Assembly: GCA_030390025.1 (NCBI GenBank)
Contig: CM059432.1
Span: 9,424,001-9,488,000 of the forward strand
Length of the DNA stretch: 64,000 nt
Source: Squalus acanthias
Lineage: Eukaryota
Reading direction: 5' to 3'
Positions within the stretch are counted from its first letter, which is position 1; each line of letters starts with the position of its first letter. The position numbers and the translations under genes were made by a program. Positions 1 to 64,000 of the stretch are shown here, piece by piece. Below the pieces are notes generated by a model. The model ran no database searches and was not told where the DNA came from. It worked only from the letters and a program-made list of their open reading frames with translations.

Positions 1-125
1 TAAAGAGGTTTAGGGAGGGAATTCCAGAGCTTAGGGTCAAAGAGATAGGTTTTAATGAGCATCTTAAAGGAGGAGAGACAGGTAGAGAGGCGGAGAGGTT
101 TAAGGAGGGAGTTTCAGAGCTTAGG
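1..125 (-). mobile_element. L2-like LINE fragment (internally duplicated)
   Basis: agaggtttagggagggaattccagagcttagg occurs twice (second copy imperfect); similar to the fragment near 49120. Confidence 0.5.
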
Positions 126-420
126 CCACATAAGGAACCAAAAGAATTCAGAGAAGCAGGCCAGAACACCTGTTCCACTCAGCATCGCCTAATTTCACGG
201 CGAGGTCCTTAAACAGACATTAGGCCCAATGAATATGTTAATAAGGGGCCGACGCCTGTTTAAGGCAGCTGCCCGGGAAGCCTGCATATTGTGCCGAGGC
301 CAATATGGTTTCAGATGGATTTCAGGTCTACTTGATGCACACAAAGTTTCCTACCTGGAAAACGTTTTAAAGAAGGATCAATTTCTCCCCCATTGCCAGT
401 AAATGTAACAACATACACAC

Positions 421-840
421 ATAAGAACATAAGAAATAAGAGCAGGAGTCGGCCATTTGGCCCTTCGAGCCTGCTCCGCCATTCAATAAGATCATGGCTG
501 ATCTTCTACCTCATCTCCACTTTCCTGCACTATCCCCATATCCCTTGATTCCCTTAATATTCAAAAATTATCGATCTCTGTCTTGAATATACTCAACGAC
601 TGAGCCTCCACAGCCCTCTGGGGTAGAGAACTCCAAAGATTCACCACCCTCTGAGTGAAGAAATCTCTCCTCATCTCAGTCCTAAATGGCCGACCCCTTA
701 TTCTGAGACTGTGACCCCTGGTTCTAGACTCCCCAGCCAGGGGAAACATCCTCCCTGCATTTACCCTGTCAAGCCCTGTAAGAATTTTGTATGTTTTAAT
801 GAGATCACCTCTCATTCTTCTAAACTCTAGAGAATATAGG
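421..840 (-). mobile_element. CR1 LINE 3' fragment
   Basis: LYSLEFRRMRGDLI...RTRGH...FFTQRVVNLW, the CR1 ORF2 C-terminus; (TTCTTATG)n tail. Confidence 0.9.
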
Positions 841-939
841 CTCAGTTTCAACTGGAATGATATGTCAGCAAAGAATAGAAGGAGGCTCGTGTGGAGTATA
901 AACACCAGCACAGATTTTAGTTGGGCCAAATGGCCAAAC

Positions 940-1995
940 GCTCCACTGGCTGGAGTCATACCTAGCACAAAGGAAGATGGTTGTGGTGGTTGAAGGTCAA
1001 TCATCAAAGCCCCAGGATATCGCTGCAGGAGTTTGTCAGGGGAGTGTCCTAGGCCCAACCATCTTCAGCTGCTTCATCAATGACCTTCCCTCCAACATAA
1101 GGTCAGAAATGGGGATGTTCGCTGATGACTGCACTGTGTTCAGTGCTATTCACAACTCCTCAGATAATGAAGCAGTCCATGCCCGCATGCAACAAGACCT
1201 GGACGACGTTCAGGCTTGGGCTGATAAGTGGCAGGTAACATTCGCGCCACAGAAGTGCCAGGCAATGACTATCTCCAACAAGCGAGAGTCTAACCACAGC
1301 CCCTTGACATTCAACGGCACTAGCATCGCCGAATCCCCCACCACCAACATCCTGGGGGTTACCATTGGCCAGAAACTTAACTGGACCAGCCACATAAATA
1401 CTATGACAACAAGAGCAGGTCAGAGGCTAGGTATTCTGTGGCGAGTGTCTCACCTCCTGACTCCCCAAAGCCTTTCTACAAGGCACAAGTCAGGAGTGTG
1501 ATGGTATACTCTCCACTTGCCTGGATGAGTGCAGCTCCAACAACACTCAAGAAGCTCGACACCATCCAGGTCAAAGCAGCTTGCTTGATTAGCACCCCAT
1601 CCACCACCTCAAACATTCACTCCCTCCACCATCGGCGTACCATGGCTGCAGTGTGTACCATCTACAAGATGCACTGCAGCAACTCGCCAAGGTTTCTTCG
1701 GCAGCACCTCCCAAACCCGCAACCTCTTCCACCTAGAAGCACAAGGGCAGCAGACGCATGGGAACATCACCACCTCCAAGTTCCCCTTCAAGTCACACAC
1801 CATCCTGACTTGGAAATATATCCTTCATCGTCGCTGGGTCAAAATCCTGGAACTCCCTCCCTAACAGCACTGTGGGAGTACCTTCACCACACGGACTGCA
1901 GTGGTTCAAGAAGGTGGCTCACCACCACCTTCTCAAAGGCAATTAGGGATGGGCAATAAATGCTGGCTTTGCCAGCGACGCCCACATCCCATAAA
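940..1995 (+). mobile_element. LINE family B (CR1/Jockey-group RT) 3' fragment
   Basis: QGSVLGP...FADD RT motifs in frameshifted ORFs; family tail gggatgggcaataaatgctggc. Confidence 0.88.
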
Positions 1996-2046
1996 AACAA
2001 ATTTTAAAAAATTCTATTGTTTTGAAAAAGGTCATTTGACTCTTTT

Positions 2047-4320
2047 GGCTGAATCTTAACTCCCAACAATGGCTGGGTTGGGGTCGGGTCAGAGTTTAAA
2101 ATTCAAAAAAATCGTAAACAGGAACCCAACCCACCTCAAACCCACCCATGGGACGAGGGGTGGGCAACCAATCCGCTCGTGGAAGGCGGGTTGATCATTT
2201 AATTATTTTAATGAGGCCGCCTGCCTTCATTTTAACAGTCATTCTATTTTAAACTCATGTCGGCCAGACTTCCCGGGCCTCGGGGAACCCGGCAGCTAAA
2301 AGCAGGTGAGAAGGGCTGAATCCATGAGGTAAATGCTTTTACATGTCTGCTTGTGGGCCAGGAAGAGCAGGAGTGTTTCCTCCAGGCCTAACAAACTACC
2401 AAGTTAAACCCCCCGCCCCCCCGGTCATCTGTCTGCTCCCTGCCACACCATCGGACCCCCAGACCACCATCAGAACCCCCGACCACCATCGGAATCCCCC
2501 TGATCATTATCTGACCCTCCCCGACCACCATCAGACAAACCCAATCACCATCGGGCATCCCCAGATCATAATCAGACCCCCCCGATCACCATCGAAACCA
2601 CCCTGACCACCATCAGACCCCCCTGACCACCATCGGACACTCCCCCGATAAACATCGGAACCCCCCGATCACCATCGGATACCTCGACCACCATCGGAAC
2701 CCCCCGACCACCATCAGAACCCCCGATCACCATCAGAACCCCCCGATCACCATCGGAACCCCCCGATCACCATGGGAACCCCCCGATCACCATCAGACCC
2801 CCCGATCACCATCGTAACCCCCCGACCACCATCGGAACCCCCCGATCACCATGGGAACCCCCCAATCACCATCAGACCCCCCGATCACCATCGGAACCCC
2901 CCGACCACCATCAGACCCCCCGATCACCATCGGAACCCCCCGACCACCATCGGAACCCCCCGATCACCATCGGAACCCCCCGATCACCATCGGAACCCCC
3001 CCGACCACCATCGGAACCCCCCGATCACCATCGGAACCCCCCGACCACCATCGGAACCCCGCCGATCACCATAGGAACCCCCCGATCACCATCGGAACCC
3101 CGCCGATCACCATAGGAACCCCCCGATCACCATTGGAACCCCCTGACCACCATCGGAACCCCCTGACCACCATCGGAACCCCTCGATCACCATCAGATTC
3201 CCCGATCACCATCGGAACCCCCTGATCACCATCGGAACCCCCCGATCACCATCGGAACCCCTCGACCACCATCGGAACCCCGCCGATCACCATAGGAACC
3301 CCCCGATCACCATCGGAACCCGGACAAGAACCCCCCGATCACCATAGGAAATCAGACCCCACCCCAGACCACAATCAGACCCCTCGACCACCATCGGACA
3401 CCTCGACCACCATCGGAACCCCCCGATCACCATTGGACACCCCCCGATCACCATCGGAACCCCCCCGACCACCATCGGAACCCCCGGATCACCATCGGAA
3501 CCCCCCGACCACCATCGGAACCCCCCGATCACCATAGGAACCCCCTGATCACCATCGGAACCCCCTGACCACCATCGGAACTGCTCGATCACCATCAGAA
3601 TCCCCGATCACCATCGGAACCCCCTGACCACCATCGGAACCCCTCGATCACCATCAGAATCCCCGATCACCATCAGACAACTCGACCACCATCGGAACCC
3701 CCCGATCACCATCAGAACCCTCCGATTACCATCGGAACCCCCCGACCACCATCGGAACCCCTCGATCACCATCAGAATCCCCGATCACCATCAGACAACT
3801 CGACCACCATCGGAACCCCCCCGATCACCATCAGAACCCCCCAGACCACAATCAGACCACCCCCAGACCACAATCAGACCCTCCCCAGACCACAATCAGA
3901 CCCCCCGACCACCATCGGACACCTCGACCACCATCGGACACCCCCCAGACCACAATCAGAACCCCCCTGACCACCATCGGACACCCCTGCCGCGATCGAG
4001 AACCACCCCCACCATCGGGAGCCCCCCACCGCAATTGGAACCCCCTCCGCGATCGGGCCCCACCACGATCTCATCCACACCCCCACTACACCGACCCGCT
4101 CTCCTCGGCTGCGGCCATGTGCTGTAGGCTTCCTCGCCCGAAAGGCCTCCAGCCTGTCAATCAGGCTGCCTGCGGGCTGCAACCTGACAGAAATATATTT
4201 CAGGCGCCCCGCGGTTAAAAACTGCAGCACATTCAGGAAACCCGTTCTTTCGGGTTTCCCACCTTCTAAACAGCCCCTCCGCCCCGCACAGAACGTGTAT
4301 CCGGGCTTAAACCCAGGCTT
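2047..4320. mobile_element. GC-rich non-autonomous DNA transposon remnant hosting a minisatellite
   Basis: Starts GGCTGAATCTTAAC, resembling the GGCCCCGATTTTAAC TIR of the 53371 MITE; GC-rich flanks surround the array; right TIR is degenerate. Confidence 0.45.
2450..4030. repeat. 19-20 bp minisatellite (CCCCCCGATCACCATCGGAA)n
   Basis: Visible tandem array of about 1.55 kb, roughly 80 units. Confidence 0.97.
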
Positions 4321-4644
4321 TCGAAATCGTTCCTTTTTGGTAATAAAGCTAAATTCTTTCAGCCTCTCCTAATAATTTTCAGTTGTGGAATTATCTTTAT
4401 AATTGTTCTCTGAATTGCCTCCAATGCAAAGTGGCCTTTATCCTTTATAATATGCCAATTGTCAATTACTTATTCAGGGTTAAAATAACACATTCGACTT
4501 GTAATAAATGTTCTTGAGGTGTCTTAGTTAGACTTCATAACAGCCTCAGATGAGCTGGGTAATTTTAAAGAATATAATTGATAATCACATCCATATCTCT
4601 TTCCACTTACACTTTTGCAATGAAATGCAATTAATCATAATATT

Positions 4645-5285
4645 TTTATTCGTTCGTGGGATGTGGGCGTCGCTGGCAAGGCCAGCATTTATTGCCCATC
4701 CCTAATTGCCCTTGAGAAGGTGGTGGTGAGCCGCCTTCTTGAACCGCTGCAGTCCGTGTGGTGAAGGTGCTCCCACAGTGCTGTTGGGGAGGGAGTTCCA
4801 GGATTTTCACCCAGCAACGATGAAAGAACGGCGATATATTTTCAAGTCAGGATGGTGTGTAACTTGGAGGAGAACTTGGAGGTGGTGGTGTTCCCATGTG
4901 CCTGCTTCCCTTGTCCTTCTAGGTGGAAAAGGTCACGGGTTTGGGAGGTGCTGCCGAAGAAGCCTTGGCGAGTTGCTGCAGTGCATCTTGTAGATGGTAC
5001 ACACTGCAGCCACGGTGTGCCGGTGGTGGAGGGAGTGAATGTTTAAGGTGGTGGATGGGGTGCCAATCAAGCGGGCTACTTTGTCCTGGATGGTGTTGAG
5101 CTTCTTGAGTGTTGTTGGAGCTGCACTCATCCAGGCAAGTGGAGAGTATTCCATCACACTCCTGACTTGTGCCTTGTAGATGGTGGAAATGCTTTGGGGA
5201 GTCAGGAGGTGAGACACTCGCCGCAGAATACCTAGCCTCTGACCTGCTCTTGTAGTCACAGTAATTATGTAGCGGGTCCAGTTAA
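4645..5285 (-). mobile_element. LINE family B 3' fragment
   Basis: KAQVRSVMEYSPLAWMSAAPTTLKKL; same tail as 940-1995. Confidence 0.88.
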
Positions 5286-5694
5286 GCTGTTCCTCCGCTC
5301 TCTCCTTTCTGTTCCCCAGCTGCCGCCGCTACTTCTGATTAACTAAAAGCATAAAGACTTGTATGTATAAACAAAACAATCCTTACTAGTGATGGAAGGC
5401 CTGCTTTGAGTACACTCGCCCTGAGATAGCTCATTGATGGGATGTAAATATGTCATACCTTAGCTGGACCTGTGTAAGAACCTTCGTTAAAGAAAGATTG
5501 TGGAGCTAGGATTGTGGAGATTGTGATCTGGCATGCTTAAATACACATGCCTCATTAACTGGGAGGTCACTGAGGGCACTTACATAGCTGTTTGAAGTGA
5601 CTGACACCAAAAGAGGTGAAATCTTCTGATCCATGTGCCAGTCAGATTGGTGAATTGACCAGAAAAGGGGTTCTTTTTGAAACTGACATATATA

Positions 5695-6490
5695 AGAGGA
5701 ACAGCACCTCATCTTTCGACTTTACAGCCTTCCGAACTCAACATCGAGTTCAACAATTTCAGACCATAACCTCTGTCCCCATTTTTCGGACAGCAGCTGT
5801 TGCTGATGTTTCTGCTATTCCCATTTACACCTCCTTTAGACCCATTTTTTGTTTCTTTTCTTGTCCCATTTCCATATTCTTTTGCCTTGCACCATCATCC
5901 CTTTTATCATTTAATCTCTCCTGCCTTCCACCCTATCACAGACCTTCTCTTTTGTTCTTTCCTCCCCTCCCCCCTTTCCCTGCCTCTGTACTTGCTTAAA
6001 ACCTATTACACCTCCAACTTTTTCCAGTTCTGACGAAAGGTCATTGACCTGAAACATTCGAATCATAGAATCATAGAATGGTTACAGCACAGAAGGAGGC
6101 CATTCGGCCCGTTGAGCCCGTGCCGGCTCGCTGCAAGAGCACTTCAGCTAGTTCCACTCCCCCGCCCTTTCCCCGTAGCCCTGTAATTTTTTTCTTTCAG
6201 GTACTTATCTAATTCCCTTTTGAAAGCCACGATTGAGTCTGCCTCCACCCACCCTTTCAGGCAATGCATTCCAGATCCTAACCACTCGCTGCGTAAAAAA
6301 GTTTTTCCTCATGTTGCCTTTGGTTCTTTTGCCAATCACCTTAAATCGGTGTCCTCTGGTTCTCGACCCTTCCGCCAATGGGAACAGTTTTTCTCTATCT
6401 ACTCTGTCTAGACCCCTCATGATTGACTCTGTTTCTCTCTCCACAGATGCTGCCTGACCTGCTGAGTGTTTCCAGCAGTTTCTGTTTTTA
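5695..6490 (+). mobile_element. Penelope-like family 2 3' tail with hammerhead motif, interrupted by a CR1 tail (6059-6424, minus)
   Basis: Homologous to 61320-61750; AGTT CTGACGA AAGGTC ATT GACCT GAAACATT at 6026-6058; host sequence resumes at about 6425 (gactctgtttctc). Confidence 0.8.
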
Positions 6491-6842
6491 TTATATGTAA
6501 GAGGGTGTTTGGCATTCCTCTTGGCAGATGCGGGTTTTTTTTCTTCTTTTCCATCCTCTTTAATCTTCTGCAGTCGTCTTTATTTAGCATTTACAGAAGG
6601 GTGAAAGTATATCCCAGGCAAAGAGGAAGAGGTTATGGAGGACAGATTGTACGGCTCTACTAGCCAGTCACAGGCAGAGATAAGTATGTCACTTAAATGT
6701 ACTAGTTACCTGAGATCAAGGACGGTGAGATTTATGCCAGTAGTTCAGATACAGTTACGAATGTGTAAGATGGATTTAGCCCAGGGCAGAGGATCAGGAG
6801 GAATGGATAATATCTCTACGGAGGAAGGCTCATCAACCCAAC

Positions 6843-7614
6843 GGGCCGTATTTTGCGACCTCCACGGGTGCGTACGATGTAATGTTTTTTAAAAAATTTA
6901 TTTCAATGTGTACTAGGTGCCCGCGCGCCCGTAGGGGCTGAGCAAGGGGCGAAGCGCATGCGCTAAAACCCGGAACTCGCGATCTGTCAAGAATTCTCTT
7001 GACAGATGATCCGCATCCCCGGGAGAAGGGCCTCCGCGGGCGGAGAGTTGCGCTATTTGCCCAACTTCTGCCCGGCGAAGGCCCGTGAAATTCTTATGCC
7101 TGGTAAAAGCAGACGTAAGGCCTGTTTTTACCAACATACGAGTTTTAAAAAATAGAAAAATAAAATTTTATCACTCATTTTTACATTAAAATCCCTGTCC
7201 AATAAGGGAAGTTTATTTTTAGCCCTGTTAAAACATATCATTTTGTTTAAATAAAATTTTTGTTTAAAATATTTAATTAAATGCCATTTTAATTAATTTT
7301 AAGTATGTAATGTTTTTTAAAATTTATTTCATGTGTTTGTGTATTTTTTAAGTGATCCCCATTCATACTTATGACAGTTCCGTACGTACGCAACTCCCAT
7401 AAGTATGAATGGGGATTCCCTTTCTTTTATTGGTTGGGCCGGCCCACGTGATCCCAGGGGCGCTTGCGAACCGCCTGTGTCCCTGGGATACGGGGACCTC
7501 TGCCTGCGCGGACCCGGAGAGGCCAAGGATCGCGAGCCTCCGTAACTCCCGGGCCACCAGATACATTCAGAGATATTTTACAGGTCGGAAGCCTCCAATC
7601 GCAATTTCAGGCCC
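6843..7614. mobile_element. PIF/Harbinger-type MITE
   Basis: Imperfect 16-bp TIRs GGGCCGTATTTTGCGA / TCGCAATTTCAGGCCC; 3-bp TSD AAC at 6840-6842 and 7615-7617; AT-rich core. Confidence 0.8.
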
Positions 7615-8029
7615 AACGTCTTAGAAGCCAATCCCATCGTCTCAGGGGAAGGTGAGCAACCAGCTCGTTCAAACAGCTCATAAGGACAAAGTCATATAAG
7701 TTCTGCAAACATTGCTAACCAGCAGCACATAGACGCTAATCTAACCAATAGACTGGCTATCTAATACTATTAACTTGTCAGCTACTCTAAGAAGCTTAAT
7801 TCTAAATTAATCCCACTAATTTATATCAATCCCAGACACTGATCTCAGCTGCAATTTGATAATCAGTGATCCAGTTAATGCTGAATTATTGTGGTACCAC
7901 TGGACTGCCTTCATAGCCTCTGTTATTCATTCCATCAGTTAACCCTATCTACCAATTATTTGCATACTCAGTAATTAAGTTTAAGTATTGATTATCATGA
8001 TTTAGAAAGAAAGAAAGAAAGAAAGTAAG

Positions 8030-8447
8030 TTACGCCACAGCTAGAGTACTGTGTATAGTTCTGGTCACCACATTGCAGGAAGGATGAGATTGCACGAGAG
8101 AGGGTACAGAGGAGATTTACGAGGATGTTGCCTGGACTGGAGAATTTTAGCTACGAGGAAAGATTGGATAGGCTGGGGTTGTTTTCTTTGGAGCAGAGGA
8201 GGCTGAGGGGAGACCTTATTGAGGTGTATAAAATTATGAGGGGCCTAGATACAGTGGATAGGAAGGACCTATTATCCTTAGCAGAGAAGTCAATAACCAG
8301 GGTATGCATTTGAAGTGCTGTAATCTACAGGGCTACGGACCAAGAGCTGGAAAGTGGGATTAGGCTGGATGGCTCTTTTTTCAGCCGGCACAGACAGGAT
8401 GGGCCGAATGGCCTCCTTCTGTGCCGTAAATTTCTAATGATTCTATG
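8030..8447 (+). mobile_element. CR1 3' fragment with internal deletion
   Basis: SYEERLDRLGLFSLEQRRLRGDLIEVYKI; ATTCTATG tail. Confidence 0.88.
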
Positions 8448-8866
8448 AAAGTAAGAAAGAACAAACTCGCATTTATAGAGTGCCTTTCACGACTTCCCAA
8501 AGCGCTTTACAGCCAATGAAGTTCATTTGATGTGTAGTCACTGTTGGAATGTAGGAAACACAGCCGTCAATTTGCACACCTTGTGTTTTTGTTATTGGTG
8601 TCAAGCTTCTAATTCTTGTAAAAGTAGCAGTGTCATACCATGTATTAGACATTGATGCAGCGCTAAAGACCGTACAGTGCGAGCGCCAACCATGCAGCAC
8701 ATGTGGGATGCAATCCTCATTCATAAACTGGAATGAACTGTGTTACTGGTAAGTTGTAGTGCCCAGATTTGTTAATAAATGTTTTTGATAAAGGTTGATT
8801 GGTTATTAATGTGTTTTGAAAGAACATTCCCGGACAGGTTCCGCGCACAGTTAGAAAGGTTGTAGC

Positions 8867-9296
8867 GTCAGCTGTGGCTCAGTGGGCAGCACACTTCACC
8901 TCTGAGCCAGAAGGTTGTGGGTTCAAGTCCCACTCCAGGGACTTGAGCACATAAAGCTAGGCTGACACCCCAGTGCAGTGCTGAGGGAGTGCTGCACTGT
9001 CAGTAGGTGCTGTCTTTTAGATGAGACGTTAAACTGAGGCCCTATCTGCTCTCTCAGGTGGACGTAAAAGATCCCATTTCGAAGAATAGCAGGGGAGTTC
9101 TCCCCAGTGTCCTGGCCAATAGTTATCCCTCAACCAACAGAACAAAAACAGATTATCTGGTCATTATCACCTTGCTGTGCACAAATTGGCTGCCGCATTT
9201 CCTACATTACAACAGTGACTCTACTTCATTGGCTGTAAAGTGCTTTGAGATGTCCGGTGGTCGTGAAAGGCGCTATATAAATGCAAGTCTTTCTTT
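8867..9296 (+). mobile_element. tRNA-derived Deu-domain SINE (SacSINE1/AmnSINE-like)
   Basis: A box TGGCTCAGTGG, B box GGTTCAAGTCC, core GATGAGACGTTAAACTGAGG...AAAGATCCCA, tail ggcgctatataaatgcaagtctttc. Confidence 0.85.
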
Positions 9297-9842
9297 TAAT
9301 GGCGTGTTACCATTTGGTGCAAAGTTGTTCTGTGGAAGTGCAAGTGTTCCATACGCCCTTTCAAGAGATGGGAATGGAATTGTCTGTATGATTAATGCTC
9401 TTCCAAGTGATCTATTAAATGATTTGTGATTGTTCTTGGGATTAAGTGCTTAGACGATATAATTCCATTGTAGTCAGCCTAATATGCGCAGCCCAGCACA
9501 ATTAGAACGTCGCTGATGTCCTGGAAGCTGCAGTTGTAATGCCACTGGCAGTTCCACAATAAAACCAGTCTATTCAGCAAACTCCACGATACACAACTTG
9601 TTCTTAGCTTGAAGATTTCTAGAGCTGAACTTCTGAAGTCCGAATACAATGAAAAGCACAAGGGTTACTGGTCCTTGAATACTTCCTAAACACTTTTATA
9701 TCAAATGTTATTTCAAAGAGATGCATGGTTCTACATCAAAGCAACCGGGCACACATGGACGACTGTTTTAAAGATTGGTCAAGTTATTTTGCATTGTCAA
9801 CCTCTCCGGCCTATCTTTGGATGTTAAGAACGTAAGATCCTG

Positions 9843-10146
9843 CCAGACTGATTCCTGGGATGGCAGGACAGTCGTATGAGGAGAGATTGGGCCGACTAGG
9901 CCTGTATTCACTAGAGTTTAGAAGAATGAGAGGGGGTCTCATTGAAACGTATACAATTCTGACAGGGCTAGACAGACTGGATGCAGGGAGGATGTTTCCC
10001 CTGGCTGGGGGGTCGAGAACGAGGGGTCACAGTCTCAAGATACGGGGTAGCACATTTAGGACTGAGATGAGGAGAAATTTCTTCACTCAGAGGGTGGTGA
10101 ACCTGTGGCATTCTCTACCACAGAAGGCTGTGGAGGCCAAGTCACT
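9843..10146 (+). mobile_element. Older CR1 3' fragment, left half (continues at 14594-14736)
   Basis: ...gaggccaagtcactga | atatattt... is split by the full-length CR1. Confidence 0.85.
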
Positions 10147-10385
10147 GAGAGGAGGCAGTGGACCTCAGGGGGAGCGAGAGCGGAGCCTGAGGATATAAAG
10201 AGCGCGGCAGAGCGAGGCCCGAGAGAGGAGGCAGCGGACCTGAGAGGGAGCGAGAGCGGAGCCTGAGGATATAAAGAGCGCGGCAGAGCGAGACCCGAGA
10301 GGGGAGGCAGCGGACCTGAGAGGGAGCGAGAGCGGAGCCTGAGGATATAAAGAGCGCGGCAGAGCGAGGAGGCCGCGGACCTGAC
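10147..10385 (+). repeat. Three 76-bp tandem monomers in the CR1 5' UTR, each with TATAAA
   Basis: TATAAA at 10194, 10270 and 10346 (76-bp period). Confidence 0.9.
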
Positions 10386-10611
10386 AACAATAACAAGGAA
10401 TGACATCACAGGAAAGCAGGGAAGTGATTGGTTGGTCAGTATTTCTCTCTTTATCTTGGGCATTGGTTTAAATTAAGAGCCGGGATCAAAAACTAAACGT
10501 TCAAAAAGAGGGAGCTGATTGGTGAGTATCTGGTAAGTGTTTTTACTTGGCTTTCTTAAAGTTTTTAAGTTTATTCCAGCTAGGTTAGTAAATAGTCTGT
10601 TAATTAGAGGT

Positions 10612-11562
10612 ATGGCAGGGCAGCTCACACCCGTGGAATGCACATCCTGTGCCATGTGGGAAGTCCTGAACACCTCCCGTGGTCTGGGCGACCACATGTG
10701 CAGGAAGTGTCGTCAGCTACAGTAGCTCGAGCACCGGGTTACGGAGCTTGAGCGGCGGCTGGAGTCACTGTGGTGCATCCGCGAGGCTGAGAGCTACGTG
10801 GATAGCATGTTTCGGGAGGTGGTCACCCCGCAGCTTAAGAGTATGCAGGCAGAGAGGGAATGGGTGACCGTCAGACAGAAGAGGAGGACCAGGCAGGTAG
10901 TGCAGGAGTCCCCTGGGCCCATCTTGCTCACCAACCAGTATTCGGTGCTGAGTACTGGTGAGGGCGATGGTTCCTCTGGGTAGTGCAGCCAGAGCCAAGT
11001 CCACAGCACCATGGAAGGCTCAGCTGCACAGGCGGGAGGGAAGAGGAGAGGGAGAGCAATAGTGATAGGGGATTCAATAGTTAGGGGAGCAGACAGGGGT
11101 TTCTGCGGCCGCAGACATGACTCCAGAATGGTATGTTGCCTCCCTGGTTCCAGGGTCAAGGATGTCACTGAACGGCTGCAGGGCATTCTGAGGGGGGAGG
11201 GTGAACAGCCAGAGGTCGTGGTCCATATCGGTACCAACGACATAGGTAGGAAGAGGGATGAGGTCCTGCAGGCAGAGTTTAGGGAGCTAAGAAAGAGTTT
11301 AAAAAGCAGGACCTCAAAGGTAGTAATCTCCGGATTACTACCAGCGCCACGTGCTAGTGAGTACAGAAATAGGAAGATAGAGCAGATGAATGCGTGGCTG
11401 GAGAGATGGTGTAGGAGGAAGGGCTTTAGATTCCTGAGGAATTGGAACCGTTTCTGGGGGAGGTGGGACCTCTACAAGCCAGACGGGTTGCACCTCAACG
11501 GGAACGGGACCAATATCCTCGCAGGAGGGTTTGCTAGTGCTGTTGGGGAGGGTTTAAACTAG
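10612..11562 (+). pseudogene. CR1 ORF1 (CxxC...CxxC zinc finger, coiled coil, SGNH/GDSL esterase)
   Basis: One frame from MAGQLTPVECTSC...CRKC to IGDS...HIGTND...DGLHLN; in-frame TAG at 10723 and 10981. Confidence 0.9.
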
Positions 11563-11649
11563 CTTGGCAGGGGGATGGGAACCTAAGTATAGAGTCAATA
11601 GGGAGGGAAGAAAACCTGGAATTGGAAAACAAAAAGCGTAGAAAGTAAA

Positions 11650-14510
11650 TTGGAGGGACAGAGGAATCAAGGGCTAGATAGTAGTCAACAAGGAGGTTTG
11701 CCTGTACTAAATTGTATATACTTCAATGCAAGGAGTATAGCGAACAAGGCAGATGAGCTGAGGGCACAGGTAGATGCTTGGGAATATGATATTATAGCTA
11801 TTACAGAGATGTGGCTGAAAGAGGGGCAGGTATGGCAGCTCAACATTCCTGGTTACAGGATTTTTAGACGGGATAGAGAGGGAGGTAAAAAGGGAGGGGG
11901 GGTCGTGGTATTGATTAAATAAACTATTACAGCTGTGAGGAGGGATGATATGTTGGAGGGATCATCAAACGAGGCCATATGGGTCGAATTGAAAAACAAA
12001 AAAGGGGCGATCACACTGCTGGGAGTGTACTACAGACCCCCAAACAGTGAGAGGGAGATAGAAGAACAAATATGTCGACAAATTTCTGAGAAGTGCAAAA
12101 ACTATAGGGCAGTAATAGTAGGGGATTTCAACGACCCCAATATTAACTGGGATAAAATTAGTGTGAAGGATATAGAAAGTGCGGAATTCCTAAAATGCAT
12201 CCAGGAGAACTTTTTTAGCCAGTATGTAGCAAGCCCAACAAGGGAGGGGGCAGTTCTGGACTTAGTTTTATGGAATGAAGCTGGGCAGGTAGAAGGCGTA
12301 TCAGTGGGGGAGCATTTTGGTGCTAGTGACAACAATTCTGTTAGATTTAAGGTAGTTATGGAAAAGGACAAGGATAGACCAGGAATAAAAATTCTAAATT
12401 GGGGAAAAGCAAATTTTGCTAAGCTCAGAGGGGATTTAGCCATAGTGGACTGGAAACAGCTACTTGAAGGTAAATCAGTGTCAGAGCAGTGGGAGGCATT
12501 CAAGGAGGAGATCCGGAGGGTTCAGACCAAACATGTGCCCTTAAAGAAAAAAGGTGGGACTAACAAATCTAGAGCCCCCTGGATGTCTAGGGACATACAG
12601 GGTAGGATAAAGAAAAAAAGGGAGGCGTATGACAGATACCGAGGGCTAAATACTCCAGAATCTTTAGAGGAGTACAGAAAGTGCAGGGGTGCAATTAAAA
12701 ATGGTATTAGGAAAGCAAAGAGAGAGCATGAAAAATTCTTGGCAAGTAAAATCAAGGAAAACCCAAAGATGTTTTATAAATATATTAAGAGTAAGAAGAT
12801 AACTAAAGAAAGGGTAGGGCCTATTAGAGATCATGAGGGTAATCTGTGTGTGGAGGCGGGAGACGTCGGTAGGGTTCTCAATGAATACTTTGCGTCTGTT
12901 TTCACAAAGGAGAGGGGTGAAGCAGACATTGCTATCAGGGGGGAGGAGTGTGAAATATTAGATGAAATAAACATAGTGAGGGAGGAAGTATTAAGGGGTT
13001 TAGCAGCTTTAAAAGTGGATAAATCCCCAGGCCCAGATGAAATATATCCCAGGCTGTTAAGCAAAGCAAAAGAGGAAATAGCAGAGGCCCTGACCATCAT
13101 TTTTCAATCCTCTCTGGCTTCAGGTGTGGTGCCAGAGGACTGGAGGACTGCTAATGTGGTACCCTTGTTTAAAAAGGGAGAAAAGGATAGACCGAGTAAT
13201 TACAGGCCAGTCAGCCTAACCTCGGTGGTGGGAAAACTATTGGAAAGAATTCTGAAGGACAGGATAAATCTTCATTTAGAAAGACACGGATTAATCGAGG
13301 ATAGTCAGCACAGATTTGTTAAGGGAAGGTCATTTCTGACAAACTTGATTGAATTTTTTGAGGAGGTAACAAGGAGGGTAGATGAGGGTAGTGCGATTGA
13401 AGTAGTGTATATGGACTTTAGCAAGGCTTTTGATAAGGTTCCACATGGCAGACTGGTCACGAAGTTAAAAGCCCATGGGATCAGGGCAAAGTGCCAAGTT
13501 GGATTCAAAACTGGCTCGGAGACAGGAAGCAGAGGGTAATGGTTGATGGGTGTTTTTGTGACTGGAAGGCTGTTTCGAGTGGGGTTCCGCAGGGCTCAGT
13601 ACTAGGTCCCTTGCTTTTTGTGGTATATGTCAATGATCTAGACTTGAATATAGGGGGTATGATTAAGAAGTTTGCAGATGATACTAAAATCGGCTGTGTG
13701 GTTGATACTGAAGAAGGAAGCTGTAGACTGCAGGAAGATATCAATAAATTGGTCAGGTGGGCAGAACAGTGGCAAATGAAATTCAATCCGGAGAAGTGTG
13801 AGGTAATGCATTTGGGGAGGGCTAACAAGGAAAGGGAATACACATTAAGTGGTAGGACACTGAGTAGTGTAGAGGAACAAAGGGACCTTGGAGTGCATGT
13901 CCACAGATCCCTGAATGTAGCAGGCCAGGTGGATAAGGTGGTTAAGAAGGCATACGGAATGCTTGCCTTTATTAGCCATGGCATAGAATACAAGAGCAGG
14001 GGGGTTATGCTTCAACTGTATAAAACACTAGTTAGGCCTCAGCTAGAGTACTGTGTGCAGTTCTGGTCACCACATTACAGGAAAGATGTGATTGCACTCG
14101 AGAGGGTACAGAGGAGATTTACAAGGATGTTGCCAGGAGTAGAGAATCTTAGCTATGAGGAAAGACTGGATAGGCTGGGTCTGTTTTCCTTGGAACAGAG
14201 GAGGCTGAGGGGAGACCTTATTGAGGTGTATAAAATTATGAGGGGCCTAGATAAAGTGGATAGAAAGGACCTATTCCCCTTAGCAGAGGGGTCAAAAACC
14301 AGAGGGCACAGATTTAAAGTAATTGGAGGAAGGTTTAGAGGAGATTTGAGGGGAAATTTCTTCACCCAGAGGTTTGTGGGGATCTGGAACTCACTGCCTG
14401 AAAGGGTGGTAGAGGCAGGAACCCTAACCACATTTAAAAAGTACTTGGATGTGCACTTGGGATTCTCTAACCTGCAGGGCTACGGACCAAGAGCTGGGAA
14501 GTGGGATTAG
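11650..14510 (+). pseudogene. CR1 ORF2 (APE endonuclease and reverse transcriptase)
   Basis: YFNARS, YYRPP, GDFN, DFSKAFD, PQGSVLGP and FADD motifs; stop at 11920 and frameshift near 13490. Confidence 0.93.
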
Positions 14511-15027
14511 GATTGATAGCTCTTTGTTGGCCGGCGCGGACACGATGGGCCGAAATGGCCTCCTTCCGTGCTGTAACTTTCTATGATTCTATGAATATAT
14601 TTACGAAGGAGATAGATAGATTTCTAGACACAAAAGGCATCCAAGGGTATGGGGAGAGAGTGGGAATATGGTATTGAGATGGAGGATCAGCCATGATCAT
14701 ATTGAATGGCGGAGCAGGCTCGAAGGGCCGAATGGGTAGAACAAAGCATAGAACAACAAAAGGCCAGTTAGACCATCAAGCCTGCTTCTTCCATTGATCA
14801 TATATAGTCTATTCTATCACAGTCTCAAGCCCACTCACTGAATCTTTTGAGGGAATGTGCTCCATGATCCCCTAACAAAGCCTGATCTCATCCTTGCCCA
14901 ACATCCATGCATTCTTTTCCAACAGGGGTCAACATTCCTCTCCCTGACCAGGGTACCAAAACTGTATTACCACTATCTGAAAGCAACTAACACAGCAGAG
15001 ATCAGGGAACTAATCTGAGACCTCCTA

Positions 15028-15375
15028 GTCATAGAATCATAGAATCATAGAATGGTTACAGGACAAAAGCAGGTCATTTGGCCCGTCAAGCCCGTGCCAG
15101 CTCTCTGCAAGAGCACTTCAGCTAGTCACACCCCCACCTGCCATCCCCCCCACCCGCCCTTTTCCCGTAGCCCTGCAATTTTTTTTTCCTTCAGGTACTT
15201 ATCCAATTCCCTTTTGAAAGCCACGATTGAGTCTGCCTCCACCACCCTTTCAGGCAGCGCATTCCAGATCCTAACCACTCGCTGCGTAAAAAAAAGTTTT
15301 TCCTCATGTCGCTTTTGGTTCTTCTGCCAATCACCTTAAATCTGTGTCCGCTGGCTCTCGACCCTTCCGCCAATG
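15028..15375 (-). mobile_element. CR1 3' tail fragment abutting the Penelope element
   Basis: (ATTCTATG)n tail; near-identical to 6059-6424. Confidence 0.88.
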
Positions 15376-17753
15376 GACAGCAGACCAGCTACGAGACACC
15401 GCCAAACAGACGAGGCAACGGAACTATGCTTCCTACATGCGCATCAAGAACAGGAAGCTTGAGAAACTCGGCATCACCACCAGCTGCAACCAAGCCTCCC
15501 CCGGTACCACGGTTGCAACCACAGGGAAGTCCATCGTCAACCTGTCGGACCACACCCTTCAACCAGATGAAATCGAAGTTCTCGCCCTAGGGCTCAAGTT
15601 CTGCCCCACCACCAAAATGGACCCCATTGGTCTCGCGGCAGACACAGAGGAATTCATCAGGAGAATGAGGATCCGGGAATTCTACCACAAATCCCAAGAT
15701 GTCAGCAACAAACCCAATGAGACAATCAATGATCTGGAACAGCAGACAGAGGGAACCGCAGTGCTACAACCGAGGAAGAAAGAGTCAAATTGGACCCCTC
15801 CGGAGGGTCGCTGCCCTAAGCTTGACATGTATGCTCAAGCTGTCAGGAAATGCATCAATGCCAGATTCATCAGCCGCACTCACAAGACAGTCCAGAATGT
15901 CACCCGAGCACAACGCAACGCCATCCACGCTCTCAAGACCAACCGCAACATCGTCATCAAACCAACGGACAAAGGAGGAGCCATCGTCATACAGAACAGA
16001 ATGGACTATTGCAAAGAAGCATACCGACAACTGGACAACCAGGAACACTACAGACAGCTACCCGCAGATCCGACCAAAGAACACAACCGCCAACTCAATA
16101 GACTGATCAAGACCTTCGATCCAGACCTTCAAAACATCCTACGCGCTCTCATCCCACGTACTCCCCGCGTAGGAGACTTTTACTGCCTCCCAAAGATACA
16201 CAAAGCCAACACACCCGGACGTCCTATCGTATCAGGCAACGGAACCCTGTGTGAGAACCTCTCTGGGTACGTCGAGGGCATCCTGAAACCCATCGTACAG
16301 GGAACCCCCAGCTTCTGTCGCGACACTACAGACTTCTTGCAGAAACTCAGCACCCATGGACCAGTTGAACCAGGAACACTCCTCGCCACGATGGACGTAT
16401 CGGCACTCTATACCAATATCCCCCATGATGACGGCATCGCTGCGACAGCCTCAGTACTCAACACCAACAACAGCCAATCTCCAGACGCCATCCTACAACT
16501 CATCCGCTTCATCCTTGACCACAATGTCTTCACCTTCGACAACCAGTTTTTTACCCAAACACACGGAACAGCCATGGGGACCAAATTCGCACCCCAATAC
16601 GCCAAGATCTTCATGCACAAGTTCGAGCAAGACTTCTTCGCTGCACAGGACCTCCAACCAACGCTGTACACCAGATACATCGACGACGTCTTCTTCCTTT
16701 GGACCCACGGCGAAGGATCACTGAAAGGACTACACGATAGCATCAACAGGTTCCATCCCACCATCAAACTCACCATGGACTACTCCTCAGAATCGGTTTC
16801 ATTCTTGGACACACGAATCTCCATCAAAGACGGACGCCTCAGCACTTCACTCTACCGCAAGCCCACGGACAACCTCACGATGCTCCACTTCTCCAGCCTC
16901 CACCCTAACCACGTTAAAGAAGCCATCCCCTATGGACAAGCCCTGCGAATACACAGGATCTGCTCAGACGAGGAGGAACGCGATGGACACCTACGGACAC
17001 TGAAAGACGCCCTCGTAAGAACGGGATATGACGCTCGACTCATTGATCGACAGTTCCGACGGACCACAGCGAAAAACCGCATAGACCTCCTCAGAAGATG
17101 AACACGGGACACAACCACCCTATGTCGTCCAGTACTTCTCCGGAGCGGAGAAACTACGCCATGTTCTTCGCAGCCTTCAACATGTCATCGATGACGACGA
17201 ACACCTTGCTAAGGCCATCCCCACGCCTCCACTACTCGCCTTCAAGCAGCCGCCTAACCTCAAAAGTACCATCGTTCGCAGCAAATTACCCAGCTGTCAG
17301 GAGAACAGCGACCACGACACCACACAACCCTGCCACTGCAACCTCTGCAAGACATGCCAGATCATGGACACAGATACCGTCATCACACGTGAGGACACCA
17401 CCCACCAGGTACATGGTGCATACTCATGTGACTCGGCCAACGTTGTCTACCTGATACGTTGCAGTAAAGGATGCCCCAGAGCATGGTACATCGGCGAGAC
17501 CATGCAGACACTGCGACAACGTATGAACGGACACCGCGCAACAATTGCCAGGCAGGATGGTTGCCTCCCAGTCGGGGAACACTTCAGCAGTCAAGGGCAT
17601 TCAGCCTCGGATCTGCGGGTTAGCGTTCTCCAAGGCGGCCTTCGGGATACACGACAACGCAAAATCATCGAGCAGAAACTGATAGCCAAGTTCCGCACTC
17701 ATGAGGACGGCCTCAATCGGGATATCGGGTTCATGTCACGCTACAGAACGTGA
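15376..17753 (+). pseudogene. Penelope RT/GIY-YIG polyprotein, disrupted at about 17100 (TGA plus indel)
   Basis: ORFs 15344-17101 and 17364-17753 of the track are two parts of one protein. Confidence 0.9.
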
Positions 17754-17998
17754 CTTGACATCGTTGCCAGTCTTTCCAGCTTTTTAAAAAAACAAACACA
17801 AGAAACAAACACAAGAAACAAACCCAAATGGAGAGGATATGCAGCCAGCAGGTGTTTTGACACGTTGGACCCCCTGGGACACATCTCATTGTCTTGGCTG
17901 TGCTCTTAGTGTGTCTTTGATGTAGGGAAAGATTGAATCTCTGCATTTTCTCTGTGTTTATATTCTGTGAATTCTGGTAGATCCTCTCACAGTAACTC

Positions 17999-18036
17999 TA
18001 CCTGAAGAAGGGGCAGGATAGCTCCGAAAGCTTGTA
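17999..18036 (+). ncRNA. Minimal type I hammerhead ribozyme motif (Penelope family 1 pLTR)
   Basis: TAC CTGAAGA A GGGGC-AGGATA-GCTCC GAAA GC TT GTA: core CUGANGA/GAAA, stem I TAC/GTA, stem II, palindromic AGCT. Confidence 0.75.
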
Positions 18037-19144
18037 ATTTTAAATAAATCTGTTGGACTATAACCTGGTGTTGTGCGACTTCTCGTTTTTGTCCACCCCA
18101 GTCCAACGCCGGCATCTCCGCATCATAACTCAGTAGCTCATTGATTAATGTCAATAACCCTCCAGATTGATATTGATAGACCCCATGATAGACATTCAAA
18201 CTTACTTACCTACAATGTGTTGTTGCTCACAGGTGATGAGGAATTTGGCTGCAGAGCTTTCTGCCTTTAAGACGCTAGGATCTGATGGACCGTTAACCAA
18301 GAGAAATGCTACATTTACACATTCATACAGATACATTTTTTTATATGGAATTTACAGCACAGAAACAGGCCATTGGGCCCAACTGGTCTATCTCGCACCC
18401 TACAGCATCTCATCCTATCAGCAGACACGTCAGGTTTAATTCATAAAATAGAAATTGTATAGGAACTACGCCTTTCCAAAAAAAAAACAGGAGCTTCGCT
18501 TTTACTGTTCACCATTTAAACGGTGCTATTTATTCATTTTTATTTTATATTGCAAATAAGTAATCTATTCTAAAATCGTTGAAAGCGGGTATCCTGTATC
18601 AAGCTCAAACGCCGATGTGATTTCAGACTGAAGCAGAAAGCCAGGTGCAATTGTATCTGCCTGGCATTAAGATGAAGGGAATCATTCCTTCTGATGAGCA
18701 CAACACAGGCTGGAATTGTAAATTGAGTATGCAGCAGTCAAGGTTTGTTTTCTTTTGAAAACGTGAGGAATGGCGACCAGAGATTGCAGGATTTAGTGAG
18801 AATCCTTCCTCCCAGTTTAACGATTGTATCAAGCGTATAACTTTTGCGGAAAAAATATTTTAATACGTTTGGACTCCGTTTAATGGGTGCAGCAGAATTA
18901 AATAAATAGTTATAGCTGATAAGGCATGTCAGTGCATCGATATAGCTAATTTCTCATTCGTCCTATCTGTCTATAGACACTACACTTGGGCTCGAAATTC
19001 GGTATCGCTCTGGTTGGGGCGCTAAATTTTAAAAAGTTGGAGAATTAGCGCCAGGCGCTAATCCTTCTGACCTCCCGCTAAATTGATTGTTAGAACTCCA
19101 AGAAAGAACTGGAGCGCTAAATCAAGCGCTAATCACCTAACTTA

Positions 19145-22100
19145 GGACGCTACACACAGAGAGCGGGGCGCTACACACAGAGAGCCGGGCACTACACAGA
19201 GAGAGAGCGGGGCACTACACACAGAGAGAGCGGGGCGCTACACACAGAGAGAGCGGGGCGTTACACACAGAGAGCGGGCACTACACACAGAGAGCGGGGC
19301 GCTACACACAGAGAGCCGGGCACTACACACAGAGAGAGCGGGGCGCTACACACAGAGAGAGCGGGGCGCTACACACAGAGAGAGCGGGGCGCTACACACA
19401 AAGAGAGCGGGGCGCTACACACAGAGAGCGGGGCGCTACACACAGAGAGAGCGGGGCGCTACACACAGAGAGCGGGGCGCTACACACAGAGAGCGGGGCG
19501 CTACACACACAGAGAGCGGGGCGCTACACACAGAGAGCGGGGCGCTACACACAGAGAGAGCGGGGCGCTACACACAGAGAGCGGGGCGCTACACACACAG
19601 AGAGAGCGGGGCGCTACACACAGAGAGAGAGCGGGGCGCTACACACAGAGAGCGGGGCGCTACACACAGAGAGCGGGGCGCTACACACAGAGAGCGGGGC
19701 GCTACACACAGAGAGAGTGGGGCGCTACACACAGAGAGCGGGGCGCTACACACACAGAGAGAGCGGGGCGCTACACACAGAGAGTGGGGCGCTACACACA
19801 GAGAGCGGGGCGCTACACACAGAGAGCGGGGCGCTACACACAGAGAGCGGGGCGCTACACACAGAGAGAGCGGGGCGCTACACACACAGAGCGTGGCGTT
19901 ACACACACAGAGAGAGCGGGGCGCTACACACAGAGAGCGGGGCACTACACACACAGAGAGCAGGGCACTACACACAGAGAGAGCGGGGCGCTACACACAC
20001 AGAGAGCGGGGTGCTACACACAGAGAGAGCGGGGCGCTACACACAGAGAGCGGGGCGCTACACACAGAGAGAGCGGGACGCTACACACACAGAGCGTGGC
20101 GCTACACACAGAGAGCGGGGCACTACACACACAGAGAGCAGGGCACTACACACAGAGAGAGCGGGGCGCTACACACAGAGAGCGGGGCGCTACACACAGA
20201 GAGCGGGGTGCTACACACACAGAGAGAGCGGGGCGCTACACACAGAGAGCGGGGCGCTACACACACAGAGAGCGGAGCGCTACACACAGAGAGCGGGGCG
20301 CTACACACAGAGAGCGGGGCGCTACACACACAGAGAGAGCGGGGCGCTACACACACAGAGAGAGCGGGGCGCTACACACACAGAGAGCGGGGCGCTACAC
20401 ACACAGAGAGCGGGGCGCTACACACAGAGAGCGGGGCGCTACACACAGAGAGAGCGGAGCGCTACACACAGAGAGCGGGGTGCTACACACAGAGAGCGGA
20501 GCGCTACACACAGAGAGAGCGGGGCGCTACACACAGAGAGCGGGGCCCTACACACAGAGAGCGGGGCGCTACACACAGAGAGAGCGGGGCGCTACACACA
20601 GAGAGCGGAGCGCTACACACAGAGAGCGGGGTGCTACACACAGAGAGCGGGGCGCTACACACAGAGAGAGCGGGGCGCTACACACAGAGAGCGGGGCGCT
20701 ACACACAGAGAGCAGGGCGCTACACACAGAGAGAGCGGGGCGCTACACACAGAGAGAGCGGGGCACTACACACACAGAGAGCGGGCGCTACACACAGAGA
20801 GCGGGGCGCTACACACAGAGAGAGCGGGGCGCTACACACAGAGAGAGCGGGGCACTACACACACAGAGAGCGGGCGCTACACACAGAGAGCGGGGCGCTA
20901 CACACAGAGAGAGCGGGGCGCTACACACAGAGAGAGCGGGGCACTACACACACAGAGAGCGGGCGCTACACACAGAGAGAGCGGGGCGCTACACACACAG
21001 AGAGCGGGCGCTACACACAGAGAGCAGGGCGCTACACACAGAGAGCGGGGCGCTACACACAGAGAGAGCGGGGCGCTACACACACAGAGAGAGAGCGGGG
21101 CGCTACACACAGAGAGAGCGGGGCGCTACACACAGAGAGAGAGAGAGCGGGGCGCTACACACAGAGAGAGCGGGGCGCTACACACAGAGAGAGCGGGGCG
21201 CTACACACAGAGAGCGGGACGCTACACACAGAGAGAGCGGGGCGCTACACACAGAGAGAGCAGGGCACTACACACAGAGAGAGCAGGGCACTACACACAG
21301 AGAGAGCGGGGCGCTACACACACAGAGAGCGGGGCGCTACACACACAGAGAGCGGGACGCTACACACAGAGAGAGCGGGGCGCTACACACACAGAGAGCG
21401 GGACGCTACACACAGAGAGAGCGGGGCGCTACACACAGAGAGCGGGGCGCTACACACACAGAGAGCGGGACGCTACACACAGAGAGAGCGGGGCGCTACA
21501 CACAGACAGCGGGGGCGATACACACACAGAGAGAGCGGGGCGCTACACACAGAGAGAGCGGGGCGCTACACACAGAGAGAGCGGGGCGCTACACACAGAG
21601 AGCAGGGCGCTACACACACAGAGAGAGCGGGGCGCTACACACACAGAGAGCGGGGCCCTACACACAGAGAGCGGGGCGCTACACACAGAGAGCGGGGTGC
21701 TACACACAGAGAGCGGGGTGCTACACACAGAGAGCGGGGCGCTACACACAGAGAGCGGGGCGCTACACACAGAGAGAGAGCGGGGCGCTACACACAGAGA
21801 GAGCGGGGCGCTACACACACAGAGAGCGGGGCGCTACACACAGAGAGAGAGCGGGGCGCTACACACAGAGAGAGCGGGGCCCTACACACAGAGAGAGCGG
21901 GGCGCTACACACAGAGAGCGGGGCGCTACACACAGAGAGCCGGGCGCTACACACAGAGAGCGGGGCGCTACACACAGAGAGAGCGGGGCACTACACACAG
22001 AGAGAGAGAGCGGGGCGCTACACACAGAGAGCCGGGCACTACAAACAGAGAGAGAGAGCGGGGCGCTACACACAGAGAGCCGGGCACTACACGCAGAGAG

Positions 22101-25100
22101 AGCGGGGCGCTACACACACAGAGAGAGCGGGGCGCTACACACAGAGAGAGCGGGGTGCTACACACACAGAGAGAGCGGGGCGCTACACACAGAGAGAGCG
22201 GGGTGCTACACACACAGAGCGCGGGGCGCTACACACACAGAGAGCGGGGCGCTACACACAGAGAGCGGGGCCCTACACAAAGAGAGAGCGGGCGCTACAC
22301 ACAGAGAGAGCGGGGCGCTACACACACAGAGCGCGGGGCGCGACACACAGAGAGTGGGGCGTTACACACAGAGAGTGGGGCGTTACACACAGAGAGAGCG
22401 GGGCGCTACACACACAGAGCGCGGGGCGCTACACACAGAGAGCGGGGCGCTACACACAGAGAGAGCGGGGCGGTACACACAAAGAGCGGGGCGCTACACA
22501 CAGAGAGCGGGGCGCTACACACACAGAGCGCGGGGCGCTACACACAGAGAGCGGGGCGCTACACACACAGAGAGCGGGGCGCTACACACAGAGAGAGCGG
22601 GGCGCTACACACACAGAGAGCGGGGCGCTACACACAGAGAGCGGGGCGCTACACACAGAGCGCGGGGCGCTACACACAAAGAGCGGGGCGCTACACACAG
22701 AGAGCGGGGCGCTACACACAGAGAGCGGGGCGCTACACACAGAGAGAGCGGGGCGCTACACACAGAGAGCGGGGCGCTACACACAGAGAGCGGGGCGCTA
22801 CACACACAGAGAGAGAGCGGGGCGATACACACAGAGAGCGGGGCGCTACACACAGAGAGAGCGGGGCGCTACACACAGAGAGAGCGGGGCGCTACACACA
22901 GAGAGAGCGGGGCGCTACACACACAGAGAGCGGGGCACTACACACACAGAGAGCGGGCGCTACACACAGAGAGCGGGGCGCTACACACAGAGAGAGCGGG
23001 GCGCTACACACAGAGAGCGGGGCGCTACACACAGAGAGCGGGGCGCTACACACACAGAGAGAGCGGGGCGCTACACACAGAGAGAGCGGGGCGCTACACA
23101 CAGAGAGAGCGGGGCGCTACACACACAGAGAGCGGGGCGCTACACACAGAGAGAGCGGGGCGCTACACACACAGAGAGCGGGGCGCTACACACAGAGAGC
23201 GGGGCGCTACACACAGAGAGCGGGGCGCTACACACAGAGAGAGCGGGGCGCTACACACACAGAGAGCGGGGCGCTACACACAGAGAGAGCGGGGCGCTAC
23301 ACACAGAGAGAGCGGGGCCCTACACACAGAGAGAGCGGGGCGCTACACACAGAGAGCGGGGCGCTACACACAGAGAGAGCGGGGCCCTACACACAGAGAG
23401 CGGGGCGCTACACACAGAGAGAGCGGGGCGCTACACACAGAGAGCGGGGCGCTACACACAGAGAGAGCGGGGCGCTACACACAGAGAGCGGGGCGCTACA
23501 CACAGAGAGAGCGGGGCGCTACACACAGAGAGAGCGGGGCGCTACACACAGAGAGAGCGGGGCGCTACACACAGAGAGAGCGGGGCGCTACACACAGAGA
23601 GAGCGGGGCCCTACACACAGAGAGAGCGGGGCGCTACACACAGATAGCGGGGCGCTACACACAGAGAGAGCGGGGCCCTACACACAGAGAGAGCGGGGCC
23701 CTACACACAGAGAGAGCGGGGCGCTACACACAGAGAGCGGGGCCCTACACACAGAGAGAGCGGGGCCCTACACACAGAGAGAGCGGGGCCCTACACACAG
23801 AGAGAGCGGGGCGCTACACACAGAGAGCGGGGCGCTACACACAGAGAGAGCGGGGCGCTACACACACAGAGAGAGCGGGGCACTACACACAGAGAGCGGG
23901 GCGCTACACACACAGAGAGCGGGGCACTACACACAGAAAGCGGGGCGCTACACACACACACAGAGAGCGGGGCCCTACACACAGGGAGAGCGGGGCCCTA
24001 CACACAAAGAGCGGGGCGCTACACACAGAGAGCGGGGCGCTACACACACAGAGAGCGGGGCGCTACACACAGAGAGCGGGGCGCTACACACAGAGAGAGC
24101 GGGGCGCTACACACAGAGAGAGCGGGGCGCTACACACAGAGAGAGAGCGGGGCGCTACACACAGAGAGAGCGGGGCACTACACACAGAGAGAGCGGGGCG
24201 CTACACACAGAGAGAGCGGGGCGCTACACACAGAGAGAGAGCGGGGCGCTACACACAGAGAGAGCGGGGCGCTACACACAGAGAGAGAGCGGGGCGCTAC
24301 ACACAGAGAGAGCGGGGCGCTACACACAGAGAGAGAGCGGGGCGCTACACACAGAGAGAGCGGGGCGCTACACACAGAGAGAGCGGGGCGCTACACAGAG
24401 AGAGCGGGACGCTACACACAGAGAGAGCGGGGCGCTACACACACAGAGAGAGAGCGGGGCGCTACACACAGAGAGCGGGGCGCTACACACAGAGAGAGCG
24501 GGGCGCTACACACAGAGAGCGGGGCGCTACACGCAGAGAGCGGGGTGCTACACACAGAGAGCGGGGCGCTACACACACAGAGAGCGGGGCACTACACACA
24601 CAGAGAGCGGGGCGCTACATACAGAGAGAGCGGGGCGCTACACACACAGAGAGCGGGGCGCTACACACACAGAGAGCGGGGCGCTACACAGAGAGAGCGG
24701 GGCGCTACACACAGAGAGCGGGGCGCTACACACAGAGAGCAGGGCGCTACACACACAGAGAGCGGGGCACTACACACACAGAGAGCGGGGCGCTACACAC
24801 AGAGAGAGCGGGGCGCTACACACAGAGAGCGGGGCGCTACACGCAGAGAGCGGGGTGCTACACACACAGAGAGAGCGGGGCGCTACACACACAGAGAGCG
24901 GGGCGCTACACACACAGAGAGCGGGGCGCTACACACACAGAGAGCGGGGCGCTACACACAGAGACAGAGCGGGGCGCTACACACAGAGAGCGGGGCGCTA
25001 CACGCAGAGAGCGGGGCCCTACACAAAGAGAGAGCGGGGCGCTACACACAGAGAGCGGGGCCCTACACAAAGAGAGAGCGGGGCGCTACACACAGAGAGA

Positions 25101-26676
25101 GCGGGGCGCTACACACAGAGAGCGGGGCGCTACACACAGAGAGAGCGGGGGGGCTACACACACAGAGAGAGCGGGGCGCTACACACAGAGAGCGGGGCGC
25201 TACACACAGAGAGCGGGGGGGCTACACACACAGAGAGAGCGGGGCGCTACACACAGAGAGAGCGGGGCGCTACACACAGAGAGAGCGGGGCGCTACACAC
25301 ACAGAGAGAGCGGGGCGCTACACACAGAGAGAGCGGGGCGCTACACACAGAGAGAGCGGGGCGCTACACACACAGAGAGCGGGGCGCTACACACAGAGAG
25401 AGCGGGGGGGCTACACACACACAGAGAGCGGGGCGCTACACACAGAGAGAGCGGGGGGGCTACACACACAGAGAGAGCGGGGCACTACACACAGAGAGCG
25501 GGGCGCTACACACACAGAGAGAGCGGGGCGCTACACACAGAGAGCGGGGCGCTACACACACAGAGAGAGCGGGGCGCTACACACAGAGAGCGGGGCGCTA
25601 CACACAGAGAGCGGGGCGCTACACACACAGAGAGAGCGGGGCGCTACACACAGAGAGCGGGGCACTACACACAGAGAGAGCGGGGCGCTACACACAGAGA
25701 GCGGGGCGCTACACACAGAGAGAGCGGGGCGCTACACACAGAGAGAGCGGGGCGCTACACACAGAGAGAGCGGGGCGCTACACACAGAGAGCAGGGCACT
25801 AAAAACATAGAAACATAGAAACATAGAATCTAGGAGCAGGGAGAGGGGGCGCTACACACAGAGAGAGCGGGGCGCTACACACAGAGAGAGCGGGGCGCTA
25901 CACACAGAGAGAGCGGGGCGCTACACACAGAGAGAGCGGGGTGCTACACACAGAGAGCGTGAGCGCAACACACAGAGAGAGCGGGGCGCTACACACAGAG
26001 AGAGCGGGGCGCTACACACAGAGAGAGCGGGTGCGCTACACACAGAGAGAGCGGGGCTCAGAGAGCGGGACGCAACACACAGAGAGAGCGGGGACGCAAC
26101 ACACAGAGAGAGCGGGGCGCTACACACAGAGAGAGCGGGGCGCTACACACAGAGAGAGCGGGGCGCTACACACACAGAGAGCGGGGCGCTACACACAGAG
26201 AGAGCGGGGCACTACACACAGAGAGCGGGGCGCTACACACAGAGAGCGGGGCGCTACACAGAGAGAGAGCGGGGCGCTACACACAGAGAGAGCGGGGCGC
26301 TACACACAGAGAGCGGGGCCCTACACACACAGAGAGCGGGGCGCTACACACACAGAGAGCGGGGCGCTACACACAGAGAGCGGGGCGCTACACACAGAGA
26401 GCGGGGCGCTACACACAGAGAGAGCGGGGCGCTACACACAGAGAGAGCGGGGCGCTACACACAGAGAGCGGGGCCCTACACACAGAGAGCGGGGCGCTAC
26501 ACACAGAGAGCGGGGCGCTACACACAGAGAGAGCGGGGCGCTACACACAGAGAGAGCGGGGCGCTACACACAGAGAGCGGGGCGCTACACACAGAGAGCG
26601 GGGCCCTACACACAGAGAGCGGGGCGCTACACACAGAGAGAGCGGGGCGCTACACACAGAGAGAGCGGGGCGCTAC
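19145..26676. repeat. About 7.5-kb compound minisatellite [(CA)n(GA)nGCGGGGCGCTA], mostly 20-24 bp units
   Basis: Visible tandem array, roughly 350 units; interrupted at about 25801-25840 by a tiny CR1 tail. Confidence 0.98.
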
Positions 26677-26846
26677 CCGCAGAGCAATAACCAATTCCAG
26701 GTGCACTCCAATCTGGACTCATCATTCACACTGGCTCCTTCCAGTTCTTAAAGCGGGGGTTCAATCATTCTGCACAACCTCATTCTCAACATTGCTGGCT
26801 CTGAAGGCGACCTCCAAACAACTCAACAGTTACGCCTCTTATCCTC

Positions 26847-28576
26847 ACGGCTGATCCCACTCCCAGGGAGAGAGCTCGCCGTTTCAGCGACCAAGCATTG
26901 GAGGCATTGGCCGCGGCAGTCGTAAGAAGGAGGGCAGTGCTGTTCCCGGCCACTGGCAGGAGGCCATTGCCCCAGGTCTTCAGGGCAATGTGGAGGGAAG
27001 TGGCCCAGGACGTCTTGGCCAGCAGTGTGGTCCTCAGGACCCTCACACAGTGCCGTAAAATATTCAATGTTCTCACTCGGGTGGTCAAGGTGAGTACATG
27101 CGTCAACAAGTCCAACATACCAGCATCTGAACCTCAGTCTGTACACACTGCACAAACCACCACACCCCCACCACTCACCCACCAAGCATCTCCACCTACT
27201 AAAACTCACATCCACATCTCATGTCTTGCCTACAAACACAGCTATTCAACTATGGCAGGCACATCGCCGAAACACACTCACTCACACACTTTCCTTTCTC
27301 TTGCAGGCCAAGCTGAGCCACAATGGGAGGGAGCAGGAATGAACAGGCGGGGCTGAAGCGGACATCCAACAGCTTACAGACCTGGAGAAGCGAGTGCTGA
27401 GAGTCATTGGGCGCCAGGTGGCGGGCGCCATGGCTGTCGGCGACGTCAACGGCCTTGGAGGAAACAACAGTATGTTCAGCCCCTCTCCTTCTCTCATCCC
27501 ACTTCCCCCTCACACCACAAGCCTTTCCCACTTTCCAGCTCCTGATACTGTCCGCATTCCTTGCTCCCTTCATGCCCCCCTGCCCTCACCTTAACGCGAG
27601 TCTTGTGCCTTTATGCTTTCAGGTAATCAGCAACCAGCTGACCAGCCTGTCCCTGAGCCTCCCAGTGAGAGTGAGGCGGGAGAAGAGGAGGAGGAAGAAA
27701 GCACCGCGTCACTGCATGTCTCACCCACAGGCACCACCTCAGATACTGGCACTACGCGATCTTTAGAGGCAAGTTTAGTAGAAGGGTCTGCACTGGGTGA
27801 TGCACTGGGGATGAGTGGGCTGCAGCAAGGCCAGGGGGAAAGGGTAGCTCGGGTGCCAGCACCCCAGAGGGCGAGTTCGCGTGCGAGTTCTGCTACACAG
27901 GACTCAGATGAGGACCTTGATGGGGAGGCGTTCACAAGAAGGGTGATGGCCATGCACACCGAGATGATAGGTGCAATGGCAAGAGTGCCCGAGAGCCTGT
28001 CGGCAATGGTGAGGAGCTGGAGGAGTCCGCCTCCAACATTACACAGAGCTCTGCGCACACCATGGAGCCCATCCTTGGCTCTGCAGAGGATGATGGACTC
28101 CCTGAGAGACCATGGGGACCCAGACCTCATGTAGCGTGTCGTGGAGATGTGGCAGCATCCATTGCAGCACAGGTGGCTGTAATGCAGTCAATGATTGCTG
28201 CAATCGAGTCTCAGACCGCTCTCATGCAGTCTCAGCTTGATGCCACGCAAGCTCTGACTGTTGCCATCATCGCTGGGTCCACCGCAGTCCACTGGGGATC
28301 TTACGGTGTCACAGCAGCCCAGCAATCTGTGCTCCAACAGATTGCTAGGGATGCTGAGGTGCTGCCCTGGGGGAGTGGCAGTGGGTGTCAGTGGAGCAGG
28401 AACCTGCTGTCCTCTCTCAAGACGACAGCATTCCTGATCCCACCACTGCCACTCCGCCATTGCACCTGTTGCTGCCTGTCATCCAGACTGCCGCCGCCGA
28501 TCCTGAGGTGGTGAGTCTACAGCCGGACCTTCCAGGCTCAGAGCTGGTCGAGGGCATCCTGCAAGGCCATCTGTAG
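26847..28576 (+). pseudogene. Harbinger Myb/SANT-like DNA-binding protein, three exons (26847-27089, 27307-27469, 27623-about 28576)
   Basis: RERARRFSDQALEAL...WREVA...RTLTQCRKIFNVL...K|gtgagt; ttgcag|AKLSHNGREQE*TGG...LTDLEKRVL; phase-1 intron gtatgt...tttcag; exon 3 is acidic and frameshifted. Confidence 0.82.
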
Positions 28577-28611
28577 TCTCTGGCACCAACACTCAGCAGC
28601 CTTCCACCCGG

Positions 28612-29421
28612 AAATGTAGTCCCTTCTCTTCTGTAGAGAGCCTTTGTGACCTCTCGGATGCAGCAATGGACGGTGAACTGCGAAATGTTAGCTGTGTCTC
28701 CTGCTGCAGACTGGAAGGATCCGCTGGCGTAGAAATTGAAGGGCGACGGTGACCTTGACGGCCACTGAGAGAGCCGTGGTCGCCCTGATCTGAGGCTGGA
28801 GGTCTGCCTGCAGGAGATGGCAGAGCTCTGTGACCACCTCCTTGCTGAAGCGGAGCCTCCTAACACACTGCTCCTCAGTGAAATTTATGTAGGAGAAGTA
28901 CTCTCGGAATACCCTGAAAGCCCTGTTGACCCTCCTCTCTCTGGCCACATAGAAGCATAGAAGCATAGAAGATAGGAGCAGGAGTAGGCCATTCGGCCCC
29001 TCGAGCCTGCTCCGCCATTTAATGAGATCATGGCTGATCATCCAAACTCAGTACCCTGTCCCTGCTTTCTCCCCATATCCCTTGATCCCTTTAGCCTTAA
29101 GAAATATATCTCACTCCTTCTTGAATATATTTAATGAATTGGCCTCAACTGCCTTCTGTGGTAGAGAATTCCACAGGTTCACCACTCTCTGGGTGAAGAA
29201 ATTCCTCCTCATCTCAGTCCTAAATGGCTTACCCCTTATCCTTAGACTGTGACCTCTGGTTCTGGACTCGCCCGCCATCGGGAACAGCCTTCCTGCATCT
29301 AGTCTGTCTAGTCCTGTTAGAATTTTATAAGTTTCAATGAGTTTTCCAATGCTTCTCTCTGCCTCCGCTGCCTCCGACGTTGACGCTGGAGGGCGAGGTC
29401 GAGCGCCAGTACAGCCCCCGT
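28612..29421 (-). pseudogene. Harbinger transposase N-terminal part (catalytic DDE region deleted), split by a CR1
   Basis: (ACG)GAVLALDLALQRQRRRQRRQREALEN | VARERR...RVFREYFSY...QCVRRLRFSKEVVTELCHLL...ALSVAVKVTVAL / NFYASGSFQSAAGD...ISQFTVHCCIREVTKAL. Confidence 0.85.
28949..29340 (-). mobile_element. CR1 3' fragment inserted in the transposase
   Basis: Near-identical to the reverse complement of 39333-39667. Confidence 0.9.
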
Positions 29422-29810
29422 TAACGTCTCCAAGGGTAGGAATTCGAAATCTTAGCAGAAGGAAAGTGACTAATTTTTAGGGGGCAGAACACTTCTGAAA
29501 GTAAGAAACGTCTAACTCACTGAAAACGGCTGTTTCGCAGTGTGAAACTGAGAAGGCAGCATTGATTGGCAACTAAAATGAAAGCGGACGTCGATCCCTT
29601 TAAATACCGCTCCGACAGCGGCCATCCAACTGCATCGCGCCTCCTCTTCCTGCCGTTGTTCAGGCTCAGCGCTAAGGGAGGGGGCGACAGTCAATTATGC
29701 ATCTGGGCCATTAACGGGGCGTTCCAAACTAATTGGGGCCATGATCTAGCAGCTGCTAAAGGCCTTGGTGCTAACTGTTAGCACCAGCGCTAAATCCCGG
29801 GTGAATTTCG

Positions 29811-30120
29811 CCACCAGACGTCTCAAAGCGCTTTACAACCAATGAAGTACTTTTTTGAAGTGCAGTCACTGTTGTAATGTGGGAAACGTGGCAGCCAATT
29901 TGCGCACAGCAAACTCCCACAAACAGCAATGTGATGATGACCAAATAATCTGTTTTTGTGATGTTGGTTGAGGGATAAATATTGGCCAGGACACCAGGGA
30001 TCACTCCCCTGCTCTTCTTCAAAATAGTGCCATGGGATCTTTTACATCCCCTGAGAGAGCAGACGGGGCCTCGGTTTAACGTCTCATCTGAAAGACGGCT
30101 CCTCTGACAGTGCAGCACTG
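29811..30120 (-). mobile_element. Deu-domain SINE (partial)
   Basis: Reverse complement of the SINE core. Confidence 0.85.
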
Positions 30121-30234
30121 GAGGAGATAATAGCAGAGTGATAATACCAAGTACTCAGCTCCCCTAGTCTTATCCACTCACCCTCCTCGACACAAACTTG
30201 GTGATGCCTGCCAAGCCTCAAGTATATAATGGTA

Positions 30235-31054
30235 GGGCTAGAAATTCATTATCGCCCAGGAATGGGCGGAATCTTTGGAAAAGTTTGAGAATTAGCGCCA
30301 CGCGAGCCCCATTTGGGGCGCTAAATCAGAAAATCAGAAAAGCTGGAAAAGTTAGCGCCAGGCGCTAACCTCTTCCAGCTTTTCTAAAGTTTCCATTTTT
30401 TGCTCTGAGGGAAGCGTAGCGCTGGACCAAGCACGCCACGTCCTTCTTGGAGCGCAAGGGGGGGAATGTCTGCGACCCAGGGTGCACGGCTCAGCAGCGC
30501 CACGCACTGGGGACGGGTGGTGCTGCCGCGTTGCAGGGGCTCGTCCCTGAATTAAAGGGAAGGGCCCCACGCTGTGAACTCTGCAGTTTTTTAAAAACTT
30601 ACCTGGACCGCCGGGGAGAGGGGGTGCCGCGCGATCAGCCCGATACTCAAGCAGAGAGCCGGGCTGACCGATCGCAGCACGGACCCCGCCTCCGGAGCAA
30701 AAAAACAAAAAAATAATTTTTCAAAAAAGCCGACATTTTCACCTTTAAATGGCGCCCCGCTAGCGGCCGGCCGCCTTGCTCACGGTCGCTGCCATCGCCC
30801 GGCGCTGCTGCAGGGGACGAAGGGGAATTTTTGTGCCGAGGCGCTACCGGGGTGATGCGCCCGAAGATGACGTCATGATCTCCGGGCGCAGAAGATCGGG
30901 GGCGCAGGAGATCGGGGCGCAACCTCGTAGCGCCGCCGCTAACCTCCCGCGGAATTTGGCAGGTGGCGAGGTCAGCACCGCGCACGGGCGAAAAGGCCTT
31001 TGCGCCCCCTTAGCGCCCCCCACAGGAGGCGCAAAGGAGGGCAATTTCTCCGCC
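30235..31054. mobile_element. Harbinger-type MITE related to the 18988 element
   Basis: Begins GGGCTAGAAATTC, shares gagaattagcgcca and the TTAGCGCC-A-GGCGCTAA palindrome, ends CAATTTCTCCGCC. Confidence 0.75.
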
Positions 31055-31237
31055 ACAGGGTTTTAATCAATTTTTTTAAGCACTGTACTTCTGCATAACC
31101 GTCTTCCTGTTCTCTTTGTGCCCTCCTCTTCCCCATTCCCATTCTTTCTTCATTTCATTTTAATTTTATCTTTGCTTAACTATTGTAGAGTTGGAGGAAA
31201 ATCAGTCCTGAAGGCTGATACTTCAGTTAACTATTCA

Positions 31238-31493
31238 GAAGAAACTTCTTTTACCCAGGGAGTGGTGAGAATGTGGAACTCGCTACCACAGGGAGTGGTT
31301 GGAGCGAATAGTATCGATGCATTTAAGGGGAGGCTGGACAAGCATATGAGGGAGAAGGGAATAGAGGATTATGCTGATAGATTTAGATGAGGAAAGACGG
31401 GAGGAGGCTCGAGTGGAGCATAAACGCCGGCATGGACTGGTTGGGCCGAATGGCCTATTTCTGTGCCATATATCCTATGTAATCCTACGTAAT
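31238..31493 (+). mobile_element. CR1 3' fragment
   Basis: FTQGVVRMWNSLP...FKGRLDKHM. Confidence 0.85.
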
Positions 31494-32003
31494 AAAGTTC
31501 AGAATTGTAAAGATCGATATTGGCACATTATATACATGACTTAAGCCCCAGTTTGGTGATACCCAGAACACTGGGGCCATCAATGCCAGTGCTACAGGCG
31601 CACTTGTGTTCGTAACTCATGGGTCAGGCTGCACAAAATAAGGCCCACCCTTATTTTGAATAAGTTAATGGCACAGGAAAAGTTTGCCCAGAGAGCTTGG
31701 CTGGGGACTTCAAAATCCAGTCAACCAGCAGCTCTTAAAGGGCCGCAGCTTGCCATTGGAGAGGGGCAGCTGTAGCTGTAGTCGAAAAGCAGATTAATTT
31801 GATCACAAGAGTACAACAGAGAAATGTGGGGAGCGCCGCCACTTCTGATGCTGAAGGGTTGGAGGTTCCGCTGCAGTAAATGTACCAGTGAGGGGAGTGG
31901 AAGGCCAACCTCCATCAGCAGCCACCTCCATGGACACAGGTTGCAGACTGAGTCAATGTAGTCACCCAGCTCTCTTGTACAGGCTTCAAATGACAATGTA
32001 TGT

Positions 32004-32430
32004 GTCAGCCGTGGCTCAGTGGGTAGCACCCTCGCCGCTGAGTCAGAAGGTTGTGGGTTCAAGTCCCACTCCAGGGACTTGAGCACAAATATCTAGGCTG
32101 ACACTCCAATGCAACACTGAGCGAGTGCTGCACTGTTGGAGATGCCGTCTTTCAGATCAGGTGTTAAACTGAGGCCCCATCTGCTCTCTCAGGTGGACGC
32201 AAAAGATCCCATGGCACTATTTTGAAGAAGAGCAGGGGAGTTTTGGCCAATATTTATTCCTCAAACAACACCTAAGAACAGATTATCTGGTCATTATCAC
32301 AGTGGGACCTTGCTGTGTGCAAAGTGGTTGCACGTGTCCTACATTACAACAGTGACTACACACCAAAAAAGTGACTAATTGGCTGTAAAGCGCTTTGGAA
32401 CATCCCGAGGACATGAAAGGTTCTATATTT
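32004..32430 (+). mobile_element. Deu-domain SINE
   Basis: A/B boxes and core as at 8867. Confidence 0.85.
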
Positions 32431-32434
32431 TTTC

Positions 32435-33130
32435 TATTAGTTCCTGGGATGTGGGCGTCGCTGGCAAGGCTAGCATTTATTGCCCATCCCTATTTGCCCT
32501 TGAGAAGGTGGTGGTGAGCCGCCTTCTTGAACCGCAGCAGTCCGTGTGGTGAAGGTACTCCCACAGTGCTGTTAGGTAGGGAGTTCCAGGATTTTGACCC
32601 AGTGACGATGAAGGATCGGCGATATATTTCCAAGTCAGAATGGTGTGTGACTTGGAGGTGGTGGTGTTCCCATGCATCTGCTGCCCTTGTCCTTCTAGGT
32701 GGAAGAGGTCGCGGGTTTGGGAGGTGCTGCCGAAGAAGCCTTGGCGAGTTGCTGCAGTGCATCTTGTAGATGGTACACACTGCAGCCACGGTATGCCGGT
32801 GGTGGAGGGAGTGAATGTTTAAGGTGGTGGATGGGGTGCCAATCAAGCGGGCTGCTTTGTCCTGGATGGTGTTGAGCTTCTTGAGTGTTGTTGGAGCTGC
32901 ACTCATCCAAGCAAGTGGAGAGTATTCCATCACACTCCTTACTTGTGCCTTGTAGATGGTGGAAAGGCTTTGGGGAGTCAGGAGGTGAGACACTCACCAC
33001 AGAATACCCAGCCTCTGACCTGCTCTTGTTGCCACAGTATTTATGTGGCTGGTCCAGTTACGTTTCTGGTCAATGGTGACCCCCCAGGATATTGATGGTG
33101 GGGGATTCGGCGATGGTAATGCCGTTGAAT
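32435..33130 (-). mobile_element. LINE family B 3' fragment
   Basis: ORF 32490-32993, same family as 4645-5285. Confidence 0.88.
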
Positions 33131-33169
33131 GCCATATAAATGCAAGTTCTTTATCTCTTGCTTACATAT

Positions 33170-33812
33170 ACAGGTATGGGGAGCATGGTGAAGGCGAGTG
33201 TGATCCTCACTTTTGCACACCTTTCTTGTGGAGCCTATCAAGCATGGCAGAAACCTCTGCTGAGAACTGTCGCAATTTCGAACGTCGTGCGCCAGCCGTT
33301 TGGCAAACATTCTTTTCATGGTGCCTCAACACACACCTTTGTGGAAGTTTGAAGAAGCAGCCGAGTTAATCCCTGGTCTTTGGGGGTTTCTCAGTGGAGT
33401 CAGCAGCCATGGAGCCAGGGCAGAGCCCTCACTCATAAGAGCCATTCACCCACTATTTATTTCTTCTTCAATCGTGCCGGTACAATGGAACGCTGCACAT
33501 TGAAGGCATCATGGTCATTTTCTGAATAGTGACCACTGACCTCCGATACCACCTGAACCTTTTCTATTTTTTATGAAAGCCATAAAATTGATATGAAGAA
33601 CCTCGGTGCCCACATTTGTGACACTTCTGACTCGGGAAAGCCCTGCCACCCAGTGAAAGCTGTCCAAGCTGATCAATTGGTGTTTCCTTGCCACAGCAAA
33701 AATGATGGCGTGGCCCCTTGCAAACTCCCTGCGACCTGTTTGCACAACAGTCTGCCTGATGCGGAAGATGTCTCTTGCGGTAGCTTGGAGGGATCCAGTG
33801 GAAGGAATGTTT
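33170..33812 (-). pseudogene. Highly decayed Harbinger transposase relic
   Basis: Collinear motifs STGSLQATARD, FHWVAGLSRVRS, NRKG, HDAF, WLL...PWLLTPLRNP, QQRFLPCL and KVCK across several frames. Confidence 0.65.
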
Positions 33813-33814
33813 CA

Positions 33815-35035
33815 TGAGTGGACAGCGCTCTCACCTCTGAGTCAGAAGGTTGTGGGTTCACAGTCCCACTCCAGGGACTTGAGCACAAAATTCATGCTGA
33901 CACTCCCCGTGCAGTGCTGAGGGAGTGCTGCACTGTTGGAGGTGCCGTTCTTTTGGATGAGACATTAAACCAAGGCCCCGTCTGCTCTCTCAGGTGGACG
34001 TAAAAGTTCCCATGGCACTATTTCAAAGAAGAGCAGGGCAGTTCTCCCCCGGTGTCCTGGCCAATAGTTATCCCTCAACCAACATCACTAAAAACAGATT
34101 ATCGCATTACTGTTTGTGGGAGCTTGCTATGTGCAAATTGGCTGCTGCGTTTCATTATATAGGATTACATAGGATATACGGCACAGAATCAGGCCATTCG
34201 GCCCAACCAGTCCATGCCGGCGTTTATGCTCCTCCCGTCTTTCCTCATCTAACTCTATCAGCATAACCCTCTATTCCCTTCTCCCTCATATGCTTGGCCA
34301 GCCTCCCCTTAAATGCATCTATACTATTCGCTTCAGCCACTCCCTGTGGTAGCGAGTTCCACATTCTCACCACTCTTTGGGTAAAGAAGTTTCTTCTGAA
34401 TTCCCTATTGGATTTCTTGGTGACTATCTTATATTGATGGCCTCTAGTTATGCTCTTCCCCACAGGTGGAAACATTCTCTCTGTATCTACTCTATCAAAA
34501 CCTCTCATAATTTTAAAGACCTCTATTAGGTCACCCCTCAGCCTTTTTTCAAGAGAAAAGAGACCCAGCCTGTTCATCCTTTCCTGATATGTATATCCTC
34601 GCATTTCTGGTATCTTCCTTATTAATCTTCTCTGCACCCTCTCCAGTGCCTCTATATCCTTTTTATAATATGGCGACCAGAACTGTGCGCAGTACTCCTG
34701 GTCTCACCAAGGTTCGATACAGGTTTAGCATAACTTCCCTACTTTTCAATTCTATCCCTCTAGAAATAAACCCTAGTGCTTGGTTTGCTTTTTTTATGGC
34801 CTTGCTAACCTGTGTCGCAACTTTTAGTGATTTGTGTATTTGTACTCCTAGATCCCTTTGTTCCTCTACCCCACCTAGACTCGCACCCTCCAAGTGATAA
34901 GTGACCTCCCTATTCATCCTACATTACAACAGTGACTACACTTAAAAAATATATCATTGGCTGCAAAGTGCTTTAGGACGTCCTGAGGTCATAAAAGACG
35001 CTATAGAAATGCAAATCTATCTTTTCCTTCTTTCT
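33815..35035 (+). mobile_element. Deu-domain SINE split by a CR1 fragment (about 34158-34915, minus)
   Basis: SINE core stops at about 34155 and resumes with acattacaacagtgact at about 34920; CR1 ORF2 peptides lie between. Confidence 0.82.
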
Positions 35036-35834
35036 AAGGATGGCGCTATCCCTGATTCAGATGAAACGTACGGGTCAGTATGCAGCAAGATAGCACGATT
35101 CTGGGGCAGCCTGTCTTGTGAAGCAGAGGTGGCCTCAACGGGGGATTTGTTTCATGGGCTGTTGAAGAAGCAAACATGATGGGTCAAATGGCTTCTTCAC
35201 GTTCCACGATTTATTTTGTCCTTATGGCGGCGGAAGTTACAAGGAAACAGAAAATACAACAATAATTTAGCCAGGAGAACAGTGCTAATGTTGAGGTGAA
35301 AGGTGTAGAAAGTTCAGATGGTGCAATGGCACCACTGGCATTGCAGTGGGTCAGCACTACCGCCCGCCGCTTTGGTTTCCCCCATGACCCCATGTCAACT
35401 CCCGTGGACGGGGTCCATAGAATGTTAGGGGCGGGTTCCCACGCCTAGGCAATGCCACACGGCATCCATCCAGCCGAACCATCAGATATTGGAGCAGCGT
35501 CCTTCTCGTGCCACCCAACACCGACAGTCCCAGAATGATTCCTCGGTGGTGGGGCTCATTTATAGCACAGCCCCCCCCCCTGCCTGCTCTCAGTATGGAG
35601 GTGTGTCCCGGCAGGATTTTTGGGAATGCCCTCAGGCACGTGCTGAACTGCAGTTGGGGCGTGGTGGTGGCGGGGGTGGGGGAGTCGGGGGGACAAGTGT
35701 GGGCGGCAAAAGGACTGGAATTTCTACACTATATCATGGTGCTGTAGGAAGCTCCGAGTCTGGTCCAGTCACTGGTCAACACTTTGTGATGACACTGGAT
35801 TGAGAACATCTTATTCTTCGGCAGTGTCATTACT

Positions 35835-36352
35835 TACCTAAGGAAGGGTATACTTGCCATAGAGGAAGTGCAACAAAGGTTCACCAGACTGGTTCCTGGG
35901 ATGGGGGGGCGGGGGGGGAGAGTGTCCTATGAGGAGAGATTGAGTAGACTAGGCCTATATACTCTAGAGTTTAGAAGCATACAACATTCTTACAGGGCTT
36001 GACAGGGTAGATGCAGGGAGGATGTTTCCCCTGGCTGGGGAGTCTAGAACCAGGGGTCACAATCTCAGAATAAGGGGTCAGCCATTTAGGACTGGGATGA
36101 GGAGAAATTTCTTCACTCAGAGGGTGGTGAATCTTTGGAATTCTCTACCCCAGAGGGCTGTGGAGGCTCAGTCGTTGAGTATATTCAAGACAGAGAGCGA
36201 TAGATTTTTGAATATTAAGGGAATCAAGGGATATGGGGATAGTGCAGGAAAGTGGAGTTGATGTAGAAGATCAGCCATGATCTCATTGAATGGCGGAGCA
36301 GGCTCGAGGGGCCAAATGGCCGACTCCGGCTCCAATTTCTTATGTTCTTATG
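35835..36352 (+). mobile_element. CR1 3' fragment
   Basis: MFPLAGESRTRGH...FFTQRVVNLWNSLP; TTCTTATG tail. Confidence 0.88.
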
Positions 36353-37649
36353 TACTTACTTGAACAGGTGCAATATTTACCAGTGGATAAGTAAATATTT
36401 AAGAACAATATTCCATAAAATGTATTTTGTTTTCCAATCCAATAATAACTGGTGTCAATGATCCAGAAATAGATTCTGTCCAGCTTAAGAACATAAGAAC
36501 ATAAGAACATAAGAAATAGGAGCAGGAGTAGGCCAATCGGCCCCTCGAGCCTGCTCCGCCATTCAATAAGATCATGGCTGATCTGATCCTAACCGCCAAT
36601 CTACTATCTATCACAGAACCATCTCCTGCATCTAACAGAATTGCACACACGAAATAGGAGCAGAATCAGGCTACACAGTCCCTGGGCCCGCTCCACTACC
36701 CACAGGGCCATGACCGATCCGAACCTAGACTCATGTCCAAATTCCTGCCCGCTCCCCGTAACCCTTAATGCCCTTTACTTCTAGGAAACTGTCTATTTCT
36801 GTTTTAAATTTAATTTGGTTGGAATTGCAGCAAAGTGATTGCAGTTCTGTCAACCAGATCAAAGACACTATCCTGGCCGGGAGGTTATCAAGCTGTGTGG
36901 TCCGTTCACTCTCTAAATTCTTATAATTTCCAGAAATGTTTCCAACAAAAATGTCATGGAAACGTTTGTAGTAAAATAGGCTGGTGGGTTGGTTAATGGT
37001 GTGGTGGCTGCTGCCGCACTTCTCTCATGTTGAACTTCTAACCAGACGCAAGCCATGGGCCCCAGTCCCAACCTCGAATGACCACGTGAGCTCGGGATAA
37101 TCATGAGTGCAGCATCAGCAATTCACCACGCCGTTTCTAAACGCAGTGTCATATGGAGGCCGAACTCTGCCTCTCAAGAATGGCAGGAAAATCTTCAGAG
37201 ACTGTACTTTACGTTGACTAATAGCAAGTGCGTTTTTAATCTGGAGTTGTTGTGATCTGGAATGCGCTGCCTGAAAGGGCGGTGGAAGCAGATTCAATAG
37301 TGACTTTCAAAAGGCAATTGGAGATATACTTGAAGGGAAGAAAATCGCGGGGCTACGGGGAAAGAGCAGGGGGAGTGGGACTAATTGGATCGCTCTTTCA
37401 AAGAGCGGCACAGGCACCAGGGGCCGAATGGCCTCCTTCTGTGCTCTATGATTCTATGATTGTGGAGAGGTTTATCAATTAGCTCATCCTACAGTTTCTA
37501 TACCTTCCCCTCCAACTAAAGGGGTAAACGGTTGAGAGGTGAGGGGTGGATGGTAAGAAAGGGCCAGGAAGAGACAAGGGAAAGAAGTCGAGGGAAAAAA
37601 TATCACATAAAATGAAAAAGACACCGATGTTACATAACTAGGTACATAA

Positions 37650-38454
37650 ACTATATTAATTTCCATTCTTTTATTGAAAACTATACAGGTATGACCAAAC
37701 GTAATGACACTTTTTTAATATCCTATTACAAAACCCATTTTTTATTATTCATATATGTACAAATGGAGGAAACTCTACTGAACCATGGAGCAATAATTGT
37801 CTACAAAACTGCGCCTGAAATCTTTTTTTCCCACAGATTGTGACAGATGATGAAATTTCCAATTCGGACATTTAAAAAACCAAAACAATTTCTATCATTC
37901 TTCCCTTTCAGCCTGCAGTGGATAAACAGCCCAGAAAGCATAATGGTGCCGTAAAAATAATTCCTTGCAATTTTAAGTGGCTTATGGAGATGAAAGATGT
38001 TCCATTAATTTACTGTAATTAGATTCTTTCATGCTTTATTTCATCCATATATTCTGGAGTTGAGGGGGGGGGAAAAAAAATCAGCACGTACTCCCATGCC
38101 CAACACTGACCCAGTGCGAAGCCTGGCTCAAACGCAATGGGGGTTTGGGCTTTTTAATATAAATATATCGACGCGTAACAAATCAAAAAATTCTCCTGTA
38201 CAAATCAGAAGAGATAAATGTTTGTAACCTCGCATTGCCGTCATCCTATCCCTTCATATCGAAAAAATGCTAAGCAATGCTCACAATCTGGTTGCTTTGT
38301 GTGTTTTCCATGGGAATTCAGATGAAACTGTACCACCTAAGAAGAGGCAAAGTAAGACTCTTAAAAAATGGTTTCCTATTTACATTTTCTTTTTCCGAAA
38401 CTGTTCTGTGACTTACAAAAACAAAAACTCAGTGCAATCTTTTGACCTGCGTAA
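37650..38454 (-). other. cdh7: cdh7 3' UTR with candidate polyadenylation signals
   Basis: Repeat-free AT-rich block after the stop. AATAAA on the minus strand at 38035-38040, 37741-37746 and 37670-37675; the last is followed by T/GT-rich sequence. Confidence 0.65.
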
Positions 38455-38948
38455 TTAAGAGTGTATGCTGTCCTTCGTGCTGCCATACATGTCTGCCAGC
38501 TTTTTAAAGCGGGGGCCCCAGTCACTGAGGTAATCGTAATTCTGGTCCGAGGCTGAAGTAATGGACTCTAAGGAGCTGAGCGACTCTGCCACTGAGCCGT
38601 TCCCCTCGAACGCGTACGTCTGTAGAGAGTCATACGGAGGAGCGCAGGGATCGGTGTCTGCGCCTTTCATCCTTTCCCAGATAAATTCCCTGAAGATGAT
38701 ATTATCGGGAGACATCTTGTGGGCCGTTTTGGAAAAGAGCTGAATTTCAGGCGTGACATCCCGGCGTGTTTTCACTTCTTGGATGAAATTGAGATTCCTC
38801 AGCGCGGCCATGTCGAAAGCTTCCGTGTCCTCCTCACCGCCTCCTTCATCATCGTACCTGACTATGTTCTCCCTGATGTCCTTCTCCTCGTCAAATATCA
38901 AAGGCTCCTTCTTGCGTCTTCTCAGGGTCACAATGAGCAGCACCAGCA
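38455..38948 (-). CDS. cdh7: Cadherin-7 last coding exon (end of transmembrane helix and catenin-binding cytoplasmic tail)
   Basis: ttgtag|TG CTG...[57 protein letters not shown]...[13 protein letters not shown]...[32 protein letters not shown] and RRDVTPEIQ match CDH7 as I recall it among type II cadherins. Confidence 0.96.
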
Positions 38949-39004
38949 CTACAACGCAAAAAAAAAATAACAATGTTCAAAATCTGCTCCACCAATGTAA
39001 AATA

Positions 39005-39667
39005 TACAGGAACAGAGGAACAGCAGTAGGGTAGGCCATTCAGCCCCTCGAGCCTGTTCCGCCATTCAATTAGACCTGTAACATACCTCCATCTACTCGC
39101 CTTAGGTAAAGGCTATTAAGGGTTACGGAACCAAACAAAAACCTCCGTTTTGAAATTTTCAATTGTCCCCACAGCCTCAACAGCTTTTTGGGGGAGCGAG
39201 TTCCAGATTTCCACCACCCTTTGTGTGAAGAAGTGCTTCCTGACGTCACCCCTGAATGCCCAAGCTGAACTTCAAATATAAGCATATTCATAGCGGAATG
39301 AATGCAGTTCGGTATGAAAATGAAATGATTATAGGAAGGATGTTCCCGATGGCGGGGGAGTCCAGAACCAGGGGTCACAGTCTAAGGATAAGGGGTAAGC
39401 CATTTAGGACTGAGATGAGGAGGAATTTCTTCACCCAGAGGGTGGTGAACCTGTGGAATTCTCTACCACAGAAGGCAGTGGAGGCCAATTCATTAAATAT
39501 ATTCAAGAAGGAGTTAGATATATTTCTTAAGGCTAAAGGGATCAAGGGATATGGGGAGAAAGCAGGGACAGGGTACTGAATTTGGATGATCAGCCATGAT
39601 CTCATTGAATGGCGGAGCAGGCTTGAGGGGCCGAATGGCCTACTCCTGCTCCTATCTTCTATGTTTC
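39005..39667. mobile_element. Two CR1 3' fragments in opposite orientation (39005-39256 minus, 39333-39667 plus) in the last cdh7 intron
   Basis: Both carry CR1 3' hairpin and tail sequence. Confidence 0.85.
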
Positions 39668-40144
39668 TAATGCAGTTTATCAAGCCATCCCCTCGGGTAG
39701 AGGGGGGGGTGGAATCAGCCAGGTTTCCCACCTCCGTTCACTATTCAGTGATTCCAAAGGAAAAGCAGGCATGTTTGGACAATGAGTGATTCCCTCTGAT
39801 GCACACAACTGGAATTAATTTTCCACAACAGGAGCTTTACATAGACACTGTAACGTGGTGACATATTCCCCATGTACTTAGCATTCATGAGCTAGCACTG
39901 AGGTAATCACATCCTGCTTCTGTAATTCATGGTCAGAGACTCGGCCCACAGTGCAATAGAAATTGTAAAGAAATGTAGAGTGTCGGAGCAATCATTCACT
40001 TGCACAAAACTCTCGCTGAGAAATTGATCATTATGGACGAGCCTTGTAGTCATCACAAGAAAGTCACCCACTGCCTTTGCTGCTTAAATATCTGTTAGCA
40101 AAATGGATCCAGGACAACACTTGCCCTCTCCTCCTCATACGTTG

Positions 40145-40577
40145 CAGGACAGGTTTCACAGACTAGGCTTGCATTCCCTTCAGTATAGAAGATTAAGGGG
40201 TGATCTAATTGCGGTGCTTAAGATTAGAGTAATTGATAGGGTAGATAGAGAGAAACTGTTTCCTCAGGTTCGGGGATTACAGAAGAAGTGGGCATGACCT
40301 TAAAATTAGAGCTGGGCCGTTCAGGGGGTGATGTCAGGAAGCATTTCTTCACACGAAGGGTAGTGGGAATCTGGAACTCTCTCCCCCCAAAAAGCTGTTG
40401 AGGCTGGGGGTCAATTGGAAATTTCAAAACTGAGATTGATAGATTTTTGTTAGGCAAAGGGGTATGAAGGGAAGTGGAACCAAGACGGGTAAATGGAGTT
40501 AAGATACAGATCAGCCATGATCCAATTGAATGGCGGGACAGGCTCGAGGGGCTGAATGGCCTCCTCCTGTTCCTCAA
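40145..40577 (+). mobile_element. CR1 3' fragment
   Basis: RLGLHSLQYRRLRGDLI. Confidence 0.85.
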
Positions 40578-40762
40578 TTTATATTTGATTGATTGAAATT
40601 GCCCACTGAAATAACTTCCCTGTTCTCACAAACAGTGTTAATTCCACATAGAGCAAGCTTTCTCCCTTCACATGATGATCTGGTAATCTGTAGCAAATCC
40701 CCAGCATTAGTTTTATCTTTTTTGCACTGAAATTATCTTACAAATAGTTCATTGCGTTTATT

Positions 40763-41521
40763 GACCCAGAAATTAAACATCGATGGTTGCCGCGGGGGTA
40801 AGGATTCCCCGCGATATCGCACTCCACGCCTACCTTTTTGTTTCGGGCCCACACGAACTTCAGTTCGAGGGCCTCTCCCTGTTGCCGGTGTGCAGTGCTT
40901 GCGTGTCCCAGAGGTGCAATTAGTTCGTGTGAGCTCTGGGATCACATGGGCCAGTTAGAGCCAATGGCAGCACACCATCTTTCATTCATAGTTTTGACAG
41001 CAAGGGCTGTCAAAGCTATGAATACAACAAGCCCCCAAAAGAACAGCTAAACCTCAATTAAATTTTAAAAAAAGCCATCACATTAATAAAATAACTATAG
41101 TTAAATAAATTAACCACTTTAAACAAAAAATTAAATTTTTGAAAAAATTTAAATTCTTTTTAAAAGTTATAAAAATAAACTTACCTTTCTTTAAAGTCTC
41201 TAAAAAAGATAAACCTGTTGAAAAAAATTTAACACTTAATTAACTACTTACCTTGTTAAAAGGGGGTCCTACGCCTGCTTTCTTTATGTGTAAAATCTTC
41301 ACCACTTACCTGCGCGTTCAAAGCTGAAAAAATAACTAAGTGCACTGCGTGCGCGCAGCCTGTAGTGCGCACGCGGTTCACTTAGGAACCGCCCCCTTCG
41401 CCATACACGAAGTGCCAGTTTCCCGCGCATGCGCAGTGCATGCAGGAAACCGGCAATTCGGGACCTAATACGCGAGAGTACACAGTGCGTACTCTCGCGT
41501 ATTAGGTCTAATTTTCGGGCC
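40763..41521. mobile_element. PIF/Harbinger-type MITE
   Basis: TIRs GACCCAGAAATTA / TAATTTTCGGGCC (10/13); TSD ATT at 40760-40762 and 41522-41524; AT-rich core like the 6843 MITE. Confidence 0.72.
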
Positions 41522-41585
41522 ATTAAGTTTATTTTGCTACCTGATGTCCCTAACATATAGGGATACAACTTTCCTATTTACTCTG

Positions 41586-41772
41586 TGAGAAGTCGCACAA
41601 CACCAGGTTATAGTCCAACAGTTTTATTTGAAATCACAAGCTTTCGGAGCGCTGCTCCTTCGTCAGGTGAAGTGAAGAGATACATATAGGCACCTGTTGG
41701 ACTATAACCTGGTGTTGTGTGACTTCTCACAGTTGTCCACCCCAGTCCAACACCGGCATCTCCACATCATGG
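41586..41772. mobile_element. Mini Penelope family 1 insertion (inverted plus direct pLTR pieces)
   Basis: 12-bp TSD CTATTTACTCTG at 41574-41585 and 41773-41784; homologous to 18000-18126. Confidence 0.88.
41634..41670 (-). ncRNA. Minimal type I hammerhead ribozyme motif, sense to the cdh7 pre-mRNA
   Basis: TCAC CTGACGA A GGAGC-AGC-GCTCC GAAA GC TT GTGA. Confidence 0.78.
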
Positions 41773-41929
41773 CTATTTACTCTGAACATGCTATACCCTT
41801 CTTTCTTTCAGGGAGCGGTTATTATTTTATCCTCTATGGATGGCAAGCTCACGGGTTTATAGGTCCTTTTTAACACATTTGCTCCTCTCCAGTTTTTTGG
41901 CAAAATTTCTATATTCAGTGTTTTTTTTT

Positions 41930-42661
41930 TATTCATTCATGGGATGTGGGCGTCACTGGCAAGTCCAGCATTTATTGCCCATCCCTAATTGCCCTTGAGA
42001 AGGTGGTGGTGAGCCGCCTTCTTGAACCGCTGCAGTCCGTGTGGTGAAGGTGCTCCCACAGTGCTGTTAGGGAGGGAGTTCCAGGATTTTGACCCAGCGA
42101 CAATGAAGGAACGGCGATATACTTCTAAGTCAGGATGGCTTGTGACTTGGACGGGAACTTGGAGGAGGTGGTGTTCCCCATGTGCCTGCTGCCCTTGTCC
42201 TTCTAGGTGGAAGAGGTCGCGGGTTTGGGAGGTGCTGCCGAAGAAGCCTTGGCGAGTTGCTGCAGTGCATCTTGTAGATGGTACACACTGCAGCCACGGT
42301 GCACCGGTGGTGGAGGGAGTGAATGTTTAAGGTGGTGGGTGGGGTGCCAAGCAAGCGGGTTGCTTTGTCCTGGATGGTGTCGAGCTTCTTGAGTGTTGTT
42401 GGAGCTGCACTCATCCAGGCAAGTGGAGAGTAATCCATCACACTCCTGACTTGTGCCTTGTAGATGGTGGAAAGACTTTGGGGAGTCAGGAGGTGAGACA
42501 CTCGCCGCAGAATACCTAGCCTCTGACCTGCTCTTGTTGCCACAGTATTTATGTGGCTGGTCCAGTTAAGTTTCTGATTAATGGTGACTCCCAGGATGTT
42601 GATAGTGGGGGATTCGACGATGGTAATGCCGTTGAATGTCAAGGGGAGGTGGTTAGACTCT
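41930..42661 (-). mobile_element. LINE family B 3' fragment
   Basis: ORF 42130-42642. Confidence 0.88.
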
Positions 42662-42726
42662 CTACATTATCCCTACGTTGTCCCCTACATTATTCATCAG
42701 ATTCTCATTCATCATCTTCTTTAACT

Positions 42727-43560
42727 GTAGAATCACACAGCACGAGCGATCCAAATACTCCCACTCCCCCTGCTCTTTCCCCCATAGCCCTGCTAATTTT
42801 CTTCCTTTTCAAGTATTTATCCAATTTCCTTTAGAAAGTTACCATTGATTCTGCTTCCACCGCCCTTTCAGGCAGCGCGTTCCAGATCACAACAACTCAC
42901 TGAGTAAAAAAGAATTCTCATCTTCCCCTGGCTTTTTAAATTATGTTAAATCTGTCCTCTGGTTAATGACCTTCCAGCCAGTGTAAACATTCTCCCTAGC
43001 TACTCTGTCGAAACCCCTCATCATTTTGAACACCTCTATTAAATCTCCCCTTAACCTTCTCTGTTCTAAGGAGAACAACTGAAGTCCCTCATTCCTGGTA
43101 CCATTCTAGTAAATCTCCTCTACACCTTCTCCAAGGCCTTGATATCCTTTCTACAGTGTGATGCCCAGAATTGGACACAATACTCTAGCTGAGGCCCAAC
43201 CAATAATTCATAAAGGTTTTAACATAACTTCCTTTGACACTTCTTTACAGTGTCAATCAGGCCTGGTGTTTGCTCTCTTCTAGTGTCATTGGTCTTTCTA
43301 TCATCTCTTCATCGGTAACTTCTATAGCCAATAGATTTTATCTTCTTGCCCTTTAAATGCTAACCTGCATGCAGAAGACAGTCCTTTGATTAGAATCATA
43401 GAATAGTACAGCACGGAAGGAGGCCATTCGGTCCCATCGAGTCTGCGCCGGCTCTTTCGAAGAGCAATCCAGTTAGTCCCACTCCCCCGGCTCTTTCCCC
43501 ATATCACTGCAATTTTTTCTCCTTCAAGTATTTATCCAATTCCCTTTTGAAGGCAGTTAT
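42727..43560 (-). mobile_element. CR1 fragments (about 42727-43232 and 43390-43560)
   Basis: Reverse-complement CR1 3' sequence. Confidence 0.8.
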
Positions 43561-43800
43561 TATGGGCATTTACTATTCTACTATATGCAGCCCAGGGTCT
43601 CTCAGGGGTCCCATTATTTCCTTTATCCTCTATATTCCCTGAATGTAGGCCTTTACAACAAAGTCTTAATATGGCTCCTGGAAGTCAAATTATTGTTAGG
43701 AGTTACAGAGCAAGATATTTGGCCCACAGAGTGTGAGAGCAGGGCATCTCACCATAAGTTGAATTTTTTTTCCTGGAACCCTTCAGGTCAAAATTCTTTT

Positions 43801-44447
43801 GCGCTGTAACTTGCTGGACGTATGAGCTGATAACAGGGCAACGGGGCATCAGTAACCTTGGTAAACGACGGTACCAACCGTCTATCTCCTTAACCAATGA
43901 GATTTAAGGATTGAGAAGGAAAGAGAGGAACGACGGAAAGGGAAAGTGAATTAGAGTCACATCAGGTACAGAAAGAAAAATAAAGAGAGGGAAGGAAAGA
44001 TTGGATTAAGAAAGAGAGACAAAAGAGACAGAAAAGAAAAGTAAGAAAAAAAAACCTCTAGGAACAATTCACTACCTGTAGGAATGAGCGTCCACAGTTT
44101 CAATTGTTCACTTTCTGGGCCGGAGAGGTTGAGTGACATTGGAGTAACGTAAAGCTCGTCATTAAAAGGGTCCTTACGCCGTTAAGTACCTGCCCTAACT
44201 TTCTGTGACAAGTTTAATGGGTAATTAATGTGCAAAAGCAGCAATTTCTTGAAGCTCATGGGGAGGTGGAGGGCGAGCCGTCGTTTTCACATGGCTAACG
44301 ACGGAGCGGCGCAACTCGTCCAGCAGCTGGTGGCGATTCGCAATTCACGGGGTGTCTCTTCCTCGCCACAAGTTGCTGGACGATTTATACGTTAATAACA
44401 GCAAGCGCCTTTAAACGCAATGTTGTTTTACCAGCAAATTCTGGCCC
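43801..44447. mobile_element. Older Harbinger-type MITE
   Basis: TIRs GCGCTGTAACTTGCTGG / CCAGCAAATTCTGGCCC (12/17); no clean TSD. Confidence 0.55.
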
Positions 44448-44572
44448 AATGCTGCCATTAACGTTGTCAAATCTGAGTGAGACTGAACTTGATCCAACTT
44501 GGAGGTATTCAGTCATTTTCTTTTTCCTCAAACAGAACATCCCATTTCAAACATTAGCAACACCTTGCAAGT

Positions 44573-45044
44573 GTCAGCTGTGGCTCAGTGGGTAGCACCC
44601 TCACCTCTGAGTCATGAAGGTTGTGGGTTCATAGTCCCACTCCAGGGACTTAAGAACAATCTAGGCTGACACTCCAGTGCAGTGCTGAGGGAGTGCTGCA
44701 CTGTCGAAGGTGCCGTCTTTCGGATGAGACGTTAAACCGAGGCCCCCGTCTGCCCTCTCAGGTGGACGTAAAAGATCCCATGGCCACTATTTCGATAGAA
44801 GAGCAGGGGAGTTATCCCCGGTGTCCTGGCCAATATTTATCCCTTAATCAACATCACTAAAACAGATTATCTGGTCATTATCACATTGCTGTTTGTGGGA
44901 GCTTGCTGAGCACAAATTGGCTGCTGTGTTTCCCACATTACAACAGTGACTAACTACACTTCAAAAAGTACTTCATTGGCTACAAAGCGCTTTGAGACGT
45001 CCGGTGGTTGTGTAAGGCGCTATACAAATGCAAGTCTTCTTCTT
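44573..45044 (+). mobile_element. Deu-domain SINE, full length
   Basis: A/B boxes, core and tail. Confidence 0.9.
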
Positions 45045-45079
45045 ACAAGGGCAAAATCATTAAGATAGAGGTTACGTAC

Positions 45080-45331
45080 CCAGCAGTGTCAGGACACAGG
45101 CCAGTATGGCGATGAGAGCTCCAGTGCTGAGGCCCGCAGGCAGAGCAAAGGCTTCAGCATTGCACGAATGGGCGATGCCATCGTCATCGCACCCACAGAC
45201 CCGGACAGTGAGGGTGTTGGTGCTGCTCAGTGACGGAGTGCCGTTGTCCACGATCAGGATGGGCAGGAAGTAAACGGCCTGTTCTTGTCGGCTGAAACCG
45301 GCTCTCCGAGTCAGAATCACAGCGGTGTTAT
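45080..45331 (-). CDS. cdh7: Cadherin-7 coding exon (end of EC5 and start of transmembrane helix)
   Basis: tttag|AT AAC...CTG G|gtacgt; 252 bp; [48 protein letters not shown]...[17 protein letters not shown]. Confidence 0.96.
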
Positions 45332-45660
45332 CTAAATATTTGTTTGGGGGGAAAAATGATTGTTATTTTTACATAGAATTATGTACAGCACAGAAACAGG
45401 CCATTCGGCCCAACAGAACCATGCTGGTGTTTCTGCTCCATACGAGCCTTCTCCCACCCCGACTTCATCTCACCCCATCAACATAACCTTCTATTCCTTT
45501 CTCCCTCGTGTGTTTATCCAGCTTCCCCTTAAAGGCATCTGTGTTATTCGCCTCAACCACTCCCTGTGGTAGCGAGTCCACATTCTCACCACTCTCTTTG
45601 TAAAGAAGTTTCTCCTGAATTCCTTATTGGATTTCTTCGTCACTATCTTATATTTGTGGT

Positions 45661-45828
45661 CAATCAATGTTCCCGTTAAGCTTCGCGGCCGCGCAGCGTT
45701 CTGGAGGTCCTGCGCTGGCCGCTCACCAGCTTTTAAATGGAAAAACCGCGCATGCGCGGAAATCTGAATGGGCTGCGCAGCCCGTTAAAGGGGCCACGCA
45801 CCCCCAAAAAAAATTAGGAGGAATGTTG
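45661..45828. mobile_element. hAT-type MITE inserted in a CR1 fragment (about 45372-45660, minus)
   Basis: Ends CAATGTTCCC...GGAATGTTG; 8-bp TSD TTTGTGGT / TTTATGGC (6/8). Confidence 0.65.
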
Positions 45829-45899
45829 TTTATGGCCCCTCATTTTTAGACAGTAAATTTGATACATATATATATTCATGAATTTTATTTTGTATTCGG

Positions 45900-46828
45900 T
45901 TTGCAGATGATACAAAGATGGGTGGGAAAGCAAGTTGTGCAGAGGACTCAAAGAATCTGAAAAGGGATATAGACAGGCTAGGTGAGTGGGCAAACATTTG
46001 GCAGATGGAGTATAATGTGGGAAAGTGCGAGGTTATCCACTTTGGCAGGAAAAATAAAAAGGCAAACTATTATTTAAATGGAGAGAGATTACAAAATGCT
46101 ACAGTTCAGAGGGATCTGGGGGTCCTTGTGCATGAAACACATAAAGTTAGCATGCAGGGACAGCAAGTAATCAAAAAGGCAAATGGAATGTTGGCCTTTA
46201 TTGCAAAGGGGTTGGAGTATAAAAGCAGGGAAGTCCTGCTACAACTGTACAGGGTATTGGTGAGACCACACCTTGAGTACTGCGTACAATTTTGGTCTCC
46301 TTATTTAAGGAAGGATATACTTGCATTGGAGGCAGTTCAGAGACGATTCACTAAGTTAATTCCAGAGATGAGGGGTTTGACTTATGAGGAAAGGTTGAGC
46401 AGGTTGGGCCTATACTCATTGGACTTTAGAAGAATGAGAGGTGATCGTATCGAAACATCTAAGATACTGAAGGGGCTCGACAAGGTAGATGCAGAGAGGA
46501 TGTTTCCCCTCGTGGGGAAATCTAGAACTCGGGGGCACAGTTTCAGAATAAAGGGTCGGCCTTTTAGAACTGAGATGAGGAGGAATTTCTTCTCTCAGAG
46601 GGTCGTAAATCTGTGGAATTCTCTGCCCCAGAGAGCTGTGGAGGCTGGGTCATTAAATACATTTAAAGTGGAGATAGACAGATTTTTGCAAGATAAGGGA
46701 GTGAATGGTTATGGGGAGCGGGCAGGGAAGTGGCTTTGAGGCCAAGATCAGCCATGATCTTATTGAATGGCGGAGCAGACTCGAGGGGCCAAGTGGCCTA
46801 TTCCTGCTCCTATTTCTTATCTTCTTAT
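45900..46828 (+). mobile_element. CR1 3' fragment (from FADD to tail; 273-aa open stretch)
   Basis: ORF 45918-46739 is the CR1 ORF2 C-terminus. Confidence 0.92.
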
Positions 46829-47826
46829 TCATGCGATGAGCAAGATATACCTGTTATGTACAAGTATGGGTGACCCTTTGCTTAATAATGTAACGCACGG
46901 CTCAGTGGTACACTCATTTGGCACGATTCAATGAACTACTAGACGTGACTTATTCAAGTGAAAGTCAGCGTCCATTAAGTATTTCCATCTTTTTTCCCCC
47001 CCACTTGCCTTACTTTAAATAGGCAGCGCCAAAATTTGTCTTTGCTATCCTGTTTTATTCAGCAGCTGGGCACGCCCTTGAGGACATTACAGCTTAATTA
47101 TAAAGAGCTCTGTCACCATCCATCATCTCATGACAGGCGGACATGTTGTGCGGGTGCCACAGGTCTCCAGCGCTTTCGCACTTTGATTGATCAGTTCCAC
47201 AGCGAACAACATGTTTGCACTGAAAAGCCATTAACAAAGCAAAACACATTTTTGTCACGCTGTCATATCACAATGTAAAATACGCGACATTAAAGAAAAA
47301 GGTCACCTCTCTTTTCATGTCTTTTCAACCCGATTTACAGAATAATTTGCGATATTACAGTGCCGGAAAATAAAACATGGAGGGTTTTATTTTTAAAACC
47401 ACCTCACCAGATTTTTTAATTTTTTTGGGGGGGCGGGGTTATTTCTGTAAAGTCACCTTTGCCTGACCGATATCGCGTTATAACGCTGGGAGCAAGCTGT
47501 GTAAGAACTCGAGCTGTCGAGATTCGAGGCCATGACGGTAGACATTGCTCGGATTAAGAGAGGCGAAGGTAGAATTTGGAAAAAGTTGCCGCGGGGAAAT
47601 GAGTGGCCACTATTCCACTTCCATCTCGCTGTTTGCGATGATTTCAGCAGCACCGCTTCCGAGCGGACAGCTGATCCATGTGTGTAACTTACTACGGGAG
47701 CCAATTACTCTGCAATTGACACAGTGGGTTTTTTCCTTTGGCTCGGAGTCGCGTAAGATAAAGGTCATAAACCGCGCGAAATGACGACTGACCCAGGCAC
47801 TAATCCGGCAGTGAATAAATAGGTAC

Positions 47827-47944
47827 CTCTGTTGTCTTGCACGGTGAAGTTCAGGTTGTTTGCAGCCCCGGGAGCAAGGGAAAAATAAAAGTGGTGCCCG
47901 CTGGGTGGCTTATCTCTGTCCACCGCACTGATTCGCTGAATTAT
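47827..47944 (-). CDS. cdh7: Cadherin-7 coding exon (EC5)
   Basis: ttacag|ATA ATT...AGA G|gtacct; 118 bp; IIQRISAVDRDKPPSGHHFYFSLAPGAANNLNFTVQDNR(D) with the AxDxD motif. Confidence 0.95.
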
Positions 47945-48231
47945 CTGTAAGCACAGCAAAAGATCAGAATTGATTTTGGGCCGAAGCATGACTGCAGCAA
48001 CTCGACACACCAGGTCACATTAAGAAGGTCGAGATATCTTCATGACACAAATATACGCTTCCAGAAATATGTAAAGAGCCATGAATAACATAAGGTAAAG
48101 ACATAAGGACGCATAGAATGGGGAAACAGTCAGTCATTCAGCACATCCTTCCATGGGTCGTACACAGTCTGATGTATCTTGGAGTTTATCCAACGTATTT
48201 CAATTGCTGAGGAATGATTCTGATTCGGCAG

Positions 48232-48650
48232 GTCCCACTCCAGAGACTTGAGCACAAAAAGCTAGGCTGACACTCCCAGTGCCAGTGCTGAGGGAGTGCT
48301 GCACTGTCGGAGGTGCCGTCTTTCGGATGAGACGTTAAACCGAGGGCCCGTCTGCTCTCTGAGGTGGATGTAAAAGATCCCATGGCCACTATTTCGAAGA
48401 AGAGCAGGGGAGTTTTCCTCAGTGTCCTAGCCAATATTTATCCCTCAATCAACATAATAAAAAAAACAGATTATCTGCTCATTATCACATTGCTCTTTGT
48501 GGGAGCTTGCTGTGCTCAATTTGGCTGCCACGTTTCCTACATTACAACAGTGACTACACTTCAAAAAGTACTTCATTGGCTGTAAAGCACTTTGGGACAT
48601 TTGGTGGTCGTGAAAGGCGCTATATAAATGCGAGACTTTTTTTTTCTTTT
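48232..48650 (+). mobile_element. Deu-domain SINE (head truncated)
   Basis: Core and tail. Confidence 0.88.
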
Positions 48651-48954
48651 GTTTATGAATCTATGAAGTTTCTCTCTGTCTCCCATCCACCCCCCTCCTC
48701 CCCACTGCCCACCAAAGGATACCTGAATAAGACTCCAGAATATCCAGTGTTTAGCAACCATTATTCATCCAAGACTGGTTGCTTTCCATGGCACAGAGAC
48801 GTAAATTAGAATCACATAATGGGGTCAATACTGAGCGATAATGCCTCATAACCATCTGCCAGAGTTGCTGGCATGCTGCCCATTAATGGACAGCAAATTC
48901 TCCAATCCCTGCTGACCTTCTTGCAAACTTACAATTCTAGGCTGTTTGCCAACA

Positions 48955-49570
48955 GCAACAACTTGTATTTATATAGCGCCTTTAACGTAGTAAAACGTCC
49001 CAAGGCGCTTCACAGGAGCGATTATCAAACAAAATCTGGTACCGAGCCACAAAAGGAGATAAAAGGACAGGTTGATCAAAGAGGTGGGTTTTCAGGAGGA
49101 GGGAGAGGTAGAGAGGCGGAGAGGTTTTAGGAGAGAATTCCAGGGATCTCGGAGGGTTGTGGGGCTGGAGATGACTATAGAGATAGGGTGGGGTGAGGGG
49201 CGATTAGATTTGAAAATAATGATAGAACTTTAAAATTGAGGCATTGCCGGACCGGGAGCCAATGTAGGTCAGTGATCACAGGTTTGGCGGGTGAACTGGA
49301 GTTGGTACAAGTCAGGATACGGGCAGCAGAGTTTTGAATGAGCTTGAGTTTCTGGAGTTTGCAAGGTGGGAGGTATATATAAAGCCCTAATGAAATTGGC
49401 AAATACATCCTCTGTGACTGTGACTCTGATGCTTCACCCCTCCCAATCCTTCTCGACCTTCCTGCCATCTTTGACACGGTCGACCAGACCATCCTCCTCC
49501 AACACCACTCCTCTATTGTCCAGCTCAGTGGGACTGCCCTTGCATGGTTCTGTTCTTACCTGTCCAATCT
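48955..49570. mobile_element. L2-like LINE fragments
   Basis: KLKLIQNSAARILT...ITDLHWLPVRQ on minus; a FDTVD-type RT motif on plus near 49470. Confidence 0.7.
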
Positions 49571-49649
49571 TTCAGGCTACATTGCGAGAGACTAATGATG
49601 TATTTGCTACTTTTCTTTTAAAGGATCAGAACAAATACGAGCGAATTTT

Positions 49650-50215
49650 ATTCATTCATGGGATGTGGGCGTCACTGGCAAGGCCAGCATTTATTGCCCA
49701 TCCCTAGTTGCCCTTGAGAAGCTGGTGGTGAGCCGCCTTCTTGAACCGCTGCAGTCCATGTGGTGAAGGTACTCCCACAGTGCTGTTAGGTAGGGAGTTC
49801 CAGGATAAAAAGCTAGTATCAGTAATGGTAACCATGAAACTGTCAGATTGTCGTAAAAACCCATCTGGTTCACTAATGTCCTTTCGGGAAGGAAATCTGC
49901 CGTCCTTACCCGATCTAGCCTATATGTGACTCCAGACCCACAGCAATGTGGTTGACTCTTAACTGCCCTCTGAAATGGCCTAGCAAGCCACTCAGTTGTA
50001 ACAAACCGCTACGAAACACAATAATAAGAATGAAACCGGACGGACCACCAGTCGTCACAAAATCCTGGAACTCCCTCCCTAACAGCACTGTGGGAGTACC
50101 TTCACCACACGGACTGCAGCGGTTGAAGAAAGCAGCTCACCACCACCTTCTCAAGGCAAATAGGGATGGGCAATAAATGCTGGCCTTGCCAGCGACGCCC
50201 ACATCCCATAAAACA
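49650..50215. mobile_element. Inverted pair of LINE family B tails around another repeat core
   Basis: 49650-49806 (minus) is the reverse complement of about 50060-50210 (plus). Confidence 0.82.
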
Positions 50216-51224
50216 AATTAAAAAAAAAAACAGCAGGTCCATGCCGCTGTTTATGCTCCACACGAGCCTTCTCCCACCCCTCTTCATCTAACTCCATCGA
50301 CATATCCTTCTATTCATTTCTAGCTTCCCCTTTAATGCATCTGTGCTATTTGCCTCACCTTCTCCCTGTGGTAGCGAGTTCCACATTCTCACCACTCTCT
50401 GGGTGGAGAAGTTTCTCCTGAATTCCCTATATCAGCACCATAATTTGCACTGTGTGGCGTTCAGCACCTTAATTCTTACTGTGAACAGATCAGCGCCTTC
50501 ATTCTTACTGTGCAAAGACCTCCGTCTCCATTCACGTCCTGCGGAGTGGTCAGCAGATTTAAGACATCTTGCGAGAAACTATGTGGATTAATTTTGATAC
50601 CTCAAGAGCTCCATTGCCAATCTCAGATCTCCTGTTTAATTCCAGTGTGGCAGCAGATCTGTCATTGCTCTCAATTAGATGACTTGGAATTGGTGTGGCA
50701 CTAATTAAAATTTATTCACACAGATGGAAGAGCGGCCTGCAGCTGAACGATTTTACGAAATGTTAAGAGGTTGACAGAATGAACTTTTAGACAGACAGCT
50801 ACGTTGACTGATTTGACACTCCAGTGCATGGGCTTATTTATTTATCTGGAAACTTTTACAGCTTTAAACGTGTTAGACAAAAACAATGATTTTTGTTTAA
50901 GCAGCTGAAAATCTTAGTTATCCCCACTGAGATCAATTAGATTGCTATCGTTCCGCGCATGGCATGCCGACTGGAGTTTCAGATGCAGAAATCACATTGG
51001 ACTCTATATGGTCATTAATTATGAATGTGTAATTCCTGAACAAAACCAAAGCACTGTGAAACCTTGTTAGTATAAACTCCATTACTGCAGATATCTTTGT
51101 TCGAACAAGCATTCCATCACACCCTGTTATTGTGATTAGTAAAGGAGGTTAAACATGGCATTCTTGCAAACCTGGTGCTGGAACTTCTAGTAATTCTTCT
51201 GCCATTTTAGGGTGTTTTACTAAA

Positions 51225-51770
51225 CCTGTATAAATCACTGGTTCAGCCCCGGCTGGAGTATTGTGTTCAATCCTGGGCACCGCACTTTAGGAAGGATGTC
51301 AAGGCCACGGAGAGGTCGCAGAGAAGATTAACTAGAATGGTTCCAGGGATGAGGGACTTCAGTTATGTGGATAGACTGGAGAAGCTGGGATTGTTCTCCT
51401 TAGAGCAGAGAAGGTTAAGGGGAGATTTGATAGAGGTGTTCAAAATCATGAATGGTTTTGATAGAGTAAATAAGGAGAGACTGTCAGGAGAGTCGGTAAC
51501 CAGAGGACACAGATTTAAGAGAATTGGCAAAAGGACCAGAGGGGAGATGAGGAGAATTTTTTTTACTCAGCGAGCTGTTGTGATCTGGAATGCGCGGCCT
51601 GAAAGGGTGGTGGAAGCAGATTCAATTGTAACTTTCAAAAGGGAATTGGATAAATACCTGAAGTGGGAAACTTTGCAGGGCTATGGGGAAAGAGCAGGGG
51701 TGAGTGGGATTAATTGAATAGCTCTTTCAAAGAGCACGATGGGCTGAGTGGCCTCCTTCTGTGCTGTATC
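51225..51770 (+). mobile_element. CR1 3' fragment
   Basis: ORF 51337-51717. Confidence 0.88.
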
Positions 51771-52244
51771 ATCATTCTGTGATAACAGCAAGACAGAGGC
51801 AAAGGCAAACTATTACAAGGCAGATACCTCACAAAATTAACCTCGGTGATTTCTGAGACACAAGGACTTAGAGACTTTGTACTGAGGTTCCAATGTGCAA
51901 GACAAAATCTAATGTACACTGATGTTGATTTAGCCTCTGATTGTGAAGCTTGATATCTTGAGAATATTTGCATTTATATCGGGCCCTTCACAACAGAATC
52001 TGAAGTCTCAAAGTGCTTCTTTACACAGTGAGTTACTTTGTGGGGAGCACTGACTGTTGTTATGCAGGTGAATGGAGCAACCATTCTATGTCAGCAATGC
52101 CCCACAACTAGCCATGAGAGGAAGAAGATAGCATTGGCAGGACATGTTCACTGGCACTGATCTGCTCTTATCTGTCATGATCCAACATCGATAAAAAAAA
52201 ACCACAGATTGTCTGCTCATTATCTCATTGACCACTTTGACAGT

Positions 52245-52522
52245 AGCCGTAAAAGATCCCATGGCACTATTGGAAGAAGAGCAAAGGGAGTTCTCCCCGG
52301 TGTCCTGGCTAATATTTATCCCTCAACCAACATCACTAAGAAACAGATTATCCGGTCATGAGCACATTGCTGTTTGTGGGAGCTTGCTGTGCGCAAATTG
52401 GCTGCCACGTTTCCTACATTACAACAGAGACTACACTTCAAAAAGTATAGAATTGGCTGTGAAGTGCGTCGAGGTGTCCTTAGGTCATGAAAAATGCTAC
52501 ATAAATGCAAGACTTTCTTTTT
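52245..52522 (+). mobile_element. Deu-domain SINE, 3' part
   Basis: Core from gtaaaagatcccatggc to the tail. Confidence 0.82.
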
Positions 52523-53069
52523 TTCCGCAGCGCAAGGAATATTAAATGAAGCTTATATAATTTGTCTTCATTCTCGTGCATGGAGTATTGCTGTATAATG
52601 GATTGGTGGGTAGTAGTGCATATGGTGTATAATGGAGCCTTCACAATAATGAAATTAGAGTGGTCTCTCAGAGTCTGTATTTTGGATTATTTGTATTTGA
52701 ATTGGAATGATGGCAAATAAATGCTCCCTAGTTTTTTTTAACTGCAAATCCATTCTTTCACTTGGCAACTTAATTGTTAATTTGTGGCAAACCAGCATTT
52801 TTTTTCAAATTTAAATTGTTATCATTGTATCCACAATGCCCTGTGATTTAATCTAATTATAGCTTTTTGTATTCATGTCAAAGTCATAAAGCATCTAACA
52901 GTTATTCAGGTGGAATTATTGAAAGCTGCTGTATGCCTTTCCCAACAATCTACATGTTGTTTGCAAGCGATTTGCATGGATTATGGGACCTTCTTTGCCT
53001 AATTTTTGGAGATTGCTTGAGATTTGCACATAAATTACTAATTCTGCGTCACCGGCATAATCACTGCTC

Positions 53070-53705
53070 CCATTTTCTCAGGCAGCGAGTGCTGGTAATG
53101 GCTGTGCTGTTGCCATTTACAGCTCCTCTGGATCCGTCTTTTATGGCTTTACTTGTCCCATTACCAACCACTTTTGCCTTGCACCATCATCCCTTTAGTC
53201 ATTTAATCTCTCCTCCCTTCCACCCTATCACAGACCTTTCCTTTTGTTCTCCTCCCCCTCAACCACCCCCGCCCCGCCACACCTTTTCCCTGGCTCTGCA
53301 CTTGCTTATAAACTGTTAAATCTTTAACTTTTTCCAGTTCTGATGAAAGGTCATCAGGCTGAAAGGTTACGGCCCCGATTTTAACTCCAGGTGGATTCCT
53401 CGCTCAGGCCCCAAGTTAAAATTACGGTCGGGTCTCAATGATGTCATCGGGCCGCAACATGCATATGTAAAGAAGGACCCTGTTGGCGGGTGTCCTTGCT
53501 GCCCGCTCAGGAGAGCAGGTTAAAATTGCAGAAGTTGCGATCGTGGCGGATTTTGGACAGGTAAGAGCCCAGGGCGATTTTAACTGCCCACCCGCCAGGT
53601 TTCTGCTGAGCCAGTAGGGGTTAAAATCGGCCCCAACGTTAACTCTGCTTCTCTGTCCACAGATGCTGCCTGAGCTGCTGAGTGTTTCCACCATTTTCTG
53701 TTCTT
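53070..53705 (+). mobile_element. Penelope family 2 3' tail interrupted by a MITE
   Basis: Homologous to 61400-61750; degenerate hammerhead at 53336-53370. Confidence 0.78.
53371..53634. mobile_element. Harbinger-type MITE
   Basis: TIRs GGCCCCGATTTTAAC / GTTAAAATCGGCCCC (13/15); flanks TAC / AAC. Confidence 0.78.
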
Positions 53706-53894
53706 ATTCCTGATTTTCCACAGATTGGTTTTAGCAACCAGAGAATCAAGAGCACTCCAACCTTCGGCTCTCATTCTCTGATCTGCACCACTGGTGAGCA
53801 AAGGCCCTGCACAAGGACTGGAATCTTTCAAAATCTACTCAACAGTGTAGCAAAAAAATAAGAAACACATAATACAAGAGATGGTTTTTTTTCA

Positions 53895-54945
53895 ATCGTT
53901 CCTGGGATGTGGGTGTCGCTGGCAAGGCCAGCATTTATTGCCCATCCCTAACTGCCCTTGAGAAGGTGGTGGTGAGCCGCCTTGAACCGCTGCAGTCCGT
54001 GTGGTGAAGGTACTCCCACAGTGCTGTTAGGGAGGGAGTTCCAGGATTTTGACCCAGCGACGATGAAGGATCGACGATATATTTCCAAGTCAGGATGGTG
54101 TGTGACTTGGAGGTGAACTTGGAGGTGGTGGTGTTCCCATGCGCTTGCTGCCCTTGTCCTTCTAGGTGGAAGAGGTCGCGGGTTTGGGAGGGGCTGCCGA
54201 AGAAGCCTTGGCGAGTTCCTGCAGTGCATCTTGTAGATGGTACACACTGCAGCCACGGTGCGCCGGTGCTGCAGGGAGTGAATGTTTAAGGTGGTGGATG
54301 GGGTTCCAATCAAGTGGGCAGCTTTGTCCTGGATGGTATCGAGCTTCATGAGTGTTGTTGGAGCTGCACTCATCCAGGCAAGTGGAAAGTATTCCATCAC
54401 ACTCCTTACATGTGCCTTGTAGATGGTAGAAAGGCTTTGGGGAGTCAGGAGGTGAGACACTCGCCGCAGAATACCCAACATTGCAGAGCTAATTAATGTT
54501 AATGACCTGCTCTTGTTGCCATAGTATTTATGTGGCTGGTCCAGTTAAGTTTCTGGTCAATGGTGACCCCCAGGATATTGATGGTGGGGGATTCGGTGAT
54601 GGTAATGCCGTTGAATGTCAAGGGGCGGTGATTAGACTCTCGCTTGTTGGAGATAGTCATTGCCTGGCACTTGTGTGGCGCGAATGTTACCTGCCACTTA
54701 TCAACCCAAGCCTGAACGTCGTCCAGGTCTTGTTGCATGCAGGCATGGACTGCTTCATTTATCTGAGGAGATGCGAATGGCACTGAACACTGTGCAGTCA
54801 TCAGCGAACATCCCCACTTCTGACCTTATGATGGAGGGAATGTAATTGATGAAGCAGCTGAAGATGGTTGGGCCTGGGACACTGCCCTGAGGAACTCCTG
54901 CAGCGATATCCTGGGGCTTTGATGTTTGACCTTCAACCACCACAA
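53895..54945 (-). mobile_element. LINE family B 3' fragment
   Basis: PQGSVPGP...FADD through to the tail. Confidence 0.9.
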
Positions 54946-55444
54946 GCATGCTTCTGAAACATTTATCATCATATACGCTACTTATGTTAAAAAGAGATAT
55001 CACAACAGGTAATACTGTTGATTAAAGAGCATTAAAAAGAATAATAGGGTTAAATTATGAGGACAGGTTGCACAGACTAGGGTGGTATTCCTTTGACTAT
55101 TATGGGGTGATCTAATTGAGGTGTTTAAAATGATTAAAGGAGATTATAGGGTAGATAGAGAGAAATTATTTCCTCTGGTGGGGGGAGTCCAGAACAAGGG
55201 GGCAAAGCCTAAAAATTAGAGCTAGGCCATTCAGGGGGTGATGTCAGGAAGCACTTCTTCACACAAAGGGGAGTGGAAATCTGCAACTCTCTTCCCGTGG
55301 AGTTATGTGCTCAAGTCCTGGAGTGGGACTTGAACCAACAATCTTCTGACTCAGAGGTGAGAGTGCTACCAACTGCGTCAAGCTGGCATCAAATTGAATG
55401 AATATATGCACAGCCCGTGTAAACCCATTCCCTAAACAGAGTGA

Positions 55445-55899
55445 ATATCCAGGACAAAGCAGCCCGCTTGATCGGCACCCCATTCACCACATCGAACATT
55501 CACTCCCTCCACCACCGGCGCACCGTGGCTGCAGTGTGTACCATCTACAAGATGCACTGCAGCAACTCGCTAAGGCTTCTTCGGCAGCACCTCCCAAACC
55601 CGCGACCTCTTCCACCTAGAAGGACAAGGGCAGCAGGCGCAAGGGAACACCACCACCTCCAAGTTCCCCTCCAAGTCACACACCATCTGACTTAGAAGTA
55701 TATCGCCAATCCTTCACCGTCGCTGGGTCAAAATCCTGGAACTCCCTACCTAACAGCACTGTGGGAGTACCTTCACCACACGGACTGCAGCGGTTCAAGA
55801 AGGCGGCTCACCACCACCTTCTCAAGGGCAACTGGGGATGGGCAATAAATGCTGGCCTTGCCAGCGACACCCACATCCCAAGAATGAACAAAAAAAAAA
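55445..55899 (+). mobile_element. LINE family B 3' fragment
   Basis: IQDKAARLIG...; tail ends in an A run. Confidence 0.9.
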
Positions 55900-55928
55900 G
55901 ATAAATGTAATTTGGGGAAGCTCCATAC

Positions 55929-56050
55929 CTTGCCATGGTTGGTGTTTTCACAAACAAATGTTTCATATTCCATTGGGAATTCAGGGGCATTGTCATTGAC
56001 ATCCACCAAGCTAATGAGAACAAAGCCTCTTCCGATCTGTGCAGGGTTCT
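55929..56050 (-). CDS. cdh7: Cadherin-7 coding exon (EC4/EC5 linker)
   Basis: tacag|AG AAC CCT...GGC AAG|gtatgg; 122 bp; (Q)NPAQIGRGFVLISLVDVNDNAPEFPMEYETFVCENTNHGK with the DxNDNxP calcium-binding motif. Phase matches the previous exon. Confidence 0.95.
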
Positions 56051-56378
56051 CTGTACAAAGGATAAAACACAGTCAAGAAAAGATTAATGTATGTAGTTAC
56101 ATTATTTTCACAAGGTTTCTTTTTTTAATGTTTGTTTCTAATCATGCGAACGGAAACAGAACAGGCTTAGAAAATAGCAGAATAAATTAGAGTGAGCCAT
56201 TAGGAAAGTGACAACACGAGCTCAGACTTCTGGCCCAGTATGACTTTAATGACTTCCTAGGAATATAATAATCATAAGAATGAACACAAAAACCAACACC
56301 TGAGACACACATGCTTTGTGGCCTAGTTGAACAACTCACGTACTTCGCCACCATCCTTCACTGTACTCCAAAACACTA

Positions 56379-58033
56379 GGGACTGGAGTTTCCGCGTCTC
56401 TTTACGCCACGATATCAGCGCAATCTGGGCGGAATCGACTGAAATAGCGCAGAAGATCGCGGGATTTAAAATGCGAGCGAGTTACGCCCATAAGCACTTA
56501 CGCTCGAGTTTCCGAGATCTTTTCCGCGTAGTTCAAAAGACAATTCGCCCGAAGCAGTCCCCCATCCACAAAACCGGCCAGGCTCCCCCCCGCCCCCCAG
56601 GTCGGCACGGCGGGTTTCCGCCGATTGCGCACGTTCGAGGGGTGTTCATCGCATTGCGCCCAGAACCTCGGGCGCACAGGCCCCCGTGGTCGCATTATTC
56701 CTTCGCTAATAATGTACACCTGCAGTGCCCAGCAGTCAACTGCAGCCTCACTGAGGTCTGGTTCTTGCACCATGGCTACAATTATTTTAAATTGCCTCAA
56801 ATTACTTTCAACTTAGTTTAAATGAGTTCAAATTCAATCAATGAATCTGCCCTTGGCAAGGACCTGTGACCAGTCATCAATTGAAACCACTGACTGACCT
56901 TGGTTCTTCAGCAGCAACAATTACTTGAACACATTTTCATTTTAAATTTAGTTTAATTCAGTAATCTTGAGGCCCCGTTACCCTTGTTCTGGTCAGTAAT
57001 CGACTAGGCCCGATAATGCTGCTCGACTGCGCTGGCTCATGGGAGATTTTACCTCCGGGCATGTGCAAAGGAGTTTGCGCGGAGCCCCGGGGAGTAACTT
57101 CACCCTCGGCCAAACCGCCGCAGTGTCCAGCGCATTCCCGGTGCATTTTTTCCCCCGACAGCCCGCCCACCCTCCCCCCCACCCCTCCCTGCCCCGAGCA
57201 GAAACTCCGGACCTTTGCTCCCCATTCAAGAGTAGGAGTTGCCTTTCGACCAGACGTGTCAGCTCGCGGCTGCTGTGGCCCACGGCAGAGGGGCAGACCC
57301 TACGCCATTTCTGGTGCACACATAGGAGTGGCGCTCTGGTTGCCCACCCGTACTCTGAATCGTCGGAGGGGTTTTCATTTTAACCTAATTCGCCAGGCAG
57401 GAGGCCTGTGGGATCGGGCGGAAAGCCGGTTTTACACACCGCCCAATATATTACCCTCCCCTCGGCTTCAAAGATCAAGCGGGGGGTATAAAACCAGTGC
57501 TGCGCCCGATCCCGTCAGGGTTAGGTCAAAATTGCACCCCCCTCCCCCGCCCGTTAGTTTTCAGATTTTGTTTCAGAAACTCTAAAATGTAGGCAATCCG
57601 GACCATTTTGGGAAAAAAGTAAGTTGAGGAGCAAGTTAAGAGAGAGCGGACAACGGATCCCATGGGCAGAAATGGACACTTTAATAGTTCCGCCCCCCAC
57701 CCAGGCCAGAAATAAAGAAAGGACATCTGAGAAGCACATCTCCTCCCAGCGCAAGAGCCAGACAAAATCCATCGAGTCCAATAAATGCAAAGAAGATGGC
57801 TCTCTAAGGTTAAAAGATGACAATTCTCCGCCCCACGCCAGGAGCTGCTGACGGTAGCTGGGTGGTATTACTGCCAATTATAACGGCAGTCGATCAGCGG
57901 TGATAAACTAGCAACACCGCCAGTCTCAGGACCGCATCGTCCGGCAACACTGGAGCACTGGGGAGGGGTCGGCCAGACAGCAAAGGTTGTGGGTCAACTA
58001 TCCAGAGATCAAGGCCAAAGGAAATTCCAGTTT
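56379..58033. mobile_element. GC-rich DNA transposon remnant(s), Harbinger-type ends
   Basis: GGACTGGAGTTTC at 56380 has inverted matches at 57201-57213 and about 58020-58033; CpG-rich; boundaries uncertain. Confidence 0.45.
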
Positions 58034-58997
58034 ATCACAAAGCATGGTAGCTAAAGCTAGCTCTCTCGGTGTCGGGTAAAGCCCCGAGTCCTGTACTGTG
58101 CAGGATACAGGTCCAGAGAGAGGCATCACTGAAGTAGCTGTAAAGTTAACCAAAAAAAAATATATAACATTTCGGAAAACGCTTTACAAGTGGGCAGCCT
58201 ACATGATCATTGCTTATGGGCAAAAGAAAAAGTTCACTGCAAAGGGTGAAATTCAGTAAATGGAGAGTTTGTTACTTAGGTTTATTATTTCAGTGCAGGC
58301 TTTGGGTAGCAGTGGCACTCTCCTTGGCAACGGAAATAGTAAATCTAACTTTTTACATTGCCCGAGGGAAAATAATGACCCGCACTACAAGCTTGCGAAA
58401 CATGAATATAAACAGCTTCCCTTTGTACATGAGATGGTAATTTGGCAATGTGTCTGGGCGCAGATTAAGTAGGGAGGGGAAAAATGACCAAGTGTTTCAA
58501 AGTTAAAAGCGCTGCCGATGATTTAAAGGAAGAAACCTATTCAGATCAGAATCTCCGAACTGGAGCAATTATTTTTTGGGCGGGGGGGGGAACAAATTTA
58601 AATGAAGTGGTTTGGAGCTTAAACACTTGACGTTTGGTTCAGTGTCGCCAAGTGCCGTTTACGTTTACCCTGCTGTACACTTAGTGCATCCAGTCTAGAT
58701 CGTCTAGTCTTGGTCATCTGCTGTATCAACTTAAATCAGGTGGCCAGAAGCTTAAAGTGGGTGGGAATTCCACACTGCTGGAACCTGAGCACCCACCTCA
58801 ATTTCCAACTGGTCGGCTGTATTGTTATGGCAACATCATACGTTCCATGTTCCATCATTTCCACACAGTAAAACGATATGGAATTCACCACACAGAAACA
58901 GGCCATTCGGCCCAATTGGCCTGTGCCGGTGTTTATGCTCCACACCGAGTCTCCTCCCACCCTCATCTCACCCTATTAACATCTCCTTCTATTCCTT

Positions 58998-59425
58998 TGG
59001 ACTCAACATCGAGTTCAACAATTTCAGACCATAACCTCAGCCCCTATCATTATTTTTTTTTCTCTCTCTCCCACATGGCAGCTGTCGATCATTCTGCCAT
59101 TGCCATTTACACCTCATCTAGAGTCATCTTTGGTTTCTTAACTTGTCCCATTACCATCTCCTTTTGCCTTGCACCATCATCCCTTTTGTCTCTTAATCTC
59201 TCCTGCCTTCCATCCTATCACAGACCTTCCCATTTGTTCTTTCCTCCCCTCCTCCCTTTCCCTGCCCCTACACTTGCTTAAAAAACCTGTTCCATCTCCA
59301 GCTTTTTCCAGTTCTGACGAAGGGTCGTCGACCTGAAACATTAACTCTGTTTCTCTCTCCACAGATGCTGCCTGACCTGCGGAGTATTTCAGATTTCCAG
59401 CATCCGCACTATTTGGCTTTTGTAC
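58998..59425 (+). mobile_element. Penelope family 2 3' tail nested in a CR1 tail; hammerhead motif at 59310-59346
   Basis: AGTT CTGACGA A GGGTC-GTC-GACCT GAAA CA TT AACT. Confidence 0.8.
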
Positions 59426-60479
59426 TTCTGTCCCTGTCTCCCCTCGTGTACTTGTCTAGCTTCCCCTTGAGTGCATCTATGCTTGTCGCCTCAGCAGCGA
59501 GTTCCACATGCTAACCGCTCGCTGGGTCAGCCAAACTGTCTTGGGGCTTTTGTGTCTCTTTAAGTTGGCCTCCCACCACTTCTGGTGCCAAGGCGGATCC
59601 ACTGGTGGGAATCCCGCCTGGAGCCCGCCACGCATATACAAAGACCACCCGGTCCAGAGAAATGGGCTGGGGTCATGGTGCCATGCAGAATACCTGGCCC
59701 AACATTTCTGGACAGGAAAATAAAAATGGCGCCCGACTTATCACGTTCCGGTTGCCCTTTGGACTCTAACTTTATTTGAAGGCTCCATATCCCATCGAAT
59801 GGGTATAAACTGCTTCAACAACAATACCAATCGCAGTAGAACGTGACCTTCCATTACGTGTGTGTGCAGAAGCTGTACTAAATAGCATAAGAACATAAGA
59901 AATAGGAACAGGAGTAGGCCATTCGGCCCCTCGAGCCTACTCCGCTATTCAATAAGATCATGGCTGATCTGATCTTGGCCTCAACTCCACTTTCCCTGCC
60001 CGCTCCTCATAACCCTTGACTCCCCTGTAGCTCAAATATCTGTCTATCTCAGCCTTGAATATATTCACTGACTCAGCATCATCAGTATTTTTTCTTAATT
60101 GATTTGTTGATGAAATTTTGCTGTTATTTTATGTTGCATTATTCATTTCAAAACATAAACTTGTCTTTACAGTTCATTACAGCAAGAACAAAAAGCCATT
60201 TGAATTAATGAACTGGCAAATTGTCAGTGGGTTCAATTTCCACTTCAGAGACCTCAGCACAAAATCTAGGCTGACTCTCCCAGTGCAGCACAGGGGGGAG
60301 TGCTGCACTGTCGGAGGTGCCGTCTTTCGGATGAGACGTTAAACCGAGGCCCTGTCTGCTCTCTCAGGTGGACAAAAAAGATCCCATGGCATAATTTCGT
60401 AGAAGAGCAGGGGAGTTATCCCCGGTGTCCTGGACAATATTAATCCCTCAATTAGCATCACTAAAATAGATGACGTGGC

Positions 60480-61752
60480 CATTTATTTCACCAGGCTATC
60501 GACCAACATCCGCTATAAGCCCACTAACTCCCACAGCTACCTTGGCTACACTCCCTCCTACCTCGCTTCCTGTAAGGACTCTATTCCATTCTCCCAGTTT
60601 CTGCATCTCTGTTGCATCTGTTCTGACGATGCCACCTTCCATACTAATGATTCCGATATGTCTTCCTTTTTCCTCAACCCAGGATTCCCCTCTACCATGG
60701 TTGACAGGGCCCTCAATCATGTCCATTCCATTTCCCGCACTTCTGCTCTCACCCCTTCCCCTCCCCTCCCTCCCAGAACCACGATAGGGTTCCCCTTGTC
60801 CTCACCTTTCACCCCACCAACCTCCACATTCAACGGATCATTCTCCGCCATTTCACCTCCAGCGAGATCCCACCACCAAACACATCTTCACCTCCCCTCC
60901 CCTTTCAGCATTCCGAAGGGCCCATTCCCTCTGCGACACCCTGGTCGACTCCTCAATCACCCCCTCCCCTTTCCACGGCACCTTCCCATGCAAGCGCAGG
61001 AGATGCAACACATGCCCTTTTACCTCCTCCCTTCTCATTGTCCAGGGCCCCAAACACTCCTTCCAGATGAAACAGTGATTTACCTGTACTTCTTGCAATT
61101 TAGTATACTGGATTCACTGCTCACGATGCAGTCTCCTCTACATTGGGGAGACCAAACGCAGATTGGGTGACCACTTTGCAGAACACCTCCATTGAGTCCG
61201 CAAGCGTGACCCCGAGATTCCGGTGGCCTGTCACTTTAATTCTCTGCTCCACTCCCACTCAGACCTCTCTGTCCTCGGCCTCTTACACTGTTCCAATGAA
61301 GCTCAATGTAAGCTCGAGGAACAGCACCTCATCTCTCAATCAGGCACTTTACAGCCTTCTGGACTCAACATCGAGTTCAACAATTTCAGACCATAACCTC
61401 TGCCCCTATTTTTTCAGATGGCAGCTGTGGATGATTCTGCTATTCCAATTTACACCTCTTCTCGACTCATCTTTTGTTTCTTTACTAGTCCCATTACCAT
61501 CTCCTTTTGCTTTACACCATCATCCCTTTTGTCATTTAATCTCTCCTGCCTTCCACCCTATCACAGACCTTCCCTTTTGTTCTTTACTCCCCTCCCCCTT
61601 TCCCTGCCTCTGCACTTGCTTAAAACTTGTTACAGCTCCAACTTTTTCCAGTTCTGACGAAGGGTCATCGACCTGAAACGTTAACTCTGTTTCTCTCTCT
61701 CCACGGACGCTGCCTGACCTGCTGAGCGTCTCCAGCATTTTCTGTTTTTATT
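60480..61752 (+). mobile_element. Penelope family 2 (RT C-terminus, GIY-YIG, 3' tail) inserted in a Deu-domain SINE (about 60225-60470 and 61763-61921)
   Basis: YKPTNSHSYL...SIPFSQFL...ICSD; YIGETKRRLGDHFAEHL near 61140. Confidence 0.88.
61650..61686 (+). ncRNA. Minimal type I hammerhead ribozyme motif (Penelope family 2)
   Basis: AGTT CTGACGA A GGGTC-ATC-GACCT GAAA CG TT AACT: stem I AGTT/AACT, palindromic ACGT. Confidence 0.78.
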
Positions 61753-61948
61753 TCATTTAGTTCACTGTTGTTTGTGGGAGCTTGCTGTGCGCAAATTGGC
61801 TGCCACGTTTCCCACATTACAGCAGTGTCTGCACTTCAAAAGTACTTCATTGGCTGTAAAGCGCTTTGGAACATCCTGAGGTTGTGAAAGGCGCTATATA
61901 AATGCAAGTCTTTCTTTCTTTAAAGAATCTCTAATGGAAATCACTTAC

Positions 61949-62085
61949 GGCTTTCCATCGCTAAAACTGTAATGTTGTGCTCTGCATTTGTTTCTCTGTC
62001 CAGCGATTTGGCGATTGTAATGACTCCGGTGTAAGCGTCAATGTTAAAGTATCGTTCCAGATCTGTGTTGCGATCTATAGAATAT
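61949..62085 (-). CDS. cdh7: Cadherin-7 coding exon (extracellular cadherin repeat; first exon visible in the window, upstream exons lie beyond 64000)
   Basis: Minus strand tccag|A TAT TCT...AGC C|gtaagt; 137 bp; (R)YSIDRNTDLERYFNIDAYTGVITIAKSLDRETNAEHNITVLAMES(Q) contains the LDRE cadherin motif. Not in the ORF track. Confidence 0.95.
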
Positions 62086-63202
62086 CTGGATGGAAAAATG
62101 TAAAATGACAGTTAGTTTTACATTCCTCAATTGTTTCAGTTAATTCAAAGAAGCTAATTCAAAGCCCGTTGTCTATCAGTGTTGGCCACAAAAACAGAAC
62201 GTGCTGGAAGCATGCAGCAGGAAGTTGAACACAAGAAGGTGTGGAATGCGATCAAAGCCATTTAGCCTGCCACTCCCCTCCCCTCCCCTATCAGGGACTC
62301 TAACACACCGATTAAACCTCCCGAGGGAAAGTGCTGCAGCGGTAATCCCTGATTCCCAAAGGCTGTCGAGCAATATCAGAATATTGATCGATCCGGTCAT
62401 CTCCACTATCTAACCTGCCCTCCAAACAAAGAATCCCCCCCAACTCGCTGCTCCCAGTAGCACAGAGACCGTGGCGTCCCATGGAGTATTTGATCATCTC
62501 AGTCTATTCTTATAACCAGCAATCTCATTCCTATTTAGGAACAAATGGAAAGACTGCAACGCTGCATCTTGGAGCTTTTGCCGGAGTTCTGTGAATATGG
62601 CACCAAAGAGTTGCACAATTACTGGCAGCTACAAGCAACTGGGCGTCCTGTGGTGAGAGGAGATGAGTTAACCTCCAACAAGGACCTACCAGTATTCTTG
62701 GATATCAAGTGGCGCACATGTTTTTTTTTGCGGGGGGGGGAGGGGGTGATGCTGCTCCACTGTATTTGCATTGTGAATCCCAGTTGAAATGCTTTTAACA
62801 GCTGCACAACCATAGGAGGCGGGGGTGGTGGTGGGGCGGGGGATTTTAACTCTCACTGCCCGGCAAAAAGCAAGAGTTAAAACCAGACGGTTACTTTATT
62901 TTTTTGCCTCAACTGTTTTAACATAACGTCACGTTAAAAATGATTCAAAATGCCCCCGGGCTGATTTTTCATTTGTCCCCGCTCTGGAAAAAGAAGGGAA
63001 GCAGAAACTGCCCTTGGGCGTTAGCGCACAACCGGCCGGATGGCACTGGCTGCCCACTGCACACCCCGCTTGATATTCAGCTCCAGTGAAGTCGCAGGGC
63101 TGGGCATATAACGGGCGGATAATGGACAGCCAACATAAGAACATAAGAATTATGGGTGTCCTGGCATAGATTTATCCCTCAACCAAAATCTTTAAAACAG
63201 TA

Positions 63203-63402
63203 TGTGAGAAGTCGCACAACACCAGGTTATAGTCCAAAAGTTTTATTTGAAATCACAAGCTTTCGGAGCGCTGCTCCTTCGTCAGGTGAAGGAGCAGCGC
63301 TCCGAAAGCTTGTGATTTAAAATAAAACTGTTGGACTATAACCTGGTGTTGTACGACTTCTCACATTTGTCCTCCCCAGTCCAACACCGGCATCTCCACA
63401 TC
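63203..63402. mobile_element. Mini Penelope family 1 insertion forming a long palindrome; hammerhead on minus at 63253-63289
   Basis: 15-bp TSD ATCTTTAAAACAGTA at 63188-63202 and 63403-63417; arms of about 78 bp around gtcaggt. Confidence 0.9.
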
Positions 63403-63682
63403 ATCTTTAAAACAGTAGGTGGTCATTGCTGTTTTTGGGAGATTGCTGTGCGCATAGTTGGCTGCATGTATTACAATAGTAACAGCACGTCAATGACTGT
63501 AAAGCGCTTTGGGACATCCTGAGGTCGTGATTTGGCGCCATATCATTCTTTCTTTTCGAATTGCCAGAGATGAGGAGGAATTTCTTCGCTCAGAGGGTTG
63601 TGAATCTTTGGAATTCTCTACCACAAAGGGCTGTGGATGCTGAGTCGTTGAGTATATTCAAGGCTGAGATAGATAGATTCTT

Positions 63683-64000
63683 GGGGGGAAAAATTCAGCT
63701 GCTTGCGCCTCCCGTTAGCGCCTTAAGAGGGCGCTAATGGGGCGTAAAGCAGCTAACGCCCGGGCGCAGCGCCGCCCACGCCTCCCGAAAAATTCAGCGG
63801 GAGGTTAGCGGCGGCGCCAGCCGGTAGCGCCCTGTGGCGCTGCGCCGCCGGCGATGACGTCATCGCCGTGCGCAGCACCCCGCTCACGCTCCAGCCGCGA
63901 TCTTCAGTCGCGCCCCCTGATTTACCGCCAGACGCTATGTCCGACGGGTTCAGGGAGGCGTACGTGCGGCCGGGGCGGCGATATTTAAAGGGGAGGTGGC
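63683..64000. mobile_element. Harbinger-type MITE (cut by window edge), related to the right end of 30235-31054 in reverse
   Basis: GGGGGAAAAATTC start, ttgcgcctcc...ggggcgctaa, repeated TTAGCG/GGCGCTAA motifs. Confidence 0.7.

Follow-up and report, generated by a model that had tools for sequence, protein, structure and literature searches.

The birth of tandem repeats from transposable elements has a proposed slippage model and several precedents, set out in the available portions of PMC6947457, PMC7290377 and PMC4079207. Besides the Haber-Louis slippage model, the minisatellites described there include Xstir in a Xenopus MITE and others in mouse B1 and human Alu elements, and at least 23% of human minisatellites and satellites are derived from transposable elements, as the accessible text of PMC6947457 and PMC3389668 has it. 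Larger arrays are known as well. In the TIR-220 repeats of Tetris in Drosophila virilis and in the repeats of Galileo, short sequences derived from the element terminus have grown into kilobase arrays inside the element, and the authors of PMC4079207 propose that such repeats carry extra binding sites for the transposition protein and that large arrays disable the element. In plants, VaccSat7 arose when DNA close to one end of a Harbinger-type element was multiplied in tandem, with units of 49-79 bp, 3-5 units per element and TAA/TTA target-site duplications (TSDs). As for two-gene Harbinger elements, zebrafish Harbinger3_DR and the NuwaI group of PHIS transposons have a Myb/SANT gene and a transposase gene, short terminal inverted repeats (TIRs) that start with G, and repeated subterminal motifs at both ends (available sections of PMC9710019 and PMC4482050).

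Here we analyze a shark locus which resembles each of these systems in part. The window, namely the whole stretch of 64,000 nt that was analyzed, contains a minisatellite of about 7.5 kb beside a decayed element of the two-gene Harbinger type, and we consider that this array is a neutral, lineage-restricted minisatellite which grew from a subterminal segment of the element, a reading to which we give a probability of about 0.6. Like VaccSat7, it is multiplied from sequence near one Harbinger-type terminus, but its units are of 21-25 bp with inner microsatellites and include a variant of the subterminal motif, and they number about 330 in a decayed vertebrate copy. While Tetris, a Foldback/Mutator-like element, has 220-bp units within the TIR on both sides in up to 66 copies (PMC4079207, as available), the shark array lies on one side only, inward of a short TIR. 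It would share with the minisatellites derived from transposons the duplication between flanking repeats of 5-10 bp in a transposon, local expansion and lineage-restricted amplification; it is long for a minisatellite, and the word Harbinger has no occurrence in the accessible text of PMC6947457. Compared with Harbinger3_DR, the shark copy is dead, with neither the DDE part nor a TSD, and GCGCTA(A/C) is a candidate motif that was deduced from its enrichment. No report of this shark repeat was found in the literature, although Repbase-type listings may already contain it. The features are as follows.

18986..18988, + strand: left flank triplet TTG, preceded by ACAC, from a register table of the flanks
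18989..19000, + strand: left TIR-like end GGCTCGAAATTC, which starts at 18988 if the TIR begins with GGG
19001..19144, + strand: subterminal block with five GCGCTAA, including the palindrome at 19044-19062; shares homology with the element at 30236 at its non-transposase-side end
19145..26675, + strand: minisatellite of 331 units of (CA)2-5(GA)2-6-GCGGGGCGCTA
25802..25846, - strand: single short insert in the array, like the 3' tail of a LINE that we take to be CR1; occurs once and is not multiplied with the units
26676..26685, + strand: partial, diverged final unit CCCGCAGAGC, 91% identical to the preceding unit over 22 nt
26686..26846, + strand: putative promoter region before the Myb gene, with TTAAAG at 26748; multi-copy in the contig sets X1, X6 and X13
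26847..28608, + strand: Myb/SANT pseudogene, from Pfam PF13873, tblastn, family reads and alignment
28609..28946, - strand: probable transposase N-terminal remnant, with a frameshift (indel) near 28739, cut at the Myb junction and without the catalytic part
28947..29341, - strand: LINE fragment, presumably CR1-like, inserted in the transposase gene; 97% identical to 39333-39669 by self-blast, with the end of a reverse-transcriptase-element ORF
29342..29802, - strand: 5' part of the transposase gene and its upstream region, with a TATA-like box at 29597-29604, two GCGCTAA and a palindrome at 29766-29786
29803..29814, - strand: right TIR-like end, whose last 2-5 bases are the same as the adjoining SINE
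29811..30119, - strand: SINE copy without its 3' tail at the right-end junction; the missing tail is absent from the left flank
38458..38976, - strand: last coding exon of a cadherin gene, for context (Pfam PF01049, E 4.4e-34)

The array was delimited by TRF at 19148-26684 with period 23 and 334.6 copies, and by direct parsing into 331-332 units, mostly of 21-25 bp, so the original prediction of about 350 units was right about the array and somewhat high in its count. The exact form (CA)n(GA)m-GCGGGGCGCTA is found in 218 of the 331 units and the residual difference between units is 1.9%; GGGGCGCTA, which had been noticed in most units, occurs 238 times and always on the + strand. The units lie head to tail, and their length falls within the 10-60 bp of minisatellites derived from transposable elements. 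Partial units form both borders (GGACGCTAC at 19145 and CCCGCAGAGC at 26676), and the CCCGCAGAGC variant continues into further units in other public contigs. Unit variants are grouped in short local runs along the array; nearest-neighbour clustering was not significant for the four variants tested (p 0.06-0.57). We rejected a higher-order repeat, because no run of units that recurs is longer than 7 units, whereas shuffled arrays gave 5.1 on average and 8 at most. Long ORFs over the array (to 2225 aa) were rejected too, as the unit is stop-free on the + strand and unit lengths shift the frame freely. The tail motif of the single insert recurs at 28947. Because of this unique insert and the many local variants, an assembly artefact is an unlikely source of the array, whose length is given as assembled.

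Turning to the ends of the element, the pattern of GGCTCGAAATTC is also found at 30236, 31053, 63686 and 7613. The left block aligns with the end of the 30236 element with a local score of 53 (shuffle maximum 25) and with 77% identity over 70 bp in blastn. From the left terminus, whose TIR faces inward, to the first unit there are 156 bp, in keeping with the roughly 160 bp predicted, and the palindrome ATTAGCGCC-A-GGCGCTAAT indeed begins at 19044. GCGCTAA occurs 17 times in the window (shuffle mean 4.2, maximum 9), with 14 of the 17 lying within 200 bp of six TIR-like ends. Clustering of this motif at 29660-29800 had been claimed too, where two exact copies exist and the rest is the GTGCTAA palindrome of the right end; likewise, of two supposed MITEs with such motifs at 30235 and 63683, both are Harbinger-like ends (30236 and 63686), but the latter is cut by the window edge and cannot be called a MITE.

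It is the relation between these motifs and the unit that bears on the origin of the array. The unit matches the end motif GCGCTAA in 6 of 7 bases, and the array has 255 GCGCTAC and no GCGCTAA, with a C after each of the 255 GCGCTA. Among the end motifs the GCGCTAC form makes up 3 of 17, and at the own ends of the array-bearing element it is absent, all seven being GCGCTAA; the proposal that the unit is the Myb binding site is therefore not supported, while the broader claim of an amplified subterminal sequence stands as the most likely origin. At four of six local transposon ends the unit core finds a match of 9 bp, which is above chance: the rate was 9 in 341 for background windows and 75 in 5000 for shuffled units. 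We therefore consider it most likely that the array arose in the subterminal part of a Harbinger-type element, on the side of the Myb gene, since the 9-bp core is common to four of six ends, the array edges are partial units, a contig in X1 joins the unit to the Myb promoter, and X13 carries the family without tandem arrays.

The gene next to the array is no longer functional. From the last unit to the Myb start site there are 172 bp, close to the predicted 170 bp, but what was called a gene is a pseudogene with inferred exons at 26847-27089, 27307-27469 and 27623-28608. Its domain is that of PF13873 (E 1.6e-05, above the gathering score) and 24 protein relatives were found at E<=0.001, whereas a sequence search of PDB gave no Myb relative (best E 0.031, unrelated) and Rfam gave no match within 18000-31200. 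The start codon is ACG, a TGA stands at 27340 in exon 2, frame changes lie within 28017-28131 and near 28385, two conserved residues (72 and 75) of the predicted recognition helix are mutated, and the 3' end is deleted, for family reads continue past 28608; these reads also differ from the pseudogene at 26848, 27061 and 27070. With such lesions the adjacent gene cannot supply a protein that binds the array, which had been suggested.

On the other side of the deletion junction at 28608/28609, the remnant that we take to be HARBI1-like has no Pfam match, and its nearest named cluster in ESM Atlas is DUF8040 (score 0.91). Whether the two sides form one insertion, as was predicted for 18988-29812, is a question of the termini. 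CGAAATTC is present inverted at both ends with 8 of 8 bases, while the outer 4-5 bases differ and those on the right coincide with the SINE. A 3-bp TSD of the form TWA or CWG was found in none of eight registers (the best being TTG against CAG), and we therefore do not treat 18989-29814 as a single intact insertion. The lack of a TSD, together with the deletion junction and a right end which abuts a SINE whose missing tail is not at the left flank, may be explained if the array and the left end stem from one insertion and the Myb block from another, which a deletion brought side by side, with growth of the array at the junction or close to it. We regard this composite origin as improbable: the lesions are in the right half only and are explained by a deletion at 28609 or at the right end alone, whereas the left end has the character of a non-transposase-side end and its spacing from the Myb gene, which it faces, is normal (257 bp from the left TIR to TTAAAG, reckoned with one unit, versus 316 bp in the related 30236 element). 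Moreover, a TSD mismatch is not rare here, because no TSD flanks the neighbouring element at 30236-31053 either.

Further evidence for growth within the element comes from public contigs of three organisms carrying the family (X1, X6 and X13; X22, with only 17 partial reads, was left out), compared over a stretch that does not include the left end 18989-19144. The placed contigs number 21,935 in X1, 41,902 in X6 and 26,583 in X13 and are mostly 90-95% alike, which is a dispersed multi-copy family. The unit is tandemly amplified in X1 and X6 and near single-copy in X13. Depth at 26664 relative to 26686 is 93-fold in X1 and 134-fold in X6, with unit depths of 755,191 and 685,306, on a par with the Myb gene where it is most abundant, though summed contig depth is not equal to copy number; records fitting two places number 211 and 208, respectively. 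In X13, no record fits two places or runs over the ends, and summed depth falls steadily from 26754 to 26664 (4066, 364, 154, 79). A diverged contig of X1 (record 1, depth 19, 17 differences) spans 26654-26788 without a gap and joins the unit to the Myb promoter, but it reaches only 22 letters into the array from the end at 26675, short of the 31 of the bridging rule. No loose end near 26650 is among the 20 listed of 3831. A metagenome scan with the junction 20-mer returned two loci that match over 20-21 bases only, and these were taken as chance; a word-indexed protein search scored none of 1623 candidates.

The very high unit depth and the strongly diverged units in X1 and X6, because of which many unit arrays may lie outside Harbingers, could also suit an independent, genome-wide AC/AG-rich minisatellite which was captured by, or landed in, a Harbinger subfamily, the match of GGGGCGCTA being then partly a coincidence. 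No more than 9 bp are shared with the left end, a length attained by 1.5-2.6% of controls, and the array never has the A that closes the commoner subterminal motif. We nevertheless hold this origin to be unlikely, if less so than a composite one: three further ends have 9 bp in common with the unit, the array merges into the element at either border without the scar of an insertion, and in X13, which carries the family, unit-like sequence stands at roughly half the depth next to it (0.5-fold) with no tandem records.

For growth within the element, we picture as ancestor a NuwaI/Harbinger3-like element with one or a few segments of 21-23 bp between the Myb-side motif block and the Myb promoter. 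Such a segment would have been duplicated by slippage or unequal exchange between the short direct repeats that bound it (CGCTAC...CGCTAC and CAGAG...CAGAG), and local duplication and conversion, to which the variant pattern points, would have brought it to about 330 units, with the inner CA and GA runs slipping like microsatellites meanwhile. The host is a dead copy that differs more from its family than the units of the array do among themselves (1.9%); therefore growth or homogenisation continued after the copy had diverged. Finally, tandem amplification of the unit took place at many sites in two of the organisms but did not in the third carrying the family, as the contigs in part show.

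As to function, the original prediction considered the array a decoy, or a chromatin platform near a cadherin gene. The distance of about 11 kb agrees with the 11.8 kb measured to the last cadherin exon, while the gene is presumed to be cdh7-like; nothing found points to a role for the cadherin gene. In its stronger form, the array would be a multimer of the putative site of the Myb-like protein, supplied by other copies or a domesticated relative. Its 255 GCGCTAC sites amount to 34 per kb, and the six ends are richer in GCGCTA(A/C) than the remaining sequence by a factor of about 67 (14.7 versus 0.22 per kb). According to the accessible text of PMC9710019, a 9-bp subterminal motif is the target of the zebrafish Harbinger3_DR Myb-like protein, and Galileo is reported to have tandem repeats with extra transposase sites, as cited in the available part of PMC4079207. 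All the same, we find a decoy very improbable: the motif of the array is the minor variant, the Myb gene in cis is dead and no tandem arrays are seen in X13. The window outside the array already has about 300 GCGCTAA per Mb, so that the array's sites are worth about 1 Mb of background and one array adds <0.1% per Gb if the window is typical. CpG transitions in the units are 5.1 times other transitions per site (4.5 times counted by clusters), a decay which suggests that the CpG of the array motif is methylated. The array is most likely neutral, methylated DNA that incidentally holds a variant of the subterminal motif. A small chance, no greater than for the single decoy, is kept for a dispersed version, because the excess of unit depth is 93- to 134-fold in two organisms versus 0.5-fold in the third: a Harbinger subfamily of the shark lineage would have made its subterminal motif a dispersed minisatellite binding its own Myb-like protein or a domesticated MSANTD/NAIF1-type relative, and many arrays with tens of thousands of GCGCTAC sites would then be a self-built genome-wide titrating sink or chromatin mark.

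The array is most likely a large example of a known route by which repeats are born from transposons, well preserved with both parent flanks attached and with a possible ancestral low-copy state in another organism. Binding by a Myb-like protein has been demonstrated only for zebrafish Harbinger3_DR, according to the available text of one paper, and GCGCTA(A/C) is a candidate recognition motif for the Myb-like proteins of these Harbingers. If the array form of the motif were bound, it would tie the birth of a satellite to the self-limitation of a transposon family, in a way that is directly testable.

The minisatellite is real. Tandem Repeats Finder calls it at 19148-26684 (period 23, 334.6 copies), our own parsing yields 331-332 units, and the original prediction was right about the terminus, the position of the palindrome (19044) and both distances (156 and 172 bp). 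The array and the elements around it are as follows.

2047-4318, probable TIR element without coding sequence, flanked by TTT on either side, its inverted ends imperfect
2446-4057, second minisatellite, inside that element, some 77 copies of a 20-bp unit
6900-7613, AT-rich element; TIR-like end on the minus strand at 7613, internal palindrome at 7355-7416
18989-29814, Harbinger-type host element, a putative single insertion
19145-26675, the array
26847-28608, Myb/SANT pseudogene
28947-29341, LINE fragment interrupting the putative transposase remnant
29803-29814, right TIR-like end of the host element
30236-31053, neighbouring non-coding element, resembling 18989 at one end and 63686 at the other, TATA-like box at 30742
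63686-64000, Harbinger-like end within a LINE fragment, truncated at the edge of the window, with a TATA-like box 298 bp in from the end; possibly the transposase side of a larger element

In the array unit, runs of CA and then GA precede the core GCGGGGCGCTA, and this exact form is found in 218 of 331 units; with run length allowed for and two long units left out, the residual difference among units is 1.9% (138/7413 bases). GGGGCGCTA occurs 238 times, and no higher-order repeat was found among the units. An insert of about 45 bp (25802-25846), which occurs once and resembles a LINE 3' tail, could serve as a marker for dating local turnover; a few more diverged units lie just to its right (25947-26100).

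Regarding the source of the unit, the window holds 17 copies of GCGCTAA, against a mean of 4.2 and a maximum of 9 in shuffled sequence; 14 of the 17 are no more than 200 bp from one of six TIR-like ends, with none within 200 bp of the end at 7613. By analogy with Harbinger3_DR, as described in PMC9710019, the motif is a fair candidate for a Myb site. The array was originally claimed to be this subterminal motif amplified, and the claim holds in part. The unit has 9 exact bases in common with 4 of 6 ends; 9 of 341 background windows and 75 of 5000 shuffled units equal this level. Every one of the 255 array motifs, however, reads GCGCTAC, a form that accounts for 3 of 17 end motifs and for none of the 7 at the host element's own ends. 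The unit thus contains a variant of the subterminal motif, a putative binding site. Inverted motif pairs with a 1-nt spacer stand at both ends in opposite arrangement, outward at the left (19044-19062) and inward at the right (29766-29786).

The left end faces the Myb gene. Its only alignment among the ends is to the non-transposase end of the 30236-31053 element (score 53, against a shuffle maximum of 25); were the array a single unit, the TIR-to-TTAAAG distance would be 257 bp, versus 316 bp in that element. No target-site duplication was found for 18989-29814 in 8 registers (best TTG versus CAG), nor for 30236-31053 in 8 registers. The right end, whose last bases match SINE sequence, adjoins a SINE that lacks its 3' tail; that tail is not found at the left flank. 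Three events could each account for the absent duplication and the SINE junction: a small right-end deletion, an adjacent deletion made by the transposon, or fusion of two copies at 28609. All of them affect the right half. At 28608 family contigs continue into other sequence while the window switches to a minus-strand remnant, read from architecture and recall as the start of a transposase; a Pfam search of it gave no match, and ESM Atlas offers DUF8040 (0.91) as a lead only.

The Myb/SANT gene beside the array is dead. Its domain begins at 26847 (Pfam PF13873), the start codon is ACG where family depth is mostly ATG in two of three sequencing runs (4512/4614 in X6, 1104/1146 in X13, 170/453 in X1), a stop interrupts exon 2 at 27340, and the frame changes in exon 3. 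Of 24 relatives (E<=0.001), 21 were aligned over the predicted recognition helix; residue 72 is I, with K or R in 21/21, and residue 75 is V, with D in 19/21. In two relatives, P0001 and P0003, several Myb domains occur in tandem (3 and 12 stretches matched), which would reflect either exon tandem duplications or gene-model fusions.

Part of the Myb block is present in 20 of 24 listed runs, with at most 40% of block words in any, or about 3% distance from the nearest variants; contigs of 4 of the 24 were compared over 26630-28940. Summed depth, which is not copy number, reaches 755,191 in X1 and 685,306 in X6 inside the last unit (26664), 93 and 134 times that at 26686. Contig records fitting two places number 211 and 208, and the contig joints hold tandem and diverged units (20 of 3831 loose contig ends were listed). 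In X13, a third organism, the family is abundant and depth drops gradually to 79 at 26664, 0.5 times the value at 26686; of its records over 26630-28940, none fits two places or overruns an end. A contig from X1 (depth 19, 17 differences) spans 26654-26788 gap-free, with only 22 letters past the array end. We read this as a unit adjoining the Myb promoter in other copies, close to single-copy in one lineage and multiplied at numerous loci in another; the amplified arrays in X1 and X6 may lie inside Harbingers or outside them.

In the Haber-Louis model, as outlined in PMC6947457, minisatellite duplication starts between short direct repeats; the first duplication here may have done so, and the partial units at both array edges are as expected from such a beginning. 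Variants lie in local runs, e.g. a 4-unit block repeated at 20723-20900; a nearest-neighbour test on the 4 most frequent variants gave no significant result. Units within the array differ less than the host differs from most family contigs (90-95% alike), so turnover went on after the copy had diverged. Core CpG transitions are 4.5 to 5.1 times as frequent as others, which suggests germline methylation. Earlier papers describe VaccSat7 as a multiplied terminal part of a Harbinger (PMC7290377), as our array too may be a repeat grown from a Harbinger end region, and Tetris TIR-220 repeats as expanded to kb arrays inside the element, with extra binding sites and lost mobility already proposed (PMC4079207); at least 23% of human mini/satellites are given as TE-derived (PMC3389668), and NuwaI features were taken from PMC4482050; PMC4055405 and PMC7385237 offered nothing specific. 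A literature search of main texts found no published report of our repeat. With a probability of about 0.6 we regard the array as a new and large case of a minisatellite derived from a transposon, one that is probably neutral; we infer both amplification mode and neutrality. Since the second array also lies inside a probable TIR element, internal arrays in such elements may be common in the shark genome.

The array was also proposed as a platform acting on a cadherin gene, presumably cdh7; its last exon stops 11.8 kb short of the array, in DNA dense with repeats, and no evidence connects the two. That array sites act as a decoy by binding a Myb-like protein is very improbable: GCGCTAA density outside the array is about 300 per Mb of window, therefore the 255 variant sites are as many as the background of about 1 Mb supplies, and one array adds less than 0.1% per Gb if the window is typical. 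A family-wide sink could exist, given the unit's amplification at numerous loci in X1 and X6.
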